DNA from: an uncultured Poribacteria bacterium | GTDB lineage: Bacteria; Poribacteria; WGA-4E; WGA-3G | Reading direction: 5' to 3' | Assembly (NCBI GenBank): GCA_958296135.2 | Contig: CATQHZ020000001.1 | Location: 2,304,001-2,368,000, forward strand | DNA length: 64,000 nucleotides | Part shown: positions 1-64,000 of the stretch, in pieces | Layout: the number at the start of each line of letters is the position of its first letter | Numbering within the stretch: the stretch's first letter is position 1 | The notes under the pieces: generated by a model | Seen by the model: only the letters and a program-made list of their open reading frames with translations | Databases searched by the model: none | What the model was told of the DNA's origin: nothing | Translations under genes and position numbers: made by a program

Positions 1-1021
1 CCTTAATGCTTTTGATGTGCCACTTGACGTTTTCGCCATCGTAAATCTCAGGTTTCTCGTTGAGGATAGCGTTCATCCGCCCCATAGATGCCGCGCCGCG
101 CTCAAAGGTATTCACGATGAAGCCGAGGGTAATCATCGGGCGCACGAGCATGAGGAGATAGGCGTTGAACGCCACAAAATCGCCGAGCGTGATTTTTTCT
201 TCGATGACGTGGAGTCCACCCATCCAGAGCAGCACCACGCTGCTGATGCCCGGCAGAAACCGAAAAAGCGGAAAGAAGAAAGACATCAGCCGAATCTGCC
301 TGTGGTTACGTCCGACAAATTCTTCGTTCAGCTCCCGAAAATGCGCAACCTCGCTCTGCTCAAGCGTATACGCCTTGACGACACGCACGCCGGAGAGGTT
401 CTCCTGCACCTTCGTGTTTAGCACTGAAAACGCCTCTTGAATGCCTTCATAGTGGACGTGCAGCCGCTTTCCGAGCTGGCGAATGAAAACCGCCAAGATG
501 GGATAGGGCAGCAGCGCGACGAGCGTCAGACTAGCATCAATCCGCAACATGATAACCACCGCGAATCCAAAGAACACCGTTGCATCGGCGGTATACATCA
601 CGGCACTGCTGAGCACCATGCGGATGGCGTTCAAATCGCTGGTGGCGCGCGTCATCAAATCCCCGGTGCGCACGTTATCGTAATAAGCAGCGGAGAGTTT
701 TTGCAGGTGGAGAAAGAAATCCGCCCGGAGGTGATATTCCATCTGCCGCGCGACGTTATGAATGGTGCGCCGCTGCAGGAACCGCAGGACACCCGCAAAC
801 AGCGCAACACCGAAAATGAGCAGCGCAAAAAAGACGAGCTGCCCAGACGAAATCGTCCGGTTTGCATCGCGTAATACCCATTCCAGTTCATCAAAAACCA
901 TCTGGAGGATTTTCGGGCTGACCAGGAGGAGCGCGTTCGTCAACAGCACCAAAATAAAACTCGCTAAAACGGCATATCTATATCGAATGACGTATTTTTT
1001 TAAACCGAGTAAACTGCGAAT
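1..1021 (-). CDS. ABC exporter (MdlA/MsbA-like), N-terminal transmembrane domain; runs off window start
   Basis: Manual minus-strand translation: IRSLLGLKKYVIRYRY...LQKLSAAYYDNVRTGDLMTRATSDLNAIRM...ERGAASMGRMNAILNEKPEI. Not in the ORF track because it has no stop in the window. Start uncertain (ATT at 1021 with SD, or TTG at 1069). Confidence 0.85.
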   Translation of the reverse strand, partial: MRSLLGLKKYVIRYRYAVLASFILVLLTNALLLVSPKILQMVFDELEWVLRDANRTISSGQLVFFALLIFGVALFAGVLRFLQRRTIHNVARQMEYHLRADFFLHLQKLSAAYYDNVRTGDLMTRATSDLNAIRMVLSSAVMYTADATVFFGFAVVIMLRIDASLTLVALLPYPILAVFIRQLGKRLHVHYEGIQEAFSVLNTKVQENLSGVRVVKAYTLEQSEVAHFRELNEEFVGRNHRQIRLMSFFFPLFRFLPGISSVVLLWMGGLHVIEEKITLGDFVAFNAYLLMLVRPMITLGFIVNTFERGAASMGRMNAILNEKPEIYDGENVKWHIKSIK

Positions 1022-1144
1022 TGTGGGGTTCCTTTCCGGCAGATTGCACCGGGCCGCAAATGTTGTCAAAACGAATTGTGTTTTTTGACGTGAATTCGCG
1101 AAAAGGGTTTAATCAAATTGTGGGGGACGCGTCTATTTTTTCTC

Positions 1145-1173
1145 TTGACACTATTTCGGTTTCAATGTATCAT
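1145..1173 (+). promoter_or_regulatory. sigma70-like promoter of gnd operon
   Basis: TTGACA-17 nt-TATCAT. Confidence 0.6.
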
Positions 1174-1314
1174 ATTTTGCAATGGAGATAGAGCAAGTGA
1201 ATTGAGGATGGAAACATGGCAGGGGCCAGGCCCCCACCCTACGATGGCGGAAAGCCCTGCTGAGGGAATACCCGCTACTTGCATCCCAGATAAAATCTAA
1301 GGAGGAACACAAAT

Positions 1315-2823
1315 TTGGCAGCAGATATTGGACTTATTGGATTGGCGGTGATGGGCGAGAACCTTGCGCTGAACATCGAGAGCCGCGGGTTTGAAGTCGC
1401 CGTCTTCAACCGCACCGTGTCGCGCGTGGACGCTTTCATAGCCGGCACTGCGAAGGGGAAAAAAATCATCGGCGCACACGCCATTCCAGAACTCATTGAG
1501 AAATTGGAGACACCCCGGAAAATCATCTTAATGGTAAAAGCGGGGGAGCCGGTCGATGCATTTATCGCGCAATTGGTGCCGTATCTCGCCAAAGGCGATC
1601 TGATTATCGATGGCGGCAACTCTAATTTCATGGATACTATCCGGCGGCACACGGAACTGGCGGAACGCGAGCTGCTCTTCATCGGCACCGGTATCTCCGG
1701 CGGCGAGGAAGGCGCGCTCAAGGGACCGGCGATGATGCCCGGGGGTTCACCGGAGGCTTACGCGCTCGTTGAACCTATCTTCACCCAAATCGCCGCGCAG
1801 GTGGATGGCGTGCCGTGCTGCTCCTACATCGGGCCGAACGGCGCGGGACACTACGTCAAGATGGTGCATAACGGCATCGAATACGGCGACATGCAACTCA
1901 TCTGCGAGGCTTACGCGCTCATGAAAAACACCCTCGGCATGGACGCGGCGCAAATGCACGAAGTGTTCAGCGAATGGAACCGCGGCGAACTGAACTCCTA
2001 CTTAATCGAAATCACAGCCGATATCTTCACGCAGGCCGATGCCAGCGGCACCGCCTTCGTTAATGTCGTCCTCGATCAGGCGGGACAGAAAGGCACCGGC
2101 AAATGGACAAGCATCTCCGCACTTGACCTGGGTATTTCCGCGCCTACCATCGCGGAAGCGGTGTTCGCGCGATGCATCTCCGCTATCAAAAGTGAACGGG
2201 TGGAGGCGGCGCGGCTGCTTAGGGGCCCTGGGGACGCGACGGCCGCGAGGGACAGGGCTTCGCACTACGGGGGTTATTTGGGATACGAAGGCAACCGCGA
2301 GGAATTTCTCAACGCTATCCACGACGCGCTTTACGCCGCAAAAATCTGCTCCTACGCGCAAGGGTTCGCCTTAATGCGGGAAGCGAGCAAGGAATTCGAC
2401 TGGAATCTTGACATGGGGAGCATCAGCTTAGGCTGGCGCGGCGGCTGCATTATCCGCGCAAAATTCCTGCACCGCATCGCCGAGGCGTTTGAGCGAAACC
2501 GGGCCCTGCCGAACCTCTTGCTTGACGACTACTTCCGCGAGGTGATTGAAAGAGCGCAACCGCACTGGCGGCACGTCGTCGCGACAGCGACGCAGCTCGG
2601 CGTGCCGATTCCGGCGTTCAGCTCCGCGCTCGCCTACTTTGATAGCTACCGCAGCGGCAGGCTTTCAGCGAATCTCATCCAAGCGATGCGCGATTACTTC
2701 GGCGCGCACACTTATCATAAACTCGATGCAGATGGAAACGCCGTCCTCGGCGAAGATGGCGAACCAACGGTGTTCCACACCGAATGGATGCTAGACGGCC
2801 GCCCGGAAGTCATCGTTGATTAA
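1315..2823 (+). CDS. gnd: 6-phosphogluconate dehydrogenase, decarboxylating
   Basis: IGLIGLAVMGENLALN, GHYVKMVHNGIEYGDMQ, QKGTGKWT, ANLIQAMRDYFGAHTY; AAGGAGG SD, TTG start. Confidence 0.97.
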   Translation: MAADIGLIGLAVMGENLALNIESRGFEVAVFNRTVSRVDAFIAGTAKGKKIIGAHAIPELIEKLETPRKIILMVKAGEPVDAFIAQLVPYLAKGDLIIDGGNSNFMDTIRRHTELAERELLFIGTGISGGEEGALKGPAMMPGGSPEAYALVEPIFTQIAAQVDGVPCCSYIGPNGAGHYVKMVHNGIEYGDMQLICEAYALMKNTLGMDAAQMHEVFSEWNRGELNSYLIEITADIFTQADASGTAFVNVVLDQAGQKGTGKWTSISALDLGISAPTIAEAVFARCISAIKSERVEAARLLRGPGDATAARDRASHYGGYLGYEGNREEFLNAIHDALYAAKICSYAQGFALMREASKEFDWNLDMGSISLGWRGGCIIRAKFLHRIAEAFERNRALPNLLLDDYFREVIERAQPHWRHVVATATQLGVPIPAFSSALAYFDSYRSGRLSANLIQAMRDYFGAHTYHKLDADGNAVLGEDGEPTVFHTEWMLDGRPEVIVD

Positions 2824-2847
2824 CACTGCTGATTGATAGGAGAACGT

Positions 2848-3744
2848 ATGCCACACGAACCGCAACAAGCACTACACGAGTTTCAACCGCAACACGAGTT
2901 TTTCGTCGGAATTGACTCGGACGGTTGCGTTTTCAATAGCATGGAGGTGAAACACAACGACTGCTTCAGCGTCAACCTCGTCAAACACTTCGGGCTTGCC
3001 GCGATTTCTAGGCAGGTGCATCAGGTGTGGGACTTCGTCAACCTCTACTCCACAACGCGCGGCACGAATCGGTTCAAAGCCATTCTCCTCTCGTGCGATT
3101 TCCTCCGCGAAATGCCGCTCGTGCAAAAGATGCAGGTGAACGTGCCAAAACTCCCCCACTTGCGCAACTGGGTTGCAACCGAAACAAAACTCGGCAATCC
3201 TGCCCTCCAAGAGGCGATTGACAACGCCACCGGCGAAAAACGCGAAGAACTCAGACAGGTAATGGCATGGAGCCTCGGCGTGAACGAAAGCGTCGCCGAG
3301 ATTGTCTACAACCTCCCACCGTTTCCCGGGGTTCGCCAGACGTTGCAGCGGCTCCAGGGAAAGGCGGATGTCATCGTCGTCTCCGCTACGCCAGATGAGG
3401 CACTCAAACGCGAATGGGCCGAACACCAGATCGACCGGCACGTCGCACTCATTGCCGGCCAAGAGATGGGCACCAAAACCGAACATCTTACCATAACGAC
3501 GAAGGACCGGTACCCGGAAAACCACGTCTTGATGCTCGGCGATTCGCCCGGCGATTTGAAAGCCGCCCGCGACGTAGGCGCGCTTTTCTTCCCAGTTAAC
3601 CCCGGAGCCGAAGACGTGTCCTGGGCACGCTTCCTTGACCAAGCGATGGCGCGATTCTTTAACGGACAATACGCGGGAGACTATGAAGCTGAATTGCTAG
3701 ACACCTTTCAGGCATTGCTCCCAGAAAATCCACCATGGCTCTAA
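2848..3744 (+). CDS. HAD-superfamily hydrolase
   Basis: Motif I GIDSDGCV, motif II VVSAT, motif IV MLGDSPGD; AGGAG SD before ATG 2848. Confidence 0.85.
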   Translation: MPHEPQQALHEFQPQHEFFVGIDSDGCVFNSMEVKHNDCFSVNLVKHFGLAAISRQVHQVWDFVNLYSTTRGTNRFKAILLSCDFLREMPLVQKMQVNVPKLPHLRNWVATETKLGNPALQEAIDNATGEKREELRQVMAWSLGVNESVAEIVYNLPPFPGVRQTLQRLQGKADVIVVSATPDEALKREWAEHQIDRHVALIAGQEMGTKTEHLTITTKDRYPENHVLMLGDSPGDLKAARDVGALFFPVNPGAEDVSWARFLDQAMARFFNGQYAGDYEAELLDTFQALLPENPPWL

Positions 3745-3755
3745 CACGAAAAACC

Positions 3756-4055
3756 GATAGGAGAGACATCCCGCGGCGCGACAGGCTGTATCGGGACAAG
3801 GATGTCCCTCCTACAGGGAGGAGAAACCTCCCGCGTCGCGATATCCTCCGCAGGTAGGAGAGACATCCCGGTCTCGACATCTTACATCGGGACAAGCACC
3901 GATAGGAGAGACATCCCGCGGCGCGACAGGCTGTATCGGGACAAGGATGTCCCTCCTACAGGTAGGAGAAACCTCCCGCATCGCGACAGGCTGTATCGGG
4001 ACAAGGATGTCCCTCCTACAGGTAGGAGAGACATCCCGCGTCGCGATATCCTACT
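3756..4055. repeat. Cluster of GTAG-type REP-like palindromes (GTAGGAGAGACATCCCG.../...GGATGTCCCTCCTAC), ~60-bp units
   Basis: Three near-identical copies of cgcgacaggctgtatcgggacaaggatgtccctcctaca plus several gtaggagagacatcccg. Confidence 0.85.
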
Positions 4056-4074
4056 GAAAACGAAAGGAACTTTC

Positions 4075-5022
4075 ATGAAAATTCTATCACAAAGCCGTTT
4101 AGACGGCGAACTCCTCCAACGCTTGGAGGCGATTATCGGCGACGAACACACCTTCGTCGTGCCGAGCTCACGCGAGGAACTCATTGAAATAGGCAAGGAA
4201 ACCGAGGTATTCTACGGGTTCTGTAGCGAGGAAATTTTCCCGCACCTGCCGAATGTCAAGTGGATCCAAGCCTCTAGTGCCGGGATGGACCGGCACATGT
4301 ACGCGGCACTCCGCGACAGCGATGTCATTTTGACGAACGCCGCCGGGCTCTACGGCCCACACGTCGCAGACCAGGCGTTCGCGCTCCTGCTCGGTTTGAC
4401 GCGCGGCATCCACGACGCTGTCCGCAACCAAGATAAGCACCAGTGGGGCGGCGGCAAGTCACCGATGATAGAGATTGATGGGTTCAAAATCGGCATTGTC
4501 GGGATGGGCGGCATCGGCATGCAGATGGCGAAACGCGCGAAAGGGTTTGACATGCACGTCATCGCTGTCGATGCCTACCGCACCGACAAACCCGATAACG
4601 TCGATGAACTGATGCCGATCGGTCAGCTCTCGAACCTCATGAGCCGCGTCGATGTCGTCATGATTGCGTGCCCGCTGACAGAAGAGACGCGTGGCTTAAT
4701 CAACGCCTCGAATCTAGCCGTGATGCAGCCGACAGCGTTCTTCATCAACGTCGCCCGCGGGCCGATTGTCAACGAACCAGATCTGATTGAGGTGCTGCAG
4801 GCGCGCAACATCGCCGGGGCCGGGTTAGATGTGACAGAAGTCGAGCCGCTGCCTGCGGAGAGTCCGTTATGGGATTTGGACAACGTCATCATCACGCCGC
4901 ATTCGGCGGGGGGTTCGCAGCACCGCCAGCATCGCGCGACTTCGTTCTTCTTGGATAACCTTGAGCGGTATCTGAAAGGTGAACCGTTGGAGAACGTTGT
5001 GAACAAACAGTTGGGGTTCTAA
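4075..5022 (+). CDS. D-isomer-specific 2-hydroxyacid dehydrogenase
   Basis: GIVGMGGIG, FINVARG, GAGLDV, ITPHSAG; AAAGGA SD before ATG 4075. Confidence 0.92.
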   Translation: MKILSQSRLDGELLQRLEAIIGDEHTFVVPSSREELIEIGKETEVFYGFCSEEIFPHLPNVKWIQASSAGMDRHMYAALRDSDVILTNAAGLYGPHVADQAFALLLGLTRGIHDAVRNQDKHQWGGGKSPMIEIDGFKIGIVGMGGIGMQMAKRAKGFDMHVIAVDAYRTDKPDNVDELMPIGQLSNLMSRVDVVMIACPLTEETRGLINASNLAVMQPTAFFINVARGPIVNEPDLIEVLQARNIAGAGLDVTEVEPLPAESPLWDLDNVIITPHSAGGSQHRQHRATSFFLDNLERYLKGEPLENVVNKQLGF

Positions 5023-5045
5023 GGGCTCTCATCCCAAATTAACCA

Positions 5046-5074
5046 TGTAGGGCAGGATCTGGCGATCCTGCCCT
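5046..5074. terminator. GTAG-type hairpin between convergent genes (REP or terminator)
   Basis: TAGGGCAGGATC-tggc-GATCCTGCCCTA perfect 12-bp stem. Confidence 0.5.
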
Positions 5075-5142
5075 ATTTGTGCTCCTGTTTGCGACGCGGC
5101 GAACGCAAACTACAGCAGCAGATGTCTCTATCCGCCTCAAAA

Positions 5143-8100
5143 TCACTTCAATCCTGTCCCTTTCTTGATTTCACCGAACGTGGTGAACTGCCGATTGGCA
5201 GGGGTAACATACCCCTTCATCCGGCGCGTCGCCAATGCCTGCCGCGTGCCATCAAAGGAGACATCCTCGATCTGATAGAAATAGAGGACACCCGGCACCG
5301 CGGTCTTATCGGTGAAGGTGTAGGTGCTGCGCTCGCCGGTGGTGCCGGCTCCAGCAATCAACGTAGCGTTGATGACTTTGAAACCTTCGGCGCGCGTCTC
5401 GCTGCGGAGAATGCGGAACCCTGCATTATTCAATTCTGATGCGGTTGCCCAGGTGAGCACCACGCCTGCCTGCGTATATGCGGAAACGTGGAAGGTTGTC
5501 AATTCCACCGGCAAGGGGCCACCAGCGCGGAAGCCTGGGGTGCCCAAGTCATCTTCATGCCCGTAAAAGAGGAACAGCGGGGCGTGGCGAAACAGCGTGT
5601 CGTCGGCGAGTATCCACCCATCCGGCTCCCTGCCATCGCGCGCAATGCCAGTGCCCTGAAGGTAGCGTCGGATGAGAGAGGTGCGTTCGCCATCTTCGGT
5701 ATACCCCGAAGGGAGCGGCCAGACAGGTTTATCTTGGGTGCGTCTGTTGCCATCAAGGTTCCCCACGAAATCTATCACGGCGCGCTGGCTGTCCCTGAGG
5801 CGTAACGAGAAGCCGACTTGACTGATAACGGTAGTGCGCGCGGTTGCCATATCCAGAGCTCTTCGAGCGGGGGCATTAGCCCAGAGGTTATAGAGCCGTT
5901 CGGCAGGGAAAAGCTTCCTATCGGAGGTGCTCCCGTTGCGCGAGACGATGAGGAGCGTCTGGTTCGGCAGCAAGAGCTTCTCCGGGAAGATTAAAGTGGC
6001 GTTCAAGGCACCGCCGAGGTCTGGGGCGTGGAAGTTCTCGAGCTCCAACTGCCAGTCTTTCAAGTTCACCGCCTGCGTTTTGGAACTGTTATAGAGTTCT
6101 ATCCACTGCGGCAAACGGCCATCGTCGGAGGCAAACATGATTTCGCTGATAGTCACGTAGACATCGTTTGCAAAATCGGCGCGCTTGCCCTTGATGGCAT
6201 CGTTGGGGTAGCCGGGCGTGCCACCGTTGGCAGCACTGTCATCGGCACCTCTGTCGTAACCCAGCCCCGTGTATGCAGCTTGAACCCAAGCATCATTGTG
6301 GTATCCGACTCTATTCGGATTATCGCGCCGCCAGACAAGCCCACTGCTCCCGGCATCTAAATCCTCCTCTCTGTCGCCCGCCTTGGGCGCGAGAGTGGAG
6401 TGCAGGGGCCAGACTTTCGTGCGGTAGGTGCCGCTGTCCAGGTCATGGAGGTAACTACCGGCAAGATCCACGATAGCCTCGTGCGTGCCGCGTTTATCGT
6501 TCGCGCTGCGCAGCAGCAGCAAATACTGCCCGGTATCCGGCAGTGCCAGCGTATCGCCCGCGATATGAAAGCGGTGTGAATAACCGGCAGCCAGAAATTT
6601 CGAGTCGTTCCTGCTGACACCGATTTTCGCGCCATAGGCGAGGACGGTATCCTCCGGTGACGTGCTGACAACAAGCAAGACACCCTGAGCCGGTATCGTC
6701 CAGGCATTGTCATTCGGCATCACAAACAGACGAGTATCCTCAGGTGTCTTCGTCGCATCCGCACCGGGTATCAGGATGCTGAGCTCCCAGTTTTTGAGGT
6801 TTACGGCACGATTGGTGACGTTGCGCAATTCTATCCAGTCACCCTCACTTCCCTCCGCGTTACCGATTTCATTGATGATGACCGGGGCTCTCGGCACGGG
6901 GGTAGTCTCCCAAACCGGCTGTTCCGATGGCTCTGCCCCCGGCGTGCCGACTCTCGGGTCGGCGATGTTTTTTGACGGCGGTGCCGCCGCACGCCAATTC
7001 GCACCGTTAGTGCCATCCTTGGCGGCTGTGAACTTATCGTCATCGGTTGCCGACGCAGCTAGGCCATAGTCGATCTCGCGATACATGGCGATGATCAATT
7101 TCACATCCTGATTGTTAAGCGAGCCGCGTTCACTGCGGCCGTTCTGTCCCGGCACATTCCCAACGAAACTATTCCATCCAAAACCCGAGTTGCTCACCTG
7201 ATCGATGACATCGTAGGACATGCCATCAAGCGTTCTCTCGCTTTGCACGTCATAATCGCCTCTGATAAAATGTAGTTTCCAGCCACTCAGGGAAACAGAA
7301 TTTCCCGCGCCCGAAAACCCCATGTTGTAAAGTTCTATCCACTGGCTGGCTGTCTCCGGTACGGCGGCGGCATCCAGGCCCCACATGATTTCACTGATAA
7401 CCACGGCGCGTTTTTTCATCCCCGCCGTTTTTGGCGCGAGAAGCTCAAGCGTGCCGCTGTTGCGGAAAAATACCTCCAAGTTCTCCCATTCGCTATCGGT
7501 TCCCCAACTTTTTGTGGCAGGCATTTCCAAGCCGCCCACGGCGAGAGAGAAAGGATGCACAACGAGGAAGTTGTCCTTTTGAATTGCCCCGCCTAAATCG
7601 ATGCTGCCATCAAAGGGGACCGGGGGAACGGTGCCATCGATTTCAGGATAGTAGATACGCTGAGTGTAGGGCGGCAGCAAAACGCCTTGTCCGTGCCGCG
7701 TAAAATCGGTGAGATCCGTCTCAGCCGCACCGCCAAATCGCATCCAGTCCCATTCAAAGGGTGTCTCGTCCATCCAACCGCCATCCAGATCTATGTCTCC
7801 TTCTTGCACGGTGTATTTGTAGAGCAGGGTAGGATAGCCGCCATCAACGGTTTCGGTGTAATCATGCACATCTGTCGAGTCCAGTCCGAGATAACCGCGT
7901 CCCCGGTCTGGCGCATCGTCATTGGGCCCGCCCTGGTCAAACGCTGCACGGATAGCGGCATTCGCCGAATGGAGCGGGATGCTAAACGCTATCTCAATCC
8001 AGATATCTTCGTCAACGCCCACGGTGATATCCTCGTTGATTATCTCGGTGCCGGTCCCATCCGCTCGTTGTCCGTTATCATCAACTTCAACATCGCCGGT

Positions 8101-8826
8101 GTAGATTTTAATATCGGTAATCTCAGTGCCGATTTTGGGGTAGATGACGAGCTTGGTAAAGGGGGCGAGTTGTTGGCCACCGTCGAAGTCAACGAGCACG
8201 TCAATTTCCTCACCGGCATCTTCACCGTCCTCAGTGTAGAGTTTTCCTCCCCGAAAGGGTGTCTCGTCAAACCAGCCACCATCCAAATCCATGTCTTCTA
8301 ACTGAACCGTGTATTTGTAGAAGATGCTAGTATAGGTAGGATTCGGGGCATCTCCTTCTGGTTTAATATCGGGATAAGGCATCGCAGGTTTCAGATAGTC
8401 TCGCCCGCGCGCGGTATCAACGGGACCACCACGGTCCAGTCGCAGTTCCAGTGCAGCCGCCGCTGCGTCAATTTCGGGGGTATCATCCGCATTTTGAGGT
8501 GTTTCGGTAGCGGCCTCGATGCCGGGAGGCTCAAAGACTATCTCAATCCAGATGTCTTTGCCGACACCGATGTAGGTATCCTCGGTTACCTCGTCGACTG
8601 GAGACTCATCCTCGGTAGTATCGTCGACTTGAGTTAACTCATTTGTTTCGCTCAACATCGCGGTAGCCCCGTCTTTCGCGGTATAGATGTGAATGGCACT
8701 GATGGTGGTGCCTTCTTGTATTTCTTGGGCATTGACTGGCATTGGGAGTGTCAACACCGTAGCAAGGCTTGCAATACACAAGAATGCGAGACACTTGCGG
8801 ACACTATTTTCAAAGGTGTGGTTCAT
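5143..8826 (-). CDS. Secreted lamin-tail-domain (LTD) protein, 1227 aa
   Basis: Signal peptide; three LTD-like motifs (ISEIM...QWIELYN, INEIGN...DWIELRN, ISEIMF...QWIELYN), GTPG motifs, GGPLPVEL C-terminal domain. Confidence 0.8.
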   Translation of the reverse strand: MNHTFENSVRKCLAFLCIASLATVLTLPMPVNAQEIQEGTTISAIHIYTAKDGATAMLSETNELTQVDDTTEDESPVDEVTEDTYIGVGKDIWIEIVFEPPGIEAATETPQNADDTPEIDAAAAALELRLDRGGPVDTARGRDYLKPAMPYPDIKPEGDAPNPTYTSIFYKYTVQLEDMDLDGGWFDETPFRGGKLYTEDGEDAGEEIDVLVDFDGGQQLAPFTKLVIYPKIGTEITDIKIYTGDVEVDDNGQRADGTGTEIINEDITVGVDEDIWIEIAFSIPLHSANAAIRAAFDQGGPNDDAPDRGRGYLGLDSTDVHDYTETVDGGYPTLLYKYTVQEGDIDLDGGWMDETPFEWDWMRFGGAAETDLTDFTRHGQGVLLPPYTQRIYYPEIDGTVPPVPFDGSIDLGGAIQKDNFLVVHPFSLAVGGLEMPATKSWGTDSEWENLEVFFRNSGTLELLAPKTAGMKKRAVVISEIMWGLDAAAVPETASQWIELYNMGFSGAGNSVSLSGWKLHFIRGDYDVQSERTLDGMSYDVIDQVSNSGFGWNSFVGNVPGQNGRSERGSLNNQDVKLIIAMYREIDYGLAASATDDDKFTAAKDGTNGANWRAAAPPSKNIADPRVGTPGAEPSEQPVWETTPVPRAPVIINEIGNAEGSEGDWIELRNVTNRAVNLKNWELSILIPGADATKTPEDTRLFVMPNDNAWTIPAQGVLLVVSTSPEDTVLAYGAKIGVSRNDSKFLAAGYSHRFHIAGDTLALPDTGQYLLLLRSANDKRGTHEAIVDLAGSYLHDLDSGTYRTKVWPLHSTLAPKAGDREEDLDAGSSGLVWRRDNPNRVGYHNDAWVQAAYTGLGYDRGADDSAANGGTPGYPNDAIKGKRADFANDVYVTISEIMFASDDGRLPQWIELYNSSKTQAVNLKDWQLELENFHAPDLGGALNATLIFPEKLLLPNQTLLIVSRNGSTSDRKLFPAERLYNLWANAPARRALDMATARTTVISQVGFSLRLRDSQRAVIDFVGNLDGNRRTQDKPVWPLPSGYTEDGERTSLIRRYLQGTGIARDGREPDGWILADDTLFRHAPLFLFYGHEDDLGTPGFRAGGPLPVELTTFHVSAYTQAGVVLTWATASELNNAGFRILRSETRAEGFKVINATLIAGAGTTGERSTYTFTDKTAVPGVLYFYQIEDVSFDGTRQALATRRMKGYVTPANRQFTTFGEIKKGTGLK

Positions 8827-8900
8827 TCATTTCCTCCTTAAAAAAGGGCCTTCCACTTCAAGCCTTAGGAACGCGGCAGTTTGCCTCTTGTTTTCACATC

Positions 8901-9035
8901 ACGAGGGACAGTGGACATCTCTGCAGCGAGGCTGCAGAGATGACAAAGTTTCGGCGTGACGGCCCTCGCGCTACGGATTAAAGGCGGCCGTCTCTCGCGC
9001 TACAGATCGCGAGGGACAGGCCCTCGCGCTACGGG
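8901..9035. repeat. REP cluster including one REP with a 50-bp loop insert
   Basis: cgagggacag[50 bp]gccctcgcgctacgg followed by plain gcgagggacaggccctcgcgctacgg. Confidence 0.8.
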
Positions 9036-9057
9036 TTAAAGACAGATGCCCTCACGC

Positions 9058-12000
9058 TTATTTTCTAACGACTAACTTACCAGTGGCAGTGAAATCGCCC
9101 GCGGTGAAGGTGTAGAAATAGACACCACTCGCCACACGTTCCCCTTGCTCATTGCGGCCATCCCAATAGGCGGCGCGCGCCTTAGTGCGGAACCCGCCCG
9201 CCGGGCGATGCCCTAATGACAACGTCCGCACCACGCGCCCGCGCACATCATAAAATGTCAAGGACACGGAGGCGGCTTCTGCCAAGTCATAGGGTATCCA
9301 CGTCTCCGGGTTGAACGGATTCGGATAGTTCGGCAAAAGTGCTGTCTCCTTGGGGATTGCCAACGCGGCGGCGAGCCGTTCCAATTCCCGAATGCCGCGC
9401 TGGAAAGTTGCATCAGGCAGATTTAACTGCTTCGCCTTGTCAATCCACGGTTGCAGGCGACTGGCAGTGAGCGTCGGATGCACGGGTGCAGCCCCGGCCT
9501 TCGCTTCTAACGCCCCGAGCACGGCTTGCACATCCTGCGGATTGACGACACCGTCGCCGTTGACATCAGGGTTCTGTTTTTTGGCGCGCTGCACCGGCTG
9601 CCCATTGCCGCCGGCGGCGAAAACCAGGTCTTTGATATTTACCTCGCCATCGCCGTTAACATCCGCTGCCTCAAATGAGAGCTGCAGCGTCGCCAATGTC
9701 TGCTCAACTCCATCGAAAGACGCCTCTGTCAGCCGATACCAATACGGCACGCCCGCGTCTACCTTCGCATCGGTGAACGTATAAGTTTGCGGCTGGCTCG
9801 TTGTGCCCGCGCCCGGAATGAGCGTATCGTTACAGCTGCCGAAGACACCGTCTCGCGTTTCACAACGGAGGACGTTGAACCCGGCAGTCGTGGCTGCCTC
9901 GGCGGTAGTCTCCCAGGTAAGCACGACACCTGCACCGGTGGCGGTTATCTCAAAGCGAGAGAGCATGCTGCCGCGATACCCCGGCGTACCCAGATCGGAG
10001 GGAGCACCGTAAAACAGGCCCTCCCCATCGCGTTGGGCGGCGAGATGCGTCTCGTCTGCGGCGAGCCATGCCTTTGATTTTTGCCCATCTAGTGCGGCAC
10101 CATCGATATAGCGGCGCAACAGAGAGACGCGCGCGCCTGCCCTCGTTTGCACGGGCGGCAAGGCCCAAGCGTTCTTCCGCTGTGTGCTATCGAAATTGCC
10201 AACAACGTCCACTACCTGTTCCTCCCGGTCTTTCAACGTCAGCGAGAAGCCGGTGGCACTCAGCACCTTATCGGCGCGGGATGCCATGCCGAGCGGTGCA
10301 GCCGCCTCATCATAGAGCGAGTAAACGGAAGTCTCTGGCAGATGCCCACTCATTGGCCACGGTTCGCTTGAAACGAGGCCGCGGCCGACAGCGCGCGGCT
10401 TTATCGGCCGGGCAGCGGAAGAGACAAGCAGCACCGTCTGCCGCGGCGCGATGATGAGTCCCTTCGTGAAGACTAGCGTCGCATTGCGCCGCGCATCCAC
10501 ATTCTTGGCAGCATCGTTCCGAATCTCCAATCGCCAATTTTCAAGCGACACTGCTTCGGATTCGGAACTGTTGAACACCTCTATCCATTGCGGTAGCGCG
10601 CCAGCGGCAGCATCGCGAGGGACAGCCCCGCGCGCCACGGTGCCAGGGGCGAACATCACCTCGCTGATGGAAACGCTGGTTGGGTTTTCTAAGGCCGCGG
10701 CTGTCGTTTTCAGCGCATCGTTGGCATAGCCCGGCGTGCCGCTGTGCTTCCCACCGGCATCTGTCGGTGCAACAGCTCTGTCGTAACCGATGCCGGTATA
10801 AGGGGCTTGCACGAAGGCGTTCTCACAGAACCCATCAATCTGTGTGTTCGCCCGCGCCCACACTTCCTCACTGTGGAAGTTGAAGTTGGAGTAATCTTGG
10901 ACATCCAAGACCAGGGGCCACATCAACGTCGGTTCTGCTTCAATCATGGCGGCTTTGTAATAATTGCCGGCGATATCGCGGAGGTTCTCCGCCGTGCCCT
11001 CGGCTGTCGCGCTATCGCGGAGAATGAGCAGGAAGTCACCATCCGGCAGCGCAAGGCCTGCATCAACATAACACTGAGAGGACGGCCTGCCTACCGTCAC
11101 AGCGGTTTGCCCGGGCAGCAGTTTGTCGATAGGTATCGCCGGAGCGATGCCGCCCGCCAGCGGATGCCCATCACGCATCGGATCCGTCTGCATCAGCAGC
11201 AGATACCCACGCGCCGGTATCGTGATGTCTGTCTCAAAATGGACAAACTGCCGGTCGTGCGCCGAACCGTCTCCCGATTCCAGCGCGTCTCTCGCGATGT
11301 CGTGCACCACTGCCTTATCAACGATGCTGATGCTCCAGTCCTTCAAGTTGATATCCTCGTAAGAGAGATTGAACAACTCCAGCCAGTCGTAGGTATCGTC
11401 CGAACGGTTCCCGATTTCGTTGATGATTACGGTTTTGTGCGCGATAATCGCCGGCACCGCGGGCGCGCCATCCGGCGGCAATTCCCCATCCTCATCTTCA
11501 TCTTCATCCGTATCCGGCGGTTCATCCGAGACGGGGCTCGAACTCGGCGAGCCGGTGCCGTTCGGCGACCAGGGACTCTTGCCTTCCGCATTCCGCGCAC
11601 GCACTTGCACGTGATACGTCTCCTTCGCTTTCAAGCCGGTCAAATCGGTGCTGGTGCCGGTGCCATCATACTTCGCGTTTGTCCACGAACTCGCACCCGT
11701 GGCACGATACTGCACATCGTAGTCGCTGACCGGCAGGCCGGCACTTTCCGGCGCGCGCCACTTCACGCGGAGTTTCGTGGTGCTGCCTGCAACCGATGAA
11801 ACCTTCGGCTTCGCCGGACGCTCGGGGCCAGACACATCGGTGATGCTCACCGTCAGCATCTGTTTCACCGTTTTCGCGCGTTCCCCTGTACCGCTTGTCG
11901 CCATCACTTCAATAACAGACTCGTTGTTACGCGCGGCGTTCGCCGGTTCACTACTCTCCGCATCGCCAGGGTTCTCGTAGTCCGGTGCCTTCTTGAACCG

Positions 12001-15000
12001 CAACTCGTTGCCGTTCTTGAGCGTAAACACCGCCGCATCTACCCCGCCGCTAATCTGATAGCCCATGATTTTGTCGCCTTCATCATCATCAACAGCGACG
12101 AGCGTCACCACCTGCATGGTGTTTTCGCGAACAGAAGGCTGTGCCTTGCTTATGAAGCGCGGCGGGGCATTCGCGTCTTCGGAAGGATCTGCGATAAGAT
12201 TCGTTGTCCCTTTCCCTAGCGGAGACCAGAAGCCGTAGCCCTCTATGTTTTTCGCGCGAACTTGAGCTTGATACTCGGTGTTCACCTTCAGCCCAGTCAG
12301 TGTCAGTGAGGTGTCAATCCCATTGTGACCGGCATCACGGTAACTCCCCGTATCTCCCTCGCGATACTGCACATCGTAATCGGTTATCGCCGGCCCCAAC
12401 TCCACCGGGGCTGTCCACGTTACTGACAATCGTGTGCCGCTGCCAGCAACCGGCGACACTGTCGGCATCGCGGGCTGTCCGGGAGGCCCGACATCGCTCA
12501 CCTCTACGCTGAGCTCCATACTCTTTGACAGCGCGCGTTCATTGGCACCGCTTGTCGCCATGACTTCAACGATATACTCGTTGTCGCGCCCCTCATCCGC
12601 CGGATTCTCATAATCCGGCGCGGTTTTAAACCGGAGGACGTTGGTGCTCGATTCGATTTCAAATAAGTTTCTATCAGTACCCCCGCTAACAGCGTAGGTC
12701 ACCGTCGTGTCGCTTGGATCCGGATCCGTAGCAACTAACGGAACAACAGCACGTTTATTTTCAGGCACCAATTGCTCTTCCTGTATACTGCTGAAATCGG
12801 GTCCGTTATTGTTGATTGTTGTGCCCTCGCCAGAGGCAGACCAGGGGCTGGTGCCTTCCGCATTCTTCGCGCGCACCTGCACTTGATATGTCGTGCCCGT
12901 TGCCAACCCGGTGAGCGTCGTCGAGGTGCCGGTCCCGGCGTAATTCGCATCGGTAAAGCTGCCGGTGCCGGTGCGATACTGCACATCATAGTCGCTGATC
13001 GCCGGCCCCTTGTTCGCCGGTGCCGTCCACGCCACCTTCAGCGTCGTGAGCGTGCTCTCGCTCACCGTCGGCGCATCCGGCTTTCCGGGTGCCTCCCCAT
13101 CCTCATCCGTGACGGTGATGGTGAATGTCTGCCTGGTTGACAGTGCACGTACGTTTTCCCCACTCGTCACTTTTACGACGACGAGGTATTCGTTGTTGTT
13201 CGCCGCATTCGTCGGTTCGGTGCTCGCTGCATCACCGGGTGCCTCATAGTTCGGCGCGTTCTTAAACAGCAGCTGGTTGCTCGTGTCAAGTTCAAACAGG
13301 GCCTCATCCACGCCGCCCACAATCTCATACCCAATGATGGCATCACTCGGGTCCGTATCCGTAGCGGCCAACGTGACGATAGCCGTATCGTTCTCTACTA
13401 TTGTCTGCCTAGTGCTAGTGGTGAACGCCGGGCCGTTATTGACGGCTGTCATCCCCGTGCCAGAGGCAGACCAGGGGCTGTCCCCCTCGTCGTTTCTCGC
13501 CCTCACCTGCACTTGGTATGTCGTGCCGGTATCCAACCCTGTCAGCGTCGTGGTGGTGCTGGTTCCCGTGTGCGTCTGCGCCTGCCACGCTATCGGAGTC
13601 GTGCCGCTCTTCCCATACTGCACATCGTAATCGTCTATCGCCGGCTTGCCGCTGTTCGATGGTGCCGTCCACGTCACCTTCAGTGTCGTGAGTGTGGCGC
13701 CCGAAACGCTCGGTGCCGTCGGCGCATCGGGCGGCTCGTCAACATCATTGACGCTAATCGTCAGCGTCTGCTTGGCAGTGGATTCGCGTTCACCGCTCCC
13801 ACTGGTAGCCTTGACGACAACGATGTATTCATTGTTTGCCGCCGCGTTGGCGGGCGACGTGCTCTGCACATCTGTCGGACTCTCATGATTCGGCGACGTT
13901 GTGAATCGCAACTTATTGGTACCCGCAATCGTAAACGCGCCGGCATCAACACCACCGCTAACCGCATAACTAATGCTGTCACCGGCATCCGCATCCGTGG
14001 CATTCAGCGTGAGGATGTTGGTAGTTATAGCACTATTTTCATCGACACTGCCGGTGCCGGTGCCGGTGCTCGCGAACACTACGTCGGCATTCGTCGCCGT
14101 GCTACCACTCCCGCTATCCGACCAGGGGCCGGTCCCCTCGGCGTTGCTCGCACGCACCTGCACCTGATACGCCGTCCCTTTCGTGAGACCGCGCAGCGTC
14201 GTGGAAGTCCCGGTCACGGTGCCAGCAGCGAGCGTGAAATTCCCCGTGCTCCCTTGGCGATACTGTAACTTATACCCGCTTATCGCCGGCCCGGTGTTCG
14301 TAGGCGCAGTCCACGTGACGCTTAACTGCGTCGGCGTAGCCGAAACCCCCGACACCGTCGGTGCGTCAGGCTTGCCGGGCTTCTCTGTAACATCTGTCAC
14401 CGTTACCGTGAGCGTTCGTGTGGAACTCCCCCGGCCACTCGCGGTGGCTTTCACCTTCACGATATATTCGTTGTTGCCCGCTGCATTGGCGGGCGTGGTG
14501 CTCTCAACATCCGTCGGATTTTCATAATTCGGCGCGGCGGCGAACGTCAACACACCGCCCGTGGTAATCGAGAACTTGGCTCTATCCACGCCGCCCTCGG
14601 CATCCGTACCCGGAATAGAGAAGGTGACATCGGCATTCGTGGCATCCCTCGCCGTGACTGTCGTTACCGCTGTCGTATTCTCCGCCACCGAATACGTGGT
14701 ATCCGTCTCGCCGAACCGCGGCAGCAACGCCGAAGCGTCGTTTGTCGTACCCGTGCCCGAGCCAGACCAGGTGCTCTCACCCTCGGCATTATTGGCGCGC
14801 ACCTGCACCGTATACTCCGTGCTAGGCGACAACCCTGTCAGCGTCGTGGAAGTGCCGGTACCGGTGTGCGTCCACGACTGCCACACTACAGGATTCGTGC
14901 TGCTCTTCCTATACTGCACATCGTAATCGTCTATCGCCGGCTTGCTCGGGTCTGACGGTGGTGCCGTCCATGTCACCTTCAGCCTATCCACGTAGCCGGT

Positions 15001-18000
15001 TACCGCTGTCACCATCGGCTGACCGGGTGCACTCGGCGGTTCATCCGCATCTGTCACCGTGATGGTGAACAGCCGGGCCGTTTCTGCCACCCGGGCACCC
15101 GCACCGCTCGTCACCGTAATCTGCACCTTGTAGACGTTGGTACCTGCAGCCGAGGCAGTGGCCTCAAAATCGGGGGCAGCCGCGAACACTAATTTCCCTA
15201 TGTTTGTCCCTGTCTCCGTAATAGTAAACTTCGAGCTATCCGCGCCACCGCTTATCCTATACCGCGTGACGCTATCGCCCGCATCGCTATCCGTCGCACT
15301 GACAGTGCTTACCGCCGTGGTGTTTTCCGCAACGGAGAACGTCGTCGTGGAGAAACTCGGGGCCACATTCACCGCCGTCGTGCCATCGCCTTCATCCGAC
15401 CAGGGGCCTGTGCCCTCAGTGCTTGTCGCACTCACTCGCACCTCATACGCCGTCCCTTGCGTCAACCCGGTCAGCGTCGTCGTCCGCGTCGCGCCCGTGA
15501 AACTTGCATCCTGCCATTCGCCAGCCGGCGGCCCCTTTGTCCGATAGTGGACATCATAGTCGGTTATCGCCGGCCCGGTGTTCGTAGGCGCAGTCCACGT
15601 GACACTTAACTCCGTCGGCTTGGCAGACACTGCCGTGACTGTCGGTGCGTCAGGCTTGCCGGGCTTCTCTGTAACATCTGTCACCGTTACCGTGAGCGTT
15701 CGTGTGGAATTCCCCCGGCCACTCGCGGTGGCTTTCACCTTCACGATATATTCGTTGTTGCCCGCAGCATTGGCGGGCGTGGTGCTCTCAACATCGGTCG
15801 GATTTTCATAATCCGGCGCGGCGGCGAACGTCAACACGCCGCCAGAAGCGGTAATCGAGAACTTGGCTCTATCCACGCCGCCCTCGGCATCCGTACCCGG
15901 AATAGAGAAGGTGACATCGGCATTCGTGGCATCCCTCGCCGTGACTGTCGTCACCGCTGTCTCATTCTCCGCCACCGAATACGTGGCATCCGTCTCGCCG
16001 AACCGCGGCAGCAACGCCGAAGCGTCGTTTGTCGTACCCGTGCCCGAGCCAGACCAGGCGCCGTCACCCTCGTCATTATCGGCGCGCACCTGCACCGCAT
16101 ACGCCGTGCTAGGCGACAACCCTGTCAGGCGCGTTGTCAGCGTGGCATCGGCGGCAAGCTCATCCACTGTCCCTGTGAAACTCACCGGGGTTCCATCTAC
16201 GCCATACCGCACATGGTAGTGCGCTATCGCCGGCTTCCCGGTGTTTGAAGGGGCCGTCCATGTCACGTCTAACTTATCGGAATAGCCTGTCACCGCTGTC
16301 ACCGATACCGCCGGCGGCGCGCTCGGCGGCTCGTTGGCATCCGATACCTCCACGATAAGCGTGCGCGCCTGAGCGGATAACGCCCGCGCTGTCCCCGCCG
16401 CACTCGTCGCTGTCACAACCACAACATACTCGTTGTCCGTTGCCGCATTCGTCGGGCTCGTGCTGACAACATCGCCGGGGTTCTCATAGTCCGGGGCCGT
16501 GCGGAACGTTAAAACACCCCCCGGCGACGTAATATCAAATTGCCCGCTATCCACACCGCTGAGCGAATAAGTGATAGCATCGCGCGCCGCATTGCTCGAT
16601 GTCTTATCCGGGTCTGTCGCACTTACCGTCGCAACCGCTGTCGTATTCTCTGGCACCGCGGACAGCGTGATGGGACTCAAAACCGGTCCCTCGTTCACAT
16701 CTGTCACCGTTACCGTGAGCGTTCGTGTGGAACTCCCCCGGTTCCTCGCTGTGGCTTTCACCTTCACGATATATTCATTGTTGCCCGCCGCGTTAGCGGG
16801 CGTGGTGCTCACAACATCGGTAGGATTTTCATAATTCGGCGCGGTGGCGAACGTCAACACGCCGCCCGTGGTAATCGAGAACTTGGCTCTATCCACGCCG
16901 CCCTCGGCATCCGTCGTCGGGATAGAGTAGGTGACATCGGCATTCGTGGCATCCCTCGCCGTGACTGTCGTCACTGCCGTCGTGTTCTCCGCCACCGAAT
17001 ACGTATCTGTCCCATCGAACTGTGGCCGCAACACCGAATCTGCGTTAGTCCTGCCGGTGCTAGAGCCAGACCAGGCACCGTCACCCTCGTCATTATCGGC
17101 GCGCACCTGAACCACATACGCCGTGCTCGCCGACAACCCTGTCAGGCGCGTTGTCAGCGAACTAGCGGCAATCTCATCCACTGTCCCTGTGAAACTCACC
17201 GGGGTTCCATCTACGCCATAGCGCACATGGTAGTGCGCTATCGCCGGCTTCCCGGTGTTTGAAGGGGCCGTCCATGTTACGTCTAACTTATCTGAATAGC
17301 CTGTCACCGCTGTCACCCCTGTCACCGTCGGCGCGCTCGGCGGCTCGTTGACATCTGCGACGGTGACAGCAATTCGCTGCGCTGTGGACAGCCGCCGGAG
17401 GTCTGCCCCTCCGGTCGCGCTGACTTCAACGATATAGACGTTGTTTCGCGCCGCATCCGCCGGGGCAGGCGTAGTATGCGCCGCATCCGCCGGATTTTCA
17501 TAGTCGGGGGCTGCCTTGAAAGATAGGGCACCGGTGTTGGTAACAGAAAACTTCGCGCTATCCGCACCACCGGTGACTTGGTAACCAGTGATGCTGTCAC
17601 CGGCATCCGCATCCGTGGCGACTACTGTGCCGACAGCCGTCGTATTTTCATTAAGCGAGAAACTCGTCGAACTCGTGAAACTCGGGGCATTGTCCGCCGC
17701 CGTGGTACCAGTGACAGCCGGGGTCCACGCGCTTAAACCATCGGCGTTTTTCGCGAGCACCCGAACCTGATAACCCGTATTCTGTGTCAACGAACTCAAC
17801 ATCACCGATGTGCCAACACCGGTGTGCGCTGCAGCTGTCCAACCGCCACTGTTCCCTTGCCGATACTGGACATCATAACCGCTCAGCGCGGGCCGCCCCG
17901 CATTATTCGGCGCGCTCCAGCCAGCCGTGAGAGTCGTGAGTGCCGTGGCAGTTATCTTGAGCCCGGTGGGGACTAAGGGTTTCTCGGTAGCGTTCGTCAC

Positions 18001-21000
18001 GGTGACAGTTAGCACCTGTGCTTTCTGCGCCGCCCGCGCGCCCGTGCCGCTCGTCGCCGTGACTTCTACTTTGTAGGTGTTGTTTCCAGCAGCCGAGGCG
18101 GTGGCCTCATAGTCCGGCGCAGCCCTGAACGCCAATTTCCCTATGTTCGCGCCTGTCTCGGTGATGGAAAACTTCAAGTTATCCGCACCACCGCTTATCC
18201 TATACCGCGTGATGCTATCGCTCGCATCGCTGTCCGTCGCACTGACGGTGCCTACCGCCGTGGCATTTTCCACGATGGAGAACGTCGTCGTGGAGAAACT
18301 CGGGACCGCATTCACCGCCGTGCTACCGCTACCGGTAGCAGACCAGGGGCTATCGCCCTCGGCGTTTCTCGCACGCACCCGCACCTGATACGCCGTCCCT
18401 TTCGTGAGACCGCGCAGCGTCGTGGAAGTCCCGGTCACGGTGCCAGCAGCGAGCGTGAAAGTCCCCGTGCTCCCTTGGCGATACTGCAACTTATACCCGC
18501 TTATTGCCGGCTTGCCGGTGTTCAACGGCGCACTCCAACTCACGCCGAGACTTGTCGGCGTAGCAGAAACACCCGACACCGTCGGCGCAGCCGGCGCTAT
18601 CGGCGGCTCACTCGCATCTGTCACCGTGATGGTGAACAGCCGAGCCGTTTCTGCCACCCGGGCACCCGCACCGCTCGTCACCGTAATCTGCACTTTGTAG
18701 ACGTTGCTACCCGCCGACGAGGCAGTGGCCTCAAAATCGGGGGCAGCCGCGAACACTAACTTCCCTTTGTTCGCCCCTGTCTCCGTAATAGTAAACTTCG
18801 AGCTATCCGCGCCACCGCTTATCCTATACCGCGTGATGCTATCGCCCGTATCGCTATCCGTCGCACTGACGGTGCCTACCGCCGTCTCATTTTCCGCGAG
18901 GGAGAACGTCGTCGTGGAGAAACTCGGGACCGCATTCACCGCCGTGCTACCGCTACCCGCGGCAGACCAGGGGCTATCGCCCTCGGCGTTTCGCGCACGC
19001 ACCTGCACCTGATACGCCGTGGCTTTCGTCAACCCTGTCAGTGTCGTCGAGGTGCCAGTGAAGGTGCCGGTCACCGGCGCGAAATTCCCCGTGTTCCCTT
19101 GGCGATACCGCAACTTATACCCGCTTATCGCCGGCTTGCCGGTGTTCAACGGCGCACTCCAACTCACGCCGAGACTTGTCGGCGTAGCAGAAACACCCGA
19201 CACCGTCGGCGCAGCCGGCGCTATCGGCGGTTCAGTCGCATCTGTCACCGTGATAGTGAAAGTTTGCGCGGTACCTGTCAGGACGCGCGCGCCCGTGCCG
19301 CTTGTCGCCGTGAGAGCCACTTTGTAAGTATTGTTTCCGGCAGCCGAGGCAGTGGCCTCAAAATCGGGGGCAGCCCTGAACGCCAATTTCCCTTTGTTTG
19401 TCCCTGTCTCCGTAATAGTAAACTTCGAGCTATCCGCGCCACCGCTTATCTGATACCGCGTGATGCTATCGCTCGCATCGCTGTCCGTCGCACTGACGGT
19501 GCCTACCGCCGTCTCATTTTCCGCAATGGAGAACGTCGTCGTGGAGAAACTCGGGACCGCATTCACCGCCGTGCTACCGCTACCCGCGGCAGACCAGGGG
19601 CTATCGCCCTCGGCGTTTCTCGCACGCACCCGCACCTGATAGGCCGTCCCTTTCGTCAGACCGCGCAGCGTCGTGGAAGTCCCGGTCACGGTGCCAGCGG
19701 CGAGCGTGAAATTCCCTGTGTTCCCTTGGCGATACTGCAACTTATACCCGCTTATTGCCGGCTTGCCGGTGTTCAACGGCGCACTCCAACTCACGCCGAG
19801 ACTTGTCGGCGTAGCAGAAACACCCGACACCGTCGGCGCAGCCGGCGCTATCGGCGGCTCAGTCGCATCTGTCACCGAGATGGTGAACAGCCGAGCCGTT
19901 TCTGCCACCCGGGCACCCGCACCGCTCGTCACCGTAATCTGCACTTTGTAGACGTTGCTACCTGCAGCCGAGGCAGTGGCCTCAAAATCGGGGGCAGCCG
20001 CAAACACTAACTTCCCTATGTTTGTCCCTGTCTCCGTAATAGTAAACTTTGAGCTATCCGCGCCACCGCTTATCTGATACCGCGTGACGCTATCGCCCGC
20101 ATCGCTATCCGTCGCACTGACAGTGCCCACCGCCGTGGTGTTTTCCGCGAGGGAGAACGTCGTCGTTGAGAAACTCGGGGCCACATTCACCGCCGTCGTG
20201 CCATCGCCTTCATCCGACCAGGGGCCCGTGCCCTCATTGCTCGTCGCCCGCACTCGCACCTCATACGCCGTCCCTTGCGTCAACCCGGTCAGCGTCGTCG
20301 TCCGCGTCGTGCCCGTGACACTTGCATCCTGCCATGTGCCAACCGGTGCCCCTGTCCGGTAGTGGACATCATAGTCGGTTATCGCCGGCCCGGTGTTCGT
20401 AGGCTCTGCCCACGCGACGCTTAACTGCGCCGGCGTAGCACTCGCCGCTGTCACTGTCGGTGCAGTCGGCTTGCCGGGCTTCTCCGTAACATCTGTCACC
20501 GTTACCGTGAGCGTCCGTGTGGAACTCCCCCGGTTCCTCGCTGTGGCTTTCACCGTCACAATATATTCATTGTTGCCCGCCGCATTAGCGGGCGTGGTGC
20601 TCTCAACATCCGTCGGATTCTCATAATCCGGCGCGGCGGCGAACGTCAACACGCCGCCAGAAGCGGTAATCGAGAACTTGGCTCTATCCACGCCGCCCTC
20701 GGCATCTGTATCCGGGATAGAGTAGGTGACAGTGGCCCCCGTGGTATCCGTCGCTTCCACCGTCGTCACCGCCGTCGTATTCTCCGCCACCGAATAATCG
20801 GAAGTTACCGTGCGGAACGGCGGTTTCAACACCGAATCTGCGTTTGTTGTGCCCTTGCCAGAGGTTGACCAGGTGCCTTCACCCTCGGCATTATCGGCGC
20901 GCACCTGCACCGCATACTTCGTGCTCGCCGACAACCCTGTCAGGCGGGTTGTCAGCGTGGCATCGGCGGCAAGCTCATCCGCTGTCCCGGTTTTCTCTGT

Positions 21001-24000
21001 GAAACTCACCGAGGTCCCATCTACGCCATACCGCACATGGTAGTGCGCTATCGCCGGCTTCCCGGTGTTTGAAGGGGCCGTCCATGCCACGTCTAACTTA
21101 TCCGAATAGCCTGTCACCGGTGTCACCGATACCGCCGGCGGCGCGCTCGGCGGCTCGTTGGCATCCGATACCTCCACGATAAGCGTGCGCGCCTGAGCGG
21201 ATAACGCCCGCGCTGTCCCCGCCGCACTCGTCGCTGTCACAACCACAACATACTCGTTGTCCGTTGCCGCATTCGTCGGGCTCGTGCTGACAACATCGCC
21301 GGGGTTCTCATAGTCCGGGGCCGTGCGGAACGTCAATACACCCCCTGGCGACGTAATATCAAACTGCCCGCTATCCACACCGCTGAGCGAATAAGTGATA
21401 GCATCGCGCGCCGCATTGCTTGATGTCTTATCCGGGTCTGTCGCACTTACCGTCACAACCGCTGTCGTATTCTCTGGCACCGCGGACAGCGTGATGGGGG
21501 CCAAAACCGGCCTCTCGTTCACGTCTGTCACCGTCACGGCGATGCGCTGCCACGTGTTATCCTCACGCTCGCCGGTGCCGCTCGTCGCCGAGATGTAAAC
21601 GATATAGACGTTGTTCGCCGCGCCATCTGCCGGTGCCGGCAAGCTATGCGCCACATCTGCCGGATTCTCATAATCGGGCAGCGAGACGAAGGTTAACTTC
21701 CCTGCGTCTGTCCCCGTTTCAACGATGGAGAACTTCGCGCTATCCGCACCACCACTAATCTCGTAACTCGTGACGGTATCGCCAGCATCGGCATCGGTAG
21801 CAACAACGGTGCCGACAGCGGATACCCCCTCGTTTACCGAGAATGCCGTGGTACTAAATGTCGGCGCAGCGTTCGCCGCGGTTGACTGCGTTGTCGCATC
21901 CGACCAGGAGCTTACCCCCTCACTGTTTCTCGCGCGCACCCGCGCCTGATACGACGTGCCGCCTCCCAAATTTGCCAACACCTTAGTTCTGCTAGTACCA
22001 ATGTGCGTAGCACGGGTGTAACTGCCGCTCGTGCCGCTGCGATACTGCACATCGTAGTCCGTTATCGGATACCCGCTCGTTGTTGAGGGAGCCGTCCACG
22101 TGACAGTCAACTGGGTAGGACTGGCAGTAGCCGCCGTAACGCTAGGCGCAGCCGGTTTCTCCGGCGGCGGAACGTTTGTCACACGCACTATAAACCACGG
22201 AGAATATGCCGATTGCAACCGGGCCCCCGTGCCACTCGTCACCTTGAGCCGGAGACTATAGTCGTTGTCCCTCCTAGCAGAGTGATCTGCGGGGTCCGCC
22301 GGGCTCGAATTAAGCACGTCGGTAGGCCGCTCAAAATTAGGGGCCGCTGTGAAGGTTAACGCCCCTGACGGCGCAAGCGAGAACCGCCTTTCATCGCCGC
22401 CATCAAGCTCAAGTGTAGGCGTGCCATCCAGCCTATCCAGATCGGTGCCAGTAAACGTCGCAATTGTCGTTGTCGGCGGACTGTTTTCGACTACCGTGTA
22501 GAGGCTCTCCACAGTTACCGCCGGGGGCACGTTCGTCACACCGCTGCTGTAGGCAGACCAGATGCTCGTGCCTTCGCTACTTGTCGCACGCACTTGCACG
22601 GCATAATTAATATTGGCCGACAACGAAGAGATAGTCGTGCTTCTACTGGTGCCGGTGTGCGGAACATCTATCCACGTCCCATCATTCCCACTATACTCGA
22701 CATCGTAATCCGTAACCGGATACCCGGCGGTTGTTGAAGGAGCAAGCCACGTTACAGCCAAAGAGGTGCCCGAGGCCGGCACGACCGTGGGCGGAGCGGG
22801 CGGAGCGGAGGGCGGCACGTCCGTCACCGTTACAGAAACAACTTGGCTCGCTGTCCTCACCCTATCGCCGGTACCACTTGACGCGGTGACGGTGACAACA
22901 TAGAGGTTTTCACTATCCGTTGAACCCGGCGTTTCATAGTCGGGTGCCGTTTTGAAAGTTAACGCGCCCCCGGTGGTAATCTGGAACTTTGAAGCATCCG
23001 CGCCACTGAGGGTATAGCCGGTGACGTTATCCAACGCATCCGCATCAACAGCCGTCACTGTCCCCACCGCTGTCGTATTCTCGACGATGGAAAAACTCGC
23101 GGTACTGGTAAACCGCGGGACATTGTTCACGGCCGCCAGCGGCCCGGCACCGGAGGCATTCGTCCTGCCAGTACCGGAGTCAGACCAGGGGCCGATGCCT
23201 TCGCCGTTCACGGCGCGCACCTGCACCTCATAACTGCTATTCGCCAGCAAGCCCGTGAGCTGCCGCGTCGTCGTGCCAGCCAGAATGTTGGCATTCAACT
23301 CGGTAAAACTGCCCGTCGTGCCTTTCCGATACCGCAGATTGTAGTATTTTATCGCCGGGCCCAGGTTGTACGGCGCGCGCCAACTCACGTCTAACTTGGA
23401 ATTACTAGCGGCGACAGCACTCACCGTGGGCTGCCTAGGCTTATTAGGCGGCTCGGCGACATCCGTCACCGTCACTGTGACAGTCTGCGACGTGCTCCGA
23501 AGCCGCTCGGTATATATCGCATGGTTGGGTCCGTTGCTGCTGGACACAACCACCGTAAGGGTGTAGGTATTGGTGCCGGCGGTAGATGCCGGGTTTTCAT
23601 AGTTCCAGCCCCTAGTCGTTCGCGTTTCCAGACGGCCCTGCCCATCTATCAGGAATTTCAACCGGTCTGCGCCTTGCAGAGCGTAATCGAAATAGGTGTC
23701 TTGCGAGTCGCTATCGGTAGCCGTGAACGTTCCAACACTGTATTGATTTTCCGCCACCGTGAAACTAGTGGGGGTAAACGCCGGGGGCGCATTCGCCTCA
23801 CCGGTTGTAGAAGCCCAGGGGCCCGTGCCTTCATGGTTCTTGGCGCGCACCTGCGCCTCATACCGGATGCTTTTTGCCAAGTTATTCAGCGTCAGAGTCG
23901 CCCCGGTTCCCGTATGGCCCGCATCTCCCCACGCATCAGTAGTGCCATGCTTCCGATACTGCACATCGTAGCCGGTGATAGGCGGTTTCCCTGTCGTGAT

Positions 24001-27000
24001 AGGTGCATCCCAACTCAGCACCAGGCTCGTACCCAACGTGCTATGAGGGACTAACGCCAAGGAACTAACCGCCCCGGGCGGTTCATCCACGTCTGTCACC
24101 GTGATGGTAATTGTCTGTGCTGTGCTTTTTCTCCGCGCATATCTTTCGGCCCATGTTAGCCCGGACGCAATCCCCCGACTCTCTGCCACAATAACAATGC
24201 TATAGATATTGTCGCCGGCTGTCGCCGTGGGCTGTCCCGTGGTGCTCGCCGCATCTATCGGGTTTTCAAAATCGGGCGGTGGAACATTGAGATCGACGAG
24301 ATGTTGCCAAAACACCTGGCCATTTGAAAACATCTTGAACCGGGTTTTATCCGCGCCACCGTCAATCACGGGCCTTGAGCCGCTCAAAGAGCCAATCGAG
24401 TAGGTTACATAGCCATCCAAGGGGTCATCGTCTACGGCAGTAATTGTCCCAATCTTATAAGTCCTACTACTATTTTCGGGAATGGTGAAACTGGTGCCAC
24501 TCGTAAACCGTGGTGCCGTATTGACACTGATGTTCTCTTCGCCGGAGGCAGACCAGGGGCTCCAGCCTTCCGCATTGTGTGCGCGCACCTGCACCTCATA
24601 ATCGTTGTTATTCAGCACACCCGTGAGCGTCCGAGAGGTGGCAGTCCCGGTGTGTCCCGCATCGCTCCACGCATTCGGGGTGCCACTCGCGACTTTGACG
24701 CGGGACCGGACATCGTAATCGTCTATCGCCGGGCCCGTAGTGGAGGGTGCCGTCCAGGTGACATTCAGGGCCAGGGCACTGTTGACAGAACCTAAGGTTA
24801 CCGTCGGTGCAGCAGGCGTCCCGGGCGGTTCAGTCGCGTCTGTCACCGTCACGGTAATCATTTGCGAGACAGTGGCGAGGCGCGGGGCCTGCCCGCTAGT
24901 CACAGTGACTTTCACAAGATAGACGTTGTTGCTCGCCGCGTTGGCGGGTTGCGTGCTGAGCAGGTCCGCGGCGTTCTCGTAATCGGGTCCCATAGTGAAC
25001 GAGAGCGCGCCGGTGGTGCTATTCAGCGTAAACTGCGCCGCATCTACACCGCCCGTTATCGTATAACGGAACTGCGTATCTGTCGCATCTGCATCGGTGG
25101 CTGTCAGCGTGAGAAACGATGTCGTCGTATGCTCCGCAACGGTAGCGGTAGCCGCACTGCTGAACACCGGCGGGGTGTTGATGGTAACGCTGCCCCAGTT
25201 AGACCAGGGGCTATCGCCTTCGGGACTTTTCGCTTTGACCCGGAATTGATAGTTCGGATTCCCGTTGGGCCGCGTAAACACCAGCGAGGTGCCGGCCCCA
25301 GTGAAAGTCACATCGGTGCCGACACCCGCGAAGGGGAGCACGGCGGTATCTCGGTACTGCACATCGTAGTCGTTTATCGCCGGGCCGGTGTTGGTAGGCG
25401 CGCGCCAACTCACCCCCAGTCTATTTCGCGCGTTCGTATCCACCTGAGCCAGCACTACCACCGCGGGCGCGGCAGGGGTGCCGGGCGTTTCCGCTACGTC
25501 CGTGACAGTGATAGTTAGCTCGGCTTCGGTGTTCGCCTGCCGTACGCCGAAAAGCGGAACGCCGGGGAAGCCGGGGATTGACAGCGGTACGCGGCTCGTG
25601 GCAGTGACTTTGACGAGGTAGGCGTTATCCGCCGCAACGCTGGTTGATGGCACCAGTATGTCAAGCGGATCTTCATAGTTGGGCTGCTGTCGGAAAGACA
25701 GCGCGCCAGAAGTGGTATTAATTTGGAAGCGGGCGGCATCCCCGAACGTCGTGCTCAACGCGTAACCAACGACTTTATCCTCAGGATCCGCATCGGTTGC
25801 AGTCACATTAAGAGACGGCGTGCTGTTCTCCGGGTTCGAGAACGAACTTACGGAAAATACGGGCGACACCCCCGGTCCGTTCGTTACCAATAAAATCCGG
25901 TCCGAAACCGTACCCTCCTCCTTATTCCACGGCGTTAACTCCAGCATAAAGATGCCTCTCCGCGGCAGCACAATCCGTGCCGTTAGTTCCGGTGCGGAAG
26001 AACGATTATACAGCCAGAAATTCCTATCACGTCTACTGACAATGTAACTGTGACTCTGCGCCGGCGAGTCAATCACGCCTGTGTGAGATACCTCCCGTAC
26101 CACCGCTTTATAATACGATGGCGCGTCCTCTTGTGTACTAAGAAGCGGTTGGTTCCACTTGAACGTCACCGTGCGGCCCGATTCACCCGCCCCAGAACCA
26201 ACCGCGGTCTGCCGGAGGTTAATCGGTTTCTGTGGTGCTGAATCGAAATCGTTGGTAACGGTGACACCCATCTCATGCGTTGAGGTATGCAGATTGCCAT
26301 CTCTGTCTGTCACCGTAGCGGTGATTTGCAACAAATAGACATTGTCTGTCGCTGCACTGATAAGCTCGGAACCGGTTCCAACAATGCGTGTGTCAGTTGG
26401 ATTCTCGTAGTCAGGGGCAGTCAGGAATAGGAGTGTGCCGCGGCTGTGGGCACCGCTCGGACTGTTCAAGATAGAAAACTTGGGGCCATCGCCCCAGGTT
26501 CTTGTGATGCCGAGGATTATTGTGCGGCCATTGCCGTGTCCTGCCGGGTTCGCGAGATCGTAGATATCGGCATTGCTGCCGCTCATTCGGAATTCTGTCA
26601 CGCGAGTCTGATTTTCGCGAACCCAGACAGCAATAGGCACAGTGTTCCGGAAAACTGGGGGTTGCCTATCCACATCTTTTATTACATTGACAGGTATTGA
26701 GAGATAGGACGGATGTGTTGCGCCTTGGGCATCGGTAATCGTGGCGCGGATACCCAGCCAATATTGGTTGTCCCGGTCGTGAGACCTAAGTCTCCTGGGC
26801 CCTTGTGGACGCCCAAGCGTGGGCAACCAGGGGTTCGTCAGGGATTCGTACGCTCTGTAAATAAGGCGTCTGTCGGTTGGATTCTCGTAGTCGGGGGGAG
26901 TCTTGAACAGGATTGCGCCGCGCCCGTGTACACTTGTTGAGGTGTTCAAAACCTTAAAGTGGGAGTTATCGCCCCATTGGCCCGTCCTAACGTTAGAATA

Positions 27001-27540
27001 CCAGTCGTGATACGTAGAACTCACTATCTCAAAGGTGATGTTCGATCCATCTCCTGTCGGATTTAGTGGGTCGTAGAGATGGCCCCCAACGCCCGTGGTC
27101 AGCTGCATCACGAATACATTATCTTCGTGGACTGTGGCAGTGGTTGGCGTGGTGTTCCGGAAAACTGGGGCCGGTGAAACACCTGATTGATACCATCCCG
27201 TCGCTCCTTGCGCGAAAGCGTTGTGCGGCAATGCAAGTAGTGTGCAGGCGAGCGCGAACGCGAATAGCCACGCGAGCGGTGCGCAGCGGCGAGAACGGGG
27301 CTTTTTCCGAGGCCAGCGTGTGCCTATTTCAACGGCTCGTCGTGCTTGGGCATCGGAGGTTAACAGCCGTATAGTAAGGGGGGGGTGATTCCCCGATCGG
27401 TGTAATGCATAGTTATCTGAACGCGAGAACACGAGTGGCTCGCACACGTCGTTTTGTGTGTGCAAGCTTTGCTGCGGGTTGAGAGCATTGGTGCAGCGCG
27501 CGTTTTCAGCGGCGTTGCTGAGGTAATCAGAGTTCTTCAC
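9058..27540 (-). CDS. Giant secreted/surface protein (~6160 aa): ~25 cadherin-like and ~22 FN3 modules, 2 LTDs, dockerin, T9SS-CTD/FlgD-like C-terminal domain
   Basis: Recurrent PDYENP (cadherin-like) and WxAP...YDVQYR...VQVRA.N.EG...WS (FN3); DVNGDG dockerin pair; LLPNYPNPFNPETWIPY...YWDGRN. Likely GTG start at 27540 after GGAGG (ORF track gives 27579). Module counts are by eye. Confidence 0.9.
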   Translation of the reverse strand: MKNSDYLSNAAENARCTNALNPQQSLHTQNDVCEPLVFSRSDNYALHRSGNHPPLTIRLLTSDAQARRAVEIGTRWPRKKPRSRRCAPLAWLFAFALACTLLALPHNAFAQGATGWYQSGVSPAPVFRNTTPTTATVHEDNVFVMQLTTGVGGHLYDPLNPTGDGSNITFEIVSSTYHDWYSNVRTGQWGDNSHFKVLNTSTSVHGRGAILFKTPPDYENPTDRRLIYRAYESLTNPWLPTLGRPQGPRRLRSHDRDNQYWLGIRATITDAQGATHPSYLSIPVNVIKDVDRQPPVFRNTVPIAVWVRENQTRVTEFRMSGSNADIYDLANPAGHGNGRTIILGITRTWGDGPKFSILNSPSGAHSRGTLLFLTAPDYENPTDTRIVGTGSELISAATDNVYLLQITATVTDRDGNLHTSTHEMGVTVTNDFDSAPQKPINLRQTAVGSGAGESGRTVTFKWNQPLLSTQEDAPSYYKAVVREVSHTGVIDSPAQSHSYIVSRRDRNFWLYNRSSAPELTARIVLPRRGIFMLELTPWNKEEGTVSDRILLVTNGPGVSPVFSVSSFSNPENSTPSLNVTATDADPEDKVVGYALSTTFGDAARFQINTTSGALSFRQQPNYEDPLDILVPSTSVAADNAYLVKVTATSRVPLSIPGFPGVPLFGVRQANTEAELTITVTDVAETPGTPAAPAVVVLAQVDTNARNRLGVSWRAPTNTGPAINDYDVQYRDTAVLPFAGVGTDVTFTGAGTSLVFTRPNGNPNYQFRVKAKSPEGDSPWSNWGSVTINTPPVFSSAATATVAEHTTTSFLTLTATDADATDTQFRYTITGGVDAAQFTLNSTTGALSFTMGPDYENAADLLSTQPANAASNNVYLVKVTVTSGQAPRLATVSQMITVTVTDATEPPGTPAAPTVTLGSVNSALALNVTWTAPSTTGPAIDDYDVRSRVKVASGTPNAWSDAGHTGTATSRTLTGVLNNNDYEVQVRAHNAEGWSPWSASGEENISVNTAPRFTSGTSFTIPENSSRTYKIGTITAVDDDPLDGYVTYSIGSLSGSRPVIDGGADKTRFKMFSNGQVFWQHLVDLNVPPPDFENPIDAASTTGQPTATAGDNIYSIVIVAESRGIASGLTWAERYARRKSTAQTITITVTDVDEPPGAVSSLALVPHSTLGTSLVLSWDAPITTGKPPITGYDVQYRKHGTTDAWGDAGHTGTGATLTLNNLAKSIRYEAQVRAKNHEGTGPWASTTGEANAPPAFTPTSFTVAENQYSVGTFTATDSDSQDTYFDYALQGADRLKFLIDGQGRLETRTTRGWNYENPASTAGTNTYTLTVVVSSSNGPNHAIYTERLRSTSQTVTVTVTDVAEPPNKPRQPTVSAVAASNSKLDVSWRAPYNLGPAIKYYNLRYRKGTTGSFTELNANILAGTTTRQLTGLLANSSYEVQVRAVNGEGIGPWSDSGTGRTNASGAGPLAAVNNVPRFTSTASFSIVENTTAVGTVTAVDADALDNVTGYTLSGADASKFQITTGGALTFKTAPDYETPGSTDSENLYVVTVTASSGTGDRVRTASQVVSVTVTDVPPSAPPAPPTVVPASGTSLAVTWLAPSTTAGYPVTDYDVEYSGNDGTWIDVPHTGTSRSTTISSLSANINYAVQVRATSSEGTSIWSAYSSGVTNVPPAVTVESLYTVVENSPPTTTIATFTGTDLDRLDGTPTLELDGGDERRFSLAPSGALTFTAAPNFERPTDVLNSSPADPADHSARRDNDYSLRLKVTSGTGARLQSAYSPWFIVRVTNVPPPEKPAAPSVTAATASPTQLTVTWTAPSTTSGYPITDYDVQYRSGTSGSYTRATHIGTSRTKVLANLGGGTSYQARVRARNSEGVSSWSDATTQSTAANAAPTFSTTAFSVNEGVSAVGTVVATDADAGDTVTSYEISGGADSAKFSIVETGTDAGKLTFVSLPDYENPADVAHSLPAPADGAANNVYIVYISATSGTGEREDNTWQRIAVTVTDVNERPVLAPITLSAVPENTTAVVTVSATDPDKTSSNAARDAITYSLSGVDSGQFDITSPGGVLTFRTAPDYENPGDVVSTSPTNAATDNEYVVVVTATSAAGTARALSAQARTLIVEVSDANEPPSAPPAVSVTPVTGYSDKLDVAWTAPSNTGKPAIAHYHVRYGVDGTSVSFTEKTGTADELAADATLTTRLTGLSASTKYAVQVRADNAEGEGTWSTSGKGTTNADSVLKPPFRTVTSDYSVAENTTAVTTVEATDTTGATVTYSIPDTDAEGGVDRAKFSITASGGVLTFAAAPDYENPTDVESTTPANAAGNNEYIVTVKATARNRGSSTRTLTVTVTDVTEKPGKPTAPTVTAASATPAQLSVAWAEPTNTGPAITDYDVHYRTGAPVGTWQDASVTGTTRTTTLTGLTQGTAYEVRVRATSNEGTGPWSDEGDGTTAVNVAPSFSTTTFSLAENTTAVGTVSATDSDAGDSVTRYQISGGADSSKFTITETGTNIGKLVFAAAPDFEATASAAGSNVYKVQITVTSGAGARVAETARLFTISVTDATEPPIAPAAPTVSGVSATPTSLGVSWSAPLNTGKPAISGYKLQYRQGNTGNFTLAAGTVTGTSTTLRGLTKGTAYQVRVRARNAEGDSPWSAAGSGSTAVNAVPSFSTTTFSIAENETAVGTVSATDSDASDSITRYQISGGADSSKFTITETGTNKGKLAFRAAPDFEATASAAGNNTYKVALTATSGTGARVLTGTAQTFTITVTDATEPPIAPAAPTVSGVSATPTSLGVSWSAPLNTGKPAISGYKLRYRQGNTGNFAPVTGTFTGTSTTLTGLTKATAYQVQVRARNAEGDSPWSAAGSGSTAVNAVPSFSTTTFSLAENETAVGTVSATDSDTGDSITRYRISGGADSSKFTITETGANKGKLVFAAAPDFEATASSAGSNVYKVQITVTSGAGARVAETARLFTITVTDASEPPIAPAAPTVSGVSATPTSLGVSWSAPLNTGKPAISGYKLQYRQGSTGTFTLAAGTVTGTSTTLRGLTKGTAYQVRVRARNAEGDSPWSATGSGSTAVNAVPSFSTTTFSIVENATAVGTVSATDSDASDSITRYRISGGADNLKFSITETGANIGKLAFRAAPDYEATASAAGNNTYKVEVTATSGTGARAAQKAQVLTVTVTNATEKPLVPTGLKITATALTTLTAGWSAPNNAGRPALSGYDVQYRQGNSGGWTAAAHTGVGTSVMLSSLTQNTGYQVRVLAKNADGLSAWTPAVTGTTAADNAPSFTSSTSFSLNENTTAVGTVVATDADAGDSITGYQVTGGADSAKFSVTNTGALSFKAAPDYENPADAAHTTPAPADAARNNVYIVEVSATGGADLRRLSTAQRIAVTVADVNEPPSAPTVTGVTAVTGYSDKLDVTWTAPSNTGKPAIAHYHVRYGVDGTPVSFTGTVDEIAASSLTTRLTGLSASTAYVVQVRADNDEGDGAWSGSSTGRTNADSVLRPQFDGTDTYSVAENTTAVTTVTARDATNADVTYSIPTTDAEGGVDRAKFSITTGGVLTFATAPNYENPTDVVSTTPANAAGNNEYIVKVKATARNRGSSTRTLTVTVTDVNEGPVLSPITLSAVPENTTAVATVSATDPDKTSSNAARDAITYSLSGVDSGQFDITSPGGVLTFRTAPDYENPGDVVSTSPTNAATDNEYVVVVTATSAAGTARALSAQARTLIVEVSDANEPPSAPPAVSVTAVTGYSDKLDVTWTAPSNTGKPAIAHYHVRYGVDGTPVSFTGTVDELAADATLTTRLTGLSPSTAYAVQVRADNDEGDGAWSGSGTGTTNDASALLPRFGETDATYSVAENETAVTTVTARDATNADVTFSIPGTDAEGGVDRAKFSITASGGVLTFAAAPDYENPTDVESTTPANAAGNNEYIVKVKATASGRGNSTRTLTVTVTDVTEKPGKPDAPTVTAVSAKPTELSVTWTAPTNTGPAITDYDVHYRTKGPPAGEWQDASFTGATRTTTLTGLTQGTAYEVRVSATSTEGTGPWSDEGDGTTAVNVAPSFSTTTFSVAENTTAVSTVSATDSDAGDSVTRYRISGGADSSKFTITETGTNIGKLVFAAAPDFEATASAAGTNVYKVQITVTSGAGARVAETARLFTITVTDADEPPSAPGQPMVTAVTGYVDRLKVTWTAPPSDPSKPAIDDYDVQYRKSSTNPVVWQSWTHTGTGTSTTLTGLSPSTEYTVQVRANNAEGESTWSGSGTGTTNDASALLPRFGETDTTYSVAENTTAVTTVTARDATNADVTFSIPGTDAEGGVDRAKFSITTGGVLTFAAAPNYENPTDVESTTPANAAGNNEYIVKVKATASGRGSSTRTLTVTVTDVTEKPGKPDAPTVSGVSATPTQLSVTWTAPTNTGPAISGYKLQYRQGSTGNFTLAAGTVTGTSTTLRGLTKGTAYQVQVRASNAEGTGPWSDSGSGSTATNADVVFASTGTGTGSVDENSAITTNILTLNATDADAGDSISYAVSGGVDAGAFTIAGTNKLRFTTSPNHESPTDVQSTSPANAAANNEYIVVVKATSGSGERESTAKQTLTISVNDVDEPPDAPTAPSVSGATLTTLKVTWTAPSNSGKPAIDDYDVQYGKSGTTPIAWQAQTHTGTSTTTTLTGLDTGTTYQVQVRARNDEGDSPWSASGTGMTAVNNGPAFTTSTRQTIVENDTAIVTLAATDTDPSDAIIGYEIVGGVDEALFELDTSNQLLFKNAPNYEAPGDAASTEPTNAANNNEYLVVVKVTSGENVRALSTRQTFTITVTDEDGEAPGKPDAPTVSESTLTTLKVAWTAPANKGPAISDYDVQYRTGTGSFTDANYAGTGTSTTLTGLATGTTYQVQVRAKNAEGTSPWSASGEGTTINNNGPDFSSIQEEQLVPENKRAVVPLVATDPDPSDTTVTYAVSGGTDRNLFEIESSTNVLRFKTAPDYENPADEGRDNEYIVEVMATSGANERALSKSMELSVEVSDVGPPGQPAMPTVSPVAGSGTRLSVTWTAPVELGPAITDYDVQYREGDTGSYRDAGHNGIDTSLTLTGLKVNTEYQAQVRAKNIEGYGFWSPLGKGTTNLIADPSEDANAPPRFISKAQPSVRENTMQVVTLVAVDDDEGDKIMGYQISGGVDAAVFTLKNGNELRFKKAPDYENPGDAESSEPANAARNNESVIEVMATSGTGERAKTVKQMLTVSITDVSGPERPAKPKVSSVAGSTTKLRVKWRAPESAGLPVSDYDVQYRATGASSWTNAKYDGTGTSTDLTGLKAKETYHVQVRARNAEGKSPWSPNGTGSPSSSPVSDEPPDTDEDEDEDGELPPDGAPAVPAIIAHKTVIINEIGNRSDDTYDWLELFNLSYEDINLKDWSISIVDKAVVHDIARDALESGDGSAHDRQFVHFETDITIPARGYLLLMQTDPMRDGHPLAGGIAPAIPIDKLLPGQTAVTVGRPSSQCYVDAGLALPDGDFLLILRDSATAEGTAENLRDIAGNYYKAAMIEAEPTLMWPLVLDVQDYSNFNFHSEEVWARANTQIDGFCENAFVQAPYTGIGYDRAVAPTDAGGKHSGTPGYANDALKTTAAALENPTSVSISEVMFAPGTVARGAVPRDAAAGALPQWIEVFNSSESEAVSLENWRLEIRNDAAKNVDARRNATLVFTKGLIIAPRQTVLLVSSAARPIKPRAVGRGLVSSEPWPMSGHLPETSVYSLYDEAAAPLGMASRADKVLSATGFSLTLKDREEQVVDVVGNFDSTQRKNAWALPPVQTRAGARVSLLRRYIDGAALDGQKSKAWLAADETHLAAQRDGEGLFYGAPSDLGTPGYRGSMLSRFEITATGAGVVLTWETTAEAATTAGFNVLRCETRDGVFGSCNDTLIPGAGTTSQPQTYTFTDAKVDAGVPYWYRLTEASFDGVEQTLATLQLSFEAADVNGDGEVNIKDLVFAAGGNGQPVQRAKKQNPDVNGDGVVNPQDVQAVLGALEAKAGAAPVHPTLTASRLQPWIDKAKQLNLPDATFQRGIRELERLAAALAIPKETALLPNYPNPFNPETWIPYDLAEAASVSLTFYDVRGRVVRTLSLGHRPAGGFRTKARAAYWDGRNEQGERVASGVYFYTFTAGDFTATGKLVVRK

Positions 27541-27552
27541 GTTTGCCTCCGT

Positions 27553-27771
27553 ATTGATTAATTCCACTTTTGCGTCCATTTTAACACATTTCGCGCGTTT
27601 TCTTCAAGAAAATCGCGCATTCGGCATTGATTAATTCCACCTTTGCGTCCATTTTAACACATTTCGCGCGTTTTCTTCAAGAAAATCGCGCATTCGGCAT
27701 TGATTAATTCCACCTTTGCGTCCATTTTAGCACATTTCGCGCGTTTTCTTCAAGAAAATCGCGCATTCGGC
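27553..27771 (-). repeat. 3 x 73-bp tandem repeat, each containing a promoter-like element
   Basis: Units start at 27553, 27626, 27699; minus strand TTGAAG-18-TAAAAT with TGn extended -10. Confidence 0.9.
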
Positions 27772-27795
27772 GCGTTTTTTGCGGCAATTGTTTAT

Positions 27796-27824
27796 ATTGT
27801 GCCATATTTAACGTTTTTTGTCAA
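27796..27824 (-). promoter_or_regulatory. sigma70-like promoter upstream of giant protein
   Basis: TTGACA-17-CACAAT on minus strand. Confidence 0.45.
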
Positions 27825-27914
27825 GAAAAAGTTTAAAAAAAATGATAAAAAATAAAATCGCTCGCGAATCGGCAGGCTCGACCGCCCAGAAAACGGCACT
27901 ACCGCTACCAAAAC

Positions 27915-27990
27915 TATCGCGGGGGACAGGCCCCCGCACTACGGCGAAGGGAAGCTATCGCGGCGGACAGGCCTCCGCGCTACGGGGAAA
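27915..27990. repeat. Two REP-like copies
   Basis: gcgggggacaggcccccgcactacgg; gcggcggacaggcctccgcgctacgg. Confidence 0.75.
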
Positions 27991-28023
27991 TACGGGGGTT
28001 GGTCGCCGGCGCGGGCGGCTGTA

Positions 28024-28605
28024 TCACTCCCCGTGAACGGAACTGGGCTGGTTTGGTGCATCTCTTTCCGGGATGATTTGTGCTTTGAGGCGTTCATTCT
28101 CGGCGCGCAACGCCGCATTCTCCTCCCGCTGCGCCGTTAACTCCTCGGAACGCCGCATCCATTCATCAACGATGATGTCGGTGCGTTCTAACAACCGCCC
28201 CATCGTGCGCTGCATTGTATACAACTGATACGAGAGAAACCCAAGCGCACCGGCAGACAACCCTATCCACCAATACAGCGTCCTCCGCGATGTCTTCACT
28301 TCCTCTTTCACCGCGTGCATCTCGGTTGTCATTGTCTTCTCCAAGGCCTCGATTTTGGTAGCCGTTGTTTCCCGCAAGGCCTCGATTTTGGTAGCCGTTG
28401 TTTCCCGCAAGGCCTTGATTTCGGCGGTGGTTGCTCTTTCCGCTGCCTCGAATCTGGCATCAACGTATGCCTTGAGCCGTGCCTCCGTTTTCGCATTGGA
28501 AGTCTCCACAATCTCGCGAATCTGTTCCAAATCCGCACCGGTGAGCGCGCCAAACGCCGGGGCTGTCAACAACACTGCTGCAAACAAACACATTATGATT
28601 CTCAT
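28024..28605 (-). CDS. Membrane-anchored coiled-coil protein (signal peptide, 11-residue repeats, TM helix, coiled-coil tail)
   Basis: ATKIEALRETT repeats (33-bp DNA repeats 28342-28421); hydrophobic WWIGLSAGALGFLSY; AAGGAG SD. Confidence 0.75.
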   Translation of the reverse strand: MRIIMCLFAAVLLTAPAFGALTGADLEQIREIVETSNAKTEARLKAYVDARFEAAERATTAEIKALRETTATKIEALRETTATKIEALEKTMTTEMHAVKEEVKTSRRTLYWWIGLSAGALGFLSYQLYTMQRTMGRLLERTDIIVDEWMRRSEELTAQREENAALRAENERLKAQIIPERDAPNQPSSVHGE

Positions 28606-28944
28606 GTCTCAATATCTCCTTTCATTCCACGCAAGGTTTTAGCAACCCTTGTCAACCTCACTGAACTGAACCGGTGCCACATCGCTGAATCGCAGACGGG
28701 GATGCACAGCCCTCAGGACTGCGATGGCACCTTCCTCGTCTGGACAGGCGCACCGCTCTCGGTGACGCTGCGCGGTTCAAGGCGTGCGTTTTCTGCTCGT
28801 TGGCGCGGTTTCCAACCGCGCAATGCGCACGGCCTCATATTTCCAAAGCCCCGCAGTCTTACCAAAAACACCGCGAATGTCGCGCGCGGTATTTATATTT
28901 TGCCATACTTCCAGCGGATTGTCAAGGAAATTATCAGTGAACGG

Positions 28945-29175
28945 CCGCGGGGAACAGTGGACATCTCTGCTTGGAAGGGCGTGACGGCCCCCGCGCCACG
29001 GGACAAGGAGGAAATCGGCGCGCGAACCTTAGGGCGAGGACCTGTCCCTCGCCGGGATAGACATCGCGCCGCGCACCGTAGGGCGAGGGCCTGTCCCTCG
29101 CCATGCATCGACCCGCCCAGAAAACGAAGAAACCGCGTCTCACCGTAGCGCGAGGGCCTGTCCCTCGCGGAGCTT
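28945..29175. repeat. REP cluster
   Basis: gtagggcgagggcctgtccctcgcc, gtagcgcgagggcctgtccctcgcg and a REP with a shortened loop insert. Confidence 0.8.
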
Positions 29176-29197
29176 GACCGCACAGAAGGCGGCTGTA

Positions 29198-29833
29198 TCA
29201 CTCCCCGTGAACGGAACTGGGCTGGGCTGGTGCATCTCTTTCCGGGATGATTTGTGCTTTGAGGCTTTCGTTCTCGGCGCGCAAGGCCGCATTTTCCTCT
29301 TGCTGCGCCGCCACCTGTTCCTGCAACGCCGTAACTTTTTCGCGGTTCTTCTGCTGATCGCCCAACCACTTCGCGAACCCCCAACCGAGCAGGGCTAGCA
29401 GTGCTGTCACTAGCAACCCGGCAACCCAGGTCAGCGTATTGGCCTGCCGTGACACTTGCTCGCGCAGATCGGTTATCCGAGCACCCTGGCCGCGAACCTC
29501 GCCCTTCAGTTCACTGACCTCCAGTTTCAAGGCGAAGAGCTCCTTCTTCACGACAGCGAATTCCTCCTTCACAGCGGCGACTTCCTCTTTCACGGCGGCG
29601 ACTTCCACCTTCACGGCGGCGACTTCCACCTTCACGGCGGTGAATTCCACCTTCACAGCAGCGACTTCCTTCTTCACGGAGGCGAGTTCCTCTGTCACTT
29701 TGAGGAGTTCCGCGGTTATCCGCGCTTCGGACGCGGTGACGATTCGCTCGATCGCTTGCAGTTCTTCATCACCGAAAGCCGGCGATGCAACAAGCACCAC
29801 TACAAATACAAACAAACACACAACGGTGTTCAT
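29198..29833 (-). CDS. Membrane-anchored coiled-coil protein paralogue (7-residue repeats)
   Basis: VAAVKVE/VAAVKEE heptads (21-bp repeats), TM WVAGLLVTALLALLGW, C-terminus nearly identical to 28024..28605. Confidence 0.75.
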   Translation of the reverse strand: MNTVVCLFVFVVVLVASPAFGDEELQAIERIVTASEARITAELLKVTEELASVKKEVAAVKVEFTAVKVEVAAVKVEVAAVKEEVAAVKEEFAVVKKELFALKLEVSELKGEVRGQGARITDLREQVSRQANTLTWVAGLLVTALLALLGWGFAKWLGDQQKNREKVTALQEQVAAQQEENAALRAENESLKAQIIPERDAPAQPSSVHGE

Positions 29834-30140
29834 GTTTAATGTCTCCTTTCGTTGGGCGCGGTTTCCAACCGCGGAATGCGCACGGCCTCATATTTCCAAA
29901 GTCTCGAAGTTTTGCTTTTCTTGTGTTAACGATATTATTTTACTATATGTGATGTATTTTGTCAAGGAGGAAATCGCCCTACGGTGGCCGATGCCAAATG
30001 GAAGAAGGAGGTTTTCTTTGGTGCTCATTGTTCATCCAAAAACTGAATAGCTCTGGCTTGTCCCCACAATTCTCTTGATTTTATTCTGGCAAATGGATAT
30101 AATACTTAAAGGAAAAATACCGCAACAAGGAGCCACCCTG

Positions 30141-31751
30141 ATGAGAACCTTTTGGACGCAAGGCCGCGTCTACCCAGAAAGACACTATGTCGTCTCCCGC
30201 GAGGCGGAACTGGCCGATTTCATTGCCCGCGTGAAACAGGGAAAATACATCGTCCTCTTCGCACCACGGCAGACAGGCAAAACTACCTTCTTTCGATGGG
30301 CTTTTCAGCGGCTGATAGCAGCCGCACCCGTCTATTTGCCCATCCAACTCGATTTCCAAGTGTTCCGCAACGCATCGCCTGCGGAGTTCTACCGCTATCT
30401 CTATCGGGACATTCACGCGGAAATCCGAAAGGTATTCCGCCGACGCGGACAGGCACTGCCCGATACCCTCGCGCACTTTCTGGACAATACCACCCTCACC
30501 GACCACTTTTCAATGCTAGAGTTCTTTGAAGCACTCGGAAGGTTGCTGCCAGAGCAACGGGTTGTCATCGTCATCGACGAATTTGACGGCATCCCTCCTG
30601 CTGTCCTGAGCGATTTTCTGTATACCCTCCGCCGCATCTACCTCACCGATGATGAAGAAACGCCCCGCTGTCCCCACAGCGTCGGCATCACCGGCGTGCG
30701 AAGTGTGTCGCAACTCAACTACGACTGGGCTGTCTCGCCGTTTAACATCCAAGACGATTTCAGCCTGCCCAACTTCACCTTGGCACAAGTGCAGGAACTA
30801 TTCGGACAGTATACCGCCGAAGTGGGGCAAGCGTTCGCACCCGAAGTGCTGGAAAGTCTCCACAAACAGACTGGGGGACAACCGTTCCTTGTCAACCGCC
30901 TCGCGCAGATACTCACCGAGGAACTGGACATTCCAACCGCCGAGACAATCGGCATGGAGCACTTTTTAACGGCGCACAAGGAAATCCGGAGCGAACGGAA
31001 CGTCAACGTGCTACACCTCACGACGAATGTCCGCAGAAATCCACGCTTTCAACGCGTCCTGATGCGAATTACGTCCGAGGATGACGGCATGGAATTCAAC
31101 CTCTATGATGATGTCATCAGCGAGCTCGCCACCTACGGTGTCATCAAAAAAAGCAGGGACGATAGATGCGAAATCGCCAATCCGATTTATCTCTTCTGCA
31201 TCTTGCAAACCTTCAAGCCGACGATTAACGGCCTGGAACAGGAATACTACCCACAGGACACCGGCAACGGCTATCACGACTATCTCACCCCTGCAGGCGG
31301 CATTGACATGGCAGCACTGCTAGATAACTTTCGAGACTTCATCGCACGCGCCGGATTTCGCATCCTGCAAGTACCACAGACACCCACAGAACACGTCGGA
31401 CAATACCTACTGTTTGCCTATCTCGACCAGTTCGTACGGCAAGCACACGGCACCATGCTCCTGGAAGTGCAAACCGGGCGCGGCCGAGCAGACCTGGTCA
31501 TCTTCCACCAAGGACAGAAGCATATCGTGGAAACAAAGATTTGGCAAGGCGAAAAATCGCATCAAGCCGGCAAGCAGCAGCTCGCCGCCTATCGCCAACT
31601 GGAAGGCGCACAGGCAGGATATTACGTCGTGTTCGATCATCGCCAAACACCGGTGCCGCGCATGGAAACCGAACACCTTGACGGCATGACGATTCGGAGC
31701 TATGTCATACCTGTCCTCCAAGAACAGCCATCGACACGGGGAACCGCTTAG
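30141..31751 (+). CDS. AAA-like ATPase with C-terminal PD-(D/E)XK-like domain, copy 1
   Basis: Walker A APRQTGKT, Walker B VIVIDEFD, TGGQPFLVN, C-terminal E...GRADL...VETK..Q; own promoter-like TTGATT-17-TATAAT and AAGGAG SD. Confidence 0.85.
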   Translation: MRTFWTQGRVYPERHYVVSREAELADFIARVKQGKYIVLFAPRQTGKTTFFRWAFQRLIAAAPVYLPIQLDFQVFRNASPAEFYRYLYRDIHAEIRKVFRRRGQALPDTLAHFLDNTTLTDHFSMLEFFEALGRLLPEQRVVIVIDEFDGIPPAVLSDFLYTLRRIYLTDDEETPRCPHSVGITGVRSVSQLNYDWAVSPFNIQDDFSLPNFTLAQVQELFGQYTAEVGQAFAPEVLESLHKQTGGQPFLVNRLAQILTEELDIPTAETIGMEHFLTAHKEIRSERNVNVLHLTTNVRRNPRFQRVLMRITSEDDGMEFNLYDDVISELATYGVIKKSRDDRCEIANPIYLFCILQTFKPTINGLEQEYYPQDTGNGYHDYLTPAGGIDMAALLDNFRDFIARAGFRILQVPQTPTEHVGQYLLFAYLDQFVRQAHGTMLLEVQTGRGRADLVIFHQGQKHIVETKIWQGEKSHQAGKQQLAAYRQLEGAQAGYYVVFDHRQTPVPRMETEHLDGMTIRSYVIPVLQEQPSTRGTA

Positions 31752-31945
31752 AATCGGATTGCAGACAAACGCGGACGACTCAGGTGGGGATTCGCCCGAA
31801 CCGGACTGCGATGCAGCGAAGCCATCGCAAACTACCGAAAATAAGCACGAAACCGCTCTGGCTTGTCCCCACAATTCTCTTGACTTTATTCCGGCAAATG
31901 GATACAATATTTAAAGAAAAAATACCGCAACAAGGAGCCACCCTG

Positions 31946-33556
31946 ATGAGAACCTTTTGGACGCAAGGCCGCGTCTATCCTGAAAAACACTATGTCGTCT
32001 CCCGCGAGGCGGAACTGGCCGATTTCATTGCCCGCGTGAAACAGGGAAAATACATCGTCCTCTTCGCACCACGGCAGACAGGCAAAACTACCTTCTTTCG
32101 ATGGGCTTTTCAGCGGCTGATAGCGGCGGCACCCGCTTATTTGCCCATCCAACTCGATTTCCAAGTGTTTCGCAACGCATCGCCTGCGGAGTTCTACCGC
32201 TATCTCTATCGGGACATTCACAAGGAAATCCGAAAGGTATTCCGCCGACGCGGACAGGCACTGCCCGATACCCTCGCGCACTTTCTGGACAATACCACCC
32301 TCACAGACCACTTTTCAATGCTAGAGTTCTTTGAAGAGCTCGGAAGGTTGCTGCCAGAACAGCAGGTCGTCATCGTCATCGACGAGTTTGACGGCATCCC
32401 CCCTGCCGTCCTGAGTGATTTTCTGTATACTCTCCGCCGCATCTACCTCGCCGATGATGAAGAAACGCCCCGCTGTCCCCACAGCGTCGGCATCACCGGC
32501 GTGAGGAGTGTGTCGCAACTCAACTACGACTGGTCTGTCTCGCCGTTTAATATCCAAGACGATTTCAGCCTGCCCAACTTCACCTTGGCACAAGTGCAGG
32601 AACTGTTCGGACAGTATACCGCCGAAGTGGGGCAAGCGTTCGCGCCCGAAGTGCTGGAAAGTCTCCACAAACAGACTGGGGGACAACCGTTCCTTGTCAA
32701 CCGCCTCGCGCAGATACTCACCGAGGAACTAGACATTCCAACCGCCGAGACAATCGGCATGGAGCACTTTTTAACGGCGCACACGCACATCCTTGAAGAA
32801 CGCAACGTCAATATCACGCACCTCACTACCAATGTTCGTCGGAACCCGCGCTTTCAACGCGTCTTGATGCGAATCACGTCCTACGATGATAGCCAGCACT
32901 TCAATCTGGACGATCCAGTCATTAGCGAACTTGCTACCTACGGAGTTATCAAACGCGGCGATGACCGGAAGTGCGAGATTGCCAACCCCATTTATTTATA
33001 CCGTATCCTACAAACCTTCAAGCCGACGATTAACGGCCTGGAACAGGAATACTACCCACAGGACACCGGCAACGGCTATCACGACTATCTCACCCCTGCA
33101 GGCGGCATTGACATGGCAGCACTGCTAGATAACTTTCGAGACTTCATCGCACGCGCCGGATTTCGCATCCTGCAAGTACCACAAACACCCACGGAACACG
33201 TCGGACAATACCTGCTGTTTGCCTATCTAGACCAGTTCGTACGGCAAATACACGCCACCATGCTCCTGGAAGTGCAAACCGGGCGCGGCCGAGCAGACCT
33301 GGTGCTCTTTCACCAAGGACAGAAGTATATCGTGGAAACAAAGATTTGGCAAGGCGAAAAATCGCATCAAGCCGGCAAGCAGCAGCTCGCTGCCTATCTC
33401 CAACTGGAAGGCGCGCAGGCAGGATATTACGTCGTGTTCGATCATCGCCAAACACCGGTGCCGCGCATGGAAACCGAACACCTTGAGGGACTGACGATTC
33501 GGAGCTATGTCATACCTGTCCTCCAAGAACAGCCATCGACACGGGGAACCCCTTAG
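31946..33556 (+). CDS. AAA-like ATPase with C-terminal PD-(D/E)XK-like domain, copy 2
   Basis: Near-identical to copy 1 including upstream TTGACT-17-TACAAT and SD. Confidence 0.85.
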   Translation: MRTFWTQGRVYPEKHYVVSREAELADFIARVKQGKYIVLFAPRQTGKTTFFRWAFQRLIAAAPAYLPIQLDFQVFRNASPAEFYRYLYRDIHKEIRKVFRRRGQALPDTLAHFLDNTTLTDHFSMLEFFEELGRLLPEQQVVIVIDEFDGIPPAVLSDFLYTLRRIYLADDEETPRCPHSVGITGVRSVSQLNYDWSVSPFNIQDDFSLPNFTLAQVQELFGQYTAEVGQAFAPEVLESLHKQTGGQPFLVNRLAQILTEELDIPTAETIGMEHFLTAHTHILEERNVNITHLTTNVRRNPRFQRVLMRITSYDDSQHFNLDDPVISELATYGVIKRGDDRKCEIANPIYLYRILQTFKPTINGLEQEYYPQDTGNGYHDYLTPAGGIDMAALLDNFRDFIARAGFRILQVPQTPTEHVGQYLLFAYLDQFVRQIHATMLLEVQTGRGRADLVLFHQGQKYIVETKIWQGEKSHQAGKQQLAAYLQLEGAQAGYYVVFDHRQTPVPRMETEHLEGLTIRSYVIPVLQEQPSTRGTP

Positions 33557-33832
33557 AATGCAGATTGCAGACAAACGCGGACGACTCAGGTTTCAAGGTT
33601 CGCTCACCCGCTTGTGCGGGCGGATAGAGACATCCGCCCTGACAAGCCCCGTTCCGCTCAACTTAACTATTCTGTGCGAATGTGGTATCTTATGAGCAAT
33701 TTCAAAACCGCGCCGGTCGGGTTTTGCCAAGCACCACAGGGCTCCGTTAAAATGAAAAGCCCACAGCTGAGCCGCGGGCATGTCTGTTTTGCCTACTTTT
33801 TCAGCAAGAATTTCCTATTTTTTGTGCAACAC

Positions 33833-33950
33833 CGTAGGAGAAACCTCCCGCGTCTCGATACCTCCCCGGTAGGAGAGACCTCCCGGTCTCGATGCTTTCC
33901 TTTCCCGGTAGGAGAGACTCCCGGTATCGATGCTTTCCCGCGCCTCGATG
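33833..33950. repeat. REP-like cluster
   Basis: Three copies of gtaggaga[a/g]ac...cccg..tc..gat. Confidence 0.7.
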
Positions 33951-33951
33951 T

Positions 33952-34617
33952 TCATTCAACGCGCGCCACCGCGTAGATACAGACTGTTGCAGTCTTTTCG
34001 TCAAATTCAACCCGACAAACGGATTTCCGATAGGTAAACCCGTTGTCACAGATAAGATCGAAGAACCCGAGGGCATTGGTGCGATTCGGCTCGGAAAAGA
34101 GCGCGATGCCGTCAGGCGCGAGGAGTCCTTGGAGCAACCTCATAATCGGTTGCCAGTGATGTTCTTCATAGATGACATCGGAGGCGAGAATATGTGAAAA
34201 CGGCTTATCAAAACACGGGAACTCCCAATCCATCTGGACAAAAACCGCGCGGTTTCCAACACCGTTTTGTCGCGCGTTGTGTCGGGTGAATAGGAGTGCC
34301 TCTTGTTCTGCGTCCGTGAAGACAACTTCCGCGCCATTTTGACAGGCGACAATTCCTGTGAGTCCAAAGCCGCACCCGATTTCTAGGACGCATTGCCCGG
34401 CAAGCGTTTCGCCTAATTTCTCGATATGGCGCGCCAAGCCGATGGAAGCCTCCCAAAGGTAAGTCCAATAGGGAAGATAGAGTCTACCTTCGCTATCTTC
34501 TCGGCTGAGCTGCTCAAGGAACCAGTCGGGCTTTTCGATGGTGGTTAACCGAATGCTTCTGCTTTTCAGCAAGATAGTCCTCTCGGTTAGCGGATAATCT
34601 TGCAATATTCTGTTCAT
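33952..34617 (-). CDS. Class I SAM-dependent methyltransferase (Methyltransf_16/METTL21-like)
   Basis: PYWTYLW, VLEIGCGFGLTG, VFTD, MDW, ILASDVIYE. Confidence 0.85.
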   Translation of the reverse strand: MNRILQDYPLTERTILLKSRSIRLTTIEKPDWFLEQLSREDSEGRLYLPYWTYLWEASIGLARHIEKLGETLAGQCVLEIGCGFGLTGIVACQNGAEVVFTDAEQEALLFTRHNARQNGVGNRAVFVQMDWEFPCFDKPFSHILASDVIYEEHHWQPIMRLLQGLLAPDGIALFSEPNRTNALGFFDLICDNGFTYRKSVCRVEFDEKTATVCIYAVARVE

Positions 34618-34673
34618 ATCGTCTTCACAATAGCCTACGCGAGGGGAACCCTCGCGCAGCCACCCGCCTACCG

Positions 34674-36596
34674 TCAAATAAAAATCTTATAGGTGCGCAA
34701 CCCCAGCGCAGGGCCAATAATTGCCCACAGACTGCCGATGACGTAATCGCCCAAAATCAATCCTAAAAACAGCGGCGCAACGCGGCGATGCAACTTCAGT
34801 CCACCGTGCCGCAAAATCATCAACTTCAGGAACCACGCCACGAAGAACGCGAACCAGAAGTAGTCCATCGCGAAACTAATCGCTAGGGCGTAACCCGCCG
34901 GGTGAAAGGGCCACCACAGGAAATGCATCCGCATATACATCATCAGAAATGTCAACAAGCCGCCGATACCCATGAACCCAATCCCGGTCCAGTTGGGTTC
35001 TGCAGGGTTGTGCAGCCAGCGTTGGAGTCGGCTGAAAGATTCTCTGCCTACCCAGCCTTTGAAGCCGCCCGCTTTCGCAATCGCGCCGTTTCGGAAGGTG
35101 ATGTCCAGATTCGCCCAGAACGTCGCGAGAATACCGACGATGATGGCAATCAGCATCGCTATCCACAGCCGCCGATTGCCCATCCCTGTTGATTCAGCGA
35201 TTTTAAACGCCTCAATCTGATTCGGCATCGGATGATTGCGGTAACCGCGATTGAACCAGTAGAATAGCGACATAATTGTGAGGCTACTCGTGTCAAACTG
35301 CCGAGTACCGCCGACGGTTGCCAGCATATCGTGTGGATTGACGTAGTAGATCTCGTGCGGCGTGCCAAGCTCCGCGCGCACCCGCGTAATCGCAAAGGAG
35401 AGTAAAAAATAGATGCCGAAGAAGAGCCCCGCAACCCATAACGCCATCCCCGCAGCGGTGACAAAAATGCCAAGCGCGATGAGCGAACCGACAATGCCGA
35501 GTAACGCAGCGCGATACGGCATCGGCTCATCTGAATCGTCCAGAGACGAATTGAAGCCGAACGCCTTTTTCAGCACCTCTATCAGGTGCCGGCGCGTTAC
35601 CCACACGGCAAGCAGAAACAGCGCAATCCACGCACCATACGCTTGCTCGTTGAGCGCGGGGAAATAGCGCGTACCGAGAGCCGCACCGATGACAAATTCG
35701 GCTAACCGCACCACGAAGAAAAACCAGCACGAAAACGAAAGATCCAAGGGGAGAAAGAAGGCTAACCCTACCGCAAACGGATAAACGGAGATGCGAGTAC
35801 CACGAATCACGTTCCACGGCCGATCGGTGAAGATATTTTGGAAGACCGCGGTGCGCTTGATATACGGAATCTCCGGAAACTGCGGAAACAGATAGTGAAT
35901 CCCGTTAATCACACCAATAACAAACGCGATGCTGAACCCTATCCACATCATCCGATTTTTCAGCAGCCTGATACCCCCATCTTCAGATAGCCCAAGAGGC
36001 AGTTGGATAATCGGATACGCCAACTTTTCGTGCTCTGTCCACCGCTTCCGAACAAGCGTATTGATGCACAGCATCATGAACATCATGATAAGGAAAAAGA
36101 GCCCCCAAAACGCAACCGGTTTTAACCACGTCAAAAAGTTATGGCTCGTGTAGAAAGATGCCTCGCCTTCGTAAAACCCTTGCAAACTTTGCGCGTCGTT
36201 GACGGTGAGCCAACTTGGAAGGTAACGAAAAAACAGCGTCTGCCACTCATTCTCCTCTGTCGCAAACCGAAACGGGTGCGCAATGCTGCCGAACATATTT
36301 TGCATCGTATCGTGCCCCGCAAACGTGCAGGAAATCGCCACCATAATGTAAATGCCCAACAACTCTCCCTGCTGGAGCATAGCCCGCGGCGCAAAGCGTT
36401 TCAGCACACAATTCAGCACCACACACACGAAAAGGATGAAAACCGGTTGGATAAAAAGCGGCAGGCATGAACCGTCTAGCGAGTAGTACTTCACCTCAAC
36501 CAGCGTCATCCAATAGACGTTAATCGGAATGAATAAAACGCCCAAGATGAGCGCGCGGCCCGTAATATTTGATGAGGTGCCCGAGGAGTTTTTCAT
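34674..36596 (-). CDS. Polytopic membrane protein, putative transporter (DUF6785/DUF6784-like)
   Basis: Many TM segments; EKLAYPI, RVRAELG, WWPFHPAGY, LFLGLILGD. Confidence 0.7.
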   Translation of the reverse strand: MKNSSGTSSNITGRALILGVLFIPINVYWMTLVEVKYYSLDGSCLPLFIQPVFILFVCVVLNCVLKRFAPRAMLQQGELLGIYIMVAISCTFAGHDTMQNMFGSIAHPFRFATEENEWQTLFFRYLPSWLTVNDAQSLQGFYEGEASFYTSHNFLTWLKPVAFWGLFFLIMMFMMLCINTLVRKRWTEHEKLAYPIIQLPLGLSEDGGIRLLKNRMMWIGFSIAFVIGVINGIHYLFPQFPEIPYIKRTAVFQNIFTDRPWNVIRGTRISVYPFAVGLAFFLPLDLSFSCWFFFVVRLAEFVIGAALGTRYFPALNEQAYGAWIALFLLAVWVTRRHLIEVLKKAFGFNSSLDDSDEPMPYRAALLGIVGSLIALGIFVTAAGMALWVAGLFFGIYFLLSFAITRVRAELGTPHEIYYVNPHDMLATVGGTRQFDTSSLTIMSLFYWFNRGYRNHPMPNQIEAFKIAESTGMGNRRLWIAMLIAIIVGILATFWANLDITFRNGAIAKAGGFKGWVGRESFSRLQRWLHNPAEPNWTGIGFMGIGGLLTFLMMYMRMHFLWWPFHPAGYALAISFAMDYFWFAFFVAWFLKLMILRHGGLKLHRRVAPLFLGLILGDYVIGSLWAIIGPALGLRTYKIFI

Positions 36597-36634
36597 AAAG
36601 TTGCAATACCAGCTTAATCACTCACGTTCTCATC

Positions 36635-37445
36635 CCGTAGCGCGGGGGCCGTCACGCCGAAACTTTGTCATCTCTGCCGCCTCGCTGCAGAGATGTCCAC
36701 TGTCCCCCGCGAGCGCGCCTCGATAGATCGATGCATGGCGAGGCACAGGACCTCGCCCTACGGTATCAGACAACCCCCCGGTGCCCGTAGCGCGGGGGCC
36801 TGTCCCCCGCGATCGTCCTTCGTCCCGTAGTGGCCTGTCCGCCGCGAACGTTTCTCGCTGGACCGATGCATGGCGAGGCACAGGACCGCGAACGCTTCTC
36901 GATGGACCGATGCATGGCGAGGCACAGGACCGCGCCCTACGGTATCAGACAACCCCCCGGTGCCCGTAGCGCGGGGGCCTGTCCCCCGCGATCGTTGGAT
37001 AGACCAAGAACGTTCTTGGCCCGTAGCGCGGGGGCCGTCACGCCGAAACGTTGTCATCTCTGCCGCCTCGCTGCAGAGATGTCCACTGTCCCCCGCGATC
37101 GTCCTTCGTCCCGTAGTGGCCTGTCCGCCGCGAACGTTTCTCGATAGACCGATGCAAGGCGAGGGACAGGCCCTCGCCCTACGGTGAAGTGGGATGTTCT
37201 TGTCCCCCGCGAACGCTTCCCGGTAACTCGATGCATGGCGAGGGGGAACCCTCGGCGATTCGCGCTCGCCGGGCCCTCGCCCTACGGTGAAGAAGGACGT
37301 TCGATAGCTCGATGCATGGCGAGGGGGAACCCTCGGCGATTCGCGCTCGCCGGGCCCTCGCCCTACGGTGAAGAAGGACGTTCGATAGATCGATACATGG
37401 CGAGGGACAGGCCCTCGCCCTACGGTGAAAAAGGACGTTCTTCGA
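36635..37445. repeat. Large composite REP cluster (BIME-like)
   Basis: About ten GTAG REP copies in both orientations, with higher-order direct repeats (36730-36814 vs 36910-36995; 81-bp units at 37227 and 37308). Confidence 0.9.
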
Positions 37446-37446
37446 T

Positions 37447-40400
37447 CTACGGGAAAAGCGACGGCAATTCCCCAACAAGCCGCACCGTCTCCACACTCAC
37501 ACGCATCACCTGCCCAAGCAACCGAACGATATATTGCGCATCCTCAACACGATTCGGATCCGCAACAATACCACTCCCATTCAGATCCGACTTCACCCGA
37601 TACTGATCGAGGACCCACTCTAATGCCGAACGCCGCCCCAACTGATAATCAAACACGGCCGGCGGAATATCCACTAGCGTCAACGATTCGTTGTAGCGCA
37701 CCTCGGTCTTGTCTTTTGACAACTTCATCTGTGCCACGCGCCAATTCAGCGGCACGCCGGGTGTCTCAACGACGTTTGGCAGCACATCAAGTGCTTCATA
37801 ATTGACATGCAAGTCTGCCAGTTGCCGCCCGATGTTCACGAACCCCCAGAACTCCGGGGCGAACGGGAGATGCGGTAAATCGTGCTTCAAGTTCACCTGA
37901 TACCGCTCGCGATAGTCATGATGATGCAGCACCGCGTAGTTGTAGTGGAAGATGTCCCACTTGGAGATGGTATCGTCGGCGTAGTGTGCGCGGAATTGTG
38001 CCACTGCCCAGTCGGTGATGTTTTCTCGGCGGTTGGTCCCGTCCTCATCGTAAATATAGAAAGGGAAGCACTGCGAATCACCCGTCAAATGGAGATCTGG
38101 AATCACGTTAGCCATCAGCGCGTGGAAAGATTGCGTTGAGCCTGGGGCCTTGACACAGATAACCCGATTTTCCTGTTCGGTTTCCTGTGTCGGGAAGATG
38201 GCGGGCATCACATTGACACGTTGGTTCATCAACCTGTCAAAATAGAGGTGCGATTTGGTAAACGGACGATAGAGAGATGTGCGAATCTTCTCGGCAGAGA
38301 ACGTCACCAACGTTCCTTTTTTCGCTGCAGTCTTCAGCCGGTCTGTCCACTTAATCTGGGTGCGCTCCTGACTCACAAAATCGGTGACGCTGATATCCCT
38401 GTCCATCCGCCGTTCCCATCTGCCAACTTCAGCGTTGTAGAACTCCATCATCCGAGACAGATTCTCTGTCAAGGCGCGTGCGTCGAAATTGTAAACCCAT
38501 GCATCACGGTTCGTCACCACGCCGAGACTATAAGTTTTAAAGAGCGTGCCTTCAACATCGCCTTTCGCTGCCTTTGCTTTCTTGGTGCCCATCGGGAGGA
38601 ACGTGTCAAAGTCGGGTTCGAGCCCCTCCGTGAGCCACAGCTGGCGCGCATTTGGCTGCAATTCGCGCCACGTCACATTCCCGATATGTTCGCGGGCTGC
38701 GAGAAACTGGAAGGTGCGTTCCTTCGACAAAGCGGCGGCTTCATCGGTATAGCGGATGCGCGCGATGCCCGCGCGTTGCTGCTTCGTTTTCACAAAGAAG
38801 TTGATGCTCACGCCGACTTGAATGCCGAACACGTTGGAATCTCCCTTTTGTCCCTTGCGGATGTTCCCACCCAGGTCGACGATGTGGAGCCAGTCGAATT
38901 CCTCGGCGAGACACTGCCGCATCCCATCGAACATCGCCGCATCCAGGAAACTGTTGTTCGTGATAAACGCGATGATGCCTTCTTCCCCGATTTTATCGGA
39001 TGCCCAGCGGAGAGATTTCACATACGGATCGTAGAGTTTGTTTTTCAGTTGCGCTGTCGAGGCGGCGGCATACGTGGCGCGGACGCGCGCATCAACTGCT
39101 TCGTGGGGCCGATTCTTGTTGTTATCATTCTCGTTCGCCTGACTCGCGTTATATGGCGGATTGCCGATGACGACAAACATCGGTGTGTCCTTCTGCTCTT
39201 TGACGCGCAGCGTGTTTTCCTGCGTGAGAAAGGCAAACTGCCCTGTCTGATGCGGCGTGTCCATGAGCCCGAAGGTATCAAACGTGTCAACGAAACAGAT
39301 ATGCTTAAAAGGTTCGTATCGCCCCATCTTTTCAAAATAGGCGTGTTCGATGTTCATCGTGGCGATGTAGTAGGGGAGCAGCATCACCTCGTTGCAATGC
39401 AATTCGCCGCGATACTTTTTGTCCAGGGCGATGCCGGGGATTTCCTGCATGAGGCGCACGATGAAGTTGCCGGTGCCGACAAACGGATCGATGATGTGAA
39501 CGCCTGTATCGGCAAGCGATTTGCCGAAATGGGTTTTCAAGAGATGTTGGACGCTGTTCACCATGAAATCGACGATGGGTTGCGGGGTGTAGACGATGCC
39601 GTGCCGGTCTGCATCCTTGACAGAGAAGCCCTGAAAAAAGCGTTGATACAGCGTGTTGAGGAAGTCCTGTTTCTGGGAGAACTCTGTCAAGGTGCTGGCG
39701 GTTTTCTCAATGGCCGAGTAAAAGGGATTCAGTTCGTTGAAAAAGTGCGTTCTATCAAAGGCGTGCCGAGTGAGCACGTCAATGACGTTCTCTATCTCGC
39801 GGGCGATAATATTGCGGCGGGTGAAGTCGCGGTTATTGAATACGGTGGCGAAGATGCGTTCCGTCATGAGGTGTTGCGCGAGCATCCGTTCGACTTCGGT
39901 TTCGGCGAGGTTGGGGTTGATTGCGTTTCTGCATTGGCGATGGAAGTTCGCGAACGCCTCGCGGAAGTCGGGGGTGTTCTGGCGTTCGGTTTGGATGAGT
40001 GCTTCGAGTCTCGCGCCGAGCTCGGGGATGGTATCTTGGAAAGTGTCCACGGCTGCGTCCCAGTCGGCGAGGTTTTCTTCGGTGTAAGCGAAGAAGCTCT
40101 CGAGCAGCTGGACAAGATTGCGCGGTTCAGTGATGTCCAAGTCCAGCACGAGCGAACCGTTTTGGTAGAGAATGGCGCGGTGCGGGGTTTGGAAGATGAT
40201 ATTTTTGGCGGGATAGCCGGTTGTCAACTTCTGTTGCACTTCGGCGGGGAGCTCATCGAGCAGGTCCTTCGCTTCCCAATGCCCGAAGACTAAGCCGAAG
40301 TCGGTGACGATTTCGCCATCAATGCGAATGTGGTTTCCGTTAGGGGTGGTGCGCGTCTGCTCGCAGATAAGCGTGAGCGTGCGTTGTCCGCAATAGTGTT

Positions 40401-40521
40401 GCAGCAAGTTCTGGAAGGCGACGCGGACGGCTCCTTCGTGTTGTGCGCCGAGGTGTGTATACTGTCCGAGTTCGGCGTAGTAGGTTTTGATGGGTTTGTG
40501 CGTGGGTTTGATGCTGAGCAT
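37447..40521 (-). CDS. Type ISP-like restriction-modification protein (nuclease + N6-adenine MTase + ISP-type C-terminal specificity domain, no helicase)
   Basis: N-terminal IDG...WEAKD; GIVYTP, IDPFVGTGNF, VIGNPPY; GVVTNRDAWVY, YRPFTK, DIFHYNYAVLH, SALEWVLDQY. Confidence 0.85.
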   Translation of the reverse strand: MLSIKPTHKPIKTYYAELGQYTHLGAQHEGAVRVAFQNLLQHYCGQRTLTLICEQTRTTPNGNHIRIDGEIVTDFGLVFGHWEAKDLLDELPAEVQQKLTTGYPAKNIIFQTPHRAILYQNGSLVLDLDITEPRNLVQLLESFFAYTEENLADWDAAVDTFQDTIPELGARLEALIQTERQNTPDFREAFANFHRQCRNAINPNLAETEVERMLAQHLMTERIFATVFNNRDFTRRNIIAREIENVIDVLTRHAFDRTHFFNELNPFYSAIEKTASTLTEFSQKQDFLNTLYQRFFQGFSVKDADRHGIVYTPQPIVDFMVNSVQHLLKTHFGKSLADTGVHIIDPFVGTGNFIVRLMQEIPGIALDKKYRGELHCNEVMLLPYYIATMNIEHAYFEKMGRYEPFKHICFVDTFDTFGLMDTPHQTGQFAFLTQENTLRVKEQKDTPMFVVIGNPPYNASQANENDNNKNRPHEAVDARVRATYAAASTAQLKNKLYDPYVKSLRWASDKIGEEGIIAFITNNSFLDAAMFDGMRQCLAEEFDWLHIVDLGGNIRKGQKGDSNVFGIQVGVSINFFVKTKQQRAGIARIRYTDEAAALSKERTFQFLAAREHIGNVTWRELQPNARQLWLTEGLEPDFDTFLPMGTKKAKAAKGDVEGTLFKTYSLGVVTNRDAWVYNFDARALTENLSRMMEFYNAEVGRWERRMDRDISVTDFVSQERTQIKWTDRLKTAAKKGTLVTFSAEKIRTSLYRPFTKSHLYFDRLMNQRVNVMPAIFPTQETEQENRVICVKAPGSTQSFHALMANVIPDLHLTGDSQCFPFYIYDEDGTNRRENITDWAVAQFRAHYADDTISKWDIFHYNYAVLHHHDYRERYQVNLKHDLPHLPFAPEFWGFVNIGRQLADLHVNYEALDVLPNVVETPGVPLNWRVAQMKLSKDKTEVRYNESLTLVDIPPAVFDYQLGRRSALEWVLDQYRVKSDLNGSGIVADPNRVEDAQYIVRLLGQVMRVSVETVRLVGELPSLFP

Positions 40522-40651
40522 CCGTTTCTCTCCGCGGTTTTGTTAATGTTTTGGCAATGATAGCATCATTCGTGAAAAATCGCAAGAGGCAGCACCCTTT
40601 GCCCTTTTCTCGTAGAGCGGTAGCCTGTCCCCCGCGCGCCCTTGGCACAAA

Positions 40652-42646
40652 CTAACTCGCCCGGTAGACTTTAACGATTTCCGAGATAACACGCCCCCGG
40701 TTCTTCCAATTCATACGCGCCGGCGGAATGAGATAGATACCATCAATTGGAATCCTATCCTGCTTCCGAATCTCCTGCACCAAATCCAGCGTTAACTTCA
40801 TGCCGAGTTCCTGCCCTGCTGTATCGCCGAGGTCGCGGAATTTATCAACGATAATCTGTGGGATGTAAAGCCCCAGATTGTCGCGTAGATAGGAGGCACT
40901 GCGAAAACTGGTGAGGGGGAGAACGCCGTAAAGGATTTTGATGCCGAGGTGTGCTGTCGCTTTTTGCGCACGCGCGATGTCTTCAAACGTCCAGACAGGT
41001 TGCGTATAGGCGAACTTCGCGCCATGCGCCACCTTACTCGTCAAATGCTTGACATGCGGGCTCAGATTCTCCGCAATCGTAAATCCGCCGCCGTAGTAAA
41101 ACGCGCACGGCTCGCCGATTGAGGAACCGTCTGAGAGTTCGCCGCGGTTTAACCGGGCGATGAGTCTCATCAGTTGCACCGCGCCGCGCACGTCAGGCAC
41201 AAGACTCGCCGTCTCATAAGGCCCCACTTTCGGATGATCGCCGGACAGAGCGACGATACCGCGGATACCGAGTGCTTCCGCCTCTAACAGATGTGACTGC
41301 ATGCTGATGAGGTTGCGCGAGCGCGTCGTCCAATGGATGAGCGTCGGAATCTGCGTCGCCTGCTGAAGCCGATACGCCGTGCCTACCGCGCCGATATTCA
41401 CTACCGCACCAGAATTATCTGTCACATCAAACAGATCTACGCCGATAGCGGACAGTGTTTTCGCCGCTCTTAGCAAGGCACGCAATTGTGGGAACGTATT
41501 CGCGCGCATCTCCACACTGACGATGCGTTCGCGCGTCTCAAATACCTGCTGGACAGGGTTCTCAATTTTTTCATACTGGCGCAAAGCGTTCGGTGAACGT
41601 CTCTGACGGTGTGAGGGTTTTCGTCGTAATCCATCATCGACGTTGTCAATGACTACGTTTTTTGCGCGATACAAAAAACTGGGGGGTTTCGGTAGAACAA
41701 AAATGCGCGTCTCCCGTTCAACAGGTGCCTGTCGCGCAACAACCTGCCGAATTTTGGCGGTGTATTCAGGCGTTGTACCGCAACAACCGCCGATCATGTT
41801 CGCGCCAAGTTCTACCAATTTGCGCACGTAGTCGCTGAAAATCTCCGCATCGACGGTGTAGGAGAGCGCAATCTCTCCTTGTTCCACCCTCGGATTGCCG
41901 GCGTTCGGTTGCACAACGAGCGGCACCTTAATGACAGGCGCGAGGAGCTCCATCGCCTCAACCAGATCATGCGGTCCCCGGCAATTGATACCAACCGCAT
42001 GCACGCCGAGCTGCTCCAATTCCTGCGCGAAGACGCGCACATCAACACCCGCGCCAACGGTGCCTCCCGAAATTCCGCTAATTTCAGCGATGACCGGCAC
42101 GTCATAAGTGAGAGCCTGCTGCGTCGCGATTTCCGCCTGCTTCGGCGAGACGAACGTCTCCAATAAAAGCAAATCCGCACCTGCATCAACAAGAGCATCC
42201 ATCTGCTCTTTGAAAAGTCGGCGAATCGCCTTGGTAGCAGGTTCAGGCTGCGCGTGGAAAGACAGCGGCCCCACAGAACCCGCCACATAGCAGGTTTCCC
42301 CCGCGACACCGCGCGCAAGCTGCACACCAGCGCGATTGATTGCCGCAACTTGTTCCGCCAAGCCGTGGTGTGCCAACGCTTCTCTATTCGCTTGATAGGT
42401 ATTCGTCTGGATGACATCCGCACCCGCGCCACAATAGGCGAGGTGGATTGCCGTTACGATAGGCGCGTAAGCGTCATCAATGTTGCAGGCATCGAGGCAC
42501 TGCAGATGCGCGGGGATCCGTTTCCGGAGTTCCGTTCCGATGGCACCGTCGCACACCAGAATTTGACGCGAGAGAGCCGCCAGAAAATCGGTTTTGGGGA
42601 GTGAAGCGGGGTTTTTCGTCGTTTGCAATGCGTTATTTTGTCTCAT
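40652..42646 (-). CDS. Bifunctional homocysteine S-methyltransferase / methylenetetrahydrofolate reductase (YitJ-like)
   Basis: DGAIGT, GADVIQTNT, GINC, PNAG, IGGCCGTTP; MTHFR-like DVTDN, ALSGD, YTQP. Start uncertain. Confidence 0.85.
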   Translation of the reverse strand: MRQNNALQTTKNPASLPKTDFLAALSRQILVCDGAIGTELRKRIPAHLQCLDACNIDDAYAPIVTAIHLAYCGAGADVIQTNTYQANREALAHHGLAEQVAAINRAGVQLARGVAGETCYVAGSVGPLSFHAQPEPATKAIRRLFKEQMDALVDAGADLLLLETFVSPKQAEIATQQALTYDVPVIAEISGISGGTVGAGVDVRVFAQELEQLGVHAVGINCRGPHDLVEAMELLAPVIKVPLVVQPNAGNPRVEQGEIALSYTVDAEIFSDYVRKLVELGANMIGGCCGTTPEYTAKIRQVVARQAPVERETRIFVLPKPPSFLYRAKNVVIDNVDDGLRRKPSHRQRRSPNALRQYEKIENPVQQVFETRERIVSVEMRANTFPQLRALLRAAKTLSAIGVDLFDVTDNSGAVVNIGAVGTAYRLQQATQIPTLIHWTTRSRNLISMQSHLLEAEALGIRGIVALSGDHPKVGPYETASLVPDVRGAVQLMRLIARLNRGELSDGSSIGEPCAFYYGGGFTIAENLSPHVKHLTSKVAHGAKFAYTQPVWTFEDIARAQKATAHLGIKILYGVLPLTSFRSASYLRDNLGLYIPQIIVDKFRDLGDTAGQELGMKLTLDLVQEIRKQDRIPIDGIYLIPPARMNWKNRGRVISEIVKVYRAS

Positions 42647-42810
42647 TGGTGTTGTCCAACCGACGCAGCTGGTATCGCGCTTTGCGCCATACAAACATTT
42701 TTCGGTGGGACATTTGCCGCTAGGCGCGCTTGGATGAAGATTCAGAAAATTTTGCCCGATGGAAACGGGCGGATATTTAACCATATCCGCCCTTACAGGC
42801 GAGGGCCACA

Positions 42811-44424
42811 TTATTTGATCTGTTCCCCCGCGCTTTCAGTCGGAACATAGTAATAGCCGAAGATGATGCACATCTCATCCTCGGACGAAAGCCCGAATCG
42901 GAGCGGCACCTCCGTGTCGTAGTTGTTATGCGTGCAACGGAACGTGAGCCCATCGTCTGATTCCAAAACGACACGCGGGTCATACAGCGTAATTGGCGCA
43001 TCGTCATACGCGACACTCCGATGCAACAACTCGCCGGTGGACATCTGATTAATCTCAAACAACTCGCCGTGCCGATGCATGTGCGATGTCAGCAAGAAGA
43101 CATTCACCGCGGTATTCTGCGCGTGCCCGCGGCGTTCTAACTCATCTTCAATATACCAATCCATTTTGGCAACGCGCGTTGCGCCGGGCGGCACGTTAAT
43201 CTCCCGGTTCGATACGAAAATCTCAACCGCCTCGTAGCGCACCTCTTCCTCCGGAATCGTCCAGAGGTTGACGTAAGTTTCACCGTGCAGCTCGCCAGAG
43301 CCAAGCAGATTGATGTAGTGCGAGTTCAGATCATAGACAGTATCACCGGGGAGCCGGAGTGCCACACCGTCAGGGAAGCCAAAGACGGTATCATCGGTTT
43401 GCGTGCCGACGACGAAAAGCCGGTCAATCCCGAAATTGCCGAGTGCCTGCGGGTCCGCCGTGTCAAGCTCCCGGAAGGTATCAGCGGGATTCACACCGAT
43501 GCCGGGGGCTACCCCGATACTTGGAATACCGTTTCCGATTCCTTCCTCTGTCAGCCGATACAAGATGAAGTGATGGCTGCCGGCGGGGTAGAAAATCTCA
43601 ACTTTATTAATAAAGATGTCACCTTCCACCGGTTGTCCATTCTCATCTCGGATTTGCGTTGCATAGAAAACCTCGCGTTCGGTGCCAGGTTCAATTTTAA
43701 AGGGCGGCAAATAGAGCTGGTATCCCTGTCCCGGTGGCGGCGGTGGGGGAACCTCAAACGTTTCCGCCGGGTCGCGGAGGACAGAAAGATCGCCGATGCC
43801 TGCGAGTTGTGCATCTTCAGACGCGCCTGCTTCTATCCATTTGCGAATTGCCTCTATCTTCGCTTCATGGATAGAACCGGCGTTGAAGGGCATCTTCGCG
43901 CCGAAGGCAGGATTTGCCGGGCCCATTAGTTTCGTCAGAAGAAAACTGTTAGCAGGGTTCCCGGGCTCTACCAACTTCATGCCGGCCGCTGCCGCGGCGG
44001 GGTTCTGCGGTGTTCGTCCGACGAGGGATTGATAAGAGAGCCCGTAGGTGAGATTTAAATTGGCGGAATTCGCGGGAGCAGCATGACACACGCTGTTGGC
44101 GCAACTCTTATCAAAGACGTAATCCTGAATGTCGTGATACGTCGAATTGTCGGCTTCGCCGGTCTCGCCGAAACTACTGCTGACGCGCACCAGATCGAGG
44201 ACGTTGATGATTCCATCGCGATTCACATCCGGGTTCGTCGCGGCGTTCCGGTCGGCAGTTTGGCCAAAGGAACCTGCGATAAGCACCAAGTCTTGGATGT
44301 TGACGACACCATCTTTATTGACATCTTCTAGCAGCGTGGAAGCATCGCCGTGCCCGAACGCCGAGAAGGAAATGCTTCCCGCTAACAAAATCATGAACGC
44401 GAAGCAAACAAATTGTTTGAACAT
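42811..44424 (-). CDS. Secreted dockerin + putative cytochrome c-like + copper type II (PHM/DBH-like) monooxygenase
   Basis: DVNKDG/DVNRDG dockerin; CANSVCH...MP...IRKWIEAGA; SHHFIL, NSHY, SHMHRHG, SEDEMC. Confidence 0.75.
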   Translation of the reverse strand: MFKQFVCFAFMILLAGSISFSAFGHGDASTLLEDVNKDGVVNIQDLVLIAGSFGQTADRNAATNPDVNRDGIINVLDLVRVSSSFGETGEADNSTYHDIQDYVFDKSCANSVCHAAPANSANLNLTYGLSYQSLVGRTPQNPAAAAAGMKLVEPGNPANSFLLTKLMGPANPAFGAKMPFNAGSIHEAKIEAIRKWIEAGASEDAQLAGIGDLSVLRDPAETFEVPPPPPPGQGYQLYLPPFKIEPGTEREVFYATQIRDENGQPVEGDIFINKVEIFYPAGSHHFILYRLTEEGIGNGIPSIGVAPGIGVNPADTFRELDTADPQALGNFGIDRLFVVGTQTDDTVFGFPDGVALRLPGDTVYDLNSHYINLLGSGELHGETYVNLWTIPEEEVRYEAVEIFVSNREINVPPGATRVAKMDWYIEDELERRGHAQNTAVNVFLLTSHMHRHGELFEINQMSTGELLHRSVAYDDAPITLYDPRVVLESDDGLTFRCTHNNYDTEVPLRFGLSSEDEMCIIFGYYYVPTESAGEQIK

Positions 44425-44510
44425 TATTGAGTAAACCTCCAAATTTTTGGATTGTAGGACTTCTACCAAATGAATCACTGTAGTTCGGGCTCGCCCGAGC
44501 CCAAACCTGA

Positions 44511-45263
44511 TTAAGCATCTTTTTTGAAAACCTTCGTTTTTGAAATGAACCGATACTTCAAGAGTGTCCACGCCGCAAACAAGCCGTCAGACCAGAAGCG
44601 GAGTTTCTTTCCCTCTTTTTTCGTCCGTGGAAAATAGGATACCGGCACTTCGTGGATGCGATACCCAGCGCGCAGCACCTTCGCCGTGACTTCCGGACAA
44701 AACTCAAACCCTTCACACGTCAAATTGAGCCCCGTTATCAACGCAGCAGAAAACGCTTTGTAGCCGGTGGACTCATCGGTGATGCGGCACCCATAGAGAA
44801 AGCGCGTCCAACCCGCAAGGAGCCAGTTCGCCGTGAAGTTCAGCCAACTCGCGTTACCCCTGCCGTTAAGAAACCGTGAACCGTAGACGACATGGACATC
44901 GGGCCCCGAGGTAACTCCTACTGTTGGAACAGGAATGTCCCTCCTACTGAACAGAGGCTCAACAAGAGTCAGTAGCTCATCGGGGCACAACTCCAAGTCC
45001 GCGTCTTGGATGACGACAGCATCGCCTTCGACATGCGCCAACCCGGTCCGAATTGCAAACCCCTTGCCGCGGTTCCCGTCGTAATGAACAACGGTGAGTG
45101 CCGCTCCTTTCCGCAACTCCTCAAGCACCGCTTGCGTGCCATCCGTTGAACCGTCGTTGACGACGATAATCTGCGTGTCAAGCGGCAACGCCTGCACGGC
45201 ATCCACGACTTGGCGAATCGTTCGCGCTTCGTTAAATGCAGGGATGATTACGGAGATTCGCAT
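44511..45263 (-). CDS. Glycosyltransferase family 2 (DPM1/ArnC-like)
   Basis: SVIIPAFNE, VNDGSTDGT, NRGKG, IQDADLE, VYGSRF. Confidence 0.92.
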   Translation of the reverse strand: MRISVIIPAFNEARTIRQVVDAVQALPLDTQIIVVNDGSTDGTQAVLEELRKGAALTVVHYDGNRGKGFAIRTGLAHVEGDAVVIQDADLELCPDELLTLVEPLFSRRDIPVPTVGVTSGPDVHVVYGSRFLNGRGNASWLNFTANWLLAGWTRFLYGCRITDESTGYKAFSAALITGLNLTCEGFEFCPEVTAKVLRAGYRIHEVPVSYFPRTKKEGKKLRFWSDGLFAAWTLLKYRFISKTKVFKKDA

Positions 45264-45378
45264 CGTTTTTTCTGTTGTTCGCAAGACGGCCGATAGAGGG
45301 CTTCTGTGCAAGAGAGTCTGTTTCCGTATTCCGATATCGACGTTGTCAATATCTCGGATTTTCTTTGAGTCATTGCTA

Positions 45379-46170
45379 CTACAGCAACGCCTTCACCATG
45401 CCGCCATCCACCTGAATCGTTGTCCCGGTGATATAACTGGCGCGTTCCGATGCAAGAAACACGACGAGGTTCGCAAACTCAGCGGGCTCGCCGATTCTGC
45501 CGAGAGGGATATCCGCTGTCATTTTCTCCAGTGCCTCCTCAAACGTGATGCCCGCCTCTTCCGCGCGCACCGTCGCGAGCTGCTGGATGCGAGCCGTGAA
45601 AATAATACCGGGACAGACATTGTTCACCAGGATGTTATCCGGTGCCAATTCCGTCGCCAGCGTTTTCGCAAACCCGATAACTCCAGTACGTGCCATATTT
45701 GACAGCATGAGGCCGTCCACCGGTTGCTTCACCGAGACAGAGGTGAGGTTGATAATTCTGCCACCGCCGCGCGCCTGCATCATCGGCACAGCGGCGCGAC
45801 AGAGGTTTATCGTGCTCATCAGGTTGAGCTGCACCGCAGTCTGGTAATCTTCAGCGGCGAGCACCGCGAACCGGCCCGCGCGCGGGCCACCAGCATTATT
45901 AACCAAAATATCAATACCGCCGAAGTGCGAGACTGCCGCGTCAATGAGTGCCTTAACCTGTTCAGGCTGACTGACATCGGTAGGCACGGCGAGGACTTCG
46001 CCGCCGGTCTGCTGTCGAATGTCGTCCGCGGTTGCGTCAAGGGCCTCGCTATTTCTGGCACAGATGGTGACTTTCGCGCCTTCCTGCGCCAATCCGAGCG
46101 CGATGGCACGCCCAAGTCCTTGGCTTGACGCGCCTACCACCGCAATTTTGTCCGTGAGTCCAAGATTCAT
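45379..46170 (-). CDS. SDR family oxidoreductase
   Basis: GASSQGLG, DILVNNAGGP, LSNMAR, IPLGRIG, YITGTTIQVDGG. Confidence 0.92.
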   Translation of the reverse strand: MNLGLTDKIAVVGASSQGLGRAIALGLAQEGAKVTICARNSEALDATADDIRQQTGGEVLAVPTDVSQPEQVKALIDAAVSHFGGIDILVNNAGGPRAGRFAVLAAEDYQTAVQLNLMSTINLCRAAVPMMQARGGGRIINLTSVSVKQPVDGLMLSNMARTGVIGFAKTLATELAPDNILVNNVCPGIIFTARIQQLATVRAEEAGITFEEALEKMTADIPLGRIGEPAEFANLVVFLASERASYITGTTIQVDGGMVKALL

Positions 46171-46326
46171 GGGTTTCTATCCTTCGGGCGGATATAGAAA
46201 TCCACCCTGACACTAGTGTAACATTTTCTCGGGGCAATGTCAAGGTTTTTTCAAAACAATTTCGTTCTCCTTGTTTGCGGCTGTGAGGGCAGATATAGAA
46301 ATTCACCCTGACACTCTAGCCCCGCG

Positions 46327-48834
46327 CTATTTTCTGACGAACATCTTCCCCGTAGCGGTAAAATTCCCGGTGGATAACGTGTAAAAGTAGAGTCCACTCG
46401 CCACCGGCTCACCCATCTCGTTGCAGCCATCCCAATAGGCGGCGCGCGCCCGCGTCTGATAAACACCCGCAGCCCGATACCCCAACTCTAACCGCCGCAC
46501 CTGCCGCCCACGCGCATCATAAATCGTGAACGTAACCTCGGCATCCGCAGCCAATTGATACGGAAGCCATGTCTCCGGATTAAACGGGTTGGGATAGTTA
46601 GGGAGCAGTGCTGTCTGTACCGGGCGCAAAGTTGCCAAGAGTGTCTCAAGCATCGCAATTCCCTTTTGAACAGTTGCATCTCTATCGGCGCGGTGCATCG
46701 CCTGCTCGAGCCACTTTTGAACGTCATCAGCAAGTTGTGCAGTTTGCGCCGGCGCAGCACCAATACCAGCCTGCAGTTCACTCGCCACCAACACCAGATC
46801 GGTAATATCCACGATGCCATCGCTGTTCACATCAGGATTCGGATGGGCCCCGGCCCCCATCGATTTGCCAAAATTCGATGCAACTAACACCAAATCTGCA
46901 ACGTTCACCGTCCCATCGCCGTTGACATCTAACGGATTTTGGGCAATGAGCGAATCATCGGCACGGAGCGTCCAATCCTGACGCGTGATATTGCCGTTGA
47001 CATCAATCACTTGCAACCTGATATCGTTGACTCGGCGCGCCGTTAAGGCAGAATCGATGTGAAACGCAACGATACCGGTTTCTCCGCGCAACCGCTGACA
47101 ACTGTGCAATTTGATGCCGGATCCCGGGTCTTGGCGTGTCGTGGGTATCAACAATTGCGCTTGATGGAGTCCATCGGCATCCGCTATCTCAAACTGGAGC
47201 GTGAAGTTTCTGGCGTTGGGTGGATACCGCTGTTGTGAAAGCATCTGAAGCGTTGTTAGTTCATTGAAAGCCGGCTGCTCAGCGTTAAAGAAACGGCTGG
47301 CCCCCAACCATTCAGCGGCACATCTTGATAGCTGGTTCGGCGCGATGCCGTAGGACATGATGTGGGCATCGCTGCGGAAGTCGTGTTCCAATCCAAAGGC
47401 GTGCCCCAGTTCGTGCGCCGCTACCTGAACGTTATCAAAACAGTCGCCAGAAGCAGGAATGACTGCCCAGCCGCTGGTTTCTCGCTGATACGTTTCCCTC
47501 TCAAACCATCGGCCGCCGCCTACCCCACACGTATTTTCGTCGTCAATGACTTGGCTGCTAATATCAACAGCGACGAGATAGACGTTGTTTGACATGTCAA
47601 ACTGCTCCGCGACCTCCTCCATCACTTTCTCAGACGTTTGGGTATGATAATACCGGTCGCGGAATTTCCCATCCACCTGATAGACCAGGGTTTCTCCTGC
47701 CGCATCGGTTTCAAAAGTGAAGGTTTTCCTACCGAACCCGTGTCTTCGCATCTCGGCGGCGTAAAATTGCTGCACCTCTCTGATGAGCGTATCTAATTTT
47801 GCCCACATATTCGGTTGGCCAGAACGGCCCTGAGGGAGGAAGTAAATCAGCCGAACGATGTCTCGTTCAGCCACTTGCCCAGTATTCAGATACGACGCGA
47901 TGTCCCAAAAGCGGAGCGTCCTGTCTTCACCGCCGCTGACAAGCGTCATTCTGTCGCTGGAAAAAGCGAGCGCGTTTACCCAACCACTATGTCCTTGGAG
48001 TTCAACGAGTTGCGCACCGCTATCCACGTCCCAGAGGTGGACTACCTCAGCACCGGCACTCGCCAGCGTCTTTCCATCGTCGGAGAACGCAATATCCTTC
48101 ACCGTCCCAATATGTGTGCGGAGGGTGCCACGGAGCTTCCATCCCGCAACATCCCACAACTTGATTTCGCCATGATACCCCGCGCTCGCGAGGCGTTGAT
48201 TGTCCGGTGAAAACTTAACAGAGAAAACTCCCGCTGTATCGCCTTCCAGCGTGGCGATAACTCGCTTCCGTTGAACATGCCAAATTTTCACGGAGCCGTC
48301 TTCGTATCCAACAGCAAGTTGCTCCCCATTGGGCGAAAAGTCAACTGCGAACGCCCATTTCCCATGTCTGAGCGTGGCTATCTCTTGCCGATTTTGGACA
48401 TGCCATAGTTTCACATGCATGCCGGCACTCGCGAGCACCTGCCGGTCGGACGAAAAGGCAACCGCCTTGATTTGCGAGCGCGCCCGGTCGGTGATATGTT
48501 CAAGCGTTGCGGTTTCCCGGCTTTGGCGAACGTTCCACAATCTGAGCGTGTAGTCGTCACTGCCGCTGGCGAGTAGCCGTCCATCGGGCGAAAATGCCAC
48601 GGCGTTGACAATATCGGTGTGGCCCCGCAGCGTTGTAACAGTATCCTCGCGCAAATGCCACAGCTTAACAGTGTTGTCCTCCCCGCCACTCGCGACGAGT
48701 GCGGCATTCACCGGCGAGAAGGCGGTAGTACGAATGCTACCCTCGCTCTCAAAATAGGTATGCTCTTGCGCGAAGGCAATCTGTGAAAGACACAATAGCA
48801 TCGCTAGTGTGATAAAGAGGTGTTTGCATAGCAT
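46327..48834 (-). CDS. Secreted WD40 + zinc metallopeptidase + dockerin + T9SS-CTD-like protein
   Basis: Signal peptide; ~7 WD40 (GH...FSPDG..LASG.D.T..LW); HELGHAFGLEH + Met-turn HIMSY; DVNGDG; LLPNYPNPFNPETW. Confidence 0.85.
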   Translation of the reverse strand: MLCKHLFITLAMLLCLSQIAFAQEHTYFESEGSIRTTAFSPVNAALVASGGEDNTVKLWHLREDTVTTLRGHTDIVNAVAFSPDGRLLASGSDDYTLRLWNVRQSRETATLEHITDRARSQIKAVAFSSDRQVLASAGMHVKLWHVQNRQEIATLRHGKWAFAVDFSPNGEQLAVGYEDGSVKIWHVQRKRVIATLEGDTAGVFSVKFSPDNQRLASAGYHGEIKLWDVAGWKLRGTLRTHIGTVKDIAFSDDGKTLASAGAEVVHLWDVDSGAQLVELQGHSGWVNALAFSSDRMTLVSGGEDRTLRFWDIASYLNTGQVAERDIVRLIYFLPQGRSGQPNMWAKLDTLIREVQQFYAAEMRRHGFGRKTFTFETDAAGETLVYQVDGKFRDRYYHTQTSEKVMEEVAEQFDMSNNVYLVAVDISSQVIDDENTCGVGGGRWFERETYQRETSGWAVIPASGDCFDNVQVAAHELGHAFGLEHDFRSDAHIMSYGIAPNQLSRCAAEWLGASRFFNAEQPAFNELTTLQMLSQQRYPPNARNFTLQFEIADADGLHQAQLLIPTTRQDPGSGIKLHSCQRLRGETGIVAFHIDSALTARRVNDIRLQVIDVNGNITRQDWTLRADDSLIAQNPLDVNGDGTVNVADLVLVASNFGKSMGAGAHPNPDVNSDGIVDITDLVLVASELQAGIGAAPAQTAQLADDVQKWLEQAMHRADRDATVQKGIAMLETLLATLRPVQTALLPNYPNPFNPETWLPYQLAADAEVTFTIYDARGRQVRRLELGYRAAGVYQTRARAAYWDGCNEMGEPVASGLYFYTLSTGNFTATGKMFVRK

Positions 48835-48928
48835 TAGCAATTCCTTTCGTTGTGCGTGAGAGTTCGCGAGGGACAGGTTTTCCCTAGTGCTACGGACCGC
48901 GGGGGTTTTAGCACGAAGGGCTTGACAT

Positions 48929-49960
48929 TCAAAAGTCCAGAGAAACCCGCAATTCCTCGGCGCAAGCCCGAATCTGCCGATAGAGGGTATCCGGTATCTC
49001 GATGCCGTTTTCCCACCTCTGTGCACGGGAGCGCGCCTCAAAGTCACCCGGTACCAAGACTTCGTCAAACCCTGGGGCAGGCGGTGTCGCTTTGACGACA
49101 TCTAAAAACGCGCGCACGCCGCTCTGATATTCAGCCAGCGGCGTGAAGGCATTGACATCGATAACCTGCATAGTGAGCCCCCCTATCTGTCCGGCGTTGG
49201 GATTAAACGTTCCGCCTAATCCACCGAGCAGGGCGACGAAAAGGGAGAGCGCGTAGCCTTTGTGTTTGCCAAAGGCGAGCAGGTGTCCGCCATCCTTGTA
49301 TTCGGCAACTTTGACGGTGGGATTGCCGTGTTTGTCAACAACGCACCCCGGGGGCAGCGCGCGATTTTCGCTGTCCGCGACGTAGGTTTTGCCGTTTGCA
49401 ATCATGCTCGTTGCGAAATCCAAGAGGAACGGGCTGTCATCGCCAGTAGGAACCCCGATAGCGATAGGGTTGGTACCGAGTGCCCCTTCTGCGCCGCCGA
49501 AGGGGAGAATGCGTCCGCCGCCCTTCGCGCCACCACCGACGGTGATAATACCGATACACCCCGCAGCGGCGGCTTCTTCGGCGTATTCACCAACCCGGCC
49601 GATATGTCCCGTCCGAGTGAGCGTTGCGAAACTGTTCCGCGTCTGCTTCGCTTTCTCAATAACGCGCCGAATTGTCCAGCGCGCGGTATAGTGTCCGAAG
49701 CCGCCCTGGCCATCAACGTGCAGCGTATTCTCGGTTTCCCGTAGCACCTTTGGTTCCGCCGCTGGTACAATGCCGCCGCTCTTAATGCCTTCCAGGTAGG
49801 CAGGGATGCGTAGCACGCCGTGGGAATCGTGCCCGGCGAGGTTCGCCTTGATAAGAATCTCGGCGACATCCTCAGCAATGTGCTGCGGCGTGCCTGCCGC
49901 GATGAATACATTCCGAGTGAATGCCTGTAGGTGCGTGGCTTCCACTATGTGCCTTTTCAC
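48929..49960 (-). CDS. Ldh_2 (malate/L-lactate dehydrogenase type 2) family oxidoreductase
   Basis: GHDSHG, DG..GFG, HIGR, GTNPI, DFATS, HKGYAL. Confidence 0.9.
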   Translation of the reverse strand: MKRHIVEATHLQAFTRNVFIAAGTPQHIAEDVAEILIKANLAGHDSHGVLRIPAYLEGIKSGGIVPAAEPKVLRETENTLHVDGQGGFGHYTARWTIRRVIEKAKQTRNSFATLTRTGHIGRVGEYAEEAAAAGCIGIITVGGGAKGGGRILPFGGAEGALGTNPIAIGVPTGDDSPFLLDFATSMIANGKTYVADSENRALPPGCVVDKHGNPTVKVAEYKDGGHLLAFGKHKGYALSLFVALLGGLGGTFNPNAGQIGGLTMQVIDVNAFTPLAEYQSGVRAFLDVVKATPPAPGFDEVLVPGDFEARSRAQRWENGIEIPDTLYRQIRACAEELRVSLDF

Positions 49961-50002
49961 GATGGGTGTCTCCTTCGCGCTGCCAAAGCGTGCCTACTGG
50001 CA

Positions 50003-51079
50003 TTATTGGGGGCGGTAGCGTGCCTTGTCTGCCGCTTCAACTGTATCTTCACCGAGCGATAGGCTGAATCTTGCCGCGCATTCCTGCAACTGCGTGTGGA
50101 TAGTGTCCGGTATCTCAATGCCGCTGACGAGTCTTTGCACGCGGGTGCGATGTTCAAAATCACCAGGGACTAACACTTCGTCAAACCCAGAAGCAGGCGG
50201 TGTCGCCTTGATGCCGTCTAAAAACGCGCGCACCCCTTTCTGATACGCGGCCAACGGCGTAAAGGCAGCCGGACGAATTACCTGCATGAAAATGCCGTTC
50301 ATGCGTCCCGTGTCAACGTCAAATGTTCCCGCCAATCCCCCGAGCAAGCAGGTAAACATGGAGAGCGCGTAACCTTTATGTTTACCGAAAGCCAGCAGTG
50401 CGCCGCCATCATAGAAATCGGCAGGTTTGACACTCGGCGCGCCGTGCTTGTCTAAAATACAGCCCTCCGGCAGCTCGGTGCCTTTGCTCCGCGCCACCTG
50501 AATTTTCCCCTCGGCTACGACACTAGTGGCGTAGTCAACGATAAACGGCGATGCGTCCCCTGTCGGCACACCGATGGCGATAGGGTTCGTGCTAAATCGC
50601 CCTTTCGCACCGCCGTAAGGCACCGTCGGCCCCGCGCCCTCGCCGCCCATGCCGACGGTGATGAGCCCGATGCAGCCCGCCGCGGCGGCTTGCTCAGCAT
50701 ATTCTCCCAAACGCCCGATATGCCCGGTGTTGGAGATGCTGACGCAACAGGAGACATCCGCTTGTGCCTTTTCAATCGCCCGTCTCATGCTCCAGCGCGA
50801 CGTATAGTGTCCAAAACCGCCGCCGCCATCAAGGCGTAACGTATTCGCAGTCTCAGCGAGGATGGCAGGCTCGGCAGCCGGGTTGAGGTAACCGCCATCG
50901 ATGCCTCTCAGATAGGCAGGGACGCGGAGCACGCCGTGGGAATCGTGCCCGGCGAGGTTCGCCTTGACGAGAATCTCGGCGACATCCTCGGCGATGTGCC
51001 GGGACGCACCGGCGGCAACAAAGATATTTCTCGCAATCGCGTGCAGGCGCGGGGCCTGAAATAGATGGTTTTTTTCCAT
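50003..51079 (-). CDS. Ldh_2 family oxidoreductase, paralogue
   Basis: Same motifs; AAAAGGA SD before ATG 51079. Confidence 0.9.
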   Translation of the reverse strand: MEKNHLFQAPRLHAIARNIFVAAGASRHIAEDVAEILVKANLAGHDSHGVLRVPAYLRGIDGGYLNPAAEPAILAETANTLRLDGGGGFGHYTSRWSMRRAIEKAQADVSCCVSISNTGHIGRLGEYAEQAAAAGCIGLITVGMGGEGAGPTVPYGGAKGRFSTNPIAIGVPTGDASPFIVDYATSVVAEGKIQVARSKGTELPEGCILDKHGAPSVKPADFYDGGALLAFGKHKGYALSMFTCLLGGLAGTFDVDTGRMNGIFMQVIRPAAFTPLAAYQKGVRAFLDGIKATPPASGFDEVLVPGDFEHRTRVQRLVSGIEIPDTIHTQLQECAARFSLSLGEDTVEAADKARYRPQ

Positions 51080-51198
51080 AAGGGTATCGTTCCTTTTGTG
51101 TCCAAGTCTTTCTTCGCGGTGAGATGCGGGGTAGCGCAACTCGCGTGACATTATGACAGATTTCCCGATTTTTGTCAATCAGATTCCGCGAACATGAT

Positions 51199-51804
51199 TT
51201 ATGCCTGCTGGTTTACCATACTCGCAAGGATGCCGAGAATCTTGTCACACTGTGCGATCTGGTAGGGTGCCATATCCATAGAGAGGGTTTGCGCCTCCAA
51301 TTTCAGGAACCGCCACAGGATACCTGTCGTGGTGGCACCATAAACGCGCGGGATGTCATTCCCTTTTTGGGCATTAAAGCGCTGCGCCGCTAGCATCTCT
51401 GCAACACATTGCCCGAGGCCGCTTTCAAGTTTATCATTCTTTGCCTCAACAAGAATGATAACAGGGGCCTCAACAAACGCTTGCCAGGGTGACAAACTTA
51501 TCAAAAAATCGCACACACCGACTAAGCCGCTCTCGTCATCCACATTGAAGTCAATCCCCGAAAACAGACTGATACGACGCTCAAAGTGCTCCCGGAGCTC
51601 AAACAGAACCTCGGAGACAATCAGCTCCGACTTCGCTTTCTCCGTGCCGATAGCCGTCGCTAACGGGACTTTTTGCTCCAACGCCGTGGAAAGATACGCG
51701 CTCGGCTCCACCGGTTCAACGTCAGCAAAGAGCCCCGCGGCGTTAGTCCTTTCCAACTGAAACTCTTGCAGCACCGCTTGTAAAGTAAAGTTGCTATACG
51801 CCAT
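51199..51804 (-). CDS. PD-(D/E)XK-like hypothetical protein, array copy H
   Basis: 201 aa; TEKAKSE, GVCDF, VEAK, GQCVAEM, YGATT.G..W. Confidence 0.8.
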   Translation of the reverse strand: MAYSNFTLQAVLQEFQLERTNAAGLFADVEPVEPSAYLSTALEQKVPLATAIGTEKAKSELIVSEVLFELREHFERRISLFSGIDFNVDDESGLVGVCDFLISLSPWQAFVEAPVIILVEAKNDKLESGLGQCVAEMLAAQRFNAQKGNDIPRVYGATTTGILWRFLKLEAQTLSMDMAPYQIAQCDKILGILASMVNQQA

Positions 51805-51843
51805 GATGCAAGAACCTCCGCTGCCCGGCATCGCGCTGACAGT

Positions 51844-52449
51844 TCACGCCTGTTGGTTTACCATGCTTGCGAGGATGCCGAGGATCTTGTCGCAACGCTC
51901 AATGTGGTAGGCACCCATATCCATGTGGAGCCTCTTCCCCTCCAATTTCAGGAACCGCCACTCGGTGCCGGTGGTGGTGGCACCATAAACGCGCGGAATA
52001 TCGTTCCCTTTTTCCGCATTAAAGCGTTGCGCCGCAACCATCTCCGCAACACACTGCCCAAGCCCATGTTTCACATCCGCATTTTTGGCTTCCACGAGGA
52101 CAATGACAGGAGCCTCCACCTGTTCTTGCAATGCCGACAAACTGATAAGGAAATCACAGACACCGACGAGACCGGTTTGCTCATCTACGTTGAAGTCTAT
52201 CCCTGAAAAAAGACTGACACGGCCCTCAAAGTGCTCGCGGAGCTCAACCAGAATATCGGTAATAATCATCTCGGACTTGGCTTTCTCGGTCCCGATGGCA
52301 ATCGCTAATGGAGCCTTTTTCGCCAAGCCTGTGGTGAGATACTCACTCGGCTCCACCGGCTCTGCTTGAGCAAAAAGCCCGATAGACTGAACCGTTTCAA
52401 GCGCAAATGCCTTCCGTACAGAATCGAAGGTGAAATTGCTATACGCCAT
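51844..52449 (-). CDS. PD-(D/E)XK-like hypothetical protein, array copy G
   Basis: 201-aa paralogue. Confidence 0.8.
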   Translation of the reverse strand: MAYSNFTFDSVRKAFALETVQSIGLFAQAEPVEPSEYLTTGLAKKAPLAIAIGTEKAKSEMIITDILVELREHFEGRVSLFSGIDFNVDEQTGLVGVCDFLISLSALQEQVEAPVIVLVEAKNADVKHGLGQCVAEMVAAQRFNAEKGNDIPRVYGATTTGTEWRFLKLEGKRLHMDMGAYHIERCDKILGILASMVNQQA

Positions 52450-52455
52450 GATATG

Positions 52456-52695
52456 CTAACCTCCCGTGTCGTGATTTACGCTGCTCGCCAAGATGAGGAT
52501 ATCCGCGACAATCAACTCGGACTTCGCCTTCTCCGTGCCGATAGCCTTTGCTAACGGTGCCTTTTTTGACAAGGCTTTAGTAAGATATGCGCTCGGCACC
52601 ACCGGTTCGCTGTCAGCAAAAATGCTGGCACCATCAATTTCTTTTAACTGGAACGCTTCCGCCACCCTATCAAGCGTAAAACTGCTATACGGCAT
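52456..52695 (-). pseudogene. Internally deleted array copy F
   Basis: N-terminal ~67 aa (…TEKAKSELIVADIL) joined directly to C-terminal-like ILASSVN; catalytic region missing. Confidence 0.8.
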
Positions 52696-52734
52696 AACGA
52701 AAGAACCTCCGCTGCCCGGCATCGCACCAACAAT

Positions 52735-53340
52735 TCACGCCTGCTGTGTCACCATGCTCGCAAGGATGCCCAGAATCTTGTCGCACTGCGCAATTTGGTA
52801 GGCAGTTAGATCAATGGAGAGTGTCTGGCCCGCCAATTTCAGGAACAGCCAATCTAACCCCGACGTGGTGGCACCATAGACGCACGGAATGTCATTACCG
52901 GCTTCCGCATTAAAACGCTGCGCCGCCACCATCTCCGCAACACACTGCCCAAGCCCATCCGTCAGACTGTCCTTTTTGGCCTCCACGAGGACGATAACCG
53001 GTGCCTTCACAGACATTCGGTTTGGGGACAAACTTACTAAAAAATCGCACACCCCGGTCAACTCTTTATCGGCATCAACGTTGAAATCAACACCCGAGAA
53101 AAGACTGATACGCCCGTCAAAATTCTCGCAGAGTTCAACCAAAATATCGGCAACGATGAGTTCCGATTTCGCCTTCTCGGTGTTCATAGCGATGGCTAAC
53201 GGTGCCTTTTTCGCCAAACCGGTGGTAAGATATCCGCTCGGTATCACCGGCTCTGCTTCAGAAAAGAGTCCGGTAGTCCAGCGCGTCTCTAACTGAAAGG
53301 CTTCTTCCACCGTATCTACGGTAAAGTCGCTATACGCCAT
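52735..53340 (-). CDS. PD-(D/E)XK-like hypothetical protein, array copy E
   Basis: 201-aa paralogue. Confidence 0.8.
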   Translation of the reverse strand: MAYSDFTVDTVEEAFQLETRWTTGLFSEAEPVIPSGYLTTGLAKKAPLAIAMNTEKAKSELIVADILVELCENFDGRISLFSGVDFNVDADKELTGVCDFLVSLSPNRMSVKAPVIVLVEAKKDSLTDGLGQCVAEMVAAQRFNAEAGNDIPCVYGATTSGLDWLFLKLAGQTLSIDLTAYQIAQCDKILGILASMVTQQA

Positions 53341-53376
53341 GAGGAGAAACCTCCTGTGCTCGGCAGCACCGGCAGT

Positions 53377-53982
53377 TCACACCTGCTGTGTCACCATGCT
53401 CGCAAGGATACCCAGAATTCTGTCGCAACGTTCGATTTGGTAGACTTTCAAGTCAACAGAGAGCGTCTGTTCCGCCAACTTGAAGAACAGCCACTCGGTG
53501 CCAGACGTGGTGGCACCATAGACGCACGGAATGTCATTACCGGCTTCCGCATTAAAGCGCTGCGCCGCAACCATCTCCGCAACACACTGCCCGACTCCCT
53601 GCTTCACATCCGCATTCTTCGCCTCAACCAGCGCGATAACAGGAGCCTCCAAATCAAATGTCTCGGGCGACAAACTCACCAAAAAATCACACACACCTGT
53701 CAAGCCGTTGGAGGCATCTACGTTGAAGTCGATACCCGAAAAAAGACTCACGCGGTTATCAAAGTGTAAGCACAACTCTACGAGAATGTCCGAGACAATC
53801 AGTTCCGATTTCGCTTTCTCGGTACCCATCGCCAGCGCAAACGGCAGATTCCGCTCCAAGGAAGCCGTGAGATGAGCACTCGGCTCCACCGGCGCAATCT
53901 CCGAAAAAAGCCCGAACCGCCGAACCGTCTCCAAGTGAAAGGTGCGCGACACCTTGCTTAAGGTAAAACTGCTATACGCCAT
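53377..53982 (-). CDS. PD-(D/E)XK-like hypothetical protein, array copy D
   Basis: 201-aa paralogue, AGGAGG SD. Confidence 0.8.
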   Translation of the reverse strand: MAYSSFTLSKVSRTFHLETVRRFGLFSEIAPVEPSAHLTASLERNLPFALAMGTEKAKSELIVSDILVELCLHFDNRVSLFSGIDFNVDASNGLTGVCDFLVSLSPETFDLEAPVIALVEAKNADVKQGVGQCVAEMVAAQRFNAEAGNDIPCVYGATTSGTEWLFFKLAEQTLSVDLKVYQIERCDRILGILASMVTQQV

Positions 53983-54021
53983 AATGAGAAATCCTCCTAT
54001 CTTCGGCAACGCACCGGCAGC

Positions 54022-54627
54022 TCACGCCTCTTGCGACACCATGCTGGCGAGGATACCCAGAATTTTGTCGCACTGCGAAAGTGGGTAGACTGTCAGGTCA
54101 ATGGAGAGTGTCTGGCCCGCCAATTTCAGGAACAGCCACTCGGTGCCAGACGTGGTGGCACCATAGACACATGGGATGTCATTACCGGCTTCCGCATTAA
54201 AGCGCTGCGCCGCAACCATCTCCGCAACACACTGCCCGACTCCCTGCTTTACATCCGCATTCTTCGCCTCAACCAGCGCGATAACAGGGGCCTCCAAATC
54301 AAAGCGCTGGGGTGACAGACTCACCAAAAAATCACACACACCCGTCAAACCGTTGGAGGCATCTACGTTGAAGTCAATACCCGAAAAAAGACTCACGCGG
54401 TCCGCAAAGTGTAAACACAGCTCAATGAGAACTGGGGAGACAATCAGTTCCGATTTCGCCTTCTCCGTACCCATCGTCAGCGCAAACGGCAGATTCCGCT
54501 TCAGGACCGTGGTGAGCGGCGCGCTCGGCTCCACCGGCGCAATCTCCGAAAAGAGACCGAACTTCCAAACCGTCTCCAGATGAAAGGCGCGCGACACTTT
54601 GCTTAAGGTAAAACTGCTATACGCCAT
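54022..54627 (-). CDS. PD-(D/E)XK-like hypothetical protein, array copy C
   Basis: 201-aa paralogue, AGGAGG SD. Confidence 0.8.
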   Translation of the reverse strand: MAYSSFTLSKVSRAFHLETVWKFGLFSEIAPVEPSAPLTTVLKRNLPFALTMGTEKAKSELIVSPVLIELCLHFADRVSLFSGIDFNVDASNGLTGVCDFLVSLSPQRFDLEAPVIALVEAKNADVKQGVGQCVAEMVAAQRFNAEAGNDIPCVYGATTSGTEWLFLKLAGQTLSIDLTVYPLSQCDKILGILASMVSQEA

Positions 54628-54666
54628 GATGAGAAATCCTCCTATCTTTGGCAACGCACCGGCAGC

Positions 54667-55272
54667 TCACGCCTCTTGCGACACCATACTCGCAAGGATA
54701 CCCAGAATTTTGTCGCACTGCAAGAGTGGGTAGACTGTCAGATCTATGGAGAGTGTCTGGCTCGCCAATTTCAGAAACAGCCACTCGGTGCCAGACGTGG
54801 TGGCACCATAGACACACGGGATGTCATTGCCGGCTTCCGCATTAAAGCGCTGCGCGGCAACCATCTCCGCAACACACTGCCCAAGCCCATCTGTCAGACT
54901 GTCCCTTTTAGCTTCAACGAGGATGATAGCCGGGGCCTCTAAATCAAAGGCCTGGGGTGACAGACTCACCAAAAAATCACACACACCCGTCAAACCGTTG
55001 GAGGCATCCACATTGAAATCTATCCCCGAAAAAAGACTCACGCGGTCCGCAAAGTGCAAGCAGAGCTCCACCAAAACCGGCGCAACAATCAATTCCGATT
55101 TCGCCTTCTCCGTACCCATCGTCAGCGCAAACGGCAGATGCCGCTTCAAGCAGGCCGTGAGATGAGCACTCGGCTCCACCGGCGCAATCTCCGAAAAAAG
55201 CCCGAACCGCCGAACCGTCTCCAAGTGAAAGGCGCGCGACACCTTGCTTAAGGTAAAACTGCTATACGCCAT
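54667..55272 (-). CDS. PD-(D/E)XK-like hypothetical protein, array copy B
   Basis: 201-aa paralogue, AGGAGG SD. Confidence 0.8.
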   Translation of the reverse strand: MAYSSFTLSKVSRAFHLETVRRFGLFSEIAPVEPSAHLTACLKRHLPFALTMGTEKAKSELIVAPVLVELCLHFADRVSLFSGIDFNVDASNGLTGVCDFLVSLSPQAFDLEAPAIILVEAKRDSLTDGLGQCVAEMVAAQRFNAEAGNDIPCVYGATTSGTEWLFLKLASQTLSIDLTVYPLLQCDKILGILASMVSQEA

Positions 55273-55312
55273 GATGAGAAATCCTCCTATCTTTGGCAAC
55301 GCCCCCGGCAAC

Positions 55313-55918
55313 TCACGCCTCTTGCGACACCATACTCGCAAGGATACCCAGAATCTTGTCGCACTGCGAGAGTTGGTAGGCCGTCATGTCTATGGAGAGT
55401 GTCTGGCCCGCCAATTTCAGGAACAGCCAATCTAACCCCGACGTGGTGGCACCATAGATGCACGGAATGTCATTGCCGGCTTCCGCATTAAAACGCTGCG
55501 CCGCAACCATCTCCGCAACACACTGCCCAAGCCCATCTATCAGACTATCCCTCTTTGCTTCGACGAGGATGATAGCCGGCGCCTCTAAATCAACGAGCTG
55601 GGGCGACAGACTCACCAAAAAATCGCACACACCCGTCAAACCGTTGCTGGCATCTACGTTGAAGTCAATACCCGAAAAAAGACTCACGCGGTGCTCAAAG
55701 CGTAAACACAACTCAATGAGAACTTGGGCGACAATCAACTCCGATTTCGCCTTCTCCGTACCCATCGTCAGCGCAAACGGCAGATTCCGCTCCAAGACCG
55801 TGGTGAGCGCTGCACTCGGCTCCACCGGCGCAATCTCCGAAAAAATACCGCGCTTCCAAACCGTCTCCAAGTGAAAGGCGCGCGACACTTTGCTTAAGGT
55901 AAAACTGCTATATGCCAT
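55313..55918 (-). CDS. PD-(D/E)XK-like hypothetical protein, array copy A (promoter-proximal)
   Basis: 201-aa paralogue, AGGAGG SD. Confidence 0.8.
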   Translation of the reverse strand: MAYSSFTLSKVSRAFHLETVWKRGIFSEIAPVEPSAALTTVLERNLPFALTMGTEKAKSELIVAQVLIELCLRFEHRVSLFSGIDFNVDASNGLTGVCDFLVSLSPQLVDLEAPAIILVEAKRDSLIDGLGQCVAEMVAAQRFNAEAGNDIPCIYGATTSGLDWLFLKLAGQTLSIDMTAYQLSQCDKILGILASMVSQEA

Positions 55919-55951
55919 GAGGAGAAACCCTCCTAACTATTATCTTTTTTT

Positions 55952-55980
55952 ATTATAACCGATTTCTCAGCAAAATGCAA
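55952..55980 (-). promoter_or_regulatory. sigma70-like promoter of the array
   Basis: TTGCAT-17-TATAAT on minus strand. Confidence 0.6.
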
Positions 55981-55992
55981 GCAAAATCGAAC

Positions 55993-58884
55993 CTACGATT
56001 TCTTCCCACCGTTGATGCTCGGCTCCCGACATAGCATCCGCCGCAACAGCGCAAGCCCCTCATGCACATCCGGACGCGCTGCCGCCGAAATGCTGAGAAC
56101 CTCCGATAACAACAGCCCATCCAACTCCCACCGATGTTCATCGCGTTTTTCCGCTATATCCATTTCATTGAATGGACGCAACTCTCGCCCCTTCAGCGCG
56201 TGGAAAATCCGTTCGGCACGAGCCAAGGCCGCATCCGATAATTGGCGGACATCTAGCGTCGGCATCGAATCAAACGCCGCACGACTCAACTTCCCGCGGC
56301 CCTGCTGTTGCTTACCACTGTGCAGCCAGTGGCAGAGCAAACCAAACGTCGAATTGCACCACAACGTCCACGCATACTCGTATCTCTCGTCCGAGAAATA
56401 TACGTTAGGAATCAAAGCGATGCCGAGAGATTTCTCTTCAGTGAACATCACCGCCAATGAATTCGCATTGAACCGCATCTCCAAATTATAGTGGACGCGG
56501 CTGTTCAGTTGCAAGATACGCTGCACCTTTTCCGCCATATTCGGACGCGGCATCGCGTGCGCATCAGGGGCAACTCGCATCGTTCGCTGCGAATCCGAAC
56601 GTACATGCCACAAAACAGGATACTGCGCCGTGTCAGGACACGCCTTCACAACGTCAAATGCCCCTCTGCCGCTGCCACCGTATATATCCTTGGGGCCCGT
56701 CCCAAGCGTCCCGATTTCGGATGCGGCACAAATTGGCAGGCGAATATCTGAAGTCTGCCGCGGCAGTCGCAGCACGCCGTTCGCGAGATGATACGCCGAT
56801 TGGACAGCAATCATGTCCTTGACACGCGAGACAGGCCAGGCACTATTATTTTCAGGTAAGCGCGCGGAGATGACATGTCCTAGCGTCTCATCGCCGACGT
56901 TGAGCGGCGCACCGCCGCCAAGCACATCTTCGTCAAGATGACGGCTCCCCTTCCGCAGATGAATCTGTCTCGCAATTTCCTGCGCCTCCAATTCGCCATC
57001 GGGACATCTGTCAAGACAGACGAACGTCGCGCTGCCAGTGTTCTGCCCCGCGCCTTTCGTTGCGACGACGAGACACTCCGCTATCCCCGTATCTGCTGAG
57101 AACGTGCACGCCTCAATGTCGGGATTCGCAATGCTGATGACAATCACATCGTGATATTCGTGCGCCCACATGCCGCGCACCTTATACCAACTATTTCCGG
57201 TGATAACCGTTAAGGGAAGCACAAACGCCATCTTGCCACCCCGCTTTAGCATTCTGTCGGCAAGATCGACGAAGGACGCGCCAAGTCCAGGGTTGTTACC
57301 AGAGAGCCGTCCTTTTTGGGCCCGCAGCGACGCGCGCATCGCTGCATCAACCTTCTTGTCGGCGAAGATATTCTTCGGCATGTTCGCATTCGGATCTGCG
57401 CTCCGAGTATACGGTGGATTTTGGATGACGATATCCATCTCGCCGTGACGAAACGCTTCCTGGAGAGCCGTCGTCTCCATGCTGTGCCCAGTCGTCATCT
57501 CCGTTGTCCCTAATAGGAGAGGCAGCGTGCCGCCCGGGTCGTTCAATAGATTCAGTGCACCGATGCCGTAGAGCCCATCTTCGCGCACAGTACCGTAGGA
57601 CATCGTATGGATACGCGTGGAGCCAATGCAGGTTTGCGGCTGGGTACTGGCGATGATAGCCGCCGTGAGATGCACCGCGTTCGGCAAAATGTCACACCCA
57701 ACGAGGTTCTGCTCTAGCATCTGCTGATGGATGTCCGCTGCATCGCCGCCGGCTTGTTCATGCAACAGGCGGAGGCGTTGATAAACGCCGTTGAGGAGAG
57801 AACCCGTGCCGCAAGCAAAATCCGCAACCTTCGGAAGGGCATCCATCTCTCCAAGCGAAGGTAAAACCAACGCGCAAAGGAGCGCAGAAGATTCCGGGCG
57901 CGTATAGTTTGCCTTGATAATCTTCCGGTCGGCGATGAGTCTCTGGAAGACGATGCCGGCGAGCTCGTGCTCCTGCGCGAGCCCCATCAGCTCCAAATCG
58001 CGCGCCGTGTCACGAAGCACACTCAGCACCTTGCCCACCAGTTTATCGTCTGCACTGAGAATCCGGACGAGTTGATAGGCTACGTTGAAAATCGGCGCAT
58101 AGTTCACCTTTTGGATAGCGCGCCACGCTCTTAGCACCTCGTCGGAGTCAAGCTGCCCGTAAGCAGCGATGAGTTCGCTGAGCGACGGCACCTCTTCCAG
58201 AGCCGGCGTTCGCCCGAGGTAACTTTGGAAAACGAGCGCGTTGCTGATGATGAGCATCGCCAACTGGTTCGTCTGTTCACCCGGTTCCTGCACGAGGATA
58301 CCCCCGATTTTCTCACCGAGCCGCGGACGCTGTTGGAGAGCCCCATCAACGATAGCAGCAGCGCGCCGGATACCATGCTCCAGAATTTTGGCGGCCTGCT
58401 CTATCTTGGCAATCGGCATCGCACCGATGGTAATAGCCATCGCGATATCGGCGATGCTACCCGCCAGCCAACCCCTTTTTGGGAAGCGGCGCGGCTCGTC
58501 AACGTTGAGCAAAATATAGCGGAACGCTTCCTCTGCCTCAAGACTCGCGCGAATTGCGTCCCTCGGCATCGTCCTGAATGCATGCGGAATGCGAATTGCG
58601 ATGGCACTCGCAACCGGCTGCAGCGTCGTCTTGAGCGTTTTGCCGAGGTAATGCAGACGTGCCTGTTCTTCGCCAGCCTCGTTTGCCCCGCGTGCCGTGT
58701 CAATTTTCACCTCAATGGCGAGTGGATATCGTTCAGTTGTCCGAACAATTGCATCCGGTTTCCGGTCATTTTCGACGAAGGGTTGCGGTGCCTGCTCATC
58801 AATATCCCATTTTGAACGCATCGGCGTTAAAATGTCAAGGAACATGGTGGTGATGGTATCTTCGCTGCTGCGGTGTTGGTTCAT
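55993..58884 (-). CDS. Type IIG-like fused endonuclease / amino-DNA methyltransferase, 963 aa
   Basis: N-terminal KPDAIV...AIEVK; NYTRP, DFACGTGSLL (motif I), IQNPPY (motif IV), MAFVLP; upstream TTGACA-17-GATAAT. Confidence 0.8.
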   Translation of the reverse strand: MNQHRSSEDTITTMFLDILTPMRSKWDIDEQAPQPFVENDRKPDAIVRTTERYPLAIEVKIDTARGANEAGEEQARLHYLGKTLKTTLQPVASAIAIRIPHAFRTMPRDAIRASLEAEEAFRYILLNVDEPRRFPKRGWLAGSIADIAMAITIGAMPIAKIEQAAKILEHGIRRAAAIVDGALQQRPRLGEKIGGILVQEPGEQTNQLAMLIISNALVFQSYLGRTPALEEVPSLSELIAAYGQLDSDEVLRAWRAIQKVNYAPIFNVAYQLVRILSADDKLVGKVLSVLRDTARDLELMGLAQEHELAGIVFQRLIADRKIIKANYTRPESSALLCALVLPSLGEMDALPKVADFACGTGSLLNGVYQRLRLLHEQAGGDAADIHQQMLEQNLVGCDILPNAVHLTAAIIASTQPQTCIGSTRIHTMSYGTVREDGLYGIGALNLLNDPGGTLPLLLGTTEMTTGHSMETTALQEAFRHGEMDIVIQNPPYTRSADPNANMPKNIFADKKVDAAMRASLRAQKGRLSGNNPGLGASFVDLADRMLKRGGKMAFVLPLTVITGNSWYKVRGMWAHEYHDVIVISIANPDIEACTFSADTGIAECLVVATKGAGQNTGSATFVCLDRCPDGELEAQEIARQIHLRKGSRHLDEDVLGGGAPLNVGDETLGHVISARLPENNSAWPVSRVKDMIAVQSAYHLANGVLRLPRQTSDIRLPICAASEIGTLGTGPKDIYGGSGRGAFDVVKACPDTAQYPVLWHVRSDSQRTMRVAPDAHAMPRPNMAEKVQRILQLNSRVHYNLEMRFNANSLAVMFTEEKSLGIALIPNVYFSDERYEYAWTLWCNSTFGLLCHWLHSGKQQQGRGKLSRAAFDSMPTLDVRQLSDAALARAERIFHALKGRELRPFNEMDIAEKRDEHRWELDGLLLSEVLSISAAARPDVHEGLALLRRMLCREPSINGGKKS

Positions 58885-59025
58885 GCTGCTCTCCTTTTTC
58901 GGGGTGGTTCTTCATCATCATCCATTATCTCGGATTTGCATCTGGATGTCAAGTCGTTTTTTGTTGTCTGAATACCGAAAACCTGCTATCATATCCAAAA
59001 CCCGCATTTTCAGGAGAAGCACATT

Positions 59026-60111
59026 ATGAAACAGGTCACGCTTTATCGCGAGCCGGGCCGCTTTGCCGGCTGGCCCGCAAACTACGGTATTTGGGCATGG
59101 GATAACGAAATCGTCGTCGGGTTCACTGTCGGCTACCACAAATCGGATGCAGGCTTTCATCGCCGCGACCGGGATAAACCGTTCACTGCGATGCAGGCGC
59201 GCAGCCTTGATGGCGGCGAAACATGGAGCGTCTCCGAGACACCGTGCCGCCTCCCCGGCAAAGGCACACTGTCTGCCAACGAACACGGACAGAATCAGCA
59301 CAGCGTGGCGGCGGCGGATGTTTACGAATCGCCGCGGCGCGTCAATTTCACGCACCCTGATTTTGCGATGATGTGCAGTAGAGCAGGATTGACAGCCGGC
59401 TCCTACTCGTGGTTTTATACCTCCACAGATAGATGCAAAAGTTGGGAGGGCCCGTTTCGGCTGCCCGATTTCGGCTACACCGGCATCGCCGCCCGCACCG
59501 ATTACCTCGTCTCCAATTCCGACGAATGCCTGCTTTTCCTCACCGCCTCCAAAGCGAACGGACAAGAAGGCCTGATATTCTGTGCGCGCACGGTTGATGG
59601 CGGCATCTCCTTCTCGCGACACGCGCAAATCGGGCCGGAACCGAAAGGGTTCGCCATCATGCCAGCAAGCGTGCGGCTGTCCGATTCACACATTTTGGTA
59701 GCAGTGCGGTGCCGAGGCGGCGGCAAGTCGCCTGAAAATTGGCAAAATCGGGAAAACTGGATCGATCTTTACGCTTCAGCCGACAACGGACACACATGGC
59801 ACTATAAAAACCGCCCCGTGGAAAACACTGGGAACGGTGGAAATCCGCCGACCTTGACGCTTCTGCACGACAGAACCCTGTGTCTTATCTACGGCTATCG
59901 GGATGCCCCCCATCGCATCTGTGCTAAGCTGAGCAGCGATGCAGGCGAGACGTGGAGCGGTGAAATCGTCCTGCGCGATAACGGGGCAGACCACGACATC
60001 GGCTACCCCCGCACTGTGCAACGCCCAGATGGCACCATCGTAACAGTCTATTATTTTGATGAGGAACCTGATGGCGAAAGGTTTATTGAGGCAACGTTGT
60101 GGAAGCCGTAA
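59026..60111 (+). CDS. BNR/Asp-box sialidase-like protein
   Basis: Asp boxes RSLDGGETW, STDRCKSW, SADNGHTW, SSDAGETW; DIGYP. Confidence 0.85.
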   Translation: MKQVTLYREPGRFAGWPANYGIWAWDNEIVVGFTVGYHKSDAGFHRRDRDKPFTAMQARSLDGGETWSVSETPCRLPGKGTLSANEHGQNQHSVAAADVYESPRRVNFTHPDFAMMCSRAGLTAGSYSWFYTSTDRCKSWEGPFRLPDFGYTGIAARTDYLVSNSDECLLFLTASKANGQEGLIFCARTVDGGISFSRHAQIGPEPKGFAIMPASVRLSDSHILVAVRCRGGGKSPENWQNRENWIDLYASADNGHTWHYKNRPVENTGNGGNPPTLTLLHDRTLCLIYGYRDAPHRICAKLSSDAGETWSGEIVLRDNGADHDIGYPRTVQRPDGTIVTVYYFDEEPDGERFIEATLWKP

Positions 60112-61549
60112 GGGCGAAACAGACGAGCCGATTCTTACCGCGAACGTAGAGCAACCCATTTGCCAAGACAGGAGCCGCCCAAGCGGGATGCTGAATCAAC
60201 GCTTTCCCGTTTTCATCAGTCGGCATCGCCTGGGCGCACTGCTCCAATGTTTCGGGGGTGCATCGGAGCAGCATCAACCGTCCAAATTCGCCGAGGTAGA
60301 TGAAGTAATCGTTCACCCAGAGTAGCGAAGCGCGCTCGTCAACCCGATGTGTCCACATCACCTTGCCGGTTTTGAGTTCAACGCACCGCAACGCCGCGCC
60401 GTTGGAATGCCGCCCGCTACAGCCATAGAGATAGCCTTCGTGATGAATAGCGGTGTTCCAATGCAGTTCCATCGCCTTTTCACGGCGGCGCGATGTATCT
60501 TTCCAGACGACTCGGTACCCGCCCGGGCGCACTTGAATAACCGAACTGCCTATCCCATACGACTCGCTGATGAAAACCAGGTCATCGGCAACGACAGGGG
60601 TTGAGGCGTTAACCGATTCAATTTTGGGGTGCCGCCACGGGTAGTGGAAGTCAATCTTGCCGGTGGCGGGCTCAAAACCGAGAAGGCCGCCGCGGAGGAA
60701 CGCCAATCCCCATCGCCGCCCTTTGATAGTGGTGATAATGGGGCTCGCGTAACTCGCGAGTTCATCAGCAGTCTGGTAGACAACCTCCCCAGTGTGCTTG
60801 TTAAAAGCGACGATGCCGCTGCCGTTCGGCTTCGGTTTACCGTTCGCGCCCCAGATATCCTCCGGGCTCCCCGGCGGCGAACCGCCAATCTGCACGATGA
60901 GCAGTTCGCCTCCCACAACAGGCGCGGAGGCAACGCCGAAAAAGTTTTGGACGACATGAAACCGCGCTGCCGTATCCACTCGCCACAAAAGTGTCCCATC
61001 AGAAACGTTCACGCAGTGCAACATCCCCGCCGCGCCGAAGATATAGACGCGCTCGCCATCAACGACGGGACAACACCGCGGGCCGTTGTTATAGCCATAC
61101 ATATCCTCGTAGTCCGTCGGATATTCAAACCGCCAGAGTTCGGTGCCGGTCTGGCTATTCAAACAGGACAGGCGTGCCATGTCTCCGTGCCGAGCGAAGA
61201 TAAATAACTTTCCGTTCGCGACGGTAGGCGCGCCGTAACTGGTGCCGGTCTGTGTATGCCAGACGACGCGCGGACCGGCTAGCGGCCACGGCGCAACATC
61301 TAGCTTCTCAGGGGATTTGCCGTTCTGGTCCGGGCCGAGAAAACTCGGCCAATCGGAACCTTCCGCAATACCGTAGCGGAGAAGACTGAGAAACAGGAGG
61401 ACAGAGAAAAAGCACCTCGCGGCCCGTAGCGCGAGGGCCTGGCCCTCGCGATATGTTGATAACAAAGAACGGCCCCAGCTCAGGAGAAGACTACGTTTTC
61501 TGCACAGGACAGCGCAGGACCGCGCCCTACGGTGAATAAGTGTTTTCAT
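60083..61549 (-). CDS. PQQ-binding-like beta-propeller protein (BamB-like repeats)
   Basis: DWPSFLGP, repeated TG..LW, YASP, WAAPVLANGLLYVR; REP-derived N-terminus; start uncertain. Confidence 0.8.
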   Translation of the reverse strand: MKTLIHRRARSCAVLCRKRSLLLSWGRSLLSTYREGQALALRAARCFFSVLLFLSLLRYGIAEGSDWPSFLGPDQNGKSPEKLDVAPWPLAGPRVVWHTQTGTSYGAPTVANGKLFIFARHGDMARLSCLNSQTGTELWRFEYPTDYEDMYGYNNGPRCCPVVDGERVYIFGAAGMLHCVNVSDGTLLWRVDTAARFHVVQNFFGVASAPVVGGELLIVQIGGSPPGSPEDIWGANGKPKPNGSGIVAFNKHTGEVVYQTADELASYASPIITTIKGRRWGLAFLRGGLLGFEPATGKIDFHYPWRHPKIESVNASTPVVADDLVFISESYGIGSSVIQVRPGGYRVVWKDTSRRREKAMELHWNTAIHHEGYLYGCSGRHSNGAALRCVELKTGKVMWTHRVDERASLLWVNDYFIYLGEFGRLMLLRCTPETLEQCAQAMPTDENGKALIQHPAWAAPVLANGLLYVRGKNRLVCFALTASTTLPQ

Positions 61550-61848
61550 GACTATCTCGCCTTTATCTCTAACAAAAAAAATCCCCGGCCCCCGTAGCGC
61601 GAGGGCCGTCACGCCGAAACTTTGTCATCTCTGCAGCCTCGCTGCAGAGATGTCCACTGTCCCTCGCGATATGTTGATAACAAAGAACGGCCCCAACTCA
61701 AGAGAAGACTACGTTTTCTTCTCAGGACAGCGCACGGCGAGGCACAGGACCTCGCCCTACGGTGAATAAGTGTTTTCATGACTATCTCGCCTTACAGCGC
61801 AGGACCTCGCCCTACGGTGAATAGGTGTTTTCATGACTATCTCGCCTT
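61423..61848. repeat. REP cluster with triplicated gene junction
   Basis: cgccctacggtgaata[a/g]gtgttttcatgactatctcgcctt at ~61523, ~61753, ~61808. Confidence 0.85.
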
Positions 61849-62865
61849 AAGCTCTTCCCACGCGCGGTTATAGTGCCGCGTCCAATCCCCCGGGTCTTTC
61901 AGCCATTCCAGCGACTCCAAAACCTCTTTCGGTGGATAGATGAATTCGTGCTCGCGCAAAGATTCAGGCAGGTGCTCCTTCGCCGCCGGTACACACGTTC
62001 CATATTTCGTGAAGACTGTAATCTTCGCATTGATTTCCGGGCGCAGCAGGTAGTTAATAAACTGCGCGGCAAGTGCCCTGTGCGGCGCGGCTCTCAGAAT
62101 GCAGACAGCGTCGATAAACTGGCTCGAGCCTTCCTTCGGAATGACATAGCGAATAGTGGTGCGCGTTTCGGCGGCACGGAACGCATCGCCGCTCCAGCAG
62201 TGCGCCATCGCCACATCCCCAGCGACAAGCAACTCCTCCGCCTCGCTTTTATACTGCTTCACGAGCGGTTTCTGGGCAATTAATTTCTCCTTCGCCGCTT
62301 GGAGCTCCTTCACATCAGTTGTGTTGAGGCTATACCCGAGCAGTTTGAGGGCGACACCGAGCGTCTCACGCTGGTCATCGAGCATACTGAACTGGTTCGC
62401 GTACTTCTCATCCCAGAGGACGTTCCAACTATCGGGCGCGGGTTGGACGACATCCGAATCATAGGCGATGCCGGCGGTGCCGAACGTATACGGCACGGAA
62501 TAGCGGTTCTCGGTATCAAAGTATTTGCCGAGGAACAGCGGACTGACGTTCTGAAAATTCGGGATAGCCTCCCGCTCTAATTCTGCCAACAGGTCCAACT
62601 TGATTAAAATCGATACCATGTAGTCGGACGGCATGATAACATCGTAGCCGGTGGCACCGGCTTGGAGTTTTGCAAGCAGGTCTTCGTTGCTAGCGTAGGT
62701 ATCCACGATGACATCAACGCCGAATTCCTTTTCAAACCCGGTGCGGATGTCGTCGCTGACGTAACCTGCCCATGTGAAGATGTTGAGTTGCTCGTCTTTG
62801 GCATCGCCTTGTCCGATGGAGAGAGCGATGAAAGCGAGCGTTAAGAGCAGACATTTTGTTCGCAT
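61837..62865 (-). CDS. Spermidine/putrescine ABC transporter substrate-binding protein (PotD/PotF-like)
   Basis: LNIFTWAGY, SNEDLLAKL, GYDVIMPSDYMV, YSVPY, WSGDA, IPKEG, FINYLLRPE. Confidence 0.88.
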   Translation of the reverse strand: MRTKCLLLTLAFIALSIGQGDAKDEQLNIFTWAGYVSDDIRTGFEKEFGVDVIVDTYASNEDLLAKLQAGATGYDVIMPSDYMVSILIKLDLLAELEREAIPNFQNVSPLFLGKYFDTENRYSVPYTFGTAGIAYDSDVVQPAPDSWNVLWDEKYANQFSMLDDQRETLGVALKLLGYSLNTTDVKELQAAKEKLIAQKPLVKQYKSEAEELLVAGDVAMAHCWSGDAFRAAETRTTIRYVIPKEGSSQFIDAVCILRAAPHRALAAQFINYLLRPEINAKITVFTKYGTCVPAAKEHLPESLREHEFIYPPKEVLESLEWLKDPGDWTRHYNRAWEELKAR

Positions 62866-62900
62866 TTGTGTTATTTCCTATTTCGCGCGCTTGTAGCAAG

Positions 62901-63123
62901 GCGAGGGACAGTGGACATCTCTGCAGCGAGGCGGCAGAGATGACAACGTTAAAGTAAGTAAGGTAGCGTGTTTACGCGGGGCGACACACGCACATTTTCT
63001 GTAGACGTGACCGTGTTTACGCGAGGCGACACACGCACATTTTCTGTAGACGTGACCGTGTTTACGCGGGGCGACACACGCACGTTTACTGTAGACGTGA
63101 CCGTAACGGCCCTCGCCCTACGG
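62901..63123. repeat. REP with loop insert containing a 3 x 45-bp tandem repeat
   Basis: Units at 62967, 63012, 63057 (cgtgtttacgcggggcgacacacgcacattttctgtagacgtgac) between REP arms. Confidence 0.85.
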
Positions 63124-63134
63124 GTGCAAAAAAA

Positions 63135-63497
63135 CTAATCGGCTGCTTCCGTTGGTAAACCTTCCGCTTGCCATCCACGGAAACCGCCGGTGAGTACAGA
63201 GACGTTATCATAGCCCATGATTTTCAAGGTGTTCGCCGAGAGAGTGGCGCGGGTGCCGCCGCCGCAGTAGGTGACAATGTGTGCATCCTGGTCTGGTGCA
63301 ACCTCGTCGATATCCAATTCAAGGTAGCCGCGCGGTAGCGAGACAGCGTTCGGCAGATGTTCTGCGTCGTAATCCGCTTCGTCGCGGACATCAATGAGAA
63401 TGACAGGGTGTTCCGCTTCCGTGAGTTCCTCGGCGGAGATGTGTCCGACGTTTGCTTTCGCTTCAGCGAGTAATTGTTGCAGGTTTTTTCCTCGCAT
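63135..63497 (-). CDS. Rhodanese-like domain protein
   Basis: LIDVRD, HLPNA, YCGGGTRA, LTGGFRGW; AGGAGG SD. Confidence 0.9.
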   Translation of the reverse strand: MRGKNLQQLLAEAKANVGHISAEELTEAEHPVILIDVRDEADYDAEHLPNAVSLPRGYLELDIDEVAPDQDAHIVTYCGGGTRATLSANTLKIMGYDNVSVLTGGFRGWQAEGLPTEAAD

Positions 63498-63777
63498 TCA
63501 GTATCCTCCTTATTGCATTTGCGTTTATTTTAGCAGAATGTGGCGGTATATGTCAAGGTTTTTCTCGTACGCGCAAAAATCTCACCTTCGCGCGATTATT
63601 GCAAAAAACTTGACAAAATTTGCATTTTCTGCAATAATCTTACCAACAGATTTGGGACGCTGTGAGCGGCCCCCCAGTAGGAGAGACCTCCCGGTCTTGA
63701 CATTTGCCGAACTCCCGCGTCTTGACATTTGCCGAACTGAACGCTTTTCTTGAATGGATAAAAAGGAGACATAACCC

Positions 63778-64000
63778 GTGAAAACGACACTTTTTTTCCT
63801 CTCAACGCTACTGATCCTTTCCGTGCTCTTTTTTCTCCCGTGCAGTTTCGCCCAAGATTACACGCAATGGGCGTTACCGGAGGGTGCCAAACTGCGTCTC
63901 GGCAAAGGCTATATCAATGAGATGCAGTTTTCCCCGGATGGCAAACTGCTAGCCGTCGCGAGTTCCATCGGGGTGTGGCTCTATGACACAGAAACGTATC
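63778..64000 (+). CDS. Secreted WD40-repeat protein (5' part, runs off window)
   Basis: AAGGAG SD, GTG; signal peptide then QDYTQWALPEGAKLRLGKG...FSPDGKLLAVASSIGVWLYD. Confidence 0.8.
   Translation, partial: MKTTLFFLSTLLILSVLFFLPCSFAQDYTQWALPEGAKLRLGKGYINEMQFSPDGKLLAVASSIGVWLYDTETY

Follow-up and report, generated by a model that had tools for sequence, protein, structure and literature searches.

A tandem array of PD-(D/E)XK nuclease-fold genes is the largest cluster of a dispersed gene family in a Poribacteria-like genome

Introduction

Cyanobacteria and symbionts commonly carry expanded families of solo PD-(D/E)XK proteins, such as Uma2 and Rpn, most of which to our knowledge have no known job. 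The rpn genes (Rpn/PD-(D/E)XK_2, COG5464) stand alone, occur in uneven copy number and form duplication-made arrays which, as far as these accounts go, carry no terminal repeats (PMC10327210, PMC9403480). Arrays of 11, 3 and 3 rpn copies are known (PMC9403480); tandem duplication gives rise to rpn arrays, and RpnP2 acts against phage (PMC10327210). The family described here shares this organisation, but neither the window copies (Pfam and NCBIfam, E≤1) nor 123 diverse relatives match Rpn/PDDEXK_2, and in these two libraries the window copies have no match of any kind at that threshold. It also lacks the variable repeat C-terminal tail of Rpn. As to an internal start that could yield a small C-terminal antitoxin, no shared SD with an in-frame start was found in the 3' half, the candidates being at codon 32 (copies A–D) and 176/178 (copy G only). 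Uma2/DUF820 (PF05685) is similar in comprising solo REase-fold proteins of ~200 aa, expanded in the same genomes (28 Uma2 genes in this one, with arrays of 4) and often adjacent to our family in cyanobacteria, but neither the window copies nor the 123 relatives have a PF05685 sequence match, and the structural match reaches just Z 6–7.5.

The only library match of the family is the PADLOC profile PDLC01472 ('PD_DExK'), Cas-associated and ancillary, with no function given. All four tested window copies match it over profile positions 2–142 with E of ~1e-46 to 1e-49, as do 123/123 relatives, so that the family, whose unassigned status the first-pass annotation had wanted checked, already has a profile, as a Cas-associated ancillary gene only. 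In contrast to that association, only one of the 21 family loci in this genome, a distant-subfamily locus, is within 10 kb of cas1, and the cas1 genes (C1:3646401 and C1:4395030) lie >1.2 Mb from the array; physical cas linkage, as of a CRISPR ancillary gene, is thus not found here. Csx3 adjoins 1/39 non-Poribacteria loci. The 'PD-DExK' cluster 45 of PMC6546367 may be a different family. In the literature outside subscription journals and supplements (whose CRISPR-ancillary tables may describe the PD_DExK profile), a search found no paper about this family or about comparable arrays of Poribacteria. It would represent a third expanded solo PD-(D/E)XK family, for which a profile exists and no name or function was found.

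Organisation and integrity of the array

The array lies in a 64,000-nucleotide stretch of DNA (the window) and consists of seven intact 201-aa genes (606-bp ORFs; A, B, C, D, E, G and H) and a deleted copy F, all head-to-tail, exactly as the first-pass annotation had it, down to the eight starts and the GGAGG-bearing spacers. The features, with sister species denoted G001 and G002, are:

55993..58884, minus strand: Type IIG-like restriction-modification gene, 963 aa, with Eco57I methylase domain; upstream neighbour
55952..55980, minus strand: promoter-like site TTGCAT-17-TATAAT preceding copy A, from sequence and conservation in G001 and G002
55313..55918, minus strand: copy A, 201 aa; complete catalytic set; PDLC01472 at E=6e-46
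54667..55272, minus strand: copy B, 201 aa; mosaic, 5' end 97–98% identical to D
54022..54627, minus strand: copy C, 201 aa
53377..53982, minus strand: copy D, 201 aa; identical tracts of 74 nt with C and 79 nt with B
52735..53340, minus strand: copy E, 201 aa; 3' half derived from an A/B-type copy by conversion, 5' half belonging to an older lineage that also occurs in G002
52456..52695, minus strand: copy F, 79 aa; ~codons 68–191 deleted internally and in frame, and with them D99, E120 and K122
51844..52449, minus strand: copy G, 201 aa; closest in the tree to a copy at another locus in G001
51199..51804, minus strand: copy H, 201 aa; structure model pLDDT 97
51150..51178, minus strand: promoter-like site TTGACA-17-CATAAT of the downstream Ldh_2 dehydrogenase gene, marking the array end

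Start-to-start distances from A to H are 646, 645, 645, 642, 645, 246 and 645 bp. Five spacers are 39–40 bp and one is 36 bp long, each with GGAGG; F and G are separated by 6 bp and the SD of G sits within the tail of F. Copy F is an internal deletion, because codon ~67 runs on in frame into the C-terminal ILAS segment, with a short microhomology at the join; its counterpart in G002 is intact, with 81% identity over the first 201 nt. The promoter proposed before copy A has an equivalent (TTGCAT-17-TATACT) at the same position in both sister species, but its -35 element is weak (3/6) and the site is missing from the consensus-scan list. One dispersed family copy is also preceded by a similar promoter-like site. 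The whole array probably forms one putative transcript from the site before A.

Collapsed or duplicated assembly is excluded because the copies are at least 12% apart. Short-read contigs cover 30/30 array bins, with 164/168 pieces at least 99% identical (four runs, all from one sample, which may be the window's own source), and bridge the IIG/A, D/E, E/F/G and G/H/ldh junctions; among the pieces listed, none bridges A/B, B/C or C/D. The divergence, the read contigs and the independent G002 array together rule out the assembly artefact against which the first-pass annotation had wanted the array checked. In a genome-wide k-mer scan this is the largest tandem paralog array (7 long ORFs vs ≤4 elsewhere). 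Short-read contig depth over copy B is uneven.

Fold and catalytic site

The array proteins have the restriction-endonuclease fold PD-(D/E)XK with an intact E...D...ExK...Q site. In the model of copy H we find a restriction-endonuclease-like alpha/beta core, for which the top non-ribosomal structural matches are all REase folds: the BpuSI nuclease domain (Z 13.0, rmsd 2.8, 142 aligned), DrdV (Z 11.3) and HsdR (Z 10.3), with all further rows at Z ≤8.3. E55/E60, D99, E120-x-K122 and Q132 are invariant in 7/7 intact array copies, and among the 123 diverse relatives D99 is kept in 122, E120 in 119 and K122 in 117. The earlier assignment to the PD-(D/E)XK/REase class therefore stands, by profile match and structural comparison, with an HsdR_N/Type IIG affinity. 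The Crinkler-type likeness suggested alongside it appears only in weak matches, namely PDDEXK_12 in 5/123 relatives and a Pandoravirus DUF5898 protein (TM 0.56, E 0.019), both of which we presume to be linked to Crinkler REases. A few relatives match HSDR_N_2, HSDR_N, PDDEXK_12 or MmeI_N weakly, and a PDB sequence search gave no meaningful match.

The likeness to the IIG (BpuSI, DrdV) and HsdR nuclease domains, the closest enzyme folds, extends over residues ~33–201. Unlike them, the family is stand-alone, with no methylase, specificity or translocase domain, and has an extra 32-residue N-terminal arm. The RecB/HsdR motif is QxxxY, in place of which the family reads QxxxE/A. No methylase was present in the six longer fusions, the only ones among 8000 candidates scored. 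The proteins would be DNases that depend on metal and have neither a specificity domain nor a methylase of their own. Homodimer prediction scored 0.40, the mark being 0.42.

Alignment along the entire chain, N-terminal arm included, was obtained only with the mitoribosomal proteins mL37 (Z 13.2, rmsd 3.6, 191/201 aligned) and mL65 (Z 12.5, 186 residues aligned), which have been described as 'repurposed endonucleases' (PMC8998825). They are larger rRNA binders with 8–10% identity and no sequence-level match; common descent may lie behind the structural match, which is a lead on the origin of these two proteins.

Repeated loss of catalytic acids

Whole-locus surveys (two duplicate loci left out) revealed that in 13/84 intact copies D99 or E120 is changed, mostly independently, with the rest of the protein conserved and K56, E60, K122 and Q132 kept in 84/84. 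On a 247-sequence tree E120 changed 11 times, D99 four times and E55 three times, whereas the 11 other sites with ≥96% conservation among distant relatives changed just 8 times altogether. In one ortholog trio, two species carry D99G and the remaining one E120A, with omega 0.07–0.11. This repeated loss of catalytic acids from an otherwise conserved protein is one new feature of the family. Along with the whole-length match to mL37 and mL65 it is what would be expected if the proteins had been repurposed for nucleic-acid binding or as decoys, the dead copies binding substrate or damping the active ones. We consider this unlikely, as 7/7 intact array copies are catalytically complete, most losses are confined to single species and may be a first step of decay, and acidic codons are more mutable than those for Gly, Trp and Cys. 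Altered copies are also few in other sets (2/48, 2/115 and 2/40), which were picked by score and are biased against such copies.

Selection and recombination

Omega is 0.14–0.32 in 21/21 array copy pairs, M0 gives 0.19 and ortholog pairs 0.06–0.25, as compared to ~0.10 for a BNR core gene. Each retained copy is under purifying selection (omega ~0.19), which rules out neutral duplication, as the first-pass annotation had maintained. Its further suggestion of a diversified repertoire finds no backing in diversifying selection. With codon models (our own code, F3x4, fixed branch proportions) run on one tree, tests for positive selection are significant (M2a vs M1a p=0.001, M8 vs M8a p=0.004), but the signal vanishes when recombination is allowed for with four segment trees (arbitrary 50-codon segments; p=1.0 and 0.59), and diversifying selection is not supported on this ground. 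The seven window copies by themselves give p=1.0 and 0.18, 51 dispersed copies give p=1.0, and the fastest sites fit omega ~1, that is, they are relaxed.

At the DNA level A–D are 82–88% identical to each other, and pairs with E, G or H are 68–76% identical. The closeness of A–D noted originally is thus real, but the identities of adjacent copies (0.88, 0.88, 0.88, 0.72, 0.73 and 0.74) form a step rather than a gradient. The 3' half of E is 92–97% identical to A/B and its 5' half ~72–85% to any copy, which is the mark of gene conversion. A recombination test gave 0/1000 permutations for the array and 388/1000 for 17 dispersed copies. The G002 array has an E-like copy at its promoter end, and its neighbouring copies show identities of 0.68–0.80 with no gradient. 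Signs of leader-polarised acquisition are absent: age does not grade along the 13 units in G002, the flanking genes include no integrase and the spacers measure 36–40 bp. Growth at the leader end, as had been proposed, is not supported, given the gradient-free G002 array and the stepwise pattern, with gene conversion, here. Exchange between loci is seen in the family tree. This is a quick tree which, like the selection sets, excludes a hybrid ORF from the end of a G001 contig as well as copies that are truncated, contain N or belong to the distant subfamily. Tandem duplication, deletion and gene conversion create and remove copies, which occasionally also move between loci, and as a locus the array is a case of ordinary birth-and-death evolution.

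Variation is clustered in segments 19–24, 106–111, 123–128 and 179–184, and the 123–128 alleles (NADVK type and K/RDSL type) are old and re-assorted across copies and species; no shared palindromes were found in the variable parts. Such clustering, the strong mosaicism and the single-tree selection tests would suit a specificity library, in which conversion shuffles surface segments on a fixed catalytic scaffold and every mosaic has its own target sequence or trigger, i.e. the original idea without leader-end growth. We regard it as rather improbable, given the loss of the selection signal with segment trees and the relaxed fastest sites, the bare nuclease domain with no target-recognition domain, and the absence of polarity in G002. 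A broader speculation, which we hold to be about as doubtful, is a partner-free nuclease repertoire in which recombination-shuffled surface cassettes give new triggers or targets and dead paralogs are kept as regulators, the family being perhaps the closest extant bacterial counterpart of the endonuclease that gave rise to mL37/mL65. If dead copies regulate live ones, this would show how dozens of nucleases are tolerated without antitoxin genes. The array offers a natural test set of small proteins, with mosaic variants in one operon and naturally dead orthologs.

Distribution of the family

This Poribacteria-like genome, of sponge-symbiont type, contains 46 family members, of which 24 are full-length, 11 belong to a distant subfamily and 11 are fragments; they are spread over 21 loci, the array being the biggest. 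A special locus is not supported by this, the array being simply the largest cluster of a dispersed family. That the array is expandable, as had been proposed, is borne out by the variation in unit number at this site, with 8 units here, 13 in G002 and none in G007, of another genus. The family is present in 79/81 genomes of this bacterial family, with 1 to at least 29 matches each, and one Poribacteria genus has ~45–50 per genome.

The many unrelated sites, the exchange between loci and the relatives on 18 cyanobacterial plasmids raise the prospect of selfish passengers, persisting by addiction or self-promoted recombination without host benefit. G001 has one clean gene-plus-promoter indel, ending at a short match between the start regions of the gene and of the downstream gene, but this microhomology is equally compatible with deletion, and insertion at translation-start sites is suggested by this one indel, downstream genes elsewhere having no matching start region by eye. 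The single-copy sites checked (3/3) are orthologous in sister species, present at 5/6 site-genome pairs and 84–87% identical, the same as their flanks. There are no terminal repeats, and a phage origin is not supported, with no relative found in IMG/VR contigs (two short patterns) or 50,697 phage records, and no convincing one in BFVD. A selfish origin is therefore quite unlikely.

The reading that we prefer, with about an even chance of being correct, is that a stand-alone PD-(D/E)XK conflict nuclease gene, HsdR_N/Type IIG-like, has undergone a lineage-specific expansion by birth and death, like those of Rpn and Uma2, with the array as its largest cluster. By analogy with those, the proteins would act as latent, somewhat costly conflict effectors of anti-invader or abortive type; the many truncations and the repeated catalytic-acid loss in high-copy genomes would be there because the nucleases are costly. 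Against this, the stability and conservation of dispersed copies match those of core genes, an unusual trait for effectors in an arms race, the motif is QxxxE/A instead of QxxxY, and copies without a catalytic acid are still under purifying selection, which fits a non-catalytic role too. Neighbours at Poribacteria loci are mostly housekeeping or unknown genes rather than defence genes (some neighbour ORFs being short and probably spurious), and no conserved partner, antitoxin or regulator was found across loci.

Neighbouring restriction-modification, Uma2 and defence genes

The upstream IIG gene, one of 13 paralogs in the genome, is found at the array site in G001 and G002 as well and is absent together with the array in G007. 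The joint presence in three species, the IIG nuclease domains as best enzyme folds and the co-variation of copy numbers (rho 0.74 with IIG genes) could indicate that the proteins serve as trans-acting extra nuclease domains, for second-strand cleavage, for the adjacent enzyme or the genome's many IIG/ISP enzymes. This is very unlikely, however, since an RM or methylase gene is the immediate neighbour at only 2/21 loci (and, by eye, two genes away at a third), the copies show no similarity to the N-terminal domain of the neighbour (hhalign probability 0.4%), the array has its own promoter-like site, and the correlation with Uma2 is stronger (rho 0.81; both values from 19 related, non-independent genomes). 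The IIG gene is a neighbour, and at most a putative partner, of the array. Uma2 is the immediate neighbour at 11/39 non-Poribacteria loci, five of which are probably one orthologous site. Association in cyanobacterial loci makes the proteins candidate anti-phage effectors: on the cyanobacterial plasmids, 3/4 inspected copies lie within defence loci (DISARM, a DUF1156/DUF499 operon and a CRISPR-cas locus).

Organisation of the array

Two neighbouring features make up the locus considered here.

51199-55980, minus strand: array of eight tandem PD-(D/E)XK-like genes, copies A to H
55993-58884, minus strand: IIG-like restriction-modification (RM) gene of 963 aa, upstream of copy A

The array is exactly as the first-pass annotation described it, with seven ORFs of 201 aa and a 79-aa remnant (copy F) on the minus strand; the period is 642-646 bp, other than at F, and the spacers, of 36-40 bp, carry GGAGG. 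Copy F has lost codons ~68-191 in frame, through a deletion at a short microhomology; the corresponding copy of the sister species G002 is intact. In the promoter-like site ahead of A the -10 element is perfect and the -35 weak, and the site is absent from the output of a consensus scan, yet conserved in both sister species (G001 and G002). The whole array would probably be read as a single transcript, predicted to begin at 55945, and comparison of the sequences revealed no internal translation start common to the copies. The copies diverge from one another by at least 12%, which makes a misassembly improbable. In four short-read runs, all of one sample, the contigs cover 30 of 30 bins and span four junction regions; none in these runs bridges the A/B, B/C or C/D junctions.

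Fold and catalytic residues

The PD-(D/E)XK assignment, made originally from motifs, is supported by a predicted structure of the array protein (pLDDT 97, from a 123-sequence alignment). Its best structural match is mL37 (Z 13.2, rmsd 3.6, 191 aligned), followed by the nuclease domain of the Type IIG enzyme BpuSI (Z 13.0, rmsd 2.8, 142 aligned), mL65 (Z 12.5, rmsd 3.6, 186 aligned), DrdV (Z 11.3) and HsdR (Z 10.3), with all further structures at or below 8.3; a first model returned the identical top five. A review terms mL37 and mL65 repurposed endonucleases (PMC8998825). The enzyme structures align to residues ~33-201, and only mL37 and mL65 cover the N-terminal arm. Among 123 relatives D99 is kept in 122, E120 in 119 and K122 in 117; the position of the QxxxY tyrosine holds E, A, Q or T. 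The proteins are probably DNases.

Unexpectedly, the acids are lost repeatedly. In whole-locus surveys of six genomes, D99 or E120 is replaced in 13 of 84 intact 201-aa copies, K56, E60, K122 and Q132 being unchanged in all 84; in score-selected sets altered copies number only 2/48, 2/115 and 2/40. Parsimony on 247 sequences places 11 changes on E120, 4 on D99 and 3 on E55; another 11 sites, each conserved to 96% or more elsewhere, have changed 8 times between them. In one trio of orthologs, with omega of 0.07-0.11, two species have D99G and the third has E120A. A natural D99G variant lies at G000 C1:2465518. Most losses are confined to single species, and none of the seven intact copies of the window array is affected. 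Such loss would fit either the shedding of a nuclease activity that is costly or the retention of a non-catalytic role, and we consider a repurposing of the nuclease to the latter improbable.

Evolution of the array

The copies do not evolve neutrally, as had been proposed: pairwise dN/dS is 0.14-0.32 in 21 of 21 pairs, and M0 omega is 0.19 for 24 copies from orthologous array sites. The array evolves via duplication, deletion and conversion, the mode also described for rpn arrays (PMC10327210), of which examples with 11, 3 and 3 copies are on record (PMC9403480). Incompatibility permutation tests reveal recombination in the window array (0/1000) and in the G002 array (0/1000; third positions 4/1000), and detect none among 17 dispersed copies (388/1000). 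The 3' half of E is 92-97% identical to A/B and its 5' half comes from an older lineage, while B and D have common 5' ends. In a quick tree A-C cluster together and the nearest relatives of G and H lie at other loci. The suggested polarity, with growth at the leader end, did not hold up, as it appears as a step in the window array and is absent from that of G002, whose leading copy resembles E.

This mosaicism would suit a shuffled library of specificities. Site models on one tree did suggest positive selection (p=0.001-0.004), but the signal is gone when each of four segments is given its own tree (p=1.0, 0.59), and no positive selection was found in the seven window copies or in 51 dispersed copies. 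We regard such a library as unlikely, if the foremost of the alternatives.

Across related genomes, as anticipated, copy number at the array site varies: eight units here, 13 in G002 (12 intact and one with a stop), at least five intact in G001, where contig ends interrupt the site, and none in G007, from another genus, where array and IIG gene are both missing and the flanking genes directly adjoin. In the genome of the window (G000), 46 nuclease-family matches are spread over 21 loci; 24 of them are full-length, 11 belong to a subfamily of 204-212 aa and the other 11 are fragments. G001 has 43 matches and G002 has 50, with 0-25 in other genera of the bacterial family. Matches occur in 90 of 121 genomes of the phylum and in 79 of 81 within the host's bacterial family. 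Dispersed single copies are mostly inherited vertically: a copy is present in 5 of the 6 combinations of site and genome that were checked, and one has been cleanly lost or gained.

Several further copies are of separate interest. Between loci L120 (4290-5006) and L135 (1495-1501), one copy and its promoter are cleanly present or absent between two genes; the start region of this copy resembles that of the downstream gene, and its promoter that of copy A. At a G001 contig end (L016:141-767), a hybrid ORF, which may be a misassembly, joins the signal-peptide-like N-terminus of a WD40-type protein to nuclease residues ~31-201. The 204-212-aa subfamily, with weak MmeI_N matches, forms tandem arrays at G000:C1:3060542-3063268 (4 copies) and 4405059-4407080 (3 copies), the latter 9 kb from cas1. 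Three tandem 219-220-aa genes at G000:C1:4274934-4277233 (L146:935-3234, minus strand) are more distant relatives (E ~1e-7 to profile A2, without Pfam match), two of them with an identical C-terminal half.

Family distribution, neighbours and possible role

The nuclease family comprises 5043 proteins at 90% clustering and 2543 at 50%, and is commonest in Cyanobacteriota, both in the Atlas listing and among the genome loci listed; homologs with names belong to Candidatus Poribacteria. Pfam and NCBIfam searches gave no match for the array proteins, the PADLOC PD_DExK profile matches each of the 4 array copies run against it and all 123 members of a diverse set of relatives, and we found no description of the family in the main text of open papers. 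The protein is almost always stand-alone, with 6 longer fusions among 8000 candidates scored (partners AAA_35, LRR, DUF29, Uma2, one other domain, or none).

No conserved partner gene emerged among the loci surveyed. In G000 the neighbours are mostly unrelated genes: cas1 lies within 10 kb of 1 of 21 loci and an RM or methylase gene adjoins 2 of 21. The nuclease does not belong to a CRISPR or RM system here. Copy numbers of nuclease, Uma2 and IIG genes co-vary (rho 0.74-0.81 over 19 related genomes, whose kinship makes them non-independent), Uma2 having 28 genes in G000, with arrays of four. That the nucleases help the IIG enzyme, beside which this array stands and with which it is missing in G007, is the least probable reading. 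That the genes are selfish passengers is likewise improbable. Searches of viral contigs and phage records found no phage relative.

At 11 of 39 loci outside Poribacteria, five of them probably one site, the gene next to the nuclease is Uma2, and 3 of 4 copies examined on cyanobacterial plasmids are embedded in DISARM, DUF1156/DUF499 or CRISPR loci. The cyanobacterial neighbourhoods, the Rpn precedent and the known enrichment of defence genes in sponge symbionts (PMC5649159) together suggest that the nucleases may act in conflict or defence. We put the chance that the array is part of an expansion of conflict nucleases at about even; it would work in like manner to the Rpn and Uma2 expansions, although the nuclease lies outside both families.

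Other features

The 963-aa IIG gene has 13 paralogs in G000, 16-18 in the sister species and 0-10 in the bacterial family's other genera, and no curated RM model fits it well (best PADLOC E 5e-10). In three Nostocales loci (L084, L102, L105) the nuclease gene lies immediately upstream of a gene for RNase III; in the first two the RNase III is fused to a Swt1-like HEPN domain and the nuclease gene is downstream of Uma2. Contig C2 of G000 (143,886 bp) has a GC content of 36.8% vs 54.4% for the main contig and is possibly a plasmid, a phage or a bin contaminant. Two further loci in the window are as follows.

37447-40521, minus strand: Type ISP RM gene of 1024 aa (Type_ISP_C, ISP_coupler), apparently without helicase domain
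48929-51178, minus strand: tandem pair of paralogous Ldh_2 genes (malate/L-lactate dehydrogenase family) with 64% identity

G001 and G002 likewise have two copies of the Ldh_2 gene and G007 and G017 have one, while in G004 the second copy is broken. Short tandem repeats lie at 27553-27771, 29541-29692, 37227-37406 and 62967-63104 (periods 73, 21, 81 and 45), several of them made of palindromic intergenic elements common in G000.
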